From Trueperaceae bacterium (lineage in GTDB: Bacteria > Deinococcota > Deinococci > Deinococcales > Trueperaceae), in assembly GCA_965213705.1 (NCBI GenBank), contig OZ243913.1, forward strand, positions 3,296,001 to 3,360,000: DNA of 64,000 nucleotides, written 5' to 3'. The notes beneath the pieces were generated by a model that saw only the letters and a list, made by a program, of their open reading frames with translations, searched no databases and was not told where the DNA came from. Shown in pieces: positions 1 to 64,000 of this stretch (within the stretch, counting starts at the first letter, position 1; each line of letters opens with the position of its first letter). The position numbers and the translations under genes are program-made.

Positions 1-597
1 CGCACCCACCCTCACCTGCAAGTTTTGGACTTGGAAGCCGAAGCCAAACACCGCGGCAGCGCTTTCGGGTTGGGCAGCGAGCCGCAGCCGAGCCAGGCGA
101 CCTTTGAAAACAGCCTTGCCGTCCAACTCTTGCTGAGTCCGAGCGACGTGCTCGTCGTCGAGGACGAGTCGCGGAGCGTCGGGCGGCGCTCCGTGCCCAC
201 ACCTCTTTTTGAAACGATGCTGGCGAGCCCGGTATTGGTTTTGGAAACGACGCTGGACGACCGCGTGCAGCGTATTTTTCGGGACTACATCCAGCGCGCA
301 ACCATAGAGACGGGGTCGGCGGCGACGCTGGCGCGGCTCGAGCACAGTCTCGGCAAATTGCGGCCGCGGCTCGGCAACACGGTCGTCGACCGGTGCGTCC
401 TCAGCTTGCGAGAAGCTTATGCCGGCGGGGCCTGGCTGCTGCCGGAAGCGCACAGTGACACCATCCGCACGCTGCTCGAAGACTACTACGACCCGCTCTA
501 CCGCAAGGGCGTTCAAAAACTCGCCCGCCCCGTGCTCGCGCGGGGCACCCAAGAGGAGTTGGTGGTATGGCTCGAGACACCCTCAGCCCGTCCGTAA
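1..597 (+). CDS. mnmH: tRNA 2-selenouridine synthase (SelU/MnmH), 5'-truncated by window edge
   Basis: Motifs DLEAEAKHRGSAFG, QPSQATFEN, VEDESRSVG and LLEDYYDPLY are typical of the SelU P-loop domain; overlaps selD. Confidence 0.9.
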   Translation, partial: RTHPHLQVLDLEAEAKHRGSAFGLGSEPQPSQATFENSLAVQLLLSPSDVLVVEDESRSVGRRSVPTPLFETMLASPVLVLETTLDDRVQRIFRDYIQRATIETGSAATLARLEHSLGKLRPRLGNTVVDRCVLSLREAYAGGAWLLPEAHSDTIRTLLEDYYDPLYRKGVQKLARPVLARGTQEELVVWLETPSARP

Positions 598-1643
598 CGA
601 CCCAGGCTGCGAAACCCATCAGGCTCACCCAGACCGTCGGCAAGGGCGGGTGCGCTGCGAAAATCGCGGCCGGAACGCTGTCCCAACTGCTCGCCTCGTT
701 GCCGCGTCAACAGCATCCCGACCTCCTCGTCGGCACCGACTTCTTAGACGACGCGGCGGTGTGGCGAGTCAGCGACGAGGTCGCCATGATTCAAACGCTG
801 GACTTTTTCACGCCGATTCTGGACGACCCTTTTGATTTCGGCGCGGTCGCCGCCGCCAACGCGCTCAGCGACGTGTTCGCGATGGGCGGGCAGCCGCAGA
901 CGGCCCTTACCATCCTCGCCTATCCGCTCGACACGCTGCCGCTGGACGTGCTGAGCGCCCTCATGGCGGGCGCGATGGACAAAATCAACGAGGCGGGCGC
1001 GCTCCTCGTCGGCGGGCACTCCATCGACGACGACACCCTCAAACTCGGTTTCAGCGTGACGGGTTTCGCCCGCCCCGACGCGCTGTGGTCGAACCGCGGG
1101 GCCAGGGTGGGCGACGCGCTCGTCCTGACCAAGGCCGTCGGCACCGGCACGCTCGCGGGCGCGCTGAAAAACGACGAGCTGGGCTACAACGACTTGGCCG
1201 AGGCCGTGGCCTCGATGAAAACGCTCAACCGTTTGGACTTGGGCGCGTTGCGGGGCGAGGTCCACGCCGCGACCGACGTGACCGGTTTCGGACTGCTGGG
1301 CCACGCGCTGCACCTAGCGGAGGGCGCGGGGGTCACGCTGCGTATCGACGGGGCTGCGGTGCCGCTGCTGGCGCACGCAGAGGACACGCTAGACCGCGGC
1401 GTCCTCACCAAGGCGCACCGGACCAACACGCTGTACGTGCAAGACAAAGTCGCCGGCCGGGACGGCCTAACGCAAACGCAGTGGTGGTCGCTCGTCGACC
1501 CGCAGACGAGCGGCGGCCTGTTGTTGAGCGTCGCGCCGGAAAAGGCGGACGTTTTGCTCGAGCACGTGCGACAAACCTTTCCCCGAGCCGCCCTCGTCGG
1601 TGAGGTTGCGGAGCGCGGCGAGACCGCCCTGCACGTGTCGTGA
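567..1643 (+). CDS. selD: Selenide, water dikinase (selenophosphate synthetase), Cys-type
   Basis: GGCAAKI, DDAAV, QTLDFFTPILDDPFDFGAVAAANALSDVFAMGG, TDVTGFGLLGH, DPQTSGGLL. Confidence 0.95.
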   Translation: MARDTLSPSVTTQAAKPIRLTQTVGKGGCAAKIAAGTLSQLLASLPRQQHPDLLVGTDFLDDAAVWRVSDEVAMIQTLDFFTPILDDPFDFGAVAAANALSDVFAMGGQPQTALTILAYPLDTLPLDVLSALMAGAMDKINEAGALLVGGHSIDDDTLKLGFSVTGFARPDALWSNRGARVGDALVLTKAVGTGTLAGALKNDELGYNDLAEAVASMKTLNRLDLGALRGEVHAATDVTGFGLLGHALHLAEGAGVTLRIDGAAVPLLAHAEDTLDRGVLTKAHRTNTLYVQDKVAGRDGLTQTQWWSLVDPQTSGGLLLSVAPEKADVLLEHVRQTFPRAALVGEVAERGETALHVS

Positions 1644-2061
1644 GCCTAGGTTTTCGCGCTGTTTTGAGTTGAAACTCGAGTTTTGCGGGCAATAAAAAGG
1701 GTGACGCTTGATCATTCTTGCCACTTTGCACTCGGCACTCAATTCCTCTCCACCTTTTCCGCAAGTTTTTTTGAGCGCTTTTCGCCCGCCGCCCCAGTAC
1801 GGGCTGCGGCGTCGGCTTCGAGCCGGCGCACGAACTCGTAAAAAGCCGAACCCCCTCAACACTTGTACCGCCGAACGAGTACAAGCGCGCCTTTTGCCCG
1901 TGCCACGTGACGCGTTAGGCTCACGGGTCCTCGCACTTCGCGGTTTGACTTTTCGCGCCCGCCCACGGTGCGGCGCGGTGGGGACAGGTAAAGTCGAACC
2001 CGAGGTTGTTGACTTCTCAGCACCTCGTCCACTCAACCTGAGCCGGGGGAGGCCAAAGGGC

Positions 2062-3186
2062 GTGACCGACAACCCTTTATTGGAAAGTTTTTTTATCGCC
2101 GGGCTCGAGTGCTCCACCCACCGCCGCCGGGACGGCGTGCGGCTCGACCTGCTCGACGCGAGCGGTCACGCGCGTTTGGCCTACCAGGACTTTTGCCGCT
2201 TGAAACGTTTGGGCATGGGTGCGGCCCGCAGCGGTCTGCGCTGGCACCGGACCGAACGCTTGGACGGCACCCTGGACTTCAGCGCGGACTTGCCCCTTTT
2301 GGAAGCGGCCAGGGACGCGCGTGTGCAGGTGGTGTGGGACCTGTGCCACTACGGCTACCCGGACTTTTTGGACCCGCTGAGCCCGAAGTTTGTCGAACAC
2401 TTCGCGCGCTACGCTCGAGCGGCCGCCGAGGTCATTCAGGACCACAGCCCGGGCGGCGAGGTTTGGGTCTGCCCCGTCAACGAGATTTCGTTTTGGGCCT
2501 GGGCGGGGGGCGTAGGCTACTTCAACCCGTTTTGCGCAGGTCAAGCCGACGCGCTCAAACGCCAACTCGTGCGCGCCGCCATCGCCGCCATAGAAGCTGT
2601 TTGGGAGGTCGCGCCGGGCGCGCGCGTCGTCCACGCCGACCCGGTCATCCACATCGCACCTAAGTCGGCGAACTTGGGCGACGTGGCCGCCGCCGAAAAC
2701 CACCGCCAGGCGCAGTACCAGGCCTGGGACATGCTCTGCGGGCGAATGTACCCCGACTTAGGCGGGCGGCCCGACTACCTGGACGTGCTGGGTCTGAACT
2801 ACTACCCCAGCAACCAGTGGACCCTGGACGGGCCGCGCCTGACGCCGCGAGACCCCGGTTACCGGCCGCTGCGCGAGTTGCTGCGCGAGGTTTACTGGCG
2901 CTACGGACGGCCCCTCTTTATCGCCGAAACCGGCACCGAGGCCGAAGCGAGACCCGACTGGCTGCGTTTTGTTTGCGACGAGGTCGCCGCGGCGCACGCC
3001 CTGGGCGTGCCGGTCGGCGGCGTGTGCTGGTACCCCATCCTCAACCATCCGGGTTGGGACGACGGTCGTCACTGTCACAACGGCCTGTTCGACTACGTGG
3101 ACGCGTCCGGCGGGCGTGAGGTTCACGCGCCGCTCGCGAAAGAGTTGGCGCGGCAACAAGAGCGCTTCGTAGGTGTCGCCTCGTGA
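2062..3186 (+). CDS. GH1-like (clan A) beta-glucosidase-family protein
   Basis: FFIAGLECSTH, WDLCHYGYPD, PVNEIS (acid/base) and FIAETG (nucleophile); GTG at 2062 follows GGGGGAGG, so the 1708 start in the ORF track is likely too long. Confidence 0.8.
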   Translation: MTDNPLLESFFIAGLECSTHRRRDGVRLDLLDASGHARLAYQDFCRLKRLGMGAARSGLRWHRTERLDGTLDFSADLPLLEAARDARVQVVWDLCHYGYPDFLDPLSPKFVEHFARYARAAAEVIQDHSPGGEVWVCPVNEISFWAWAGGVGYFNPFCAGQADALKRQLVRAAIAAIEAVWEVAPGARVVHADPVIHIAPKSANLGDVAAAENHRQAQYQAWDMLCGRMYPDLGGRPDYLDVLGLNYYPSNQWTLDGPRLTPRDPGYRPLRELLREVYWRYGRPLFIAETGTEAEARPDWLRFVCDEVAAAHALGVPVGGVCWYPILNHPGWDDGRHCHNGLFDYVDASGGREVHAPLAKELARQQERFVGVAS

Positions 3187-4274
3187 GCCCGCCCCGCATC
3201 TGCCTCGTCACCGACTCGCTGCAGCCCTCCGGTTTGGGCGTTCACATGCTCACGCTCGCCAAGGAACTGGTCGGGCGCTACAACGTCTTGTTCGTGATGC
3301 CGGCGGGCGGGACGTGGCTCGAGCAAGCTCGTATCCTGGGCTGCGAAACCCTGACCTGGGACTTAGAGCGCGCCAGCCTGAGCGAGGCGCTTGAAACTCG
3401 GGGCACCCAAATTGCCCACGTCCACGCGGGCATCGGTTGGGAAGGGCACGAGGCGGTCTACGGCGCGAAGAATGCGGGCGCGCGAACCGTGCGCACCGAA
3501 CATCTTCCTTACTTGATTACGGACGAAGGCCAGAAAGCTGCCTACCGAGGCCTGGAAAACGCCGTCGACCGCTTTATCTTCGTGTCCCAGAGTGCGACTG
3601 ACAGCTACCTTGCCGCGGGCGTGCCCTGGGAAAAGGCGTCCACCGTGCCGAACGGGGTGCGGGTGCCCGCGCCGGAGCGAACCTGCGAGGCCGTGCGCGC
3701 GTCTCTCGGCGTTACCGTGGACGCGCCCCTCGTGCTGAGCGTCGGCCGCTTTACCGAACAAAAGGGGCACCGCTACTTGCTCGAGGCCCTGCCCCGCGTG
3801 CTGGCGGACATCCCCATCGCGGTGCTCGCGCTCGTGGGCGAAGGCCCGCTGGAGAACGAACTGAGAGCCCGAGCCGACGCGCTCGGCGTCGGCCAGAACG
3901 TCTTGTTTTTGGGAGGCCGCGACGACGTGCCGGACCTGCTCGGCGCGAGCGACCTGTTCGCGCTCTCTTCGCTGTTCGAAGGTTTGCCGTTGGTGGTGCT
4001 CGAGGCGATGGCCTCAGGTCTTCCCGTCGTCGGGACGAACACGTGCGGCGTTCGCGACGCCGTCCTGGACGGCGTCACCGGCCGCCTCGTCGCGCCGGGA
4101 AACCCGGCGGCGCTCGCCGCGGGACTGCTCGAGGCGCTCTGCAAACCCGACGTGCGGCGGCGCTGGGGGGTGGCCGGTCAGGCGCGTTTTCAGGCCTGTC
4201 ACCGCGCCGGACACATGGCCGCGGCGACAAGCCGCGTCTACGAACACCTTTTGGCCGGGGAGGCTGGACCATGA
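3183..4274 (+). CDS. Glycosyltransferase family 4
   Basis: SVGRFTEQKG, SSLFEGLPLVVLEAMASGLPVV; GTGA overlap with upstream gene. Confidence 0.9.
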   Translation: MSPPRICLVTDSLQPSGLGVHMLTLAKELVGRYNVLFVMPAGGTWLEQARILGCETLTWDLERASLSEALETRGTQIAHVHAGIGWEGHEAVYGAKNAGARTVRTEHLPYLITDEGQKAAYRGLENAVDRFIFVSQSATDSYLAAGVPWEKASTVPNGVRVPAPERTCEAVRASLGVTVDAPLVLSVGRFTEQKGHRYLLEALPRVLADIPIAVLALVGEGPLENELRARADALGVGQNVLFLGGRDDVPDLLGASDLFALSSLFEGLPLVVLEAMASGLPVVGTNTCGVRDAVLDGVTGRLVAPGNPAALAAGLLEALCKPDVRRRWGVAGQARFQACHRAGHMAAATSRVYEHLLAGEAGP

Positions 4275-5281
4275 CCGAAGTGCGCGTTGGATTTATCGGT
4301 GCCGGGGGCATCGCGAGCCGTCACGTGGGGAACTTGTTGGCGTTCGAGGACGTGAAGGTAGTCGCTTTCGCCGACCCGGACGCGTCAAAGGCGCAAGCGC
4401 AGGCCGCACGCTGCGGCGCGAAGACGTACCTGGACTACGCCGAGATGTTGGACGAAGAAACGCTTGACGCCCTCTACATCTGCGTGCCGCCCTTCGCCCA
4501 CGGGCCGCTCGAGCTGGCCGCTACCGAACGGGGCATCCCCTTTTTCATCGAGAAACCCCTCGCCGTGGACTTCGAAACGGCGGCGGAAGTGGCTCGAGCG
4601 GTCGAACGCACCTTGCTCGTCACCGCGGTCGGTTACCACTGGCGCTACCTCGACACGGTCGAAGAGGCGCAGGCGCGGCTCAGTGAAACCCCCGCGCGGC
4701 TCGTCCTGGGCTACTGGCTCGACGCGACGCCGCCCCCCACCTGGTGGCACCGGGACGCACTGTCCGGCGGGCAGATGGTCGAGCAAACCACGCACATCTT
4801 CGACCTGGCGCGGCTCCTCGTCGGCGAGGTTGTCGAGGTTCACGCCCTTGGCGGGCGCAGCGAACGGCCCGAGTTTCCGAGTTTGGACGTGTTCGACGCG
4901 AGCGTGGCGAGCCTTGGGTTCGCCTCGGGCGCGGTGGGGACGGTGGCTTCGACGTGTTTGCTGGGTTGGCCCCACCGCGTCGGGCTGCACCTGTTCGGCG
5001 ACCGGATAGCTGTAGAGTTGAGCGAACACGACCTGATGGTGGACGTCGGGCGCGGCCGTCCTATAAGACCGTCTGAAGGCGACCCGTTCGTGCGCGAAGA
5101 CCGCGCGTTTGTCGACGCGGTCAAGGGCGAGGCGAACCGCATTCGCACCCCTTACGCGGAAGCCCTGAAAACCCACCGCCTCGTCACCGCGGCGGCGCAC
5201 TCGGCCAGGGAAGGCCGTACGCTGTATTTGGATGAGGCTTTGCAGGCAGGGCCGCCGCAAGTCGAGGCCGTTCATGGCTGA
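4271..5281 (+). CDS. Gfo/Idh/MocA family oxidoreductase
   Basis: VGFIGAGGIA Rossmann motif, FIEKP, SGGQMVEQTTHIFD; ATGA overlap at 4271. Confidence 0.9.
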   Translation: MTEVRVGFIGAGGIASRHVGNLLAFEDVKVVAFADPDASKAQAQAARCGAKTYLDYAEMLDEETLDALYICVPPFAHGPLELAATERGIPFFIEKPLAVDFETAAEVARAVERTLLVTAVGYHWRYLDTVEEAQARLSETPARLVLGYWLDATPPPTWWHRDALSGGQMVEQTTHIFDLARLLVGEVVEVHALGGRSERPEFPSLDVFDASVASLGFASGAVGTVASTCLLGWPHRVGLHLFGDRIAVELSEHDLMVDVGRGRPIRPSEGDPFVREDRAFVDAVKGEANRIRTPYAEALKTHRLVTAAAHSAREGRTLYLDEALQAGPPQVEAVHG

Positions 5282-6416
5282 GCCGTCAGTTGTTGAACAA
5301 GCCGTTACCGAGAAGCCGATGACTGACCGGACCATCCGCTCGCTCGGCGTCCAGGCGCCCGGAGAGGCTTACTTTTTTGAATATACCGAGGGGCCGCCCC
5401 CGCCGGGACAGGCTCGAGTCGACACGCTCTACACCGGCTTGTCGACCGGCACCGAACTCACCTTTTTCCGGGGCACGAACCCCTACCTGAGCGCCCGTTG
5501 GGACGAGGACTACGGCTTGTTCCGCGAGGGCGAGCCGAGCGAGCGGTTGCCGAAACCTTTCTTGGGCTACATGGAGGTCGGGCGGGTGGGTGAGAGCCGC
5601 ACCGACGCGCTGCAAAGGGGTGAAACGATAGCCTCTACCTACGGCCACAAGACCGGCCACACGCTGAACCCCGAGGAGGATACCTACACGAAGCTGTCCG
5701 GCCTCGAGCCCGTCCTCGGCGTCTACGTCGGGCAGATGGGGCCGATCTGCGCGAACGCCCTCCTCCACGCCGCACACGAGCTGTTCGGCGCGAACGTGAC
5801 GGGTTTGGGCGACGGGGTGGCGGGGGCGCGGGTGCTGGTCACGGGCGGCGGCGTGGTGGGCCTGCTGACGGGTCTGTTCGCCCGGCACTACGGGGCCGAG
5901 GTGGTGCTGGCGAGCGGCAGCGCGCCGCGGCTCAAGGCGGCCGCGGCGCTCGGTCTTACGCCGGTCAACACGAACAGCCACGACGCGGCGCTGTTCGTCA
6001 AGTCTCACTGGCACTCTGCAACGGGCCGCGGGGCGAACCTAGCGTTTCAAACGAGCCCCGACCCGGCGAGTCTGGACACGGCGCTCCGCGCGCTCAAACC
6101 GCGGGGCACCGTCATCGACCTCGCCTTTTATCAGGGCGGCGCGGACGCGCTGCACTTAGGAAAAGCGTTTCACCACAACAGTTTGAGCATCCGCTGCGCC
6201 CAAATCGGGCGGGTGCCGTGGGGGCTCGAGCGCTGGGACCGCCGCCGTTTGTCGCTGGCGACCCTGGAGATGTTGCACGCCCACGGCGACCTCGTGCGTG
6301 AGCACGTCGTCACCGACGTCGTGCCGTTCGGCGACGCGCCCGCTTTTCTCGCTTACTTGTCCGAACGCTACCGGCCCGAGGTCATCCAGGCCGTGTTCGA
6401 GGTCGAACGTGCCTAA
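5274..6416 (+). CDS. MDR superfamily (zinc-binding-type) dehydrogenase
   Basis: TGLSTGTE, LGYMEVGRV, VTGGGVVGLL. Confidence 0.8.
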   Translation: MAEPSVVEQAVTEKPMTDRTIRSLGVQAPGEAYFFEYTEGPPPPGQARVDTLYTGLSTGTELTFFRGTNPYLSARWDEDYGLFREGEPSERLPKPFLGYMEVGRVGESRTDALQRGETIASTYGHKTGHTLNPEEDTYTKLSGLEPVLGVYVGQMGPICANALLHAAHELFGANVTGLGDGVAGARVLVTGGGVVGLLTGLFARHYGAEVVLASGSAPRLKAAAALGLTPVNTNSHDAALFVKSHWHSATGRGANLAFQTSPDPASLDTALRALKPRGTVIDLAFYQGGADALHLGKAFHHNSLSIRCAQIGRVPWGLERWDRRRLSLATLEMLHAHGDLVREHVVTDVVPFGDAPAFLAYLSERYRPEVIQAVFEVERA

Positions 6417-7530
6417 ACGCGTCTTGTTCGTGTTCAACTGGCTCGTCGTCGGCGGCGAGGAGACCGAGGTGCGGCTGCTCGCTAAGCACTTAGACCCGAA
6501 GCGTTACCGACTGGAGGTCGTTGCCTGTTTCCGCAAAGAGGGAATGCCCGAGCAAACGCACGCGCAACTTGAAGCCCTCGGCGTCCCGGTAGACCGCACG
6601 CCCTACGCCCTGTCGTTTGAGGACACGGTGAGCTACCTGGCGGGCAAGCTTCCCAACTACGACCTCGTCGTCGCCACCCAGGCCGTGCCGGACGTGGTGC
6701 CGGCGCTCGAGCGCTGCAAGCCCAACACACGGCCGCCCCTCATAGAGCACGGCGGGTTGGTCGAAGAGGCGCAGCGTGGGCCGAAACACCTTACCGCGCG
6801 TTACGTGGGCGTGTGCGGCAGCATCCGCGACGCGGCGGCGGCGCAAATGCCGGGGCGCGAACACCACGCCCTACTGATTCCCTCGATGGTTGACCTGAGC
6901 GAGTTCGACCCGCGCTGCCGCGCGTCCGTGCGGCGCGCCTGGGGCGTTGCCGAGGACGCACCCGTGTTCGGCTTCGTCGGGCGGCTCGACCGCAAAAAGC
7001 GGGTCGAGGTGTTCGTTGAGGCAGCGGCGCTCGTGCGTAGGACGCACCCCGCGGCGCGCTTCGTCGTCGTCGGCGGGCCGGACGCGTTTATGCCCGGGTA
7101 CGCAGACGAGTTGCGCGACCTGATGTGGGCGCGCGGTTTGGACGAAGCGTTGACCTTTTTGGGTGACCGCGACGACGTGCCGCGGCTGTTGACGGGTTTG
7201 GACGCGCTCGTGTGGCTGTCCCGGGGCGAGGGGATGCCCCACGTCGTCGCCGAGGCGGGCGCAGCTCGTCTGGCCGTCGTCGCCACGCCGGACAACGGGG
7301 TCTTGGAGCAAGTCACCGACGGGGAAACGGGTTTGTTCGTGCCTTACGACGACCCGGAGGCTACCGCCGCCGCCATGCGGCGACTTGCCGACGAGCCCGA
7401 GGTGCGCCGCCGGATGGGCGGCGCTCTGCGCCACAAAGTCGCGGGCTGTTACAGCACGGCGGTGGTAACCCGGCAGTGGCAAACCCTGTTCGACACGGTG
7501 CTGGCCGAAGCCGCTCCAAACAATCCTTAA
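6409..7530 (+). CDS. Glycosyltransferase family 4
   Basis: VGGEETEV, GFVGRLDRKK, SRGEGMPHVVAEAG; GTG at 6409 overlaps upstream stop. Confidence 0.88.
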   Translation: MPKRVLFVFNWLVVGGEETEVRLLAKHLDPKRYRLEVVACFRKEGMPEQTHAQLEALGVPVDRTPYALSFEDTVSYLAGKLPNYDLVVATQAVPDVVPALERCKPNTRPPLIEHGGLVEEAQRGPKHLTARYVGVCGSIRDAAAAQMPGREHHALLIPSMVDLSEFDPRCRASVRRAWGVAEDAPVFGFVGRLDRKKRVEVFVEAAALVRRTHPAARFVVVGGPDAFMPGYADELRDLMWARGLDEALTFLGDRDDVPRLLTGLDALVWLSRGEGMPHVVAEAGAARLAVVATPDNGVLEQVTDGETGLFVPYDDPEATAAAMRRLADEPEVRRRMGGALRHKVAGCYSTAVVTRQWQTLFDTVLAEAAPNNP

Positions 7531-7540
7531 AGGGGGAAAC

Positions 7541-8689
7541 GTGCAAGACATCGTTTGTTTCAGTCACCTGCGTTGGGACTTCGTGTGGCAGCGGCCGCAA
7601 CACCTGCTGTCGCGCTTGTCCAAACACGCTCGAGTTTTCTTCGTCGAGGAGCCGGTCACCAACCTCGACTCTTACGGCGAACACCTCCACCATTTCGAGG
7701 GTCGGGGCGCTGACAACGTGCGCGTGGTGCGCCTCGTCCAGCCCGCCAAAGACCACCGCTGGCTAGGGCACGGCGACCCGGCCACGCAAGACACCTACGA
7801 GAAGCTGCTGCGCGGCTTCTTAAAGCAAGAGGGCGTCACGAATCCGTTGCTCTGGTTCTACACGCCGATGGCGCTGCCCTTCGCTAAAGCCTTGCCGCAT
7901 GGGGGCGTCGTTTACGACGTGATGGACGAACTCAGCACCTTTAAGGACGCGCCCGAGGGCTTGCTGAAACGGGCCGACACCCTGTTGAAACGCGCCGACC
8001 TCGTCTTCGCCGGCGGACCGAGCCTGTGGCGCAGCCGCGTGGGGAAAAACCCGAACCTCCACCTGTTCCCGAGCGGCGTGGACGAGGCGCACTTTGAACG
8101 GGCAACTCGGTCAGACGTGGAGCGGCCCGAAGACTTGCTGGACATCGGCGGCCCCGTTCTGGGTTACTTCGGTGTTATCGACGAGCGGATGGACCTGGCG
8201 TTGCTAAAACACCTCGCCGAAGAGCGACCCGACTGGCACGTCGTCATGCTCGGCCCGGTCGTCAAAATCGAGGCAACGAGCCTGCCGCAAGCGCCGAACC
8301 TGCACTACCTCGGCATGAAAGCTTACGAGGACTTGCCCGGTTACCTCGCCCACTTCGACGTAGCGCTGATTCCTTTTGCGCTGAACGAAGCGACCGAGTT
8401 TTTGAGCCCGACGAAGACGTTGGAGTACTTAGCCGCGGATAAGCCGGTCGTGTCCACACCGCTGCCCGACGTGGTCGGCTTGTACGGCGAGGTCGTGCGC
8501 GTCGGCGCGACGCCGGCGGCGTTCTTAAGGGCGGTTGAGGCGGCCCTCGCTGAAGACCGGGCGGCGAAAACGCAGCGTCACGAACGAGCGCAGACCTTGT
8601 TGACACGCTACAGCTGGGACGCAATCGCCACCGCGATGGCCCATGAACTCGAGCAGGTCGGCGAGAGGGCGGTTGAAAGTGTCGCTTAA
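7541..8689 (+). CDS. GT-B glycosyltransferase (glf-associated type)
   Basis: CFSHLRWDFVWQRPQHLLSR, GYFGVIDERMD, SPTKTLEYLAA. Confidence 0.88.
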   Translation: MQDIVCFSHLRWDFVWQRPQHLLSRLSKHARVFFVEEPVTNLDSYGEHLHHFEGRGADNVRVVRLVQPAKDHRWLGHGDPATQDTYEKLLRGFLKQEGVTNPLLWFYTPMALPFAKALPHGGVVYDVMDELSTFKDAPEGLLKRADTLLKRADLVFAGGPSLWRSRVGKNPNLHLFPSGVDEAHFERATRSDVERPEDLLDIGGPVLGYFGVIDERMDLALLKHLAEERPDWHVVMLGPVVKIEATSLPQAPNLHYLGMKAYEDLPGYLAHFDVALIPFALNEATEFLSPTKTLEYLAADKPVVSTPLPDVVGLYGEVVRVGATPAAFLRAVEAALAEDRAAKTQRHERAQTLLTRYSWDAIATAMAHELEQVGERAVESVA

Positions 8690-8715
8690 AGGTTTGACCA
8701 TTTCAGGGGGGAAAC

Positions 8716-9879
8716 ATGTTTGACTATCTGATTGTAGGTGCCGGTTTTGCCGGCAGCGTCTTGGCTGAGCGTTTGGCAACCCAGCTCGGTAAAAAAGTCC
8801 TCGTCATCGACAAGCGCAACCACATCGCGGGCAACGCTTACGACCACTACAACGACGAGGGCGTGCTGGTCCACCGCTACGGCCCGCACATCTTCCACAC
8901 CAACTCGCGTAAAGTTTTCGACTACCTGTCACACTTTACCGAGTGGCGGCCCTACGAGCACCGGGTTAAAGCCTCGGTCGACGGCCGACTGGTGCCGCTG
9001 CCCATCAACTTAGACACCGTGAACGAACTCTATGGGCTGTCGCTGACGCAGGGCGAGCTGGAGGCATTTTTCGAGGAGAGGGCCGAGCCGGTCACAGAAA
9101 TCCGCACCTCCGAAGACGTGGTCGTCTCAAAAATCGGCCGCGAGCTGTACGAAAAGTTTTTCCGCGGCTACACCCGCAAACAGTGGGATTTGGACCCCTC
9201 AGAACTCGACGCCACCGTGACCGCGCGGGTGCCGGTGCGCTCCAACCGCGACGACCGCTACTTCGCCGACACCTACCAGGCGATGCCCGCTCGAGGCTAT
9301 ACTCGGATGTTCGAGCGCATCCTGGACCACCCGAACATCAAAATCATGCTGAACGCCTCGTTTGAAGAGGTCCGCGAGTTGGTCGAGTACGTTGACCTCA
9401 TCTACACCGGTCCGGTCGACGCTTTCTTTGGCTACCGTTACGGCAAGCTGCCCTACCGCTCGCTCTCTTTTAAGCACGAAACGCACGCTGCTGAAACCTT
9501 TCAAAGCGCCCCGGTCGTGAACTACCCGAACGAGCATCCCTACACCCGCGTGACTGAGTTCAAGTACCTCACCGGCCAGCGCCACCCCATGACGAGCGTC
9601 GTGTACGAGTATCCGCAGGCCGAGGGCGACCCCTATTACCCGGTCCCCAAACCCGAAAACGCCGCCCTGTACAAGAAATACAAGGCGCTCGCGGATGCGC
9701 TGCCGAACGTGCATTTCGTGGGGCGTTTGGCGACGTATCGCTACTACAACATGGACCAGGTCACCGCGCAGGCCTTAGCGACTTTTGACAAAATCAGCGA
9801 GAGTGTCGCAACCGCTCCAACTCTGGCACCGCGCAAGGTGTTGACGCCCCGGGGCGCACCCTCGTTGGCGAGCGACTGA
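8716..9879 (+). CDS. glf: UDP-galactopyranose mutase
   Basis: MFDYLIVGAGFAG, HRYGPHIFHTN, GRLATYRYYNMDQ. Confidence 0.97.
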   Translation: MFDYLIVGAGFAGSVLAERLATQLGKKVLVIDKRNHIAGNAYDHYNDEGVLVHRYGPHIFHTNSRKVFDYLSHFTEWRPYEHRVKASVDGRLVPLPINLDTVNELYGLSLTQGELEAFFEERAEPVTEIRTSEDVVVSKIGRELYEKFFRGYTRKQWDLDPSELDATVTARVPVRSNRDDRYFADTYQAMPARGYTRMFERILDHPNIKIMLNASFEEVRELVEYVDLIYTGPVDAFFGYRYGKLPYRSLSFKHETHAAETFQSAPVVNYPNEHPYTRVTEFKYLTGQRHPMTSVVYEYPQAEGDPYYPVPKPENAALYKKYKALADALPNVHFVGRLATYRYYNMDQVTAQALATFDKISESVATAPTLAPRKVLTPRGAPSLASD

Positions 9880-9883
9880 GAAG

Positions 9884-9956
9884 AAAGTACCGAGTACCGA
9901 GTAAAAAGTTGAAAGTAGGGGTGTTGAGGGGAGAGGGCGTCAAAGGTTTTGACCTT
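9884..9956. repeat. AGTACCG-heptamer dispersed repeat element, copy 1
   Basis: AAAGTACCGAGTACCGAGTAAAAAGT followed by a G-run segment related to the reverse complement of 42191-42245. Confidence 0.75.
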
Positions 9957-10065
9957 ATACGGATTCCGATACTACAGCTCCCCTTAGAAAAGTTTTTCGC
10001 TTACTTCTCGCTCTGCTCGCGTTTAATGTGGAAGTTAAACGGAAAGGGGTTACCGCCTCACCCCT

Positions 10066-11085
10066 TTACTTGCCTCGAGTCTCGTTTCTGAACACGTCCG
10101 GCCACTCCCAACCGTCCTTAACTACATAGCTGTGCAGCAGTTGTCGCCGCTCGGTTTTCTCTTGCAGCGCGCGGCGATAGTCCGCGGGCGGTTTCGTCTC
10201 GAGCCCGCCCTCGTCCAACGGCTTCAAAGGAGTCGGGGGCGGCGCGTCCTCGTCGTGAGCGCCGAGAAAACTGTTGTCGAGGGTCTCGAGCAGGCTGCCC
10301 ACACTCTCGCGCAGGGGTTGCAAGCTGCGTGCGGTCGACTGACAACGCTCCAAACCGTAAAGCAAGTAAGAGAGCGCCTCGTCGAGTGCGGCGACGCGCA
10401 GCGGCAGGGCCGTACGGCGGTCGCCCGAGTGAAAATAGTGGAGGACGGGAAAAGCCAGGTGCTGTTGCCCCACCCTGCCCAGCGCGTCGTTCAGGGTGGA
10501 CAGGTGTTGGGTCAGGGCGTCGCAACCGTCGCCGTCCCAGGCGTTCAGCACGATGTCGGCGGGTGTTAAACCCAAGCTGGCGATGTACGACGCGAGCTGC
10601 CGTTTGCCGACCACCGCGGGCAACACCGACAGCAAAAAGGTGATGGCGAGCGTGATGACGAAAAAGCCCAGCGTCGCGGCCAGCAGCGTCATGATTTGCC
10701 AAAACCCTACCTGCGGCTCGTATTCCCCGTTGCCCAGGGTGATGAGCGTGTAGCCCACGAAGTAGGCACGCTCGAGAAACCCCGTCGGCTCGCCGTCCGC
10801 GCTCGACACCACCGCCCTTGGGTCCAGCATAAAAAAGAGCGTCCAACCCAACCACAACCCAAACGTCCACAGCCCGATGATGAGCAGCAAAACCGCGGTA
10901 CCCACGTAGGACAGCGCGGTGTGAGAGGGCCGGCGGCGGTGCAGCCGCAGCGCCACGGACCAGGTCATGCTTGCCAGCCAACCGCTGCCCCAACCGCTAC
11001 CCTTGAGGCTCAAAGTCGTCTTGACCACGTCGCCCAGCACGAGCAAAACAACCCCTACACCCAAAACCCCCAAGCCCCATTGCAC
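10066..11085 (-). CDS. Potassium channel family (pore-domain) membrane protein
   Basis: TM helices and pore-like YFVGYTLITLGNGEY; C-terminal FPVLHYFH; AAGGAGG RBS. Confidence 0.8.
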   Translation of the reverse strand: MQWGLGVLGVGVVLLVLGDVVKTTLSLKGSGWGSGWLASMTWSVALRLHRRRPSHTALSYVGTAVLLLIIGLWTFGLWLGWTLFFMLDPRAVVSSADGEPTGFLERAYFVGYTLITLGNGEYEPQVGFWQIMTLLAATLGFFVITLAITFLLSVLPAVVGKRQLASYIASLGLTPADIVLNAWDGDGCDALTQHLSTLNDALGRVGQQHLAFPVLHYFHSGDRRTALPLRVAALDEALSYLLYGLERCQSTARSLQPLRESVGSLLETLDNSFLGAHDEDAPPPTPLKPLDEGGLETKPPADYRRALQEKTERRQLLHSYVVKDGWEWPDVFRNETRGK

Positions 11086-11275
11086 TTCGTCGCCTCCTTC
11101 GGCGTTTTCAAACCCAGCTTAACAAGGGGTTGTAACCCCTTGTCGGGACTCGAGCAGCACCTAGATTTCAGCACATAAGTTTCAACGGTTTTCACGCCGC
11201 CTCAAGAATTTTCGCCACATTTTTAAGGGGCTACCCGTCGCTCTGTTCACTCGGCCAGCACCGCACCACAACCTC

Positions 11276-11316
11276 AAAAACGGCGACACCTGCTAACAGG
11301 TGCCGCCGTTTTTTTT
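11276..11316. terminator. Bidirectional intrinsic terminator
   Basis: AAAAACGGCGACACCTG-ctaa-CAGGTGCCGCCGTTTTTTTT hairpin downstream of the YciF-like gene. Confidence 0.8.
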
Positions 11317-11354
11317 GAGCTGTCGGTTCAGCTTTGCGCTTTTAGCGTGTCAGT

Positions 11355-11846
11355 TCAGGCCATCGCTTGCTTGTTGACCGACGACTCGGCGATTTGGCTG
11401 AGCAACTTGTCGGTCTGCTCTTCTTCATTCAGGGTCTGGCCGAGAATTTCCTTGACCTGGCTGTTGCCGAGGGCTTCGGCGAACTGGCAGGCCGAGCCGT
11501 AACCGGCAATCTCGTAGTGCTCGACGCGCTGGGCGGCCGCGATGAGGGCGGCGTCGAGCGCGACGCTTTTGTCGTGCTCGCTTATCAAGTCCTGCGCCTC
11601 TTTGAGCAGGCCTTCCATGCCCTTGCACTTTTCGCCGGTCGGCTGGACGCCCAACATGTCGGCGGCTTGCTTGAGGCGGTTCACCTGCTCTTTGGTTTGC
11701 TCTAAGTGTTTTTGAAACGCGTCTTTCAGCTCTTGCGTCGTCGCGGCCTCCATCATTTTGGGCAGCGCGCTGGTGAGCTGCGTTTCGGCGCTGTAGAGGT
11801 CTTTAACCTGGTGCTCTAACACGTCTTGTAAGTTGGACATTGCCAT
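11355..11846 (-). CDS. Ferritin-like DUF892 (YciF-like) stress protein
   Basis: KDLYSAETQL, HLEQTKEQVNRL, CKGMEGL, AAQRVEHYEIAGYG. Confidence 0.92.
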   Translation of the reverse strand: MAMSNLQDVLEHQVKDLYSAETQLTSALPKMMEAATTQELKDAFQKHLEQTKEQVNRLKQAADMLGVQPTGEKCKGMEGLLKEAQDLISEHDKSVALDAALIAAAQRVEHYEIAGYGSACQFAEALGNSQVKEILGQTLNEEEQTDKLLSQIAESSVNKQAMA

Positions 11847-12079
11847 GATTGTCTCCTCCTAAGATTTGTCAACAGTCGTTACCGTTATCAGTTCGGACGC
11901 TGTGGTCTGCGGAAATTCAGTTGTTCGCGTCCTCAGCTACAGTCTGACACAGACTGAAAAGAAATTTTGTAGACCATCCTCCAGACACGCCTCCTTCAGA
12001 ATCTCGAGCTTAGGCCTCGTTACAAACTGGACGCGAAATGTTCCCGACAATGAAGTTGCAACTCACAAAGGGGGCAAAT

Positions 12080-12955
12080 ATGTCGGACCAAAACGGCAAC
12101 AGCGACAACCCGGACATTCCCGCGCAGACCCAGGACCGGCAACCGGGCTTAGAGAGCGAGATGACGCCGCAACCGCAGTTCGAGCAGGAGGAGCGGCCCG
12201 GCAGCGGACGTTTGAAAAACAAGGTCGCGCTCGTTACCGGCGGCGACTCGGGCATCGGGCGCTCGGTCGCGGTGCTGTTCGCCCGCGAGGGCGCGGACGT
12301 GGCAATTCTGTACCTAAACGAGGACGAAGACGCCGAAACCGCTAAAAAAGAGGTCGAGGAAGAAGGTGGACGCTGCCTGCTCATCAGGGGCGACGTGGGC
12401 GACGAAGCGTTTTGTCAGGACGCGGTGAAGCGCACCGTCGACGAGTTCGGCGGGCTGAACGTGCTGGTCAACAACGCCGCCGAGCAACATCCGCAAAAGA
12501 GCCTGCTCGACATCACCGAGGAGCAACTGGTGCGGACTTTTCGCACCAACATCTTCGGCTACTTTTTTATGGCGAAGGCGGCGCTGCCGCACCTGGACAA
12601 GGGCGACAGCATCATCAACACCTGCTCGGTGACGGCGTTCAAGGGCAGCCCCGGTCTGCTCGACTACTCGGCGACCAAGGGGGCCATCGTCGCGTTTACC
12701 CGCTCGCTGGCGCAGAACCTGGCCGAGGACGGCATCCGCGTCAACAGCGTCGCGCCGGGGCCGATTTGGACTCCCTTAATCCCCGCGACCTTCGACAAGG
12801 AAAAAGTGGCGAAGTTCGGCCAGGACGTGCCGCTGGGCCGTCCCGGCCAACCCGAGGAGGTCGCGCCCTGCTACGTGTTCTTGGCCTCGACGGACGCTTC
12901 GTACATCACCGGGCAAACGCTGCACCCGAACGGCGGGGAGGTGGTGGGCGGTTAG
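12080..12955 (+). CDS. SDR oxidoreductase (YhdF/general stress protein 39-like)
   Basis: TGGDSGIGR, NNAAEQ, YSATKG, APGPIWTPLIP. Confidence 0.92.
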   Translation: MSDQNGNSDNPDIPAQTQDRQPGLESEMTPQPQFEQEERPGSGRLKNKVALVTGGDSGIGRSVAVLFAREGADVAILYLNEDEDAETAKKEVEEEGGRCLLIRGDVGDEAFCQDAVKRTVDEFGGLNVLVNNAAEQHPQKSLLDITEEQLVRTFRTNIFGYFFMAKAALPHLDKGDSIINTCSVTAFKGSPGLLDYSATKGAIVAFTRSLAQNLAEDGIRVNSVAPGPIWTPLIPATFDKEKVAKFGQDVPLGRPGQPEEVAPCYVFLASTDASYITGQTLHPNGGEVVGG

Positions 12956-13052
12956 TCGGGCCGACACACAGGACGAATCTTTTAAGGACTCCCTTAAAGA
13001 CAAGGTCACGCCGACCGGCGACGCCTGGGCTTACTTCGGGGGCGCGCTCGCC

Positions 13053-13502
13053 GTGGCCGTCGCCGTCGGCGTTCACGTGTTGGCGGGGTCGGTTTACAGC
13101 GGGGCCGAGGCGCTCGAGCTGTTCAAGGCCCTGTCGAACTCTTCGGTTTACCTCGGGGTCGCGTTGACCAGTTCCGGCGCGACCGTCCTCGCGCTCATGC
13201 TTACCATGATAGGCATGGCGCGCCGCGCGGACGAGAGCTTCGACACGCGTTTTTACCAGCGCATCGGCCGCATCGGCGCGCTCAGTGCGGCCCTGCTCTG
13301 CAGCGCGGTGCTGCTGCTGATCGTGCTCGGTTTGCCCGCGGACGAGTTCGAAAACGTGCCCCCGAGCTGGTACACGGGGCTTTACTACGTGGCGGTGGGC
13401 CTTATCGCCCTGTTGGCGGGGCTCGCTATCACCACGATTCTCATGCTCTTCAACGCGGTGAAGTACGTCGTCCTCAACGTGACCCCGGCCGAACACCTGT
13501 AG
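13053..13502 (+). CDS. Hypothetical membrane protein (start uncertain)
   Basis: 3-4 hydrophobic segments; the frame stays open back past the upstream stop. Confidence 0.65.
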   Translation: MAVAVGVHVLAGSVYSGAEALELFKALSNSSVYLGVALTSSGATVLALMLTMIGMARRADESFDTRFYQRIGRIGALSAALLCSAVLLLIVLGLPADEFENVPPSWYTGLYYVAVGLIALLAGLAITTILMLFNAVKYVVLNVTPAEHL

Positions 13503-13518
13503 CCGTGTCGGGATAGAT

Positions 13519-14223
13519 GTGTTACGAACAACGACACAAGCCGACTTGAAAACCAAGGCCCTGACGGTCCATGAGCGCCTTTGCGCGGCTTACGACTGCC
13601 CGTTCGCGTTTTTCCGCGACACCGACCCGCTGAGCGAACTGGTGGGTTCGATGTTGTCCCACCGCACCAAAAACGCCGACTCAGGCCACGCCCTGAAAAG
13701 TTTGCGGGCGCGGTTCCCGACTTGGGAGGAGGTCATGCGCGCGCCCGTCGCCGAGGTCGAGGCAGCCATTCACGCCGCCACCTGGCCCGAGCAAAAAGCG
13801 CCGCGGCTGCAAGGCGCGTTGCGGCACGTGTTCAAAGAGCGGGGTGAACTATCGCTCGAGTTCCTGAGCGAAATACCCGTCGACGAGGCGCGGGGCTGGC
13901 TCGAGCGCATTCCCGGCGTCGGGCCGAAGACGAGCGCGGCGGTGTTGCTCTTTAGCACCCTGCGCTTGCCAGCGTTACCGGTCGACAGCCACCACCACCG
14001 GGTGGCGCAGCGCTTGGGGCTGCTGCCCGAAAAAGTCGGACCCGGCCCGGCGCACGCCCTGCTGCGCGCCCAACTGCCTGACGACTGGAGCGCCCAACAA
14101 CTCTACGACAACCACGAAGCCCTGATGACCCACGGCCAGCGCTGCTGCTACCACGCGAACCCGGCTTGCACGCGCTGTCCGGTATTGGACGTGTGCCCCT
14201 TCGGGCAAGAAAGAACGAGGTAA
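13519..14223 (+). CDS. Endonuclease III-family HhH-GPD glycosylase with 4Fe-4S cluster
   Basis: LERIPGVGPKTSAAVLLF, PVDSH, C-X6-C-X2-C-X5-C at the C-terminus. Confidence 0.9.
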   Translation: MLRTTTQADLKTKALTVHERLCAAYDCPFAFFRDTDPLSELVGSMLSHRTKNADSGHALKSLRARFPTWEEVMRAPVAEVEAAIHAATWPEQKAPRLQGALRHVFKERGELSLEFLSEIPVDEARGWLERIPGVGPKTSAAVLLFSTLRLPALPVDSHHHRVAQRLGLLPEKVGPGPAHALLRAQLPDDWSAQQLYDNHEALMTHGQRCCYHANPACTRCPVLDVCPFGQERTR

Positions 14224-14227
14224 AAGC

Positions 14228-15001
14228 ATGGATATGAGCGGTAAAGTTGCTTTGATTACCGGCGCGGGCTCGGGCCTCGGCGCGGCGAGCGCCAAGCGGC
14301 TGGCCGCGGCGGGCGCGAAGGTCGCGCTTCTGGACATCGACGAGTCTGACCTCAAAAAAGTCGCCGCGGACATCGGTCAGGACGCCCTCGTCATTGTCGC
14401 AGACGTGTCCGAAGAAGAGGCGATGAAAAACGCTTATCAGCAAGTCGCCGACACGTTTTCACGGCTCGACGCGGTCTTCGCCAACGCGGGCATCAACGGC
14501 GTGTGGGCACCCTTGGACGAGTTGATGTTAGAAGAATGGCATAGGACGCTCAACATCAACTTGACCGGCACTTTCTTGACTGTGAAACACGCCCTGCCCC
14601 TCTTGAAAAAGCGCGGCGGCTCGGTCGTCATCACGGCCTCGGTCAACGGAACGCGCACGTTCAGCAACACCGGCGCGACCGCCTACTCGTGCAGCAAGGC
14701 GGGGCAGGTCGCGTTTATGCAGATGACGGCCCTGGAGCTGGCGAAACACCGAATACGCGTCAACGCCATTTGCCCCGGCGCGATTTCGACCGACATTTCG
14801 GAGAGCACGACGAAACGCGACTTAGAAACCGTCAAGGAGCCCGCCGAGTACCCCGAGGGCGAAATTCCCCTGACCGACGGTCAACCGGGCTCGGCCGAGC
14901 AGGTCGCCGACCTCGTGCTGTTTTTGGCTTCCGATGCCTCCAAGCACATTTCCGGCACGCCCGTATGGATAGACGGAGCGCAGTCGCTATTGCAGGGGTG
15001 A
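14228..15001 (+). CDS. SDR oxidoreductase
   Basis: TGAGSGLG, ANAGING, YSCSK. Confidence 0.9.
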   Translation: MDMSGKVALITGAGSGLGAASAKRLAAAGAKVALLDIDESDLKKVAADIGQDALVIVADVSEEEAMKNAYQQVADTFSRLDAVFANAGINGVWAPLDELMLEEWHRTLNINLTGTFLTVKHALPLLKKRGGSVVITASVNGTRTFSNTGATAYSCSKAGQVAFMQMTALELAKHRIRVNAICPGAISTDISESTTKRDLETVKEPAEYPEGEIPLTDGQPGSAEQVADLVLFLASDASKHISGTPVWIDGAQSLLQG

Positions 15002-15041
15002 CGGGACCGCAAAGCAAAAGACAGCGGTGTAAAGTAGCCGG

Positions 15042-15944
15042 ATGAGTGAGCCTCACCTCGGCCTCGTCTGCATCACCAAGAGCGACGCGGTGCGCTACCG
15101 CACGGTCACGCGGACGCGCTATCTATCGTTCGGCGACGCTGAACGTTACGTCTTGCTGGATGAACTCTACCGGCACAACTTGGGCGTGCTGTTCAAGGCT
15201 TTGGAGTTCTGCCGTGACCACGCCATCCGGCTCTACCGCGTCAACACCAACCTGTTTCCTTTAAGCGACTGGGAAGACGGGATAGGGCGCGAGGTTTTGG
15301 ACACGCTTCAAGGTGATATGGGCAAAGTCGGCCCGCAGGCCGACGCGCTGGGGGTGCGGGTACTCGTCCACCCGGAGCAGTACGTCGTCCTCAACTCGCT
15401 CCGGCCCGAGGTGATTGTCAACAGCGTACAGGTGTTGGAGAACCAGGCCCTCATTTTCGACCGCCTGGGGCTGCCGCGCAGCACCTGGGCGGGCATCAAC
15501 ATCCACGGCGGCAAGGGCGGGCGGGGGGACGAACTCGTCGAGACGATTTTTGCCTTGCCCGAGCCCGTCCGCAACCGCCTGACTTTGGAGAACGACGAAC
15601 ACGCCTACAACGCCGCCGCCATCCTGGACGTGTGCGAACGCGCCGGCGTGCCGATGGTTTTCGACGCCCACCACCACGTCGTCAGTGAGGGCTTGGCGAG
15701 TTTGGAGGACCCAAGTGTGCTCGAGTACACCCGCCTCGCCCGCGCCACCTGGCAGCCGCCCGACTGGCAGGTCGTCCACCTGTCCAACGGCCGCGCCGGC
15801 GTCGGCGACTCCAAACACAGCGACCTGATTGCGGAAGTCCCGAGCGCGTTTCGGGAGGTGGCCTGGATAGAGGTCGAGGCGAAGGCCAAAGAAGAGGCGA
15901 TTTTCGGTTTGCGCGAGGAGTGGGCTCGAGGGGGTTTAAGCTAA
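15042..15944 (+). CDS. uvsE: UV DNA damage endonuclease
   Basis: HLGLVC, HPEQYVVLNS, LTLENDE, VFDAHHH, IEVEAKAKE. Confidence 0.93.
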   Translation: MSEPHLGLVCITKSDAVRYRTVTRTRYLSFGDAERYVLLDELYRHNLGVLFKALEFCRDHAIRLYRVNTNLFPLSDWEDGIGREVLDTLQGDMGKVGPQADALGVRVLVHPEQYVVLNSLRPEVIVNSVQVLENQALIFDRLGLPRSTWAGINIHGGKGGRGDELVETIFALPEPVRNRLTLENDEHAYNAAAILDVCERAGVPMVFDAHHHVVSEGLASLEDPSVLEYTRLARATWQPPDWQVVHLSNGRAGVGDSKHSDLIAEVPSAFREVAWIEVEAKAKEEAIFGLREEWARGGLS

Positions 15945-16179
15945 CCGCCGAACGGGTCGAAAGCCTCGTCTTAAACGTGACGTCACTTTGAAAAGAGTAG
16001 AACTACCGAACCGACACCCCTCGAAAACCAACCGTTGCCAAACCCGTTGTTTGACGACCGTCTCACCGTTCGTCCCGCCGCTCGTCTCCGGTCAAACCCG
16101 GCAAAACAAACCGAGTCCCTCAGGGCTGACGTTCTCTTTCTTTTCGGTCAGACTTCCGACTACAATAGGCCCTTGACGC

Positions 16180-17541
16180 ATGGCTGAACCGTCTTCCCTA
16201 TTCAACTCACGCCGCCGCAGCCTAACCCCGGCCCAACTTATCGTGTTGTCGTTTTTGGGCGCGATAGCTGCGGGGACGCTGCTTTTGGCACTGCCCTTCA
16301 CCCACGCTCCCGGATACCGGGTCAGCGTGTTGGACGCCCTGTTTACCGCAACGAGCGCAGTTTGCGTGACCGGGCTGGTGGTGGTGGACACGGGCAGCGC
16401 CTACAACCGGCTGGGACAGTTTGTCATCATGGTGCTTTTTCAAGCGGGCGGCTTGGGCATCCTGACGCTGGGCGCGCTGCTGGCCCTGGCGACCCGCCGC
16501 CGCGTCGGTTTCAGCCAGCGGATGCGGCTTCAGGCCCAGGTCAACGCGCTTCAGGTCGGGGGCGTGATACGGCTCGTGCGCAGCATCTTTGTCGTGGTGT
16601 TGACGACCGAGTTGCTCGGCGCCGCCCTGCTTTACTTACGTTTCGCGCAAACCGTCGGCGTCTCGGACGGGGTCTTTTACGCGCTTTTCCACAGCATCAG
16701 CGCGTTCAACAACGCCGGTTTCGCGCTTTATCCCGACAGCTTGACGCGTTTCGTCGGCGACCCCCTCGTCAACCTTACGGTCATCGCCCTCATCGTCTTA
16801 GGAGGCTTGGGGTTCGTCGTCATCCTGGACATCTTCGCGCGCTTCCGTGAGCGCCGCCGCACCCCTTTCAGCTTGACCAGCAAGCTCGTGTTGGTGTCGA
16901 CCGTGGTGCTCACCGCCGGGGCGCTGGTGTTTATTACCGTGCTCGAGTGGGCCAACCCGGCGACCCTGGCCCCGTTGCCTTTGGGCAGCAAGCTGCTCGG
17001 CAGCTTGTTTCAGGCGGTGGTGCCGCGCACCGCCGGCTTCAACACCCTCGACTACAGCCAGATGACGACGGCGAGCCTGGTCATGACCATTTTGCTCATG
17101 TTCATCGGCGCAAACCCGAGTTCGACCGGGGGCGGTATCAAAACGGTGACCTTCGTCGTGCTGCTGGGCAGCGCCTGGGCGGTTATCCGGAACAAGGGCG
17201 AACTGAACTTGTACGGGCGGCGCGTGGCGCTCTTTACCGTGGTGCGGGCGGGCGTCATCGCCTTCGGCGCGGCGATGACCATCGGCGCGGCGGTAACTCT
17301 GCTGGCCGTTTCGGACGCCGACAAAGGCCTGCTCAACTTGCTTTTCGAGGCGGTCTCGGCCTTCGCCACCGTGGGTTTGTCGTTGGGCGTCACCGCGGAG
17401 CTGAGCGTGTTCGGAAAGTGGGTTATCATCGTGCTCATGTATTTAGGACGTGTGGGCCTCGTCACCTTTGCGCTGGCCCTGGTCGAAGAGGAACCCGACC
17501 GGGATATCCGTTACCCTACCGAAGACGTGACCATCGGTTAG
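16180..17541 (+). CDS. ktrB: Trk/Ktr K+ uptake membrane subunit
   Basis: FTATSAVCVTGL, SAFNNAGF, PRTAGF, STGGGIK, SAFATVGLS. Confidence 0.92.
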   Translation: MAEPSSLFNSRRRSLTPAQLIVLSFLGAIAAGTLLLALPFTHAPGYRVSVLDALFTATSAVCVTGLVVVDTGSAYNRLGQFVIMVLFQAGGLGILTLGALLALATRRRVGFSQRMRLQAQVNALQVGGVIRLVRSIFVVVLTTELLGAALLYLRFAQTVGVSDGVFYALFHSISAFNNAGFALYPDSLTRFVGDPLVNLTVIALIVLGGLGFVVILDIFARFRERRRTPFSLTSKLVLVSTVVLTAGALVFITVLEWANPATLAPLPLGSKLLGSLFQAVVPRTAGFNTLDYSQMTTASLVMTILLMFIGANPSSTGGGIKTVTFVVLLGSAWAVIRNKGELNLYGRRVALFTVVRAGVIAFGAAMTIGAAVTLLAVSDADKGLLNLLFEAVSAFATVGLSLGVTAELSVFGKWVIIVLMYLGRVGLVTFALALVEEEPDRDIRYPTEDVTIG

Positions 17542-17544
17542 CCT

Positions 17545-18204
17545 GTGGCGGCGCAGCAGTTTTTGATCATCGGTGTGGGCCGCTTCGGTTCAGCGGTCGC
17601 CCAGACGCTTTACGACTTAGGCCAGGAGGTCGTCGTCGTCGACGAGGACGAGGACGCCCTGCAAGACGTCATGAACAGCGTCACCCACGCGGCCTTGCTG
17701 GACGCTACCGACGAGGCGGCGCTCGCCCGGCTCGGCGTCAACACCTTCGACTACGTTGTCGTCGCCATCGGCAGCAACTTAGAGGCGAGCATCTTGGCGA
17801 CGGTGGCGGCCAAGAGCGGCGGCGCGCGGCACGTCATCTGCAAGGTCAACAGCCAGTTGGCGGCGCGTGTGTTGGCGAGCGTCGGGGCCGACGAGGTCGT
17901 TCGGCCCGAACACGACATGGGCACGCGTTTGGCGCGTCAGCTCGTCTCACCCGACATCGTGGACGCCTTCAACTTAGGCGAAAACCACGGCGTCGTCGAA
18001 CTGGAAGCGCAGACCAACCTGTGCGGACGACTCGCCGACTTGCGCCTGCCCAACCGCTTCGGCGTGCAGGTCATCGCGGTAAACCGCGAAAGCCAGCTTC
18101 AGGTCACGCCGGGTGCGGACTTCGTCCTTGAACCGGGCGACCACGTCGTGCTGATAGGCAGCAACGACGGTATCGCCAAACTGCGCAAGCACTTGAAGCG
18201 TTAG
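17545..18204 (+). CDS. ktrA: Trk/Ktr K+ uptake RCK subunit
   Basis: IIGVGRFG, VVAIGSNLEASIL, VVRPEHDMG. Confidence 0.92.
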   Translation: MAAQQFLIIGVGRFGSAVAQTLYDLGQEVVVVDEDEDALQDVMNSVTHAALLDATDEAALARLGVNTFDYVVVAIGSNLEASILATVAAKSGGARHVICKVNSQLAARVLASVGADEVVRPEHDMGTRLARQLVSPDIVDAFNLGENHGVVELEAQTNLCGRLADLRLPNRFGVQVIAVNRESQLQVTPGADFVLEPGDHVVLIGSNDGIAKLRKHLKR

Positions 18205-18210
18205 GCGTCC

Positions 18211-19056
18211 GTGGCCGTCTTCGACCCACCCAACCGCACGCTGCGCGTCGGCGTTCTTTGCGTGGCGCTTTTGTTCGGCGGACTTGTCGTCGACTTGTCC
18301 TCTCCGCAAGCGCTCGTCGTCGCCATCGTTTACGACATTCCCGTCGCGCTTTCGGGGCTGGCCTTGTCCCGCCGCTTGACCGTAAGCATGGTGCTGTTGG
18401 CGCTTGTAAACAACGTGTTGGCCGCCTACGTCAACGCGGTCTCCACGGGCGGTTACGACACCCTGGCGCTTTTGAACCGCGGCTTGTCGGCGTTTTCGTT
18501 TTTGCTCGTCGGCGCGCTGATGCTGGCGCTCCGCAACGCTTCGACCCGGGCGACGCGTTTGGCGTTCGAAGCGGAACGGGCGCAGCGCGAGTTCACGCTG
18601 CGCCGCGCCCTGTCGAGCCTGAGCGGACCCCTAAAGCCGGACGCGCTGTTGCAAAAGGCCGTCGCCGAACTGCGCGACCTGTTGCAAGCGAACGCGGTCG
18701 TCATTGCAGGGTTGCAAGAACACCGTTTTGCCGCGCCCCGCTACAGCAGCCCCGACACGACCCAGACGGCGCTCGTCGGCAAGACGGCGTCGTGGGCGGT
18801 CGACGCCCTGCCGACGGGCAAGGCGTCGGTCATTACCGTCCGCTCGGACCAAGGCCCGAAGACGGTGGGCCGCTGGCGCAGCGCCGGCGGCGACCTTATC
18901 GTCGTGGTCGACAGACCCCGCAACGACGAAGCGTCTTTGGTGTTGAGGGAAATGCTGACGGGCCTCGAGCCCCTGCTCGAACGCGCCCGGCTGTTGGAGC
19001 AGTTACCCAACCAGGCGTCCGAACAACCGCAAAGCTCTTCCCCGCCCGGCGGGTGA
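18211..19056 (+). CDS. Membrane protein with 4-TM sensor-like N-terminus and GAF-like C-terminus
   Basis: Four hydrophobic segments, then a charged helical linker and soluble domain; no H-box or kinase motifs seen; 6 bp after ktrA. Confidence 0.6.
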   Translation: MAVFDPPNRTLRVGVLCVALLFGGLVVDLSSPQALVVAIVYDIPVALSGLALSRRLTVSMVLLALVNNVLAAYVNAVSTGGYDTLALLNRGLSAFSFLLVGALMLALRNASTRATRLAFEAERAQREFTLRRALSSLSGPLKPDALLQKAVAELRDLLQANAVVIAGLQEHRFAAPRYSSPDTTQTALVGKTASWAVDALPTGKASVITVRSDQGPKTVGRWRSAGGDLIVVVDRPRNDEASLVLREMLTGLEPLLERARLLEQLPNQASEQPQSSSPPGG

Positions 19057-19227
19057 CGGGGCCCAGCCTGTCGGCACGGTCCGGGTGTGTTTCAAACGGT
19101 AGACCCTGCGGAAGACGACAGCTGCAAAGAAGCCGACGATGCAACGCTCGACCGGCGCAGCGGTTAAGGTGGTCCGTAAGCCACCTTGAGTCAAGGGCAG
19201 AAACCAAACTTGAGTTAGGAGCACAAC

Positions 19228-19959
19228 ATGGCAAACTTACAAGGCAAAACCGCCGTCGTCACGGGTGCGAGCCGGGGTATCGGCCGGGCTTCGGCGCTGG
19301 CTTTGGCCCGCGAAGGCGCGAACGTCATTCTTACCGCCCGGAACGGAGTTGAGTTGCAAGAGTTGAGCGAAGAACTCGAGCAACTCGGCGTCAAAAGCCT
19401 CGCCGTGGCCGCCGACCTCAGTCAAGACGCAGACATCGCCCGGTTGAAAAAGCAGGCGCTCGAGGCCTTTGAAACCATCGACATCCTGGTGAACAACGCA
19501 GGCGTCGGCAAGTACGGCCCCTTTACCGAGATGAGCGCTGAAGACTACGACTGGATGATGGACACCAACGTCCGCAGCACGATTCTTTGCACGCGGGCGT
19601 TTTTGCCCGAGATGCTCGAGCGCGGCAGCGGTTCGATTATCACGGTGTCGTCGCAGGCGGGGCTGCACGGCTTCGGCAACGAGGCGATTTACTGCGCGAC
19701 GAAGTTCGCCCAGGTCGGTTTTTGTCAAGCCCTGGACCACGAGGTGCGCGAGCGCGGCGTCAAGGTCAGCATTATCGCGCCGGGCGGCGTCCACACTCAC
19801 TTCGCCATCGGCACGGGCCGGGAAGAGGGCGAGCCGTATTTAGACGAGATGCTGGAAGCCGAAGACGTCGCCGACGCCGTGGTCTTCGCCGCCAAACAGC
19901 CCGCCAAGTCCCGAGTGATGCTCATCGGGATGCGGCCGATGTCGGAGCCGATTTTCTAA
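19228..19959 (+). CDS. SDR oxidoreductase
   Basis: TGASRGIG, NNAG, YCATK. Confidence 0.9.
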   Translation: MANLQGKTAVVTGASRGIGRASALALAREGANVILTARNGVELQELSEELEQLGVKSLAVAADLSQDADIARLKKQALEAFETIDILVNNAGVGKYGPFTEMSAEDYDWMMDTNVRSTILCTRAFLPEMLERGSGSIITVSSQAGLHGFGNEAIYCATKFAQVGFCQALDHEVRERGVKVSIIAPGGVHTHFAIGTGREEGEPYLDEMLEAEDVADAVVFAAKQPAKSRVMLIGMRPMSEPIF

Positions 19960-20702
19960 AACGGCTTTTGGCGAGCCTTGAACTCTCTTTCGAGTCGGCG
20001 GGCGGTTTGACGCTCCCCGGCTCGAAGCGCTTTTTCCATCGCCGGGACGGGGTGCTCGAGCACCGCCCCGTGACCGACCGCGAGCCGCGTGGGGTTCAGG
20101 GCGACCAGGCGGCGGGCGCTCTCCAAAGCCGTGGGGCCGTGGTACGTGGCGAAAGCGGGCAGCGGAAACAAAGGGCGAACCTGCCCCGCGACCGCGACGC
20201 CCGCCTGCGTTTGGAAAGCGTCCCCCGCCACAAGCGTGCCGTCGCGCGGGTCGAACAGCGCGATGTGGCCGGGCGTGTGGCCGGGAGAAGCCACGACCTG
20301 CAACGAGCCGACCGTGTCGCCGTCACGCAGCAAACGCGTCGGGACGGTTTTGCAGGTGGTGTAGCCGCCGCGCAGTTTGGCGTTCGCTTTCTGCTCCGCA
20401 GAGTCGAGGACACGTTCACCCTTCAAAAACCGCGCCTCACGCTCGGAAACGAGCACTTCCGCCTCGGGCACCAGCGCGTGCAGCGCGTCGAGGCTGCCGA
20501 CGTGGTCCACGTGCGAGTGGGTCAGCACAATGCGCCTTATCGGCAAACCGAGGTCGCGGGCTGCCGTCAAGATATGGGGCGCGTTACCGCTCATGTTGGT
20601 ATCGACCACGGTGAGCCCGTCGTCCTCCCGCACCAAAAAGCTGTTGAAAGCGAGGTAACGGGTGAGGCGGTACAAGTTTTGGCCGTGCAGGTGAGGGGTC
20701 AT
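19956..20702 (-). CDS. MBL-fold metallo-hydrolase
   Basis: THSHVDHVG, PGHTPGH, AGDA, GHG; AAAGGAGA RBS before ATG at 20702. Confidence 0.9.
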   Translation of the reverse strand: MTPHLHGQNLYRLTRYLAFNSFLVREDDGLTVVDTNMSGNAPHILTAARDLGLPIRRIVLTHSHVDHVGSLDALHALVPEAEVLVSEREARFLKGERVLDSAEQKANAKLRGGYTTCKTVPTRLLRDGDTVGSLQVVASPGHTPGHIALFDPRDGTLVAGDAFQTQAGVAVAGQVRPLFPLPAFATYHGPTALESARRLVALNPTRLAVGHGAVLEHPVPAMEKALRAGERQTARRLEREFKARQKPF

Positions 20703-20716
20703 TGAGTTCTCCTTTG

Positions 20717-20745
20717 GGTGAAGACATACGGTGTTAGTCTTCACC
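20717..20745. promoter_or_regulatory. Probable TetR operator
   Basis: GGTGAAGAC-N11-GTCTTCACC inverted repeat between divergent MBL and TetR genes; related partial copy at 20779-20793. Confidence 0.7.
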
Positions 20746-20798
20746 GACCAAACTATAAGGCTTGCGCTTCGGCTTGTCAAGACGTACAGTGTTCACCT

Positions 20799-21356
20799 AT
20801 GCCCTATCCTGCCAAAACAAGCCCCGAAGGTATTCTCGAGCAGGCTATTACCCTCCTCGAGCAAGGGGAAGACGCCCTCTCGATGCGCTCGCTCGCCAAA
20901 GCTCTGGATGTACGCGCCTCGAGCCTCTACCGGCACTACGCAGACCGGGAAGCACTCGAGAAAGCCATCGCCGCTTACAGCGCCAACCTCCTCCGAAAAA
21001 GTCTTGAGAGCGCCCGTGAAGGTCGAGCGGCGGCTGAAGCGTTGCGAAGTGCGGCCTACGCTTACCTTGAATTTGCCCACGCCCACCCCGCCCTCTACGA
21101 CTTGCTGCTGGCCCCCCACCCGCTCGCACAGGCCGAGCCGGGGCCGCTCAAGGACTTGTGGAACGTGTTTCTGAGGCTTGTCGGCGGCGTCACCCAAAAC
21201 CCGGACGACACCGCCAGCGCGGTCGCGTGCTGGTCGTTTTTGCACGGCTTCGTGGTGCTGGGGCGCACCGGACTCTTCGGCGGCAGCGGCCCGCAGGGTG
21301 GGTTCGAGGTGGGGCTGGCGGCGTTGGTTAGGGGGCTCGAGGCTAGCTCGAACTGA
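20799..21356 (+). CDS. TetR/AcrR family regulator
   Basis: LSMRSLAKALDVRASSLYRHY helix-turn-helix; WSFLHG C-terminal motif. Confidence 0.9.
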   Translation: MPYPAKTSPEGILEQAITLLEQGEDALSMRSLAKALDVRASSLYRHYADREALEKAIAAYSANLLRKSLESAREGRAAAEALRSAAYAYLEFAHAHPALYDLLLAPHPLAQAEPGPLKDLWNVFLRLVGGVTQNPDDTASAVACWSFLHGFVVLGRTGLFGGSGPQGGFEVGLAALVRGLEASSN

Positions 21357-22521
21357 TGGTTGACTCGAGGTGTTCCCCGGCACCGACCTCTCGCTCAGCA
21401 GCCACTTCGACGCCCGCACCGACAAGAGCCAACTTGCCCTTGTCGCCGACGATGCGGGCGTTTTTGCCCAACGTCACGCCCTTGTCCAGCACGGCGTAGC
21501 TCACGACGGCCCCACGCTCGAGCCGCACGTTCTCGAGTAAAACCGCATTCTCAACCTTCGCCCCCGCCTCGACCACCACGCCGGGCGCGAGCACCGAGCG
21601 CACCACCGTACCCCGCACCGTGCAACTCGGCGAGACGAGGCTGTCGTCGATGTGGGCGGCTCCGAAAATTCGCGCCGGTTGAAAGTAACCGCCTTTGGTG
21701 CGCAGCGGCCAGTCGGGGTCGTCCAGCGCGAACTCGGGCTCGTCCGCGAGCAAGTCCATGTGCGCCTGCCAGTAACTCTCCGGCGTGCCGAGGTCGCGCC
21801 AGTAACCGGAATGTTCAAAGGCGTAAGCCCGGCCGTTTTCAACGAGGCGCGGCAGCAGGCGGTCGCCGTAATCGCCCAAGTCTTTGTCCTCCTCAAAAAG
21901 AGTTTGAAGCGTGTCCAGCAACACGGGCGCGTCGAACAGAAAAATCTCGGCGGTCACCTGGTCGGTCTTGGGCTCGTCCGGCTTGTAGGCAAAGCCGGTG
22001 ACGCGCCCGGCAGCGTCCGTCTCCACCACCCCGAAGCGCGAGGGGTCTTCGTCGGTGTGAACGGTCACCATCGTCACCTCGGCTTTTTTAGCTAGGTGCC
22101 GCTCGAGCACGTCGCGGTAGTCGAGCTTGTAGAGGTGGTCGGAACTGAGGACGAGGATTTGGTCCGCCCCGAAGTCGCGCAGGAAGTTCAGGTTTTGGTG
22201 CAGGGCTTCGGCGTTGCCGGAGGCGAAACCCTCACCCTCGCCGCCGCTGTAGGGCGGCAGCACGCGCAGACCGCCGCGGCTGCGGTCCAAGTCCCAGGGC
22301 CGACCGTTCGACAGGTGCTCGTTGAGCGAGTGCGGGCGGTACTGCTCGATAATCCACACGTCGCTCAAACCGCTGTTGACCGCGTTGCTTAAGGGTATGT
22401 CGATGAGGTGATAGCTGCCGCCGAAGGGCAGGCTCGGTTTGGCTCGAGCGTCCGTCAACACTTCCAAACGGCCGCCCTCACCCCCGGCCAAAATTAACGT
22501 GAGAATTTTAGTTTTTAGCAC
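21343..22521 (-). CDS. glgC: Glucose-1-phosphate adenylyltransferase family
   Basis: LILAGGEGGRL..LTDARAKPSLPFGG, SDHLYKLDY, YWRDLGT; GTG at 22521 after GGGGAG. Confidence 0.9.
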   Translation of the reverse strand: MLKTKILTLILAGGEGGRLEVLTDARAKPSLPFGGSYHLIDIPLSNAVNSGLSDVWIIEQYRPHSLNEHLSNGRPWDLDRSRGGLRVLPPYSGGEGEGFASGNAEALHQNLNFLRDFGADQILVLSSDHLYKLDYRDVLERHLAKKAEVTMVTVHTDEDPSRFGVVETDAAGRVTGFAYKPDEPKTDQVTAEIFLFDAPVLLDTLQTLFEEDKDLGDYGDRLLPRLVENGRAYAFEHSGYWRDLGTPESYWQAHMDLLADEPEFALDDPDWPLRTKGGYFQPARIFGAAHIDDSLVSPSCTVRGTVVRSVLAPGVVVEAGAKVENAVLLENVRLERGAVVSYAVLDKGVTLGKNARIVGDKGKLALVGAGVEVAAEREVGAGEHLESTISSS

Positions 22522-22545
22522 CGCTCCCCCTAAGCTTAGACAAGA

Positions 22546-22607
22546 AGCTTGTAGCCTGTGGCTTGTAGCTCGTAGAAACCACAAGCCACTGGCTACAAGC
22601 TACAGGC
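22546..22607. repeat. Heptamer-built (GCTTGTA/TACAAGC) palindromic element
   Basis: AGCTTGTAGCCTGTGGCTTGT...ACAAGCCACTGGCTACAAGCT, 21-bp arms with 1 mismatch, between pgm and glgC. Confidence 0.8.
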
Positions 22608-22609
22608 TT

Positions 22610-24259
22610 TTAAACCCCCGCCGCTTGAAACGCTTTTTTGACGATGTCCTGCGCCTGCTCTCGAATTTGTGCCAAGTGCGCCTCGCCCCTAAAACTCTCG
22701 GCGTAAATCTTGTAGATATCTTCCGTCCCCGAGGGGCGCGCGGCGAACCAGCCGTTCTCGGTGACGACTTTCAAACCGCCGATGGGCGCGTCGTTGCCGG
22801 GCGCGCGGGTGAGTTTCGCCTCTATGCGTTCCCCGGCGAGTTCGTCCGCTTTCACCAGGTCGGGTGAGAGGTCTTTCAAGGCCGCTTTTTGCTCAGGCGA
22901 GGCGGGTGCGTCGCTGCGGCTGTAGACGGGGTCGCCGAACTGTTCGGTGAGTTTCCGGTAGTGCTCCGCTGGGTCCTCGCCCGTGACGGCAGTGATTTCG
23001 GCGGCGAGCAGGTCCATGATAATTCCGTCTTTGTCGGTCGTCCAGACCGTGCCGTCGCGCCGCAGAAACGAGGCCCCCGCCGACTCCTCGCCGCCGAAGC
23101 CGTAAGAGCCGTCGAGCAAACCGTCGACAAACCACTTGAAGCCCACGGGTACTTCTTTGAGCGGGCGGCCCAAACCGTTCGCCACCCGGTCGATGATGGA
23201 ACTCGAGACCAGCGTCTTCCCCACCGCCGCGCCGTCGGGCCAGTGGGGACGATTTTGAAAAAGATAGTGAATCGCCACCGCCAGGTAGTGGTTCGGGTTC
23301 ATGAGTCCGCTTTTGGTGACGACGCCGTGCCGGTCGAAGTCGGGGTCGTTCCCAAAGGCGATGTCGAAGTCGTCCTTGAGCTTGATTAAACTCGCCATCG
23401 CGTAGGGAGAGGAGCAGTCCATGCGAATTTTGCCGTCCTTGTCGACGGTCATAAACGAAAACGTCGGGTCGACGCGGCGGTTCACGACGCTCAGGTTGAG
23501 GCCGTACTTCGCGGCGATGGGGTCCCAGTAGTCGACGCCCGCCCCGCCCATCGGGTCCACCCCGAGTTTTAAACCGGCAGCGGCGACGACTTTTAAGTTG
23601 ATGACGTTCTCTAAGTCGTCCACGTAGGGCTGAACGTAGTCGTACATGACAGTGGTGTCGGCGGCGAGGGCCTTTTTGTAAGTGACGCGCTTGACCCCTT
23701 TGAGCCCGTCTTGCAACAGTTCGTTCGCCCGCTTCTCAACCACCTTTGTGACCTCAGGACCGGCGGGGCCGCCGTCGGGCGGGTTGTACTTGAAGCCGCC
23801 GTCCGAGGGCGGGTTGTGCGACGGCGTGATGACGACGCCGTCGGCGAGGCCGTCTTTGCGGCCCTTGTTGTGGCTCAAAATCGCGTGCGACACCGCCGGG
23901 GTCGGGGTGTAGCCCAAGCCGTCTTGAACCATCACCGTGACGCCGTTGGCGGCGAAGACTTCTAGCGCGCTTACAAGCGCGGGCTCGGACAGGGCGTGCG
24001 TGTCCATGCCGATAAACAGCGGGCCGGTGACGCCCTGGGCCGCGCGGTATTCGGCCACTGCCTGGCTCACCGCCAGGATATGGTCTTCGTTGAAACTCCC
24101 TTCCGCCGAAGTACCCCGGTGCCCCGAGGTGCCGAACGCCACACGCTGAGCGGTGTCGTCAGGGTCGGGGTGCAGGTTGTAGTAGCTCGCCACCAAACGC
24201 GGGATGTTGGGCAGCAGCGATAACGGGGCGGGTTTGCCCGCCAGGTCGTGAACACTCAT
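22610..24259 (-). CDS. pgm: Phosphoglucomutase
   Basis: [34 protein letters not shown]. Confidence 0.97.
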
Positions 24260-24348
24260 GAAAGCCTCCTCTGACGTTACAAACCAGGATACAGCGCCGA
24301 CCGCCCCTCGAGAGGGTCCAAATGTAAGGGTTAGCAGTTTCGACCCTT

Positions 24349-25929
<1,581 letters not shown>

Positions 25930-26164
25930 GAACGTCCTTTCCAGGTTGACCCAACGCAAAAGCGGCTCGAGGCAAGGGTTGACACCTCAAGTGTAACGAA
26001 AATGGCGGCAAACCTGTGGGTGTACCGGGTCGACGTTAGGGGACTGTGTCAAAGAGACTGGGGCGGCTCGAGGCCCGGCACGACCGACTTGCCTTGTACC
26101 TGTCGGTCTCGCACGTTCCAACAGAGGCTAAGACCAAAGAGCCGACGCCGGGCGAAACTCGGGG

Positions 26165-27025
26165 CTAGTAAAGCCGCCGCTGCAAGTCGGCGGTCTGCAG
26201 GATGGTCGCGGCGATTTCCTCGACCGAGGCGGTGGTGGTGTTCAGAAAGCGGATGTTGCGGCTCTTGAACAGCCGCTCGGCCTGCCTCACCTCGTAGTCG
26301 CAACGCTCGAGCGACGCGTACACGCTCCCCGCTTTGCGTTTGTTGCGAATCCCGTGAAGCCGCAGGGGGTCGATGGTGAGGCCGAAAACTTTGTCTTTAT
26401 AGGGGGCCAGCGCCTCGGGCAAGTCGCCAAGCTCGAAGTCGTCTTCGGCTAAAGGATAGTTCGAGGCGCGGACGCCGTACTGGAGCGCTAAAAACAGGCA
26501 AGTCGGCGTCTTGCCCACCCGCGACGCGCCCACCAAAATGATGTCGGCCCGTTGATAGTGCGTCGTCCCCAGCCCGTCGTCGGTGGTGAGCGCGAAGTCC
26601 ACCGCGTCGATGCGCATCTGGTAGCTCGCCAAGTCGACGATGCCGTGCGAGCGCCCCACGCGTTTTGAAGAGGCGCGGCCCAGTTCGCGCTCGAGCCGCG
26701 CCACGTACGGCGCGAACACGTCGAACAGGAGCGCGTCGTCCTCACCCAAGCCCGCCAGCATCATGGGGTCGCTCAGGGTGCTGAACACGACCGGACGCGC
26801 CCCGGCACGCGCCGCCGTTTTAACCTCCGCGACGACCTCCGCCGCCTTGGCCGGCGAGTCGATAAAGGGCCGCGTCAGGTAGCGAAAACCCACCCCTTCG
26901 AAACGAACCAGCAAGCTGTGCCCCAGCACCTCCGCGGTGATGCCCGTGTGGTCGGAAATGAAGAAAACGGTGCGTTCGGCTGAATTCTCGGCTGGGTTTT
27001 CTTGTGCCATGCCTTCCTTTGCCAT
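26165..27025 (-). CDS. ppsR: PEP synthase regulatory protein (DUF299)
   Basis: FFISDHTGITAE, DDG, GASRVGKTPTCLFLA; divergent from ppsA; alternative start at 27010. Confidence 0.93.
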   Translation of the reverse strand: MAKEGMAQENPAENSAERTVFFISDHTGITAEVLGHSLLVRFEGVGFRYLTRPFIDSPAKAAEVVAEVKTAARAGARPVVFSTLSDPMMLAGLGEDDALLFDVFAPYVARLERELGRASSKRVGRSHGIVDLASYQMRIDAVDFALTTDDGLGTTHYQRADIILVGASRVGKTPTCLFLALQYGVRASNYPLAEDDFELGDLPEALAPYKDKVFGLTIDPLRLHGIRNKRKAGSVYASLERCDYEVRQAERLFKSRNIRFLNTTTASVEEIAATILQTADLQRRLY

Positions 27026-27207
27026 ACCTTCCTTCCGGCTGTAGAGACAGGAGGTTCGCTCGCTATCCCAATCGAATCGACGCTCATTCAGCAAAAAAGT
27101 ACAAAAGGTCACGCCTACCGCGCCAGTGTACTCTACAGTGTATACAGTTCGACCACGAGATTTTCTTAGAGCACTTTCTTGAGAGGTCTTTGAGGTAAAG
27201 GAGAGTT

Positions 27208-29592
<2,385 letters not shown>

Positions 29593-29615
29593 GGGGGCGT
29601 GTGGGACGGTAAACC

Positions 29616-30284
29616 TCAGCCCAAAAACGTCGCTATCTCCTCGAGCCCCTTTTTACCGATCGCAGGCACGCTCGCGTCCGCCGCCGGATAGCCGACCACA
29701 AGCAGCAAAAACGGCCGCTCGTTGGCGGGGCGATTCAACAGTTCGTTCAAAAACCCCATCGGACTGGGCGTGTGGGTCAGCGCCGCCAGCCCCGCGTGGT
29801 GTAACGCGGCAATCAAGAACCCCGTGGCGATGCCGACCGACTCGGTCGCGTAGTAGTGCTTGACCTTTTTGCCGTCGGCGGTGAGCCCGTAGCTCTGTGC
29901 GAACACGGCGATGAGGTAGGGCGCGGTTTCCAAAAACGGCTTGTGCTCGTCGGTGCCCAGGGGTGCGAGCGCGTCGAGCCATTCCTGCGGCGCTTTCGAC
30001 GCGTAAAACTCGCGCTCCTCGGCTTCGGCGGCGACGCGGATTTTGCTTTTCAAACTCGGGTCGGTCACCACGACGAAGTGCCAGGGCTGCAGGTTCGCCC
30101 CGTTCGGCGCGGTTCCGGCGGCGCGGAGGGCGTCTTCGATGATTTCACGCGGCACCGGCTCAGCGCTGAACTCGCGGACGCTGCGGCGGCGTTTCAAGGT
30201 GTCGTAAAAGGCTCGAGCCCGTTCACGCATCTCCTCTTCGGAACGGCGGCGGAACTCGAGCGGGACGAAGTCGGGGTGGGCCAT
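29616..30284 (-). CDS. Nitroreductase superfamily, iodotyrosine deiodinase-like
   Basis: [23 protein letters not shown], lid [10 protein letters not shown]...[31 protein letters not shown]. Confidence 0.85.
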
Positions 30285-30324
30285 TCGCCAAGTTTAACCG
30301 GCTCGAGGTGGGGGCACCGCCAGG

Positions 30325-30396
30325 AAGTACCGAGGACCGAGTGAAAAGTACCGAGTGAAAAAACTTTCGACTCGGTACTCAGGACTCGGTACTTTT
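30325..30396. repeat. AGTACCG-heptamer dispersed repeat element, palindromic copy
   Basis: AAGTACCGAGGACCGAGTGAAAAGTACCGAGTGAAA...ACTCGGTACTCAGGACTCGGTACTTTT. Confidence 0.8.
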
Positions 30397-30439
30397 TTGT
30401 CCTGAAAATTAGCTCACTCGGTTATGTCGAACGAACCCG

Positions 30440-30955
30440 TCAAACTGCTCTCGTCAGTCTCAACTCGTGTACGCTCAAGTCGTTGCGCCACTGTTCGGTC
30501 TTGGTCACACCGTCGGCCTCGAAACCCGCGGCTTTGTAAAAACGCAGCGCGCGCTCGTTGCCGTCCAGCACCCACAGGGTGACCTCACGGTAGCCGCGCT
30601 CGAGCAACGCGCCTAAGTCGGCTTCCCACAGCGCCTTGCCCACACCCCGACCCCACACCTCCGGTAGGGCGTAAAGGGTCATAATTTCGGCCGCCCCCGA
30701 CTTGTCCTCGTCGCGGCACGGGCCGATGTTTGAAAACGCGACGACCTCGCCCGCGTTTTCAAAAACGAACACGGCTTGGGTGTCGTCTTGCAGGGTGCGC
30801 TGCCAGCCCAGCTCGCGCCGCTCGACGTTCAGACTGGCGAGCAAACTGGCGGGCAGCAAACCCTGGTACGCCGCCCGCCACGAAGCGACGTGAACGCGGG
30901 CGATGGCGGGGGCGTCTTCCGGGGTGGCGGGGCGAACGCTCACTCGTCCCCGCAC
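30440..30955 (-). CDS. GNAT acetyltransferase
   Basis: VRPATPEDA, LYALPEVWGRGVGKAL, NERALRFYKAAGF. Confidence 0.9.
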   Translation of the reverse strand: MRGRVSVRPATPEDAPAIARVHVASWRAAYQGLLPASLLASLNVERRELGWQRTLQDDTQAVFVFENAGEVVAFSNIGPCRDEDKSGAAEIMTLYALPEVWGRGVGKALWEADLGALLERGYREVTLWVLDGNERALRFYKAAGFEADGVTKTEQWRNDLSVHELRLTRAV

Positions 30956-30976
30956 GTCGTCTCGAGACTCACAAGC

Positions 30977-31429
30977 TCATTTCTCCGCAGGCAGCAGCGT
31001 CGTCATCGTGGCGGTCATCAGGGCGACGTGTTTCCGTTGCGAACCCGTGAAGGCGTACACGTCGCCCTGGCACACCTTGAGGGTTCGGCCCGAGCGCAGC
31101 ACGCGGCCCGCAGCGCTAAAACGCTCGCCGACGGCGGGCGCTAGAAAGTTGACCTTGAACTCGACCGTGAGCACGTTCGCCTCCCTCGGCATAAGCGTCA
31201 GGGCGGCGTAACCGCAGGCGCTGTCTACAAGCGTCGTGACGACGCCCGCGTGCAAAAAACCGTCTTGCTGGGTGAGGTCGGCCCGGTAGGGCAAACCGAT
31301 TTCGACGCTGCCGGGGGTTACGAAAGTTACGGACGCGCCGAGCAGCGCCATGACCTTTTGCGCCGCAAAGCTTGTCCGAACCGCGGCGGCGTAGTCGGGG
31401 TTAAGAGCTTCGAACATCCCCGACATCAT
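30977..31429 (-). CDS. PaaI family thioesterase
   Basis: QQDGFLHAGVVTTLVDSACG, VEFKVNFLAPA. Confidence 0.9.
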   Translation of the reverse strand: MMSGMFEALNPDYAAAVRTSFAAQKVMALLGASVTFVTPGSVEIGLPYRADLTQQDGFLHAGVVTTLVDSACGYAALTLMPREANVLTVEFKVNFLAPAVGERFSAAGRVLRSGRTLKVCQGDVYAFTGSQRKHVALMTATMTTLLPAEK

Positions 31430-31455
31430 ACGCGAAGCTCGGCTAGACTGGCCCT

Positions 31456-32031
31456 ATGAATGTGGAAGAGGTGAGTTTTAGCGGCGCGGTGCTGGCCGGC
31501 GGGTTTTCCAAGCGTTTCGGCAGCGACAAGGCGAGGTACGTCCTGGCCGGCCGAGCGCTGCTGACGCGGGTGTTGGACAGTTTGGCAGGGGCGGCCGAGC
31601 GCTTCGTCGTCGCAAACCGCGACTACGGCGAGTTCGGGGTGCCCGTTTATGCAGACATCTTGCCCACCCGGAGTCCGCTGAGCGGCGTTCACACGGCGCT
31701 GTGTCAGGCCAAAGAAGACTGGGTCGCGGTGGCGGCCTGCGACCTCCCCTACCTAACGCCCGAGTACTGGGCCGTCCTCGCCCGGCACCGTAACCGTAAA
31801 GGTGTGCAAGCGGTCGTAGTGGAAAGAGAGGGCGGGCTCGAGCCCCTGGCCGCCCTTTATCACCGCGACCTTGCAGACGAGGCCGCGCGGCGCTTGCAGC
31901 GCGGCGACTTGGCCGTTCACAGGTTCGTTGGTGAAATTAACGCCCACGTTTTGGACTGGGCGACCCTGGACTTGCCGCCCGACACCTTGACCAACCTAAA
32001 CGCACGGCCGGACGCGCTAAAAAACCTGTAA
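31456..32031 (+). CDS. mobA: Molybdenum cofactor guanylyltransferase
   Basis: VLAGGFSKRFGSDKA, PLSGV, AACDLP, EPLAALY. Confidence 0.88.
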   Translation: MNVEEVSFSGAVLAGGFSKRFGSDKARYVLAGRALLTRVLDSLAGAAERFVVANRDYGEFGVPVYADILPTRSPLSGVHTALCQAKEDWVAVAACDLPYLTPEYWAVLARHRNRKGVQAVVVEREGGLEPLAALYHRDLADEAARRLQRGDLAVHRFVGEINAHVLDWATLDLPPDTLTNLNARPDALKNL

Positions 32032-32065
32032 GAAATTTGTGTGACGCCCCGAGTAAACTCAGCCT

Positions 32066-32512
32066 ATGGAGTTAAACGTCACGCAAGACATCATCGTAGC
32101 GACTGAGAAGGAAAACGTCCTCCTCGAGATGCTCCTCTCGACCGAACACCACAACCTCGTGTTGCTGTCCAAGGGCCAAGACGTCTTCGCGTACCTGCGC
32201 GCGAACACGCCCGCGCTGCTGCTTGTCGACGCCCACCTGCCCGACGTCGGCGGTATTACGATTTGCAGCCGCATGAAAAAGGTGGCCCGACTGCGCGACC
32301 TGCCTTTGGTCTTGCTCGTTTCCGCCAGAGACACGGCGAGTTTGAAGGCGGCCGAGCTGTGTCGTCCCGACGCCCTCATCACCAAACCGCTCGGCGGCAA
32401 AGACGTTCGCGCCACTGTCACGCGCCTGCTCGGCAAAAAAGACTTGAGAGAGGGCCGGCTCGACCTGAACAGGGCGGTTGACCGAGTAGGCGGCTCGAGG
32501 CACTTTTCCTAA
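32066..32512 (+). CDS. Single-domain response regulator (atypical acidic pocket)
   Basis: LLLVDAHLPDVGG..IC, LITKP; N-terminal acidic pair poorly conserved. Confidence 0.75.
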   Translation: MELNVTQDIIVATEKENVLLEMLLSTEHHNLVLLSKGQDVFAYLRANTPALLLVDAHLPDVGGITICSRMKKVARLRDLPLVLLVSARDTASLKAAELCRPDALITKPLGGKDVRATVTRLLGKKDLREGRLDLNRAVDRVGGSRHFS

Positions 32513-32571
32513 CTTTTGAACGAGCCTGCCCACCCCAAACACGGGCGCCGTCAACCGGTTGCGTGGGTACC

Positions 32572-32635
32572 GACTTTTAGACCGCTAAATTTTAGACTGC
32601 TGACTTTTAGACTGCTGACTTTTAGACTGCCGACC
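32572..32635. repeat. 15-bp tandem repeat x4 (GACTTTTAGACTGCT)
   Basis: Four adjacent units with no spacers. Confidence 0.9.
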
Positions 32636-32728
32636 TTGGAGCCCGCTGAACTTCAGGCTGTGACCGAGGACCTCGGGAGCCTCTTGTCGAGAAGCTCTTT
32701 CCCACTCCCCGCCACGCCGGCTTCTGCG

Positions 32729-32763
32729 GCGTTTGCAAACGCTGGGTTTTGCAAACACTGGGT
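32729..32763. repeat. 16-bp tandem duplication containing palindrome GCGTTTGCAAACGC
   Basis: TTTGCAAACGCTGGGT/TTTGCAAACACTGGGT upstream of uraD. Confidence 0.7.
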
Positions 32764-32805
32764 TTAAAGGCGGATTTTTAGTGCTATGGTGATAGGGCTG
32801 AGGCT

Positions 32806-33330
32806 ATGGACCTATCTTTAGATACCCTCAATTCGCTTTCACCCGGCGCTTTTCAGACTGCGCTCGGCGGCGTTTTCGAGCACTCGCCCTGGGTAGTGGA
32901 GACGGTTGACGACCAGCGGCCTTTTGCGAGCTGGGACGCCCTGCACGCCGCGCTGGTGAGGGCCGTAGCCGAGGCCGCGCCGGAACAGCAACTCGCCCTC
33001 ATCCGCGCCCACCCGGACTTGGCGGGCAAAGCGGCGCTCTCAGGCGAGGTGACGGAAGCCTCCAAAGAAGAACAAAGCGGGGCGGGCTTGAACCGTCTGA
33101 GCGAGGACGAATACCGGCGCTTTCACAAGCTCAACACAACTTACCGAGAGCGGTTCGGCTTTCCTTTTATTTTAGCCGTCAGAAACCATGACAAAAGCAG
33201 CATCCTCGAGTCCTTTGAGCAGCGTCTGACCAACAGCCCAGAGCAGGAAAAAAACCGCGCCCTCGCCGAAATCGCCAAAATCGCGCGCTTTCGCCTGGCG
33301 GCGCTCTCAGGAGACGCGCATGATGATTGA
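32806..33330 (+). CDS. uraD: OHCU decarboxylase
   Basis: VFEHSPWV, AHPDLAG, SKEEQSGAGL, YRERFGFPFILAV. Confidence 0.95.
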   Translation: MDLSLDTLNSLSPGAFQTALGGVFEHSPWVVETVDDQRPFASWDALHAALVRAVAEAAPEQQLALIRAHPDLAGKAALSGEVTEASKEEQSGAGLNRLSEDEYRRFHKLNTTYRERFGFPFILAVRNHDKSSILESFEQRLTNSPEQEKNRALAEIAKIARFRLAALSGDAHDD

Positions 33331-34237
33331 GTCGATAAGCTACGGCAAGAGCAACGTCACCGTGTACCGCACCAACGCCGCGCCGCTCGTCGGCCTGAGC
33401 CCACTGCCCGAGTCGAACTTCACCGGGCGCAGCAACGTGTTGTTCGCCAACGACGTGGACGTGCTCGTCCTCGGCGACAACTTCAAACCCGCCTACACCG
33501 AGGGTGACAACAGCGACGTGGTGGCGACCGACAGCATGAAAAACTTCATTTTGAAAAAGGGGCTCGAGTTCGGCGGCAGCACCCTAGAAGGTCTGTTACA
33601 CTTTCTGGGCCGCGAGTTCTTGCAGCGCTACCCGCACATGGAGGCGCTGCAGGTGTCCGGCACCGAGGTTCCCTTCGAGGCCGCCACCGTGCCGCAAGAC
33701 GGCGCGTTCGTCAAAAGCGAAACCCTCTTCTACCCCACCGACGCCGATAGGGGTTACGCCGAGGTGCACCTGGAACGTGCCGGCGAAGACAGCGTCGTCA
33801 CCAATCACCGGGCGGGGCGGCTCGGCTTCAAACTCGTCAAGGTGACGGGCAGCTCGTTTTACAGCTTCGTGCGCGACGAGCACACGACCCTGCCCGAGCG
33901 CACCGACCGGGCGCTCTACGTCTACGCCGACTGTTGGTGGCGTTACCGAGACGCTGCGAACATGATTGCTGACGACAACAGGCACTTCGTCGCCTCCGAG
34001 CAGGTCCGCGACGTTGTAAGAAGCGTGTTCCACAGTTTCAACAGCAAGTCCATCCAACACCTGTTTCACGAGATGGGCGAGCGCGTGTTGCAGCGCTTCC
34101 CACAGCTGAGTGAACTGACCTTTCAAGGCCAAAATCGCACCTGGGACGTGATGTTTGAAGACACTGACCCTACCACTAAAACGATGTGCGACCCGCGCCC
34201 GCCCTACGGCGTCATCGGCCTGACGCTGACGCAGTAA
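33320..34237 (+). CDS. pucL: Urate oxidase (factor-independent)
   Basis: [33 protein letters not shown]. Confidence 0.93.
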
Positions 34238-34572
34238 TGGGCCGCCTCAGCACGCACGTCTTGGACACCGCCCACGGCAAGCCCGCCGCGGGCCTCGCCA
34301 TCGACCTCTACTACCTGGGCGGCGAGTCGCGGCAACACTTGGCGAGTTTCATGACCAACGCCGACGGCCGCACCGACGCGCCCCTGCTCGAAGCCCAGGA
34401 CATGGTGACGGGCGTATTCGAGCTGGTATTTCACGTAGGCGAGTATTTCGGGCTCGAGCCCAGGTTTTTAGACCAGGTGCCGGTACGCTTCGGCATCACC
34501 GACGCCAGCGCGAACTACCACGTGCCGCTCCTCGTGTCGCCTTATGCATACAGCACCTACCGGGGCAGCTAG
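34237..34572 (+). CDS. uraH: 5-hydroxyisourate hydrolase
   Basis: [36 protein letters not shown]. Confidence 0.97.
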
Positions 34573-34583
34573 CCGGGACAGCT

Positions 34584-35828
34584 ATGACGCAATCCGACAA
34601 AGTCACGCAGTCAGACAAAGTCAAAAAGTTAGCCGAGGAAATTCTCACGCGCTGCGACGCCCTCGCCGAGTTCAGTGAGGACGAAGGCGCGCTCACGCGT
34701 ACTTTTTTGAGTGAACCCGCGCACGGCGCGCTGGCAGCGGTGCGCGGTTGGATGGAGGAAACGGGCATGAGCGTGCGCCTCGACGCGGTCGGCAACATCG
34801 TCGGGCGGTGTGAGGCTGCAAACGAAAACGCTCTCGTCCTGCTCGTCGGCTCCCACCTCGACACGGTACGCGACGCCGGGCGCTACGACGGGATTCTCGG
34901 CGTGCTCTTGGGTATTGCCGCCGCCCAAGCACTGCGGGACGACGCTCTCCCCTTTCACTTAGACGTCGTCGGCTTTTCGGAAGAGGAAGGTGTGCGCTTC
35001 GGCGTGCCGTTTTTGGGGAGTAGGGCGGTGACGGGGACGTTTGAGGAAGGGATGGCAGGGTTGCGCGACGTGGACGGCGTGAGCGTTCGGGAAGCTATTT
35101 CAAACTTCGGTTTGAATCCTGAAAAAATCCCCGAAGCGGCCTACGAGCCCGCAAAACTGCTCGGCTTTGTCGAAGTCCACATCGAACAGGGGCCCCACCT
35201 GGCGGCACTCGATAAACCACTCGGCGTGGTGAGCGCGGTGGCGGGCTCCACGCGTGCCCGCGTCACGTTCACAGGTCAAGCGGGGCACGCAGGCACCACG
35301 CCGATGGCGCTGCGGCGCGACGCGCTCGTCGGGGCGGCACTGTTCGTGCTCGAGACTGAACGTTACGCCAAAAGCGTCCCCGGCCTGGTGGCGACGGTCG
35401 GCCAACTTGCGGCGAGCCCCGGCGCTGTCAACGTCATTCCCGGTACGACTGTTTTAAGTCTGGACGTGCGCCACGCGCAAGACGAAGTGAGGCTCGAGGC
35501 TGTGGCGGCGTTGACAGCGAAAACAGCCGAGATAGCGGGGGCTCGAGACCTCAGCACGGATTGGCAAACCTTGCTTGACCAAGCCGCCGTGCCGCTGGAC
35601 CCTGACTTTCAAAACAGACTTAAAGAGGCTGCCGGGGCAGACGCACCCCTCATGCCGAGCGGCGCGGGCCACGACGCGATGGTGATGGCGCCTTTTACCC
35701 CTTCAGCCCTGCTGTTCGTCCGCTCACCCAACGGAATCAGCCACAACCCGGCGGAGACGGTGCTGGTGGAAGACGTGGCGGCGGCGCTCGAGGCACTCGT
35801 AACCTTCACCCGAGGGCTCCGTGCTTGA
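34584..35828 (+). CDS. allC: Allantoate amidohydrolase (M20)
   Basis: GSHLDTVRDAGRYDG, EEGVRF, EVHIEQG, HAGTTPM, SGAGHDA; operon context. Confidence 0.9.
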   Translation: MTQSDKVTQSDKVKKLAEEILTRCDALAEFSEDEGALTRTFLSEPAHGALAAVRGWMEETGMSVRLDAVGNIVGRCEAANENALVLLVGSHLDTVRDAGRYDGILGVLLGIAAAQALRDDALPFHLDVVGFSEEEGVRFGVPFLGSRAVTGTFEEGMAGLRDVDGVSVREAISNFGLNPEKIPEAAYEPAKLLGFVEVHIEQGPHLAALDKPLGVVSAVAGSTRARVTFTGQAGHAGTTPMALRRDALVGAALFVLETERYAKSVPGLVATVGQLAASPGAVNVIPGTTVLSLDVRHAQDEVRLEAVAALTAKTAEIAGARDLSTDWQTLLDQAAVPLDPDFQNRLKEAAGADAPLMPSGAGHDAMVMAPFTPSALLFVRSPNGISHNPAETVLVEDVAAALEALVTFTRGLRA

Positions 35829-37167
35829 CCTCGTTATCCGCGGCGGCACGCTCGTTACCCCGAAGCGGGTTTTTCGGGCGGATGTGGCGCTCCTCGGCGG
35901 CAAAATCGTTGCGGTCGAAGATGAAATTCTCGAGGCGGCAGAAACGCTGGACGCGACCGGCCTGCACCTTTTTCCCGGCATCCTCGACACGCACGTTCAC
36001 TTCAACGAACCCGGCCGTGTTTCTTGGGAGGGGATTGCGAGCGGCAGCGCGGCCTTAGCCGCGGGCGGCGGCACGCTCTACGCCGACATGCCGCTCAACT
36101 CCGACCCACCGCTGCTGCGCGCCGCCGACTTCGCGGCCAAACGGCGCGCGGCGGAAGCCTCTTCCCACACCGACTTCGCATTCTGGGGCGGCTTAACGCC
36201 GGACAACGTCGAGCACCTGCCCGAACTGGCCGAGTGCGGCGTCGTCGGTTTCAAGGCGTTCATGACCCGCAGCGGCATTCCCGAATTCAAGGCGGCCGAC
36301 GACCTCACGCTGTACCGGGGGATGAGTATGGCGGCGCTTCTCGGCCTCCCCGTCGCCGTCCACGCCGAGAGCGAAAATTTGACGAGCGCCTTGACTCGAG
36401 AACTCCGTGCGAGCGGCGGCACGCTGCCGCGCGACTACCTCTTATCCCGGCCCATCATCGCCGAAACCGAGGCCGTGGGCCGCGCGCTACTGTTCGCGCA
36501 GGAAACCGGCTGCGACCTGCATTTCGTCCACTTAAGCAGCGCTCGAGCGGTCGCCCTCGTCACCGAAGCGCGGCTGCGCGGCGTCCGCGCGACCTGCGAA
36601 ACCTGCCCTCACTACCTGCACTTTACCGACGAGGACTTAGAGCGTTTGGGCACGGTTTTGAAGTGCGCGCCGCCCCTGCGCAGCGACGACGAGCGCCACG
36701 CCCTGTGGCAAGCCCTGTTGCGCGGCGAAATCGACCTCGTCGCCAGCGACCACTCGCCGTCCGACCCCGTGTTGAAAGAGCGCGAAGACTTTTTCGAGGT
36801 CTGGGGTGGGATTTCCGGCGTGCAGTCGACCCTGAACGTGCTGCTGAGCCACCGCGCCGAGCAAGGCTTGCCGCTGCAAAAGGTGGCCACTCTGACCTCT
36901 GCAAATCCCGCCGAACGCTTCCGCTTGCCGCACAAGGGGCGGCTCGAGCCCGGTTACGACGCCGACTTGTGCTTGGTCGACCTGGACGCTACCTTTACGC
37001 TTCAAAAAGACGACCTCTTTTACAAACACAAGACGAGCCCCTACCTCGGCCAGCGTTTCAGCGGCCGCGTCGTCAGAACCCTGCTGCGCGGTCGAACGAT
37101 TTTTCGAGATGGCAAACTTTCCGAGCCGGGCGGTCGCCTCGTTCGGCCGGACACTCTGCTACCCTAG
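35821..37167 (+). CDS. allB: Allantoinase
   Basis: DTHVHFNEPG, DMPLNS, GFKAF, KCAPPLR, SDHSP. Confidence 0.93.
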   Translation: MLDLVIRGGTLVTPKRVFRADVALLGGKIVAVEDEILEAAETLDATGLHLFPGILDTHVHFNEPGRVSWEGIASGSAALAAGGGTLYADMPLNSDPPLLRAADFAAKRRAAEASSHTDFAFWGGLTPDNVEHLPELAECGVVGFKAFMTRSGIPEFKAADDLTLYRGMSMAALLGLPVAVHAESENLTSALTRELRASGGTLPRDYLLSRPIIAETEAVGRALLFAQETGCDLHFVHLSSARAVALVTEARLRGVRATCETCPHYLHFTDEDLERLGTVLKCAPPLRSDDERHALWQALLRGEIDLVASDHSPSDPVLKEREDFFEVWGGISGVQSTLNVLLSHRAEQGLPLQKVATLTSANPAERFRLPHKGRLEPGYDADLCLVDLDATFTLQKDDLFYKHKTSPYLGQRFSGRVVRTLLRGRTIFRDGKLSEPGGRLVRPDTLLP

Positions 37168-37170
37168 CTC

Positions 37171-37941
37171 ATGACCCACTCCCTGCTCACCCAGTTCGGC
37201 CAAACCCGCAGCCGCGTCACCGCTCGACACGCCCTTATCGCGCCGGACGGACACGTCCCGACCGCCCTGCCGGGTTGGAAAAACGCCCGCGGCGTCGTCC
37301 TCATCTCGCCGCAGATGGGCGCGCGCTTCACGCAGTATTTCGCCCTGCTCGAGACGACCGGCGAAGGCACCCCGCCGCTGCCGGGCGTGGAGCGGTTCGT
37401 GTTCGTCCTTTCGGGCGGCGTGACCGTCCAGACCGAGGCCGACACCTTCAATCTCGAGGCCCGCGGCTACGCCTTTTTTCCCGCCGGGGAACCGCACGTC
37501 ATCACAGCAACTTCAGAAACGCGGCTGAACGTGCTCGAGCGCCGCTTTATCCCGTCGGAAACCGACGAGCCCTTGCCCATCATCGTCGGCAACGAAACCG
37601 AGGTTGGGGGCGAGCCGTTTTTAGGCGACGCGAACGTGACCGTTAAAATGTTCTTGCCCGACGACCCACGCTTCGACCTGGCGGTGAACACCATGAACTT
37701 CAAACCCGGCGCGACCTTGCCCTTTGCCGAAACGCACTTCATGGAGCACGGCCTGCTGATGCTTTCCGGCGGCGGCGTGTACCGCCTGAACGACGACTGG
37801 TATCCGGTGCAAGCGGGCGACGCGCTGTGGCTGGGGCCGTACTGCCCGCAGTGGTTCGGCGCGCTCGGGACAGAAGTCTCGTCTTACCTGCTCTACAAAG
37901 AAACGAACCGAGACGTGTTCGCGTTTGAGAAGGAAAGTTAG
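37171..37941 (+). CDS. allE: (S)-ureidoglycine aminohydrolase (bicupin)
   Basis: ETHFMEHGL, PYCPQWF, YLLYKETNR. Confidence 0.92.
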   Translation: MTHSLLTQFGQTRSRVTARHALIAPDGHVPTALPGWKNARGVVLISPQMGARFTQYFALLETTGEGTPPLPGVERFVFVLSGGVTVQTEADTFNLEARGYAFFPAGEPHVITATSETRLNVLERRFIPSETDEPLPIIVGNETEVGGEPFLGDANVTVKMFLPDDPRFDLAVNTMNFKPGATLPFAETHFMEHGLLMLSGGGVYRLNDDWYPVQAGDALWLGPYCPQWFGALGTEVSSYLLYKETNRDVFAFEKES

Positions 37942-38116
37942 CGGTAAAAACAGCAGCCGTGCGCACAGGGGTTAAAGCCTTTTGTGTTTACGACCCTGCG
38001 CTCGGCAGCTGGCTCAACGTGTGGAAAAGTTACGACCTGTGGCACGCACAGTAGAGGCTCGACTTGTCCGAGGTGCGGACGGTTTGACCGGCAAGTGTTT
38101 AGCTAAAAACACGGCC

Positions 38117-38476
38117 CTAGAAGGGATAGTCCCAGCCTTCCCACTCAGCAAAACCGTGAATCTTTCTGGCGATTGCTAAAAAATCATTCTCGTTAAATCT
38201 TTCAACTAGCTTGTTTATGTAAGCAGAAATTTGACTGAAGTCGTACTTAGGAACAATAAGCGTATTAGCACCAGAGACAAAACTATCTTTCTCGAGACGT
38301 TTCTCAATCCAAGCCGGAGTACAAACGAAAAGAGCAAAGCGGTCTCCGTAGTCTTCACCTTTGAATGAGAGAAAGAAATGCACGCCGAGCCCAAAATTTG
38401 CAGCTTGTTCTGGCTCGTATGTTTCAAAGTGGTCAGTCCAAGGGCTATAAATGGAAGTTATCTTCGCGATTGGCAC
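38117..38476 (-). CDS. Imm8-like polymorphic-toxin immunity protein
   Basis: F...VCTPAW core and C-terminal WE..Y; markedly AT-richer than flanks; GAGGAG RBS. Confidence 0.7.
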   Translation of the reverse strand: MPIAKITSIYSPWTDHFETYEPEQAANFGLGVHFFLSFKGEDYGDRFALFVCTPAWIEKRLEKDSFVSGANTLIVPKYDFSQISAYINKLVERFNENDFLAIARKIHGFAEWEGWDYPF

Positions 38477-38502
38477 AGTGACTCCTCATAATCGCGCCGT
38501 CC

Positions 38503-39759
38503 TCAATCCCCCGCCGTCAGCGCCGACGCGTCCAGCGCGCGCAACTCCTGAAAGCGGAAGGCGAAACTGAGGGCGGTTAGGGCGACCAGCGCCGCCAGCC
38601 CGAAGGTGAGGCGAAACCCGAGCAGTCCGACGAGACCCCCCGCCAGAATCGGCGCGAAGCTCGGCAGGGACAGCAGGCTGTTGGCGGTGCCCACGTAAAG
38701 GGGCCGTTCGCTCTCGGGCGACACGGCGTAGAGGAGGTTCCAGGCGGCGATGCCCATGCCGGCCTGCCCCGCCGCCGAGAGCATGAAGACCGCGGCGAAC
38801 AGTTGCCAACTGGGCAGCAGCAACGCCGAGACCGAGGCGGCCAGCAGGAGCATGATGCTGATTTGCAAGACGTCGACGTTGTGCCCGCGGTCGGCCGGGC
38901 GGCGAAACAGCAAGTTGGCGGTAATCGAGGCCGAGGTTGACAGAATTACGAACAGACCGAGCGAGGTCGTGGGGGCGTCTAGGTTTCGGAGGGCATATAC
39001 GGCGTAGAACGGGTCGGCAAGTAACGCCAGCAGCGCCAGGAAACGCACGCGCATGTAGCGGCGAAAACTGGGGTCGCCCTGCAACAAGCTCGGAATTTGC
39101 CCGACGAGTTTGCGAAACGGCTGTTTGGTCGCGGGCTTTCCGGCGGGTTCGCGGATGAGCGAAAAGGCAAGGTTGGCCGCGCCGTAAAGGGCCGCGCCGA
39201 ACACAAAAATAATGCCGAAGTTGCGGGGAAAAGCTACGTCCGTCGCTAAAAAGTGGCGCAGCAACAGTCCGGCCAGCAGCGCGAGCGCCCCGCCGATGGT
39301 GTTGCGGAGCGCCCAGAAGGTGCCCAACCGGTAGTGCGGCACGACCTTCGCGGTCACGTCGGCGAAGGGGATGCCCGAGATGCCGCCCGCAATTGACACC
39401 GTCCCGATGGTTGCCAACACCATCAACATCAGAAAGCCGGGTCGGTCGGGGAACGCGAAAATGGCCGCGACCATCAGGGTGTAAGCGGTGATTCGCACGA
39501 GCGAGGTGCGGCGGTACCAGGGCAGCTTGAACGGCTCGTGCGCCAAACGGCTCGCGACGAACAGTTGGGGCAAAAACCAGGCCCCGACCTTTAGGGCCGG
39601 GATAAGTCCGATGACCACGGCGGGCGCGCCGAGCGTCGCCAAAAAGGGGGCCATGACTAAGTTGCTGTGAAAAAAGGCGTCCGCTCCGTTGACGAACACG
39701 CCGTTGTAGACGCCGAGCCAAAAGTTACGGTTGGGTTCGCCGAGGCCTTTGGCTTGCAT
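38503..39759 (-). CDS. MFS transporter
   Basis: About 12 hydrophobic segments; TAGGAT 7 nt before ATG at 39759. Confidence 0.85.
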   Translation of the reverse strand: MQAKGLGEPNRNFWLGVYNGVFVNGADAFFHSNLVMAPFLATLGAPAVVIGLIPALKVGAWFLPQLFVASRLAHEPFKLPWYRRTSLVRITAYTLMVAAIFAFPDRPGFLMLMVLATIGTVSIAGGISGIPFADVTAKVVPHYRLGTFWALRNTIGGALALLAGLLLRHFLATDVAFPRNFGIIFVFGAALYGAANLAFSLIREPAGKPATKQPFRKLVGQIPSLLQGDPSFRRYMRVRFLALLALLADPFYAVYALRNLDAPTTSLGLFVILSTSASITANLLFRRPADRGHNVDVLQISIMLLLAASVSALLLPSWQLFAAVFMLSAAGQAGMGIAAWNLLYAVSPESERPLYVGTANSLLSLPSFAPILAGGLVGLLGFRLTFGLAALVALTALSFAFRFQELRALDASALTAGD

Positions 39760-39914
39760 AGGCGCTATCCTACACCCAAAACGCAAATGTCAGGGCGTAG
39801 TTTTTCGCTCAGGTTTTCGTCTTCTCTTTTAGGGGAAGTGTTCAAAGGGCGAAGGGGTAGAAGGAACGCGGGCACCAACCGACGTTTTGGAGCTGTTCGC
39901 TATAAGCTCGAGCC

Positions 39915-40931
39915 CTACCCCTGCGGACGGCCCTCGTTGTTCCGCCGCGCCGCCCGGTCGGAGAGCGTCGTCAGCAGCGACGGCGCGAACCCGGAGCGGC
40001 TTTCCCAGCCCGTTTGTAGGGTGTCTCCGTCTACAGGATTCTCGCCCGGCAGCAGACGGGTCGTGAGTTTCAAAAGCTGCGCGGTGAGTTCGGGAAAAAG
40101 GGCGTTTGCCCCCGCCGCTAACTTGCCTTGAACGCCGGTGACGAGCTGCGCCCGCCCGTTGCGGCAAGCCTCGACGATGTCCCGTGCCGCCCTTGAAGCG
40201 CTCATCGACACGCCCGGCAGCGAGTCGGACACGGCGAACCAGACGAGTTCTCGTTCGTGCTGGCCTTTGAGCTGCACGTTGAGGTACGAACCCGTGCGAA
40301 TAAGCCAGGGACAGACCGTCGTCACGGTGATGTTGTCGCGGGCGAGTTCCGCCCGCATTCCGTCGGACAGGCCGACGAGCGCGAACTTGCTCGCCGAGTA
40401 GGGAACCAGGTGCGGCACCGCCACCTTGCCGCCGATAGAGGCGATGTTGACGATGCGCCCGCCGCCCTGCGCTTGCATGTGCGGGACGGTCTCGAGCATT
40501 GTGTAGAGCGGTCCCCAAAAATGTACGTTCATCGCGTTCTCAAAGTCTTGCTCAGCCATGTGCGCGACCGGACCCGCCTGGATGATGCCGGCGTTGTTCA
40601 CGAGTACGTCGATAGTGCCGAAGTAGGAGAGGGCACCCATCACCGCTTCTTTGACTTGCTCCCGCTCCCGCACGTCGCAGGGGATGGTGAGAACATCGGC
40701 TCTGTACCGTGACCGCAGTCCGGCAGCAGCGCGGTTGAGTTCAGTTTCGTCCCTTGCCACCAACGTCAAACGTGCGCCCTCGGCGGCGAACCGCCGCGCC
40801 AGCAACAGGCCCAAGCCCTTCGAGCCGCCCGTGATGAGGACGGACTTGTCCTTAAAGCTTTTGCGCCCTGAGAAAGCCCAGGCCAGGGCGGCACCCGCCA
40901 CCCCGGCCAAGAGGACTTCGCGCTTTTGCAC
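39915..40931 (-). CDS. SDR oxidoreductase
   Basis: TGGSKGLG, NNAG, YSASK. Confidence 0.9.
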   Translation of the reverse strand: MQKREVLLAGVAGAALAWAFSGRKSFKDKSVLITGGSKGLGLLLARRFAAEGARLTLVARDETELNRAAAGLRSRYRADVLTIPCDVREREQVKEAVMGALSYFGTIDVLVNNAGIIQAGPVAHMAEQDFENAMNVHFWGPLYTMLETVPHMQAQGGGRIVNIASIGGKVAVPHLVPYSASKFALVGLSDGMRAELARDNITVTTVCPWLIRTGSYLNVQLKGQHERELVWFAVSDSLPGVSMSASRAARDIVEACRNGRAQLVTGVQGKLAAGANALFPELTAQLLKLTTRLLPGENPVDGDTLQTGWESRSGFAPSLLTTLSDRAARRNNEGRPQG

Positions 40932-40934
40932 GGT

Positions 40935-42104
40935 TTAAGGCGTCAGGACGACCTTGACACAGTCGTCCTCTTTGTTTTTGAAGATGTCGTAGCCTTGCGG
41001 GGCGTCCTCGAGCTTCAGGCGGTGGGTGATAATCGCCGCGGGGTCGACACTGCCGTCGACGATTTTCTCGAGCAGCGGCTGCAGGTAGCGGTGGACGTGG
41101 GTTTGGCCCATCTTCCAGGTGAGGCCTTTATTAAAAGCCGCGCCCATCGGGATTTTGTCGATAATGCCGCCGTAAACACCCGCCACCGACAGGGTACCGC
41201 CCTTGCGGCAGGCCATGATGGCCTCGCGGAGCGCGTGGGGTCGGCCGGTCTCCAAGCGCACCGACTGCTTGACCTTGTCGTACACGCCCGCCACGCCCAT
41301 GCCGTGCGCTTCCATCCCGACGGCGTCAATGCACACGTCCGGGCCACGACCGCCGGTCATCTCGTTCAGGGTCTCGAGGACGCTTTTCTCCTCGTAGTTG
41401 ATGGTCTCGGCTTTACCGTAGGTCGCGGCCATGCTGAGGCGTTCGGGAAAACGGTCGATAGCGATGACGCGCTCCGCGCCGAGCAGCCAGGCGCTCTGAA
41501 TCGCGAACTGTCCGACCGGCCCGCAGCCCCACACCGCGACGACCTCGCCGCCCTGCAAGTCGGCCTGGTCGGCGGCCTGGTAACCCGTCGGGAAGATGTC
41601 GGTGAGGAACAGAACTTGCTCGTCGCTCAGGTGGTCGGGAACCTTGAACGGCCCCACGTCGGCGAACGGCACCCGCACGTACTCGGCTTGCCCGCCCGCG
41701 TAACCGCCCATGATGTGCGAGTAGCCGAAAATTCCCGCCGGCGAATGCCCGAAAAACGCCTCGGCGATGCCCGCCTTGGGGTTGCTGTTGTCGCAGAGCG
41801 ACCACAGGTCGTGTCCGCAGAAAAAGCAACTCCCGCAGGCGATGGGAAACGGCACCACCACGCGGTCGCCGACTTGTAAATTCTTGACCTCCGGCCCGGT
41901 TTCGACGACCTCGCCCATAAACTCGTGGCCCAGGATGTCGCCCTTTTCCATCATCGGAATATAACCGTCGTACAGGTGCAGGTCCGAGCCGCAAATCGCG
42001 GTCGAGGTCACCTTGATAACGGCGTCGTGCGGGTTCAGGATTTCCGGGTCGGGAACTGTTTCGACCCGAACGTCGTTGGTGCCGTACCAGCAAAGTGCTT
42101 TCAT
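40935..42104 (-). CDS. Zinc-dependent alcohol/formaldehyde dehydrogenase-like
   Basis: ICGSDLH, GHEFMG, CGSCFFC...C, GCGPVG. Confidence 0.92.
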
Positions 42105-42149
42105 GGTCCCCCCTCGAGGTGGTTTTAAGTTTGACTTACAGGATGTGAG

Positions 42150-42247
42150 AGAAAGTACCGAGTACCGAGTGAAAAGTAAAAAGGAGAAAGTGAAAGTCAA
42201 AAGCTTTTACGCCCCTGCTCCCCTTCTCCCCTACCCCCTACTCTTTT
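42150..42247. repeat. AGTACCG-heptamer dispersed repeat element, copy 3
   Basis: GAAAGTACCGAGTACCGAGTGAAAAGT plus a CCCCT-run segment. Confidence 0.75.
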
Positions 42248-42250
42248 GGC

Positions 42251-42988
42251 CTAGCCCGCCCGGCCTGAGGTTTGGCCGTCGACGGTGGCGACCTCACCGG
42301 TTTCCATACGCTGTTTGAACTTGCGCAGGTCTTCGCCGACTTGTTGGTTGGGCTCTTCGCCGAACAGCTTGGCGACCGCCGCGCCGACCGGACCCAAGGG
42401 CGGGTGGTAGGTCAGCGAGACTTTGAGTTCGGTGCCGCGCCCACCGGGGGCGTCCCTGAATTCGACGTAACCCTCGTTGGGAACCGTTGCGCCCTCGAGC
42501 GACCGCCAGGCGATGCGCTCGTTTTTCTGGTCGTAGACCAGTTCGGCGTCCCATTCGATAGAAGTGTTGACCGGACCCTTGGCGACCCAGTGCGAGCGGT
42601 CACCCTCTAAGTTTTCGACCGACTTGAGGTGGCTCATCACGTGGGGTAGGTTTTCAAAGTCGCGCCAGTAGTCGTACAACTCCGAAGCAGGTTTGTCGAT
42701 GGTGACGCTTTCAACAACGTCGACGCCGCCACTGCGCTCTTCTTTGCCAAATCTTTGGCGCTGCGGCTTGGCGGTGAAGCCTTGGTAAACCACGTAAGCG
42801 CCCGCGAGCGCAAACAGCGAGCCCGCCACGACGGCCGTCCAGTTGGTCTTGTTCCGGTGGTAAGCGAGTTCGTCCTCTTCGATGTAGTCGTACAGGTCGT
42901 AGTCAGTTCGGTTGTAGTCGGTTCGGTCGTTCGTTGCGTAGTCCACACCGTAGTAAGCGGTGCGCCCTCGAATCGTCGTCTCGTCCAT
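42251..42988 (-). CDS. SRPBCC (polyketide cyclase/dehydrase) family protein
   Basis: YWRDFENLPHVMSHL, SHWVAKGP, IAWRS, EDLRKFKQRMETGE. Confidence 0.9.
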   Translation of the reverse strand: MDETTIRGRTAYYGVDYATNDRTDYNRTDYDLYDYIEEDELAYHRNKTNWTAVVAGSLFALAGAYVVYQGFTAKPQRQRFGKEERSGGVDVVESVTIDKPASELYDYWRDFENLPHVMSHLKSVENLEGDRSHWVAKGPVNTSIEWDAELVYDQKNERIAWRSLEGATVPNEGYVEFRDAPGGRGTELKVSLTYHPPLGPVGAAVAKLFGEEPNQQVGEDLRKFKQRMETGEVATVDGQTSGRAG

Positions 42989-43177
42989 GAGCCTCTCCTT
43001 TTCTTGCGACCTACAGGGTCACTACCGCCATTATGAAACCCCGGTCACGGTTCAAACCGTATCGCTGACCGTGTTGTCACGCCGCTCCAAACGTTATACC
43101 CCCTCACAATTGTTTTGTAAGGTGGGGCGTAGGGTTGCAAAGGCGTCGAGTTTTGTTGAGAGCGGGGGTTTCAAAAC

Positions 43178-43888
43178 GTGGCTATCAAAGGTCTTATTTT
43201 AGATGTAGACGGCACCCTGGTCGACAGCAACGCCTTTCACGCTCGAGCCTGGCAACAAGCGATGGCCGAAGCGGGTTTTATGGTCGGGCTGGAGCAAATC
43301 AAAACCCTCATCGGCATGAAAGGCAGCCTGCTGTTGCCAAAGGCCGTAGGGGTCGAGGCGGACAGCGACACGGGAAAACGCGTCGACGCGCGCCGCGCGG
43401 AACTTTTTAAAAAGCGCTATTTGCCCCAAGTCAGGGCGTTTCCCCGAACCGAAGAACTTCTTGCCCGTCTTCACGACGACGGCGTACAGATGGTGGTGGC
43501 GAGTTCGTCGGAGGACGAGGTTTCAGAACCCTTGCTGAAGCGGGCCGGGGCCAAGTCAATTGTCGAAGGCAAGACCTCCGCCGAGGACGCCGAACACTCC
43601 AAACCCGCGCCGGACATCGTCGAAGCCGCCCTTGAAAAGTTCGACTATCCCAGAGCCGAGATTTTGATGCTTGGCGACACGCCTTACGACGTCGAGGCGG
43701 CCACCCGTGCGGGCGTGGGCTGCGTCGCGCTGCGCTGCGGCGGCTGGGACGACGCGAGTCTGAGCGAGGCCGTGGCGATTTACGACAGTCCGGCGGACCT
43801 GCTCGAGCACCTGGACACCTCGCCGCTGGCGCAGAAGAACGGCGCAGAAGAACGAACAACCCGTGCAAACCGACGGTCGTTGACCTGA
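43178..43888 (+). CDS. HAD family hydrolase
   Basis: LDVDGTLVDS, SKPAPD, LGDTPYD. Confidence 0.92.
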   Translation: MAIKGLILDVDGTLVDSNAFHARAWQQAMAEAGFMVGLEQIKTLIGMKGSLLLPKAVGVEADSDTGKRVDARRAELFKKRYLPQVRAFPRTEELLARLHDDGVQMVVASSSEDEVSEPLLKRAGAKSIVEGKTSAEDAEHSKPAPDIVEAALEKFDYPRAEILMLGDTPYDVEAATRAGVGCVALRCGGWDDASLSEAVAIYDSPADLLEHLDTSPLAQKNGAEERTTRANRRSLT

Positions 43889-44107
43889 GTAGACCTTGCA
43901 AAAATCCAACTGGACAGCGGTAGTGACCGGTCGTGTCGTTGCTCAGTTGATACTTATCAAGAAAAGTCTAGTACCCCCGTTCACAAAGAGGTTTTCGCCC
44001 CACCTTCGCCACGCCGGGAAACACGCTTTTGCTTTTCAACAAGGTCAATCTTGACCGAAATGTCGACCAAAGCTTGACAACAAAACTCAAACTCGACCGG
44101 GAGGTGT

Positions 44108-44893
44108 TTAGCTGCTCGCGCTCGTGTAGTTCGCCACCGCGTAGCGCCAGAACAGGCGGCTCAGCCCGAACAGCGCGCTCGCCATGACCACGCTGCCGAG
44201 TACAGCCCCCGGCGTGAGCCGCCCGACCGCCGCCGAGGCGGGCACGGTCGTGATAAAGGCAATCGGCACGACGAAAGTCAAAAAAAAGCGCGCCCAAACA
44301 GGAAACGCCGTGACCGGAAAACGCCCGGCGGTAAAAAACGCATAGAACAGTTCGCTGACGTTGGCGACCTTGACGAGCCAAAACGCCGTCGTCGTGAGCA
44401 TCAACCAAATCGCGTAAACGATTACCGCGCCGCAAAACAGCAGGCCCGTCGCCAGCAGCACGGTGACGAGGTTGAGCTGTCCCGCCTGCGCCATACCGTA
44501 GCCGATAAGTCCGAAAGCGAGCAGCAGTTGCGGCACCATCCACACGCTCAAAAATCGGGCCGACACCATAAACTGCGCGCTGATGGGTTTGAGCAGAAAG
44601 AAGTCCATGTTGCCGGTGCGAACGTATTCGGGCAACTTGTTCAGGTTGGGATACATAAAGATGTCGATAAGCGCCTCTAAGACCATAAACACGCCGTACA
44701 GCGTCAGCGCCTCGCCGAAGCTCCAGCCGCCGACCGAGTCGGCGTTTGCAAACATCGCGTACAACACGAGCAAACCCGTCGCGGTGGTGATGAGCGAGTT
44801 GAAAATGTTGAGGACGAAGTTGCCGCGGTACTCGAGTTCGAGTTGCAGCGAGTTGGCGGTAAAAATGCGCATGAGTTTGAAATAGCGTCTCAC
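44108..44893 (-). CDS. ABC-2-type (DUF990-like) permease
   Basis: LEYRGNF, VRTGNMDFFLLKP, YTSASS C-terminus; GTGA overlap. Confidence 0.88.
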   Translation of the reverse strand: MRRYFKLMRIFTANSLQLELEYRGNFVLNIFNSLITTATGLLVLYAMFANADSVGGWSFGEALTLYGVFMVLEALIDIFMYPNLNKLPEYVRTGNMDFFLLKPISAQFMVSARFLSVWMVPQLLLAFGLIGYGMAQAGQLNLVTVLLATGLLFCGAVIVYAIWLMLTTTAFWLVKVANVSELFYAFFTAGRFPVTAFPVWARFFLTFVVPIAFITTVPASAAVGRLTPGAVLGSVVMASALFGLSRLFWRYAVANYTSASS

Positions 44894-45744
44894 GCGCCCA
44901 CCGCCCCGTAGCGCTTCAGCCCTTGCCGCCACAGCAGCAGGCGCAAGCCCGCAAACGCTAAAACCCACACACCCTGCGCCGCCACCCCGCGCCACAGTTC
45001 AGCGCCCGCAACCTTGCCGAGCAAAACCTGCACCGGAAAGTCAATCATGTATGGAAACGGCGTGTAGGCGATGGCCGCGCGCACCGCGTCCGGGAACAGC
45101 TCGAGCGGGATGAGCGCGCCGCTCAGACCGATGTAAAGCGCGAAGTAGGTTTGCTCCAGGCCCAACACCTGGTCAAACCAGAACGTCAACAGCCCGAAGC
45201 TGTACTGCTGGTTGAAGCGAATCGCCCAGGCCCCGGCCAACGTGAACATAAAAATGAGGAGGTTTACTGGACTCAGGTCCAAGCGCGCCCCCGCCCACCA
45301 CAGTCCGAGCGCGACCGGCACCAGCACCACGGGAACGCGCAGCGTTTTTTCGGCCAAGTTGCCGACCACGTGCTCCCAGTACGGGTCGAGCGGGCGCAGC
45401 AGTTTGGGCGACAGCTCGCCCAGGCGGATTTCCCGGTCCAAGTCCCACAACACCCACACCACCGTCGCCTGCCGCACCAGAAACACGGTCAAAAAGTAGG
45501 CCGCGAAGTCCGGCGCGGTGTAACCGCCTACGGGGCCGTCCTCGGCCAACCCTATCCAAATCAGCATCATGATGAGAGGCAGCGAACCCGAGACTATCCA
45601 GACAAACATTTCCGCGCGGTACTCGGTAAGGAGCGCAAAGGCGCGGCCGAACAGGGCGGCCGCTCTTTTGAACGTCCAGTACAGGTTACTCCGCAAGGGC
45701 GGCCGCTTTCTCGGCGGGGGTTCGAGCTTGAAGGTCTTTCTCAC
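44890..45744 (-). CDS. ABC-2-type (DUF990-like) permease
   Basis: EYRAE, IRLGELSPKLLRP, YGAVGA C-terminus. Confidence 0.88.
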   Translation of the reverse strand: MRKTFKLEPPPRKRPPLRSNLYWTFKRAAALFGRAFALLTEYRAEMFVWIVSGSLPLIMMLIWIGLAEDGPVGGYTAPDFAAYFLTVFLVRQATVVWVLWDLDREIRLGELSPKLLRPLDPYWEHVVGNLAEKTLRVPVVLVPVALGLWWAGARLDLSPVNLLIFMFTLAGAWAIRFNQQYSFGLLTFWFDQVLGLEQTYFALYIGLSGALIPLELFPDAVRAAIAYTPFPYMIDFPVQVLLGKVAGAELWRGVAAQGVWVLAFAGLRLLLWRQGLKRYGAVGA

Positions 45745-46717
45745 CCTCTCGAGCCTCGTTGAACAGGTGCCCGATGACCTCTTCGATGGGCACTTCTTCG
45801 ATGCTGATGTCGGCGACCGGCAACTCGCCCAGCAGCCGGGCGGCGACGCGGGTCAAACTGCGGCGCGGCGCGAGCAGTTCGGCCTGGAGGCCGTCGCAGC
45901 GGCGAACCTCACCGTAAGGAGCAAGCTGCTCGGGCGTTTGCGCCTCGCTGAAGGCCAGCTTAAGCACTTTGCTGGGCGAGCGCGTCTCGACCAAGTTTTG
46001 CAAGTCGCCGTCGAACACAATTCGGCCCCGGTCGATAACGATAATCCGTTTGGCGAGCGCGGTCACGTCGGCCATGTAGTGACTGGTCAACATCACGGTC
46101 GCGCCGTGGCGGAGGTTGTAAGCGGCGACGAAGTCGCGGACGCTCTCTTGCATGTTGACGTCCAACCCGATGGTCGGCTCGTCCAAAAACAGGACTTGCG
46201 GCTGGTGCAGCAGCGCCGCGGCGAGTTCGCACTTCATGCGCTCGCCCAGCGACAGTTTGCGCACCTGTTTGTTTAACAGTCCGTCCAAACTCAGCATTTC
46301 GGTGAGTTCGGCGAGGCGCGTTTTGTAAACGTCGTCGGGAATCTTGTAAACAGCCGCGTTGACCAAAAACGAGTCGAGGGCGGCCAAGTCCCAACTGAGC
46401 TGCTGCTTTTGGCCCATCACGAGCGTGATGGTTTTGAGAAACTCGGCCTGACGGCGTTTGGGCTCGAGCCCCGCCACCCGCACCTCCCCCGCGCTCGGGT
46501 GGAGCAGGCCGGACAGCATCTTCAGCGTCGTCGTCTTGCCCGCGCCGTTCGCCCCCAAAAACCCGACGACTTCGCCTGGGGCAATGTCGAAGGAGACCTC
46601 GTCTACCGCTTTCACAGTCTTAAAGTCGCGCTTGAAGAACGCGTTCAAGCTGCCCCGAAAGCCCGCCTCTTTTTCATGAACCCGGTAGTGCTTGCTCAGT
46701 TTGCCGACGTGAATCAT
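45686..46717 (-). CDS. ABC transporter ATP-binding protein
   Basis: GANGAGKTT, LSLGERM, LFLDEPT. Confidence 0.93.
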   Translation of the reverse strand: MIHVGKLSKHYRVHEKEAGFRGSLNAFFKRDFKTVKAVDEVSFDIAPGEVVGFLGANGAGKTTTLKMLSGLLHPSAGEVRVAGLEPKRRQAEFLKTITLVMGQKQQLSWDLAALDSFLVNAAVYKIPDDVYKTRLAELTEMLSLDGLLNKQVRKLSLGERMKCELAAALLHQPQVLFLDEPTIGLDVNMQESVRDFVAAYNLRHGATVMLTSHYMADVTALAKRIIVIDRGRIVFDGDLQNLVETRSPSKVLKLAFSEAQTPEQLAPYGEVRRCDGLQAELLAPRRSLTRVAARLLGELPVADISIEEVPIEEVIGHLFNEAREGEKDLQARTPAEKAAALAE

Positions 46718-46841
46718 GCAAAGGGCAGTATACGACCCCGCAGGCGATTAAAAAAAGAGGCTCGAGCCCGCCCTCCACTTAGACAAGAAAAAAGCAAGGG
46801 AGCCGAAAAGCGCTCTCCCCTGCCCTCACTATTTTTGAACT

Positions 46842-47495
46842 TTAGGCCGCGACCAAACCTTTCAGCTTGTCGTACGCCGCCTCGGCCCGCTGTTTGACGA
46901 CGCTGTAGTCTTTGGAGCGGCCCGCCATCATCACGTGCATGTTCATGTGCCGGTCTACATCGCCGAAAATCGAATTGAGGACTTCGACCTCTTCGCGGCT
47001 GCGTAAGCTAGCGTCGTCGCGGAACATCGCCGGGTAGATGTACTCGAACTGCTGGTCGCTGATGACGCCGGACAGGTACTGCTCGAGCACGTCCAGGTAA
47101 GGTTTTAGGTCGCTGCGGACGGTCGGCGTCGTTTTAGTGGTTGCACCGTCGGCTTGAGGCACTTGGGCAAAACCCGCGTCGAGCGTCTGCGGGTTGATGT
47201 CCCAGTTGTCGAGGTCGTACACGGCCTCGCCGTCCTTGAACAAAATCACCTGCGGCGACTCGTGGCGGATGCCGGTCATCTCACTCACGAGGTTGCTGGC
47301 AGGCCGCGCCTCGACCACGCGGATGATGCCGACCATCATGTCTTCGCGCGGCTCCAACTTCTCTTGCAAAAAGCCGAAGCCCTGCATCGTTTTGTGGCAG
47401 GTGCCCGCTTTGAAAATGACGCTCGTTGGGTACTTGTCCAAAAACTGGTTGAGGTCTTCGGGGCTTGTTAGGTTAACGACTCGGTCTCTAAACAT
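46842..47495 (-). CDS. abxC: Atypical bacilliredoxin (BrxC/YtxJ family, AbxC-like) with helical C-terminal extension
   Basis: FKAGTCHKT active-site motif and RHESPQVILFKDG. Confidence 0.8.
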   Translation of the reverse strand: MFRDRVVNLTSPEDLNQFLDKYPTSVIFKAGTCHKTMQGFGFLQEKLEPREDMMVGIIRVVEARPASNLVSEMTGIRHESPQVILFKDGEAVYDLDNWDINPQTLDAGFAQVPQADGATTKTTPTVRSDLKPYLDVLEQYLSGVISDQQFEYIYPAMFRDDASLRSREEVEVLNSIFGDVDRHMNMHVMMAGRSKDYSVVKQRAEAAYDKLKGLVAA

Positions 47496-47636
47496 GGTGA
47501 CTCCTTCGGAACTAGCTATAAAAAACCTACTACCTCAAAACATAGTATAAGGCGCGGCCTGAGATGCTAGTCCTGTTCGTGACAAAGGAGCGCTGCTGAA
47601 AGGTCGGCTCGAGGCGAGGGTGCTCGAGGCGGAAAA

Positions 47637-47755
47637 GTTTAACGTCTAAGCTCAGCCGCCGTGGGCGGCAGTTCGTTTCAAAGCAGCACGGAGACGCCAA
47701 TGCCGCAAATGAGCAAAACTGCCAAGCCCACGGTCGGCTGCAGCGGGTGTTATGC
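47637..47755 (-). mobile_element. Integron attC site (cassette 2)
   Basis: Minus strand: GCATAAC-acccg-CTGCAGC-CGACCGTGGG...CCCACGGCG-GCTGAG-cttagac-GTTAAAC; pairing leaves an unpaired G and A on the left arm; the upstream ORF stops inside TAAC. Confidence 0.9.
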
Positions 47756-48046
47756 CGCGCTTTCATCGTATCGTCCTCGCCCAAGCGAGAAAAGAACAAA
47801 GTCCGTCGTTGCTGCTACGAGAGAGTCATGCACTATGAGGTGCTGGTATGCTTTGTCATACCAGCCAACCCGAAAAGAACCATCCCGTTCCTCTATGAAG
47901 GTGTTGGGACTACTCCGCTTGTCATAGGAGAAATGCAATAGGCGTTTGCATTCCTCAGGGTGGCTACGGAAGTAGGCAGCGATTTCTTCCGCAGAAAGCG
48001 ATGCCGCGTCAATCTCCAAGGGCGGTAGGTAAGTCGGATGGGGCAT
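47750..48046 (-). CDS. Cassette-borne hypothetical protein (98 aa)
   Basis: ORF fills the space between two attC sites and its TAA lies in the R'' box. Confidence 0.75.
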   Translation of the reverse strand: MPHPTYLPPLEIDAASLSAEEIAAYFRSHPEECKRLLHFSYDKRSSPNTFIEERDGSFRVGWYDKAYQHLIVHDSLVAATTDFVLFSLGRGRYDESAA

Positions 48047-48062
48047 AGTTAAGCACCGCACG

Positions 48063-48176
48063 GCATAACGGCCTAAGCTCAGGGGTTCGGACGTGTTGAA
48101 GATGCAAGTCATGCTCTAAATCTGCGCTAGATTTTCGGCAGGGCGAATCCGAATCCTTTGCAGCGCCTAGTTATGC
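48063..48176 (-). mobile_element. Integron attC site (cassette 1)
   Basis: Minus strand: GCATAAC-taggcg-CTGCAAAGGATTCGGA...TCCGAACCCCTGAG-cttaggcc-GTTATGC. Confidence 0.88.
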
Positions 48177-48350
48177 ACGACCTGACGTAACAACTGCAAG
48201 CTGAGGCAGTGGTTTTGAAACGAGTCTCGTTTTCAAGTCGCTTTGAGTTTCAAGCGCACGCTGGTAAAGCGTTGACAGGTCGTGATTAGCTTCTTTCTCG
48301 AGTTCAAGCCGCGCTTCACGAACTTCTTCGACAACTACATCTTCCCACAT
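48171..48350 (-). CDS. Small protein (59 aa) of the type found downstream of PIN-domain toxins; putative antitoxin
   Basis: MWEDVVVEEVREAR N-terminus; GGAGG RBS; stop inside attC. Confidence 0.65.
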   Translation of the reverse strand: MWEDVVVEEVREARLELEKEANHDLSTLYQRALETQSDLKTRLVSKPLPQLAVVTSGRA

Positions 48351-48352
48351 AC

Positions 48353-48436
48353 TTACACCTCCATGAGTTCTTGTGGTGTACACAGAACCGGCGTGTGAAC
48401 GTTTAAGTCCTGGTTAAGTGCTTGCACCAGAGGGCG
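48353..48436 (-). pseudogene. 3' remnant of a PIN/VapC-family gene
   Basis: RPLVQALNQDLNVHTPVLCTPQELMEV* resembles the P-x-(I/L)-C-T-P-x-E-L C-terminal signature; in-frame stop immediately upstream. Confidence 0.6.
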
Positions 48437-48512
48437 TTAACAGAAATACTAGCCTGAGTGCTGAAATCTTGATGGGTGTATTTGCAAGATTTGATACTTG
48501 CTGGCTAAGTGA

Positions 48513-48629
48513 GGTGAGGAAGGCAGGATTCGAACCTGCGACATGCTTCTCGTTACGCTCTCTGAGAAAACATGCAACCGTCGCTCTGTTTGGAGTTGAC
48601 AGCTACCTTCTCCGCTCAGTCACTTCCTC
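48513..48629 (-). ncRNA. tRNA-like RNA with non-canonical anticodon arm and very long variable arm
   Basis: GAGGAAG/CTTCCTC acceptor stem, TG-ACTGAGCGGAGAAGGT D-arm, GCAGG-TTCGAAT-CCTGC T-arm, 3' A-CC-T. Confidence 0.75.
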
Positions 48630-48741
48630 ATTCTTGACGAATAGCCTACAAATTAATCACTTTGGCGCGGCGTGAAAAGTCCGCTGGACGAAGTGTAAAT
48701 TAAGTCTCACGTAACAAGCCTTTCTTCTTGGGCAATTCGCT

Positions 48742-49992
48742 TTAGTTCACCATCTTCGTGCGCCGCGACTGGAAGTCTTGTAGCACGTACTGCCCGATGG
48801 TGTGCGGCGTGGTGAAGTAGGCTTTGCCCCGCGTCATCTGCGAGACGCGCTGCACAAAGGCGATGAGTTCGGGGTCCCTCGCCAGCATAAACGTGTTGAT
48901 TTGAATGCCCTGGCGGCGGCAAGCGCCGACCTCGCGCAGGGTTTCGCCCAAGACCATCGGGTCGAGGCCGTAGGCGTTTTTGTAAACGCGCCCGTTCGGC
49001 AGGGTGATGGCGGACGGTTTGCCGTCGGTAATCATCACGATTTGCTTCATGTCTTTGTTCTGCCGCTTGAGGATTTTTTGGGCCAGTCGCAAACCCTCGG
49101 CGGTGTTCGTGTGGTACGGCCCGACCTGGGCTTGAGCGAGCTTCGCCAGAGGGATTTCCTCGGCGCTGTTATGAAATAAAACGAACTTGATAACGTCGCC
49201 GCGGTACTGGGTGTGAATCATGTGGGCGAGTGCCAGCGCGACCTGTTTGGCCGGGGTGAAGCGGTCCTCGCCGTAAAGAATCATCGAGTGCGAGCAGTCG
49301 AGCATGACCACCGTCGCCGCCGACGAGTGATATTCGGACTGCATCACTTGCAAGTCGCCGTAGTCGAGTTGGAGTTTGCCGTCTTCAAGCCCGTGCTTGG
49401 CGGCGTTTTTAAAGGTCTCGCCCATGTCGATGTTCATGGTGTCGCCGAACTCGTAGGGTTTGGACTCGGAAATCGCCTCGACGCCGGTCGTTTGAAACTT
49501 GGTGTCGTGCGCGCCGATGGAGCTTTTGCCCGCGCCGCCGAGCACCTCTTTCAGGGTGCGGTAGCCCAAAAAGTCGATGGCCTTGTTGGTGAGTTCGAAC
49601 TTCACCTGGCCGGGGTCGCGGTCGGGGCCTTGGCCGCCCTGACCGGGCGCGTTGGGGTCGCCCGGTTCGTCGCCGCCCTGGGGTTTGAGGTAACCCTCTT
49701 GCTCGAGCCGCTGCGCGAGTTCTTTGACCATCTCGCCGAGCTTCGAGTCCATCCAGTTTTCGGCGTTCATCGCCTGTTCGATGGTCTGCTCATTCACAAG
49801 CTCGTTGTTGATGAGCGCCTCGGCGATGGCGTCGTAGAGGTCTTGCATGGTTTGCTGGTAGTTCGGGTCGGGGTCCCAGGGGTTGCGCTGGAAGCCGGAC
49901 TCGAGCAGGCGGTCCTGAATCATCTTCATCAGGTCGGCCATGTCGAGGTCGTCCAGGGTCGCCTCGTATTTGCTGTAGCGGGTGGCGGGCAT
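48742..49992 (-). CDS. VWA domain-containing protein
   Basis: MIDAS motif DCSHSM, TNT, ITDGKP. Confidence 0.9.
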
Positions 49993-50020
49993 TACGAATC
50001 CAGCCTCCTTAGGTTCATCC

Positions 50021-51496
50021 TTAGTTCCAGCGGCGGCGCGTGCCGGCCTGGCTCAGGTCGGGCTCGGCCGCGCTGTAGCCGCGCTCTTCGCTCCGGGCGA
50101 CCTGTTTGCGCGCGTAAAGGCCCTCGAGCACGAACTCCGCGGCGACGGCCAAGTCGTCCCGGCCCGTTCCTTCGGCGATGTTCCGCGCGGCGTCGATGAG
50201 GCCGGGAACGCGCGCGAACACTTCGGGCAACTGCTCGGTCTGCAAGCTGTCGGGCACTTTTAGGGTGTTGTCCGAATCGAAGTACTCGGTGATGGAACTC
50301 GTCTCCAGGTTCACCCCGCGGCGGCCGAACACCTGGCCCACGGCGCGGCGGACGATGTCGGTGGCGACCGCTTCGCCGCCCTTGAGTTCGCCTTCGTACT
50401 CCAACTCCAACTTGCCCGTGACCGATGAGAGGCCCGCGTACAGGTCGGTGGTGCGAGCAACCGGCGTTTTTTCGCCCAAGGTGTAGGCGCGGCGCTCGGC
50501 GTTGCTCACCACGTTTTCCATGAGGCTGATGGGCAGGCGCTGCGACACGCCGGAGTGTTTGTCGACGCGGGAGTCGTCCCTTGCTTGAAACGCGACCTCT
50601 TCGACCATCTCGGCGATGAAGGACGGCACCTTCACCTCGCCCTCGCGCAGCACCCACGCTTCTTGCGAGGTAATTGCCATGCCCTCTTCGACGGTGGCGG
50701 GGTAGTGCGTGCGAATCTCCGAGCCGACCCGGTCTTTCAACGGCGTGATGATTTTGCCCCGTGCGGTGTAGTCCTCGGGGTTGGCGCTGAAGACGAGCAT
50801 CACGTCCAGCGGCAAGCGGATGGGGTAACCCTTAATCTGCACGTCGCCCTCTTGCATGATGTTGAACAGGCCGACCTGCACCTTGCCGGACAGGTCGGGC
50901 AGTTCGTTCATGGCGAAGATGCCGCGGTTGGCGCGCGGCAAAAGTCCGTAGTGGACGCTACGTGGGTCGCCGAGCTGGATGCCCAAACGCGCCGCCTTGA
51001 TGGGGTCGATGTCGCCGATGATGTCGGCGACGGTCACGTCGGGCGTGGCGAGCTTTTCGACGTAGCGAGCCTCGCGCGGCATCCACTCCACGGGCGCGGC
51101 GTCGCCGCATTCGGCGACCATTTCCTGACCTTCGACGCTCACCGGGTTGAAGGGGTCGTCGTTGAGTTCGCTGCCGGCCAAGACCGGAATCTCTTCGTCC
51201 AACAAAGAGGTGAGTTGCCGCAGGATGCGCGTTTTGGCCTGGCCGCGCAAGCCCAGCAAAATAAAGTTGTGGCGGCTCAGCACCGCGTTGACGATTCTGG
51301 GCGTGACCGACTCTTCGTAGCCGACGATGCCGGGAAATACGGGTTTGTTGTCTTTCAAGCGGGCAATCAGGTTGCTGCGCAGTTCGTCCTTGACGCTGCG
51401 CCCCGCTTTGGCGGCCCAGTCGGTACCGCGCAGTTCGCCTAAAGTTTTGGGGTTCACGAGCGCTTGCCTTGGGGTATAAATTTCTTCATGCCTCAT
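50021..51496 (-). CDS. MoxR/Mg-chelatase-like AAA+ ATPase
   Basis: GLRGQAKTR Walker [27 protein letters not shown]; paired with the VWA gene. Confidence 0.9.
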
Positions 51497-51592
51497 GGTA
51501 GCACCGGCTTGAAAAGCACTGTGTGTCGGGGTCTTGCATTCTCAGGTTTATGGGGGCGGGCTCGAGCACTTTAAACCCGTTAAACCCGAACC

Positions 51593-51687
51593 AAAAGTTT
51601 GGCCCCGTGTGGGGGACACGGGACCGTCAGAGAGGAGATGGTGGAGGGGATTACCCTCACTCAAGGCCGCCGCGTGGCTAACCTTGA
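51593..51687 (-). ncRNA. Candidate small RNA or structured leader
   Basis: TAAACT -10 element, two hairpins, single-stranded CACCATCTCCTCTCT, GC hairpin followed by a short T tract. Confidence 0.5.
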
Positions 51688-51842
51688 AAACAAGTTTACG
51701 CGGAAGACTCTTACAAAAAACTTACAAACGGGTAGCTTGGGTCACGAGGGGATTGAGGCATAAGTCACACGCCTTGACGCCTCTCCCCCACTTCCTCGGC
51801 TGGGCCCACTTTCTCAGCTGGACGAGGTGATAGCTTGGCACC

Positions 51843-53126
51843 ATGCCCACCATCCAGTCCGCAGAACTTTTAAGCGTCGGCACCGAACTCCTGCTCGGCG
51901 AAATCGTCGACACGAACAGCGCCTATTTGGCCGCCGACTTGTCAAAGCGCGGCGTCGACGTTTACTGGTCGCAGCGCGTGGGCGACAATTTGGCCCGCGT
52001 TCAGCACGCGGTTCGTCAGGGTTTAAGCCGCAGCGACCTGCTCGTCATGTGCGGCGGTTTGGGACCGACCGACGACGACCTGAGCCGCGAGGCGGTGGCT
52101 GGGGTCTTGGGCGAGACGCCTTATGTGGACGAGGGGTTAGAGCGCGACCTGCGCGAGCGCTTTGCCCGCTTCGCCCGCACCATGCCCGAAAAAAACCTCA
52201 AACAAGCCTGGCTCATCCCCTCGGCGGAAACCCTGCCCAACCCGCGCGGCACCGCGCCGGGCTGGCTGGTGCGCACACAGGTCGAAGGCAAAGAAAAAAC
52301 CATCGTGCTGTTGCCGGGGCCGCCGCGCGAGCTGACCCGGATGTGGGAGGTCGAGGCGGTAAGTCGGCTCGAGCTGCCCACCGCCGTCCTCTACACGCGC
52401 ATGTTCAAAACCTTCGGACTAGGCGAGTCGGCGGTAGCCGAAACGCTGGCTGAGTTGACCGCAAGCGCCAACCCGAGCGTGGCGACGTACGCCAAACGCG
52501 ACGGCGTCCACGTGCGCGTGGCGGCGAAGGGCGCGACGTTCAAAGAGGCCGAAGAAACCGCCCGGCCCGTCGTTGACCGGGTAGCCAGCCTGCTCGGCAG
52601 GGCTGTGTGGGGGGTGGACGAGGACGAACTCGAGCGGCGAATCTTAGAACGTTTGAACGCGCTCAACCTGACCCTCGCTACGGCCGAAACCTGTACCGGT
52701 GGACGTCTCAGCGAACGTTTGAGTGCGGCGTCGCCAAACACCCCGTCGCCAAACGCCCCGTCCCCAAACGCCGTAGCGACCGAGAAGGCGGGTTACCGGG
52801 GCGGCGTGGTAGCATACTCCATGCAAGCCGTAAGCGCCTTCGACCTCTTCAACACCGACCAAATCCGCGGAGCCGTGACCGAACAAACGGTTCTGCGTTT
52901 AGCCAAAGGCGTCGCTACGAAACTACACACCCACCTCGGGTTAGCCACTGCTACGACGGTAAAGGAGAACCATCAAGAAGAACCGGACACGTTTGTCGCC
53001 ATCTACAGTTCCGAACGGGAAACCGCACGAAAGCTCAACCTTCCCACCACGGAACGCGACTGGTTTAGCGAGAGGGCCAGCTACGCTGCGCTCTTCTTGT
53101 TGTGGTCTTTTTTGACCGAACGGTAG
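51843..53126 (+). CDS. cinA: CinA family protein (C-terminal deamidase domain degenerate)
   Basis: SVGTELLLGEIVDTNS, GGLGPTDDD, LPGPPRE, AETCTGG. Confidence 0.92.
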   Translation: MPTIQSAELLSVGTELLLGEIVDTNSAYLAADLSKRGVDVYWSQRVGDNLARVQHAVRQGLSRSDLLVMCGGLGPTDDDLSREAVAGVLGETPYVDEGLERDLRERFARFARTMPEKNLKQAWLIPSAETLPNPRGTAPGWLVRTQVEGKEKTIVLLPGPPRELTRMWEVEAVSRLELPTAVLYTRMFKTFGLGESAVAETLAELTASANPSVATYAKRDGVHVRVAAKGATFKEAEETARPVVDRVASLLGRAVWGVDEDELERRILERLNALNLTLATAETCTGGRLSERLSAASPNTPSPNAPSPNAVATEKAGYRGGVVAYSMQAVSAFDLFNTDQIRGAVTEQTVLRLAKGVATKLHTHLGLATATTVKENHQEEPDTFVAIYSSERETARKLNLPTTERDWFSERASYAALFLLWSFLTER

Positions 53127-53162
53127 TGCCTCACCCTTAACTCAGGGACACGGAGGCAAAAC

Positions 53163-54221
53163 ATGGATGAACAGCGTAAGAAGACGTTGGACTCGGCCCT
53201 CTTGCAAATAGAGAAGCAGTTCGGCAAGGGCGCGGTGATGCGTCTGGGAGACGAAACCGGGCGTTTGGAACAGGGCGTCATCTCCACCGGCTCGATGTCG
53301 GTGGACCTGGCTTTGGGCGTAGGCGGCTTGCCCAGGGGTAGAGTGGTCGAAATCTACGGCCCCGAATCCGGCGGCAAGACCACGCTCTCCTTGCACGTCG
53401 TCGCCGAAGCGCAACGCGTGGGCGGGGTGGCGGCTTTTATCGACGCCGAACACGCGCTCGACCCGAGTTACGCCAAAGCCATCGGCGTCGACGTCGACAA
53501 CTTGCTCGTCTCGCAACCCGACACCGGCGAACAAGCCTTGGAGATAACCGAACTGCTGGTTCGGTCGGGCGCGGTCGACATCATCGTCATCGACAGCGTC
53601 GCAGCACTGGTACCGAGAGCCGAAATCGAAGGCGAGATGGGCGACTCGCACGTCGGCTTGCAAGCCAGACTGATGAGCCAAGCTTTACGCAAACTCACCG
53701 GCATCTTGTCCAAGAGCCACACGACGGCCATCTTCATCAACCAAATCAGGGAGAAAATCGGCGTGATGTACGGCAACCCCGAGACCACGCCGGGCGGCCG
53801 GGCGCTTAAGTTCTACGCCTCGGTGCGTATGGAAGTGCGCCGCAAGGGCGACGTGAAGTCGGGCGCGGACAAGGTGGGCAACTTAACCCGCGTGAAAGTC
53901 ACCAAGAACAAAGTGGCCCCGCCCTTCAAAGAGGCCGAGGTCGAGATTATGTTCGGCCGCGGCATCGACAAGCTGGGCGACCTCATCACGGTAGCGACAG
54001 ACCTGGACGTGGTCAACAAGTCGGGCTCGTGGTACGGCTATAACGAACAGCGCTTAGGTCAGGGCAAAGAGAAAGCCGCCCAGTACCTGCAGGATAACCC
54101 TGAGCTTATCGAGGAGATAAAGCAAAGAGTTGTGGCTGTCCTCAAGGGCGAGCCGGATAAGGTTAAGGGTAAGGCGAGTGGCGATGAAACTGGCGACAAT
54201 GGGGACATGGGTGAGGAATGA
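53163..54221 (+). CDS. recA: Recombinase RecA
   Basis: [25 protein letters not shown]. Confidence 0.99.
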
Positions 54222-55888
54222 CCGCGTTCATCCTGATCCTGGACCTGCTTCTTGGTTTGGTCATAGGGGCGGCGGTTACCTTCGTGCTGAAGGGGCGGCA
54301 CGACCAGGAGGTGCTGCAGCAGGCTGAAGCGAAAGCCGCGCAAACCAGGGCCCAAGCCGACGCCGAAGCCCAGCGCATCGTCGGCGCGGCCGAGACTGAA
54401 AAACGTCGTCTCGTCGAAGCCGAGCGCGCCCGCTTGGAGACCGAGTCCGAGCGGGCCCGCAGCGGCCTCGAGTTGGAACTCGCCCGCGCCCGCCAAGTGT
54501 TCGAACAAGAGTTCGTCCGCACCCGGCAAGACATCGAGCGCGAGCGCGTTTTCGTGGAGGGTGCCCGCGACGAAATCAAACGCGACCGCGAAAAAGTCGA
54601 ACAGGTCGAGGACCGGCTCAACCGCCGCGGCGAACAGCAAGACGCGCGGGCGCTCCGCTTGGACGACGTCGAAGAGCGTTTGAACGAGCGCACCGAGGCC
54701 GTTAAGGCTCGAGAGGACGAGTTGGGCACCAAAGCTGCCGAAATCGAGACGCGCCTCTTTGAAGTCGCGCAACTCAGCCGCGAGGCGGCGACCGAACTCA
54801 TCTTGGAGCGCCTGGACCAGGAGTTGGAGCGCGAAAAAGCGGCGCGGATTCGCGCCGAACTCGAAAAAGCCGACGCCGAGGCGAAGCGCAAGTCGTTCAA
54901 CATCATCGCGCAGGCCATCCAGCGCAGCGCCTCGGAAGTCTCGGCGGCCATCAGCGTCTCGGTGGTGCCGATTCCGTCCGACGCCATGAAGGGCCGAATC
55001 ATCGGCCGCGAGGGGCGCAACATCCGCGCCTTCGAGGCGATTACCGGTGTTGACCTCATCATCGACGACACGCCCGAGGCGGTGCTGCTGTCTTCGTTCA
55101 ACCCGATTCGCCGCGAGGTCGCCAAGCTGGCCTTGCTCGAACTCGTCGCCGACGGGCGCATCCACCCGTCACGCATCGAAGAGGTCGTGCAAAAAGCGCA
55201 GGGCGACATGCAAAGTTATATCCGCGAACGGGGCGAGGAAGCCGCGTTGGAAGCCAACGTGGTCGGCCTCAAGCCGGGGCTGCTGCAACTCTTGGGCCGG
55301 ATGCACTTTCGCACCTCCTACGGTCAAAACGTCCTCAAACACTCGGTCCAGGTCGCGCACATGACCGGCATTATCGCCGCCGAACTCGGCTTGGACGAAA
55401 CCCTAGCGCGCCGCGCCGGGCTGCTCCACGACATCGGCAAGTCCATCGACCGCGAAATCGAAGGAACCCACACCGAAATCGGCGCGAACTTAGGCAAGCG
55501 CTTCGGCGAACCGCTAGAAGTCGTCGACGCCATCGCCCACCACCACGAAGTCGAACTGTCCGAAACCTTGTTTCCGGTCATCGTGCAAGCCGCCGACGCG
55601 ATTTCGGCGGCGCGGCCGGGCGCGCGGCGCGAAACTTTGGAAAGCTACTTAAAGAGGCTCGAGGCCCTCGAGACCATCGCCACCAGTTTCCCCGGCGTCG
55701 AAAAGTCCTTCGCTATCCAGGCGGGCCGCGAAATCCGCATTATCGTCCAGCCGGACAAGGTCGACGACGCCTCGGCAGTTTTGTTAGCCAGAGACGTCGC
55801 CAACCGCATCGAGCGGGACATGGAGTATCCCGGCCAGGTGCAAGTCACCGTCGTGCGCGAGTCGCGGGCAGTCGAGTACGCGCGCTAG
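54218..55888 (+). CDS. rny: Ribonuclease Y
   Basis: N-terminal TM, coiled coil, KH domain [14 protein letters not shown] motif LLHDIGK. Confidence 0.97.
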
Positions 55889-55933
55889 CCGCTGACAACA
55901 CTTTCGCTAAAGAGCGCACTTTTTCAGCGCGTC

Positions 55934-55962
55934 GCAGGGGCGGGTTTTAAACCCGCCCCTAC
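55934..55962. repeat. GTAG-family REP-like palindrome
   Basis: Minus strand GTAGGGGCGGGTTTAAAACCCGCCCCTGC downstream of rny. Confidence 0.75.
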
Positions 55963-56220
55963 CTCACATGGCTTATACCCCACCTGGATTAAGCCGCTGG
56001 TTGAGAGCACAGGGTCCGTCTGACCGAGGAATCTCAAACGCGGGCTCGAGCAGCCGGGGAAAGAGAGGTTTTTCTCCGCCCTCGACTGTTCTTTCACCCA
56101 CCTCACCGGTTTCAAACTGGTGTATAGTGGCGTTCGGCATTTACGGGTCACCTGCTACGCCAGCTCGTCCAGGTCTAACAATCCCAAAACCAAAAGCTTC
56201 TCGCTATGTGTGGAGGCGGC

Positions 56221-57981
56221 GTGCGACAAACGTTTAGAGACTTGTACGGCTACATAAAGCGCTACCCCGGACCCTTTTTAATAGGCATCGTCGCACTTTT
56301 ATTCTCGAGCTACTTCGCCACCCTCGCCCCGGTCATCATCGGCAACGCCATCGACGCCTTTAAAAACGGCACCGTGACCACTTCAAGCGTGTGGCGTTAC
56401 GTCGGCGCGCTGGTCGGGGTGACAGCTATCGCGGCCACGTCGATGATCGTCGTGCGCCGCACGATGCTGAACGCGAGTTGGGAAATCCAGTTCGACATTC
56501 GCCACGACCTCTTCGAGCGTTTTACCTTTTTAGACGCCAACTACTACGACAACCACCGCGTCGGCGACCTCATGGCGCGGCTCACCTCCGACTTGAGCGC
56601 GGTGCGGATGATGGTCGGGGTGGGCATTTTCCAGGGTATCAACACGCTGCTGACCCTGTTCTTCACGCTCTACCGCATGGCGAACTTAAACGGCCGCCTG
56701 ACGCTCTTCACGCTGATTATCGTGCCCTTTATCGCGCTCAGCTTTTTCTTGCTGCTGCGACTCATCCACAAACGCTACGAGCGGGTGCAAGAGCAGTTCG
56801 GCGACGTGTCGGCGATGGCGCAGGAGAACTTCAGCGGCATTCGCGTGGTCAAGGGCTTCGGCATCGAAGAGCGCGAGGTGCAGTCGTTCGGCCGGCTGAA
56901 CGACGAGTTCATCCGCCGCAACCTGTCTTTGGTCAAGGTCGACGGGCCGTTGTTTCCGCTCATGGAACTGCTGTTCGGCATCACCATCTCGGCGCTGCTG
57001 CTCTTGGGCGGGCGCGCGGTACTGCTCGGCGACGTGTTTACGGTCGGTGAGTTCGCCTCGTTCGTCCTGCTGTTTATGGGCATCGAGTGGCCGATTATCG
57101 CCTTCGGCTGGATTGGCAGCGTGTTGCAGCGCGGCGTGACCTCGTGGGGTCGGTTGCGCGAGGTGTTCGACGAGCAACCCCACGTCAAGGACGGCCCGCA
57201 GACCGACTTTTCCCTGCGCAGCGTCAAAGGGAGTATCGAATTTCGCAACGTGAGCTTGAAGTTCGAAGACTTTGTGGCGCTCGACGACGTGTCGTTCAAG
57301 ATTGCCCAGGGCGAGCGCGTCGGCCTGACCGGGCGCACCGGCTCGGGCAAAACGATGATTGTGAACTTGGTGGCGCGGCTGCTCGAGCCCACCGCGGGCG
57401 AAATCTTTATCGACGGGATTGATATAAAGAAGTACCCGCTCGAGGTCTTGCGCCGCTACATCGGCATCGTGCCGCAGGAGCCGTTTTTGTTCTCCGACAC
57501 GATTGCCGAGAACATCGCCTTCGGCATCCCCGAAGACGACAGCGAGGCGCGGCTGAAGCGCATCAAAGAAGTCGCTCAGTTGGTGCAACTCGACGGCGAC
57601 ATCGAAGACTTCCCCGACAAGTACGAAACCTCGCTCGGCGAGCGCGGCGTGACGCTCTCGGGCGGGCAGCGGCAGCGCACCGCGATGGCGCGGGCCATCA
57701 TCCGCGACCCGGCCATCCTCATTTTGGACGACGCGCTGAGCGCGGTCGATACGCAAACCGAAGCGCTGATTTTGGAAGGCTTGGAGGGCGTCGCCAGGGG
57801 CCGCACGACGCTGATCGTCGCCCACCGCATAAGCGCCTTTCAAAACGCCGACCGGGTGCTCGTTTTAGAAGACGGCCGCATCGTCGAACAGGGCACGCAC
57901 GACCAGCTCGTCAAGCTCGACGGCTGGTACGCCGACATGGACAGACGGCAGCAGTTAGAGGCCGACTTGGAGGCCGCGTAG
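56221..57981 (+). CDS. ABC exporter, fused TMD-NBD (heterodimer subunit A)
   Basis: GRTGSGKT, LSGGQRQR, degenerate ILDDAL; GGAGG before GTG at 56221. Confidence 0.92.
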   Translation: MRQTFRDLYGYIKRYPGPFLIGIVALLFSSYFATLAPVIIGNAIDAFKNGTVTTSSVWRYVGALVGVTAIAATSMIVVRRTMLNASWEIQFDIRHDLFERFTFLDANYYDNHRVGDLMARLTSDLSAVRMMVGVGIFQGINTLLTLFFTLYRMANLNGRLTLFTLIIVPFIALSFFLLLRLIHKRYERVQEQFGDVSAMAQENFSGIRVVKGFGIEEREVQSFGRLNDEFIRRNLSLVKVDGPLFPLMELLFGITISALLLLGGRAVLLGDVFTVGEFASFVLLFMGIEWPIIAFGWIGSVLQRGVTSWGRLREVFDEQPHVKDGPQTDFSLRSVKGSIEFRNVSLKFEDFVALDDVSFKIAQGERVGLTGRTGSGKTMIVNLVARLLEPTAGEIFIDGIDIKKYPLEVLRRYIGIVPQEPFLFSDTIAENIAFGIPEDDSEARLKRIKEVAQLVQLDGDIEDFPDKYETSLGERGVTLSGGQRQRTAMARAIIRDPAILILDDALSAVDTQTEALILEGLEGVARGRTTLIVAHRISAFQNADRVLVLEDGRIVEQGTHDQLVKLDGWYADMDRRQQLEADLEAA

Positions 57982-59960
57982 TGGCAGACTCGCAAGCCAA
58001 CCCCGAACCCGTCAAGCGCGGCCTGACCGACATGTCGGGCGAAAACTACGATGTCAACGAGGCCAAGGCGCGGCACGCCGCCGGGCGGCGCAAACACTCG
58101 CGCGACATCCGCGACGAGGGCAACTACACCGAAGACGGCGAACTGTTCAAAAAAGCCTTCGACTGGCAGGTGACGCGGCGGTTGCTGCGCTACTTCACGC
58201 CGTACCGGCCACAGCTCGTCTCGGGAATTTTTCTGTTGTTGGTCTCGAGCGCCCTCAGCCCGGCGTTTCCCTACCTCATCCGGCTCGTCATCGACCGCTA
58301 CATCAACCCACAGGCCGCACCCTACCTCACGCTCGACATCGACGCGCGTTTGCAGGGTTTGCTGACCATCGTCTTCATCTACGTCGGGCTGAAAGTCGTG
58401 AGCTTTTGTCTGCGCTACGGCTACACTTACCTCGTCGCCTGGATAGGCCAGCACGTCATTTACGACCTGCGCAAAGAGATTTTCAGCAAGATTCAGCGGA
58501 TGCACATGGGCTTTTTCGACCGCACCCCGGTCGGCCGACTCATGACCCGAATCACCACCGACGTCGACGCGATTCAGACGATGATGACCGACGGCGTGGT
58601 CGGGCTCATCGCCGACATCGGGATTATCACGGGTTTGATCGTGTACATGCTCATCATCAACTGGCAGCTCGCCCTCGTGACCTTGACCGTAATGCCCATA
58701 CTGTTCTTCACCCTGAACGCGCTGCGGTTGCGCATCCGCGACGCCTACCGCACGGTGCGGCTGCGCACCTCGCGCTCGAACGCTTACCTGGCCGAAAACT
58801 TAACCGGCATGAAAACGGTACAAATTTTCAACCGCGAATCCAGAAACGCTCGAGGCTTTGACGAAATCAACTTGGGGCTGCTTGACGCCTACATCGAGCA
58901 GATCCGCTGGTTCAGCCTGTTTTACCCGAGCGTGCAAATCGTCGGCTCGCTGGCGCTGGCGGCGATTCTCTACTACGGCGCGTTTCAACTCGGCGGCGTC
59001 CCCGCCGGTGAGGGCGCGATTACCGTCGGCGTGCTGTTCGCGTTTATCCAGTACGCGCAAATGTTTTTCCGACCCCTCCAGGATTTGAGTGACAAGTACA
59101 ACATCATGCAGGCGGCGATGGCCTCGTCGGAGCGCATTTTCGGCCTGCTCGACACCTCCGAGCAAATCGCCAACCGCCCCGACCCGCTGAGCTTCGAGAC
59201 GAAGTTCCGCGGCGAGGTGCAGTTCGACCACGTCTGGTTCGCCTACCAAAACGAGGAATGGGTGCTGCGCGACCTGGACTTCACCATCAAACCCGGTGAG
59301 AGCGTCGCCTTTGTCGGCCACACGGGCGCGGGCAAGACGACCGTCATCAGCCTCGTGAGTCGTTTTTACGACGTGCAGAAGGGCGCGGTGCGAATCGACG
59401 GCAAAGACGTCCGCGACTACGACCAGACCGACCTGCGGCGGCACGTCGGCATCGTCTTACAGGACCCGTTTTTGTTCAGCGGCACGGTGCTGAGCAACAT
59501 CACCCTGAACGACGAGACCATCACGCGGGAGCAGGTCGTCGAGGCGGCCAAGTTCGTCAACGCGCACCGCTTTATCGAGCGTCTACCCGAGGGCTACGAC
59601 ACCCCGGTGCGCGAGCGGGGCGCGGGTTTTTCGACGGGGCAGAAACAGCTTTTGGCCTTCGCTCGAGCCCTCGTCCAGAACCCGGACATCCTCCTCGTGC
59701 TCGACGAAGCCACCGCCAACGTCGACACCGAGACCGAAGAACTCATCCAGGACGCCCTCGAGAAACTCATGCAGGGCCGCACCAGCATCATCATCGCGCA
59801 CCGGCTCTCGACCATCCAGGACGCCGACCGAATTATGGTGATGCGCAAGGGCAAACTCATCGAGTCGGGTAGCCACTTCGAACTGTTGGAGCAGGACGGC
59901 TATTACCGGAAGTTGTACGAGTTGCAATACCAGGAGCGGCCGGGGGCGGCGGGGGGTTAG
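57981..59960 (+). CDS. ABC exporter, fused TMD-NBD (heterodimer subunit B)
   Basis: GHTGAGKTT, FSTGQKQ, LDEAT. Confidence 0.92.
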   Translation: MADSQANPEPVKRGLTDMSGENYDVNEAKARHAAGRRKHSRDIRDEGNYTEDGELFKKAFDWQVTRRLLRYFTPYRPQLVSGIFLLLVSSALSPAFPYLIRLVIDRYINPQAAPYLTLDIDARLQGLLTIVFIYVGLKVVSFCLRYGYTYLVAWIGQHVIYDLRKEIFSKIQRMHMGFFDRTPVGRLMTRITTDVDAIQTMMTDGVVGLIADIGIITGLIVYMLIINWQLALVTLTVMPILFFTLNALRLRIRDAYRTVRLRTSRSNAYLAENLTGMKTVQIFNRESRNARGFDEINLGLLDAYIEQIRWFSLFYPSVQIVGSLALAAILYYGAFQLGGVPAGEGAITVGVLFAFIQYAQMFFRPLQDLSDKYNIMQAAMASSERIFGLLDTSEQIANRPDPLSFETKFRGEVQFDHVWFAYQNEEWVLRDLDFTIKPGESVAFVGHTGAGKTTVISLVSRFYDVQKGAVRIDGKDVRDYDQTDLRRHVGIVLQDPFLFSGTVLSNITLNDETITREQVVEAAKFVNAHRFIERLPEGYDTPVRERGAGFSTGQKQLLAFARALVQNPDILLVLDEATANVDTETEELIQDALEKLMQGRTSIIIAHRLSTIQDADRIMVMRKGKLIESGSHFELLEQDGYYRKLYELQYQERPGAAGG

Positions 59961-59970
59961 GGCTCGAGCC

Positions 59971-60825
59971 TCAGGGCCAAGGACGTACCCAAACCCCCTT
60001 CTCGTCTCGAACACAGCCCCAAGCTGCTAATTTTCGCTCGGCTTCGCAGGCCAACCACTCTCCGAACCCTTTGACGAACCCTTCCGTAGCATCGCCCAGA
60101 ACCGGGTTGACGGCTAGCTCGAGCGCCCGGTACATCTCGGCTGCTTTGCCTGGATAGTGCTTGGCAAAACTTTCGTAGCACAAATACAGGTCTCGAGTAA
60201 ACCGCTGTTCTTCGACCATGACGAGTTCCATGCCTAATCTCAAGAAACGCCGCATCATCCAGTTGATGAATTCCGGTTTGTCCGCTTCGGGTTCTGCGGG
60301 GTACTCGGACAAAAAGGTCTCGAGGTGAGACCGGAAGTATTTTGTTTGAAAGGCCATGTCGGGGCCGGGTTTGTACGGCGCGATTTCGTTAGCCACGTCC
60401 TCGCCGTAAACGCAGGCCGCTTCCGTCTTGAGGATGAGCGCGTAAGGGTTTTCCCTGTTCTGCGCCTCCTCGAAGGTTTCCAAACCGACTTCGACGCCCG
60501 TCACGAACGAAAAATCCTCACGGACGGTCTTCTCGAGCGCTTCGGCCCAAGCCTTGACGGCTTCGTAAGAAAGCTCTTGCCCACAACCGGGCTTCAGCAC
60601 GGCAAAACTGTCGATGTCGGACGTACCTTCGACGGCCAAACCCTTGGCGATGGAACCGCGGACGTAGACGCTGTGAATGGTTTCAGGCCACTGCTCGAGG
60701 TACGCCTTTTTGACCTCCTCGACCGCCGCCCGCCACGGGCCGGTGACGTTGGCGGCGTCGGCGCGGCTTTGCAAAAAGCCCTGCTCGTCCGTTTCCAGGT
60801 AGTTGCCGATGCGTTTGATTTCCAT
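59971..60825 (-). CDS. Pol-beta-like nucleotidyltransferase domain protein
   Basis: VYVRGSIAKG...SDID; AAGGAG 8 nt before ATG at 60825. Confidence 0.8.
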   Translation of the reverse strand: MEIKRIGNYLETDEQGFLQSRADAANVTGPWRAAVEEVKKAYLEQWPETIHSVYVRGSIAKGLAVEGTSDIDSFAVLKPGCGQELSYEAVKAWAEALEKTVREDFSFVTGVEVGLETFEEAQNRENPYALILKTEAACVYGEDVANEIAPYKPGPDMAFQTKYFRSHLETFLSEYPAEPEADKPEFINWMMRRFLRLGMELVMVEEQRFTRDLYLCYESFAKHYPGKAAEMYRALELAVNPVLGDATEGFVKGFGEWLACEAERKLAAWGCVRDEKGVWVRPWP

Positions 60826-60837
60826 GTGGGTCACTCC

Positions 60838-61404
60838 TTAAGTCGAGAAGTCACTCAACCCCGCCTTTGCGTAAATTTGCCGGTGGCTCAACTCAGTGTC
60901 CACGCAAGGGACGGGCACAGCGTCACCTGCTGCGAAACTACGCTCTTCCCAGCCGTCCTGGGTGCGGTAGTGGCCGACCACCCGGACACTGAGGCTGTCG
61001 ACAAGCAGGTAGACAGAGAGGGTTTCAATACTCTGATAAAAAAGCTGCTTTTCGTGTAAGTCTTTCCTGGCGGTCGAACCACTCAGCACTTCGACAACGA
61101 CGCACGGGTTGTCCTGATGGTCCAAAGTCAGGTCGTTGTCACAGACCACCATCACGTCGGGGTAATAGTAGACGGTTGCCGAAGCCCTGACTTTCATGTC
61201 GCTGGCGTAAACCACGCAGTCGCGGTTTTCCAGGGCGTTCCCAAAGGCGCGGGCAATGTTTAGAGCGATGATGTTGTGCGCCGGGGTCGAACCCGCCATC
61301 GCGTAAACATAACCGTTCACGTACTCATGGCGGACATCGGCATCTTTTTCGCCTTCCAAGTAGTCTTCGACGCTGATGCGTTCAAAAGCTTTCGAGGCGT
61401 ACAT
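60838..61404 (-). CDS. Uma2 family endonuclease
   Basis: RHEYVNG..YAMAG, YYPDVMVVC, VVEVLSGST...D..EK. Confidence 0.9.
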   Translation of the reverse strand: MYASKAFERISVEDYLEGEKDADVRHEYVNGYVYAMAGSTPAHNIIALNIARAFGNALENRDCVVYASDMKVRASATVYYYPDVMVVCDNDLTLDHQDNPCVVVEVLSGSTARKDLHEKQLFYQSIETLSVYLLVDSLSVRVVGHYRTQDGWEERSFAAGDAVPVPCVDTELSHRQIYAKAGLSDFST

Positions 61405-61449
61405 GAGGACAGTTTAGCAGAGCCATGTGGCTCGAGCGGTCCAGCAGAC

Positions 61450-62268
61450 CTAAGCCATCCCCGCAAACAAGTCGTCCACCGGCATCCCCGGAAACGACCC
61501 GCGCAGGCCGCCCAACGTAAACGTTTCTCGAGCGAACAGACTTTGCCACACGTCTTTTTCGGTGCCGTCATTCATACTCGCGAACGACGACTGCGGGCCA
61601 GTCTGTGAACGGTGCGCTTTTATGGCGGCCTCTTTTTGCGCGGCGTAAGGCGTCACGTCGAGTACCGCGGCGAACGACTCGTCCGAGACGCCGTAAAGGT
61701 CGGCGTCGAGTTCGGAGAGCGGTGAGTTTTCGCGCATCGCTTGCATGTCGCGCATTTGCTCCGACGCCATCGCGTTGTAAAACAGGCGCTGCGGCGCTGG
61801 GGTCGTCACGCCGCCCGCCGACCAAAAGGCGGCAGTCGCGGCGCGGTGGACTTTGACGTGGTCGATGTGACCGTAAATCCCGTGCGGGTCGAAAGTGATG
61901 ATGATGTCCGGTTTGAGGTCGGCAATGTGGCCGAGAAGGGTCTGCTCGACGGCGAACTCGTCCACGTTCATCAGGGCTTTGGGGTCGTCATAACGGGTGC
62001 GCTCATGGCGGCCCGAATCGTGGTAGTCGAGAAAAATCGGCGCGTTGATGCCCAAAGCCTCGCAGGCCGCGCGTAGTTCGGCTTCGCGCAGCTTGCCTTT
62101 GTCGCTGTCCGCGGCAATGGTTGGGTCGGTGATTTTGCCGGACTCGCCGCGGTTGGCGCAAATCAGGGAAACTTGCGCGCCTTCGGCGGCGTAGCGAGCT
62201 AAGGTGCCGCCGGTGCCGAAAGCTTCGTCGTCGGGGTGGGCGTAGATAGCTAGGAGTCGTCTGGGCAT
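61450..62268 (-). CDS. PIG-L/LmbE family deacetylase (BshB/MshB-like)
   Basis: AHPDDE, R.AEL, GIYGHIDH, AHRSQ. Confidence 0.9.
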   Translation of the reverse strand: MPRRLLAIYAHPDDEAFGTGGTLARYAAEGAQVSLICANRGESGKITDPTIAADSDKGKLREAELRAACEALGINAPIFLDYHDSGRHERTRYDDPKALMNVDEFAVEQTLLGHIADLKPDIIITFDPHGIYGHIDHVKVHRAATAAFWSAGGVTTPAPQRLFYNAMASEQMRDMQAMRENSPLSELDADLYGVSDESFAAVLDVTPYAAQKEAAIKAHRSQTGPQSSFASMNDGTEKDVWQSLFARETFTLGGLRGSFPGMPVDDLFAGMA

Positions 62269-62436
62269 AGCGTCACTCTAACCCCGGCGACCCGGCTTTT
62301 GAGAAACGCCGCACTCAGTCGGTTTTGGAGATGCTCGTCCTCGAGCCTCCAAACACCTTTGACCTCGCGGCAAACCTCACGGCTGCAAAATCTTATTCTC
62401 GCGTCTTCGACTGGCTTCGACTCACCCAAGCTCGCG

Positions 62437-62955
62437 TCAATCGCCGTTCACCGTCACCCGGTAAACAAAGGGGGCCTCTTGGCCTGGCTCGAACGGCGTA
62501 AGCAGGGTCCAGCGCACCACGCTGTAGTCGCTCGGCGCGGCGGGCTGGCGGGCACCGGCGACGGTTTTGAACAGGGGCGCGTCGCCGTCGCCGAAGGTTT
62601 CACCGTCGACCGAAAATTCGGTGAGGACATCGTCGCTAGTCGGCGTGGCCGAATTAGCGACGTAGGTGGTACCGTCCGGCACCGGGCCGGTCACCACGAC
62701 GGTGCCGGGCGGCAGGGTGGTGTCGCCGTCGTTGTTGGCAAACAGCCGGTACTCGACCGTTTGGCCGGGGCGGGCGGTGGCGGCCTCCTGGAACGTTTCG
62801 TTGCCGCCCACCCTGCTGACGATGAAAATTTCCAAACTGACCGACACCGGGTTGGCGTTGGGGTCAGCGTTTTGGTCGGCCTCGGCTTGCGCCCACGCGG
62901 CTGCGGGGGCGAGAAGCGCGAGCAGACAAACTAGGGTTTTGAAGGTTCTGAGCAT
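62437..62955 (-). CDS. Secreted Ig-like (DUF11-like) protein
   Basis: Signal peptide ending AWA; ARPGQTVEYRL, GPVPDGTTYVANSA, YRVTV; AAAGGAG RBS. Confidence 0.7.
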   Translation of the reverse strand: MLRTFKTLVCLLALLAPAAAWAQAEADQNADPNANPVSVSLEIFIVSRVGGNETFQEAATARPGQTVEYRLFANNDGDTTLPPGTVVVTGPVPDGTTYVANSATPTSDDVLTEFSVDGETFGDGDAPLFKTVAGARQPAAPSDYSVVRWTLLTPFEPGQEAPFVYRVTVNGD

Positions 62956-63041
62956 GGTTCTCCTTTTAGCGAGCATAGCAAGCCTCGATTTGAAGGTGTT
63001 CAGGGTTGCATGAAGTCCAGCTTGAGTTGAGGCTCGAGGCC

Positions 63042-63827
63042 TCAGGACTTGTGCTCGAGCACCCGGTCGACAAATGCTTTCATGATCGCAAACACCTCGT
63101 CCCGCTGTTCGAAGTGCGGCGCGTGGGCGCACCCCGGCAACAGCCGCGCGTCGCAGGGGCCGCCGGTCTGGGTGGCGATGGCCTCGACCTGCTTGGCCGT
63201 ACCGTACTGGTCGTCCGCGCCTTGCAGCACGAGGAGCGGCACGCGGACGTCGGGGAGAAAAGTCTCCAAGTTCCAGGTGCGAAAGTCCTCGGACAGCCAG
63301 GTGTCGTTCCAGCCCCAAAACGCCACGTCGACGTGGTCGTGGTATTTCGCCAGGCGGGCGCGCAAGTCGCCTTGTAGGTACTGCTCGCGCACCTTGCGGA
63401 TAGACGTTATGGTGACCTGTTCGGTGAACACGTGCGCCGCCTCGGTGACGACGCCGCGCAACCCCGGCGCAGTCGTGCCTCCCGCGTAAACCAGGGCGAT
63501 GGAGCCGCCGTCCGAGTGCCCGACGAGCACGTGGTCCCGTATCTCCAGCTTGGACAGCATTTGGGGCAACACGTTTAAAGCCTCGTGGTGAAGATAGTGG
63601 GCGGTGCGCGGCAGCTCGCACGGGTCGGAACGTCCGTAACCCGCACGGCTGTAAAGAAGTGCGCCGCAGCCCGTCGCCGCGGCGAGGCTTGCGGGAAAGT
63701 CGCGCCACAGTTCCGCACAGCCCAGACCCTCGTGCAAAAACACCAGCGTCGGGGCGTCTTGGGGTGGGGGGCCGTGCCAAAGGTACTCGAGCCGCTGGCC
63801 GTCCAAGGTCACGTTCAGTTCTGTCAA
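63042..63827 (-). CDS. Alpha/beta hydrolase
   Basis: FLHEGLG, GHSDGG nucleophile elbow, QGADDQYG, HAPH; start approximate. Confidence 0.88.
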   Translation of the reverse strand: MTELNVTLDGQRLEYLWHGPPPQDAPTLVFLHEGLGCAELWRDFPASLAAATGCGALLYSRAGYGRSDPCELPRTAHYLHHEALNVLPQMLSKLEIRDHVLVGHSDGGSIALVYAGGTTAPGLRGVVTEAAHVFTEQVTITSIRKVREQYLQGDLRARLAKYHDHVDVAFWGWNDTWLSEDFRTWNLETFLPDVRVPLLVLQGADDQYGTAKQVEAIATQTGGPCDARLLPGCAHAPHFEQRDEVFAIMKAFVDRVLEHKS

Positions 63828-64000
63828 AGTCGTCGCTCTCTCACAAGTTTGCAGCCCGTGACGTCGTTTCCGCAAGCAAGGCGCTCGAACGACCTACTCG
63901 TAAACCCGTACTCATAAACCAAAGATACTACAAGAAACCCGTTTTCGGAAAAAGTGGGAACGCAAAAAGCCACCCACACCTCACAAGAGTTTTGTAAGAC

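Follow-up and report, generated by a model that had tools for sequence, protein, structure and literature searches.

A two-site attC array without an integrase gene in a Trueperaceae genome and its unnamed cargo protein family

Genes and attC sites of the locus

The locus lies in a window of 64,000 nt (the whole stretch of DNA that we analysed, whose positions are used below) from a Trueperaceae genome, G000, which consists of one contig and is 98% complete. Read along the minus strand, on which all its features are encoded, it starts with upstream backbone, a gene for a VWA-domain protein (48742-49992; Pfam PF13519), followed by an oversized tRNA-like gene (48512-48630), what is left of a gene for a PIN-domain toxin, its final ~25 codons (48353-48430; 87% match to G001, a genome of the same genus) and a 59-aa ORF (48171-48350), the partner of the PIN gene and its putative antitoxin; the same gene follows an intact PIN gene in G001. 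Next come two attC sites, the proximal one at 48063-48176 (114 nt) and the distal one at 47637-47755 (119 nt), which are 307 nt apart and delimit a cassette with a 98-aa cargo ORF (47750-48046). Downstream backbone follows with a gene for a BrxC-domain protein (46842-47495; Pfam PF11009) and, like the VWA gene, this gene is also found in G001. An earlier note, made from the sequence alone, had seen a return to GC-rich backbone after the last attC; the 145 nt beyond it are backbone, as judged from their 88% match to G001, but their GC content is 52%, the same as that of the cargo ORF (brxC has 58% and the genome 61%).

The same note had described both attC sites as well formed, 119 and 114 nt long and with AAC...GTT core ends, all of which was confirmed by the sequence and by a covariance model. 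The distal site (GCATAAC...GTTAAAC) is composed of an R'' box GCATAAC, a 4-nt spacer, an L'' box GCTGCAGC, an L' box GCTGAGC, a 6-nt spacer and an R' box GTTAAAC, with the crossover expected at G|TT, 47643/47642, whereas the proximal site (GCATAAC...GTTATGC) has spacers of 5 and 7 nt. The consensus of attC R boxes is RYYYAAC/GTTRRRY; the invariant AAC and GTT triplets are present in both sites and, outside them, no box departs from the consensus at more than one position. Usual attC central spacers are 5 and 6 nt long and unpaired; those of the present sites measure 4/6 (distal) and 5/7 (proximal), not 5/6. Only 5 of 12 outside sites have 5/6 spacers, so exact spacer length is not a strict attC criterion; the 4/6 type was also seen in L066 and L114, and the 5/7 type in L103-L116 as well as in arrays that adjoin intI in Trueperaceae.

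The bottom strand of the sites corresponds to the + strand of the window. The extra unpaired G claimed for the L boxes does exist on the coding strand, but the bottom strand, which is the one that folds, has a C there, where the aadA7 and VCR model sites have G as their first extrahelical base; the second extrahelical base of the bottom strand is T in both sites. The two bases are placed as is usual for attC, the first at position 4 of the L boxes and the second 3-7 bp beyond it. A top-strand G at the extrahelical position was likewise found in 7 of 12 outside sites with a score of at least 12. The L boxes pair at 7 of 7 positions in the distal site and, in the proximal one, through 5 Watson-Crick and 2 G:T pairs that can form only on the bottom strand. 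Accordingly, all 10 core pairs are possible on the bottom strand for both sites, against 8 of 10 on the top strand of the proximal one. Compared with shuffled sequences, folding was strong for the distal site (z of -3.6/-3.7) and weak for the proximal one (-1.7/-1.3), and bottom-strand pfold, calculated with an approximate constraint, was 0.51 and 0.14, respectively; the modelled circle junction, in which all 7 R-box bases are paired, reached 0.89. As top-strand pfold values were similar, folding alone cannot choose the strand.

A scan of both strands of the 4.25-Mb genome with an attC grammar yielded four matches (the two sites, one at C1:2507398 and a poor one), compared with none on one block-shuffled strand. 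However, the grammar had been loosened only after these two sites were known. For this reason a covariance model was trained on 14 sites that lie in other genomes, 8 of them near IntI-like genes and 6 being neighbours of matches to the distal-site pattern, not matches themselves. All training sites were chosen with the same grammar, which makes the independence of the model partial, and, because the MAFFT alignment of the first 14 sites misaligned long ones, 4 long and 2 other sites were swapped before the model was made. The two sites scored 39.7 (distal) and 32 bits (proximal), with rough E-values of 2e-7 and 1.6e-5, as the top two matches of the window, both on the + strand, so that the covariance-model check proposed for them came out positive; the next match in the 64 kb had 15.2 bits, at least 17 bits lower. 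A BLAST search of the genome gave no further copy of the sites.

The long type of the proximal site (GCTGCA..GGAT...CCCCTGAGC) turns up again in arrays next to intI genes of Trueperaceae; this long attC type is peculiar to the family. In three Trueperaceae genomes of our set (L040-L043; G058, G059 and G060), one of which, G060, has two intI loci, intact or split intI genes adjoin arrays whose attC sites measure 111-113 nt and have spacers of 4/7 or 5/7 nt. The distal site is of a different type from the usual long one of the host, and its left arm is common to sites in Proteobacteria and Chloroflexota records, a likeness that would agree with an outside origin of cassette 2.

Cassette 2 extends over 426 bp from crossover to crossover (47643-48068, minus strand). 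As the earlier note had stated, it begins with GTTATGCCG, which is complementary to its end over exactly 9 nt, and both ORFs stop within TAAC, the 98-aa one in the distal site and the 59-aa one in the proximal site. The description of a complete mobile cassette holds for completeness; mobility would require an integrase in trans, as no IntI was found in the genome. In one sample, from which the genome possibly comes, two minor contigs diverge directly behind GTTA in the distal R' box (one of them with a depth of 4.4 versus about 450 and 30 nt aligned), and a 41-nt minor contig stops at the G of the proximal GTT. Such contigs leaving at attC borders may come from other organisms, and their junctions lend weak support to cassette exchange. 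The junction of an excised circle was not found in two contig sets, an assembly product that drops rare forms.

The cargo protein and its relatives

The cargo protein had been presented as unknown and it is indeed nameless, yet its family is large and conserved: an exhaustive search of a library clustered at 50% identity retrieved 113 representatives at E <= 0.001, 40 of them at 1e-10. A word-index search gave 5 near-identical proteins, and single-protein locus searches found no relatives. Four long phmmer matches among the 113 (P0021, P0086, P0104 and P0114) turned out, on checking, to be unrelated repeat proteins and were discarded. An alignment of 58 sequences displayed the conserved motifs SxDKRxxP, VGW and AxxDYxLFSxGxxR, and no form longer than 303 aa was found, which is a weak negative. 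Pfam gave no family at E <= 1 for the cargo, and PADLOC, NCBIfam and PHROGs matched neither the cargo nor, as a family-wide result, its 57 aligned relatives.

The structure predicted from the alignment had a mean pLDDT of 91.9 (40 when predicted from the single sequence) and consists of two helices, three strands and one helix, an alpha-alpha-beta-beta-beta-alpha domain. The Foldseek comparison suggested earlier for this ORF produced no clear fold (best E of 0.21 in PDB and 0.09 in BFVD), a PDB sequence search gave a best E of 0.25, and a VIA-align fold search with the model a best Z of 3.7. The lack of a clear match for the predicted fold in these searches does not by itself prove a new fold.

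To describe the genomic setting of the family we used 122 loci with relatives, 42 from genomes and the best 80 of 200 from metagenomes, collected with search patterns biased to Acidobacteria. Matches to the attC model flanked the relative on both sides in four of them (L138, L142, L148 and L168), with one weak flank in L138 and L168 (E of 0.2 and 0.44); L138, L142 and L148 are Verrucomicrobia records, and L228 has an attC match shortly downstream. With attC matches to the model at 4-5 of 122 loci, relatives in this Acidobacteria-biased sample are for the most part not carried on cassettes. Most of the other loci, largely from Acidobacteria, contained solo genes with changing neighbours. A crude test for cassette ends was positive for 12 of 118 relatives versus 4.2% in controls, a difference too weak to rely on.

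We consider it rather unlikely that the attC sites are decayed relics that no longer recombine and the cargo a silent passenger without selection in this genome. Such a state would be in line with the unusual spacers of both sites and with the apparent lack of a promoter or Shine-Dalgarno sequence for the cargo (none was seen, and a promoter scan remained at chance level), as well as with a broken allele (P0003, P0005), in which an insertion splits the cargo gene of a near-identical strain behind Ile72. Yet arrays from outside contain both spacer types as well, the bottom strand of either site allows all 10 core pairs that were tested, and a full-length cargo copy exists at 84% identity (P0002). 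A minor contig departs at window position 47834, the same point as the interruption at Ile72.

As for function, the likeliest role for the cargo, which we propose tentatively, would be that of an orphan immunity protein against interbacterial toxins. In P0022, the cargo domain is fused to SMI1/KNR4 (profile positions 2-123 of 125, E of 7.8e-5), with a score of 23.7 that lies under the Pfam cut-off of 25.4. In a Bacteroidota clade, it precedes a C-terminal domain with a precomputed Imm40 match, which three HMMER checks failed to reproduce and whose nearest Atlas cluster is 15% Imm40. Fusions of this cargo/Imm40-like kind, of ~260 aa, were observed at L124 (a Cyclobacteriaceae record), L169, L171, L172, L175, L180 and L197; four of the seven have cassette-like ends, and the attC model finds no site there. 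In L232, an Imm1 gene lies immediately downstream of a cargo relative. Among the neighbouring ORFs scanned around relatives (148 of 157 and 94 of 184), most were housekeeping genes, accompanied by some IS, integrase and toxin-antitoxin genes and by one Imm1, and none of the 242 belonged to a polymorphic-toxin family. The fusions and the Imm1 neighbour weakly suggest a role in toxin immunity. The earlier note had pointed to a trend of cassette cargo being related to defence or stress; such a role is conceivable here, and the few clues to function, which are weak, point to toxin immunity.

A small anti-phage protein that acts on its own would be, in our opinion, a less probable identity for the cargo than a toxin-immunity protein. 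Its relatives are solo, often lower-GC genes without a constant neighbour, some of them beside toxin-antitoxin and IS genes, and, as a base rate, about 18% of the tested Vibrio cholerae cassettes of unknown function, including one for a 64-aa protein, had anti-phage activity according to the accessible part of that study (10.1101/2024.07.02.601686). Nevertheless, the fusion partners are immunity-like and not defence effectors, none of the 58 family members matched the PADLOC profiles (2023 library), and the 58-row alignment contains no invariant His, Cys or Glu. Of the two, we retain a possible immunity role. This well-folding, widespread family, with neither a name nor a structural match, is a target for both phage and toxin-protection screens.

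Integrases, the sister locus and the origin of the array

We found no IntI in G000, where the best TIGR02249 match reached 34 bits versus a cut-off of 265, in agreement with tblastn, and no intI trace at the array locus itself. The motif resembling attI in G001 was not found at the G000 locus either; attI has no general model. The element, in which two attC sites lie less than a few kb apart while no IntI was found near them or elsewhere in the genome, is therefore a CALIN; an intI gene beside the array, as in complete integrons, is not present in G000, and G001 has a stub alone. Across the 128 genomes of the family, many of them incomplete, 7 had an IntI over the cut-off and 20 had matches to the attC model (6 and 19 without the unpublished G111), so that integrons appear to be a real but patchy feature of Trueperaceae. 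A literature search by title and start of abstract, with subscription papers mostly outside its reach, returned no description of an integron in Trueperaceae, Truepera or Deinococcota, and the string 'Deinococc' is absent from the main text of a CALIN survey and of IntegronFinder 2.0, whose figures or supplements may list Deinococcus-Thermus. No literature joining integron, attC, SMI1 and immunity was found.

A third attC site of G000, of a canonical 58 nt (L005 6399-6456, i.e., C1:2507398-2507455), is shared with G001 (L120), and is followed by toxin-antitoxin-like pairs that differ between the two genomes. The G000 pair is presumably ParE-like, with what we take to be an IS1-like element upstream, and this small array presumably lies between partly duplicated 5'-end copies of a methylmalonyl-CoA mutase-type gene.

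The orthologous locus of G001 has both flanks, the VWA gene and brxC, at 88-94% identity, and its right junction, GTTAAACTTTTCC, is identical to that of G000. Between the flanks it contains a UPF0150 fragment, an intI stub, an attI-like sequence, a DUF4258 cassette and a long attC. The stub is the 5' part of an intI gene on the opposite strand, divergent from the array; it contains a frameshift, breaks off after about 90 codons and has 88% identity with the G023 IntI over 50 aa. The DUF4258 cassette is toxin-antitoxin-like with 10-nt end complementarity. The 87% match between the two genomes spans 48054-48430, and at 48430 it ends within cassette 1, whose front (the 5' ~455 nt) is missing in G000; one contig of the sample possibly behind this genome, which may also come from another organism, continues the PIN gene past that point. 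The intact cassette, with a 157-aa PIN gene, the 59-aa partner and 9-nt end complementarity, is located in a different G001 array (L027), which indicates that cassettes were exchanged between loci and genomes. That array (L027 5868-7379) comprises two cassettes and an attI-like site, without intI; besides the PIN/partner cassette, it contains a 186-aa ORF with no Pfam match.

The place of the intI stub and attI-like site of G001 is occupied in G000 by the tRNA-like gene. With 39 bits for the Rfam tRNA model, it has D and T arms of class II type, an acceptor stem of 7-8 bp, no clean anticodon loop and an ACCT end; among the host tRNAs it aligns best with tRNA-Ser, being about 26-29 nt longer, and ARAGORN at default settings does not call it. 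Searches of 127 family genomes, of GTDB and IMG/VR by pattern, and of phages and plasmids gave no close relative. A loose pattern retrieved tRNA-like genes of comparable excess length both in viral contigs and, within the same order, in four genomes of a different family. The latter (L261-L264; G157, G158, G221 and G253) share a conserved tRNA-like RNA of ~130 nt with a long internal domain and no Rfam match at gathering score, which stands beside an aconitase-like gene in two translated loci. ARAGORN also reported in G000 two separate tmRNA genes with different tags (C1:2604421-2604788 and 4112539-4112901) and one doubtful permuted tmRNA.

Together, these comparisons make it probable that the array, a two-site CALIN, is what remains of a small chromosomal integron from which a deletion took intI, attI and the front part of cassette 1. 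IntI recognises the folded bottom strand of attC by means of the extrahelical bases and exchanges a single strand at G|TT; circular cassettes integrate at attI and older ones shift downstream. An integrase like those of other Trueperaceae would have bound the folded bottom (+) strands of the present sites and cut them at G|TT. Since integration at attI pushes older cassettes downstream, cassette 2 would be the older one, integrated first from a circle, and the PIN/partner cassette the newer one, placed ahead of it afterwards. A later deletion or replacement would have done away with intI and attI, together with most of the toxin gene, leaving the tRNA-like gene in their place, and the array would no longer be able to move unless IntI came in trans. 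The loss of the platform end is indicated by the only ~25 toxin codons that are left in G000, and the cut inside the gene of cassette 1 argues for a deletion there. The broken intI, attI-like site and different cassette of G001 likewise point to intI loss over stray insertion, as read from the two sequences; the order of events cannot be given from one sister genome.

Insertion of the cassettes at a secondary attG site by an integrase acting in trans, with intI and attI never present here and the G001 stub having arrived separately, seems quite improbable to us. That route has been demonstrated and, in the accessible portion of the source, many small CALINs are without intI remains (10.1101/2022.09.11.507474); G000 and G001 have other small arrays without intI, and G000 has no intI trace at this locus. 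It fits less well because the right junction is common to both genomes and platform remains exist (in G001, intI, the attI-like site and a cassette follow one another as they do in an integron), and cassette 1 of G000 is cut within a gene. A reading of the hairpins as chance palindromes, terminators or REP-like repeats, for which one could cite a terminator-like hairpin on each strand of the distal site, at chance level, is ruled out by the model scores (the two best in 64 kb, with a margin of at least 17 bits), the cassette exchange with respect to G001 and the complementary cassette ends, and it also disagrees with the presence of one ORF per unit with its stop within TAAC and of no second genomic copy by BLAST.

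Beyond the loss of the platform, a bolder and somewhat doubtful proposal would join both lines of evidence: the cargo might found a new immunity or defence family with an unmatched fold that circulates as an integron cassette among Verrucomicrobia, Bacteroidota and Deinococcota, and the two Trueperaceae genomes might catch the birth of a CALIN by intI loss.

Comparison with known systems

Thousands of CALINs have been catalogued and the type of element described here is ordinary; it is a known kind of element in a new host group and with a new cargo family. With respect to named immunity families, SUKH-1 (PF09346), Imm40 (PF15569), Imm1 (PF14430) and Imm59 (PF15597) are likewise small alpha/beta proteins, scattered and mobile, and are the ones found fused to or beside cargo relatives. 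However, the cargo itself matches no named immunity profile, and no cognate toxin lies upstream in the scanned loci; its Atlas score of 0.81 for Imm59 is no more than a lead.

tRNAs of irregular form that adjoin toxin-antitoxin genes have already been described, and the tRNA-like gene resembles the allo-tRNAs, as far as the consulted part of their description goes, in being irregular, long and adjacent to a toxin-antitoxin pair (PMC5389517). In that same portion, allo-tRNAs have an 8/4 or 9/3 acceptor branch (PMC5389517), whereas the branch is 7/5 or 8/5 here, with an ordinary Ser/Leu-type D arm; with an acceptor stem of 7-8 bp and a T stem of 5 bp, the gene thus falls outside the allo-tRNA definition.

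Sedentary chromosomal integrons share with this array, in the available sections of the work on them, the attC anatomy, the toxin-antitoxin cassettes and a bottom-strand pfold above 0.1, the latter calculated here with an approximate constraint (PMC5371416). According to those sections, the bottom strands are part of the template for leading-strand synthesis in 25 of 30 of them, an orientation that stabilises the arrays (PMC5371416), and the same is probably true here, as judged from a weak GC skew. Unlike sedentary integrons, G000 has only two sites, with 4/6 and 5/7 spacers, and no intI, attI or Pc was found in it.

The SALIN/attG route also leads, in the part of its description at hand, to a small array between housekeeping genes without integrase (10.1101/2022.09.11.507474), but it differs from the present case in that platform remnants are present at the orthologous locus of G001, which favours loss. 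The array resembles CALINs in its two attC sites, in the absence of IntI from the genome and in its unnamed cargo. In the accessible text of the CALIN survey, an intI pseudogene is near only 15 of 279 CALINs; unlike those, the stub sits here in a sister genome, at the orthologous locus. The origin of CALINs is debated between intI loss and stray insertion, and the G000/G001 pair provides a concrete case for loss.
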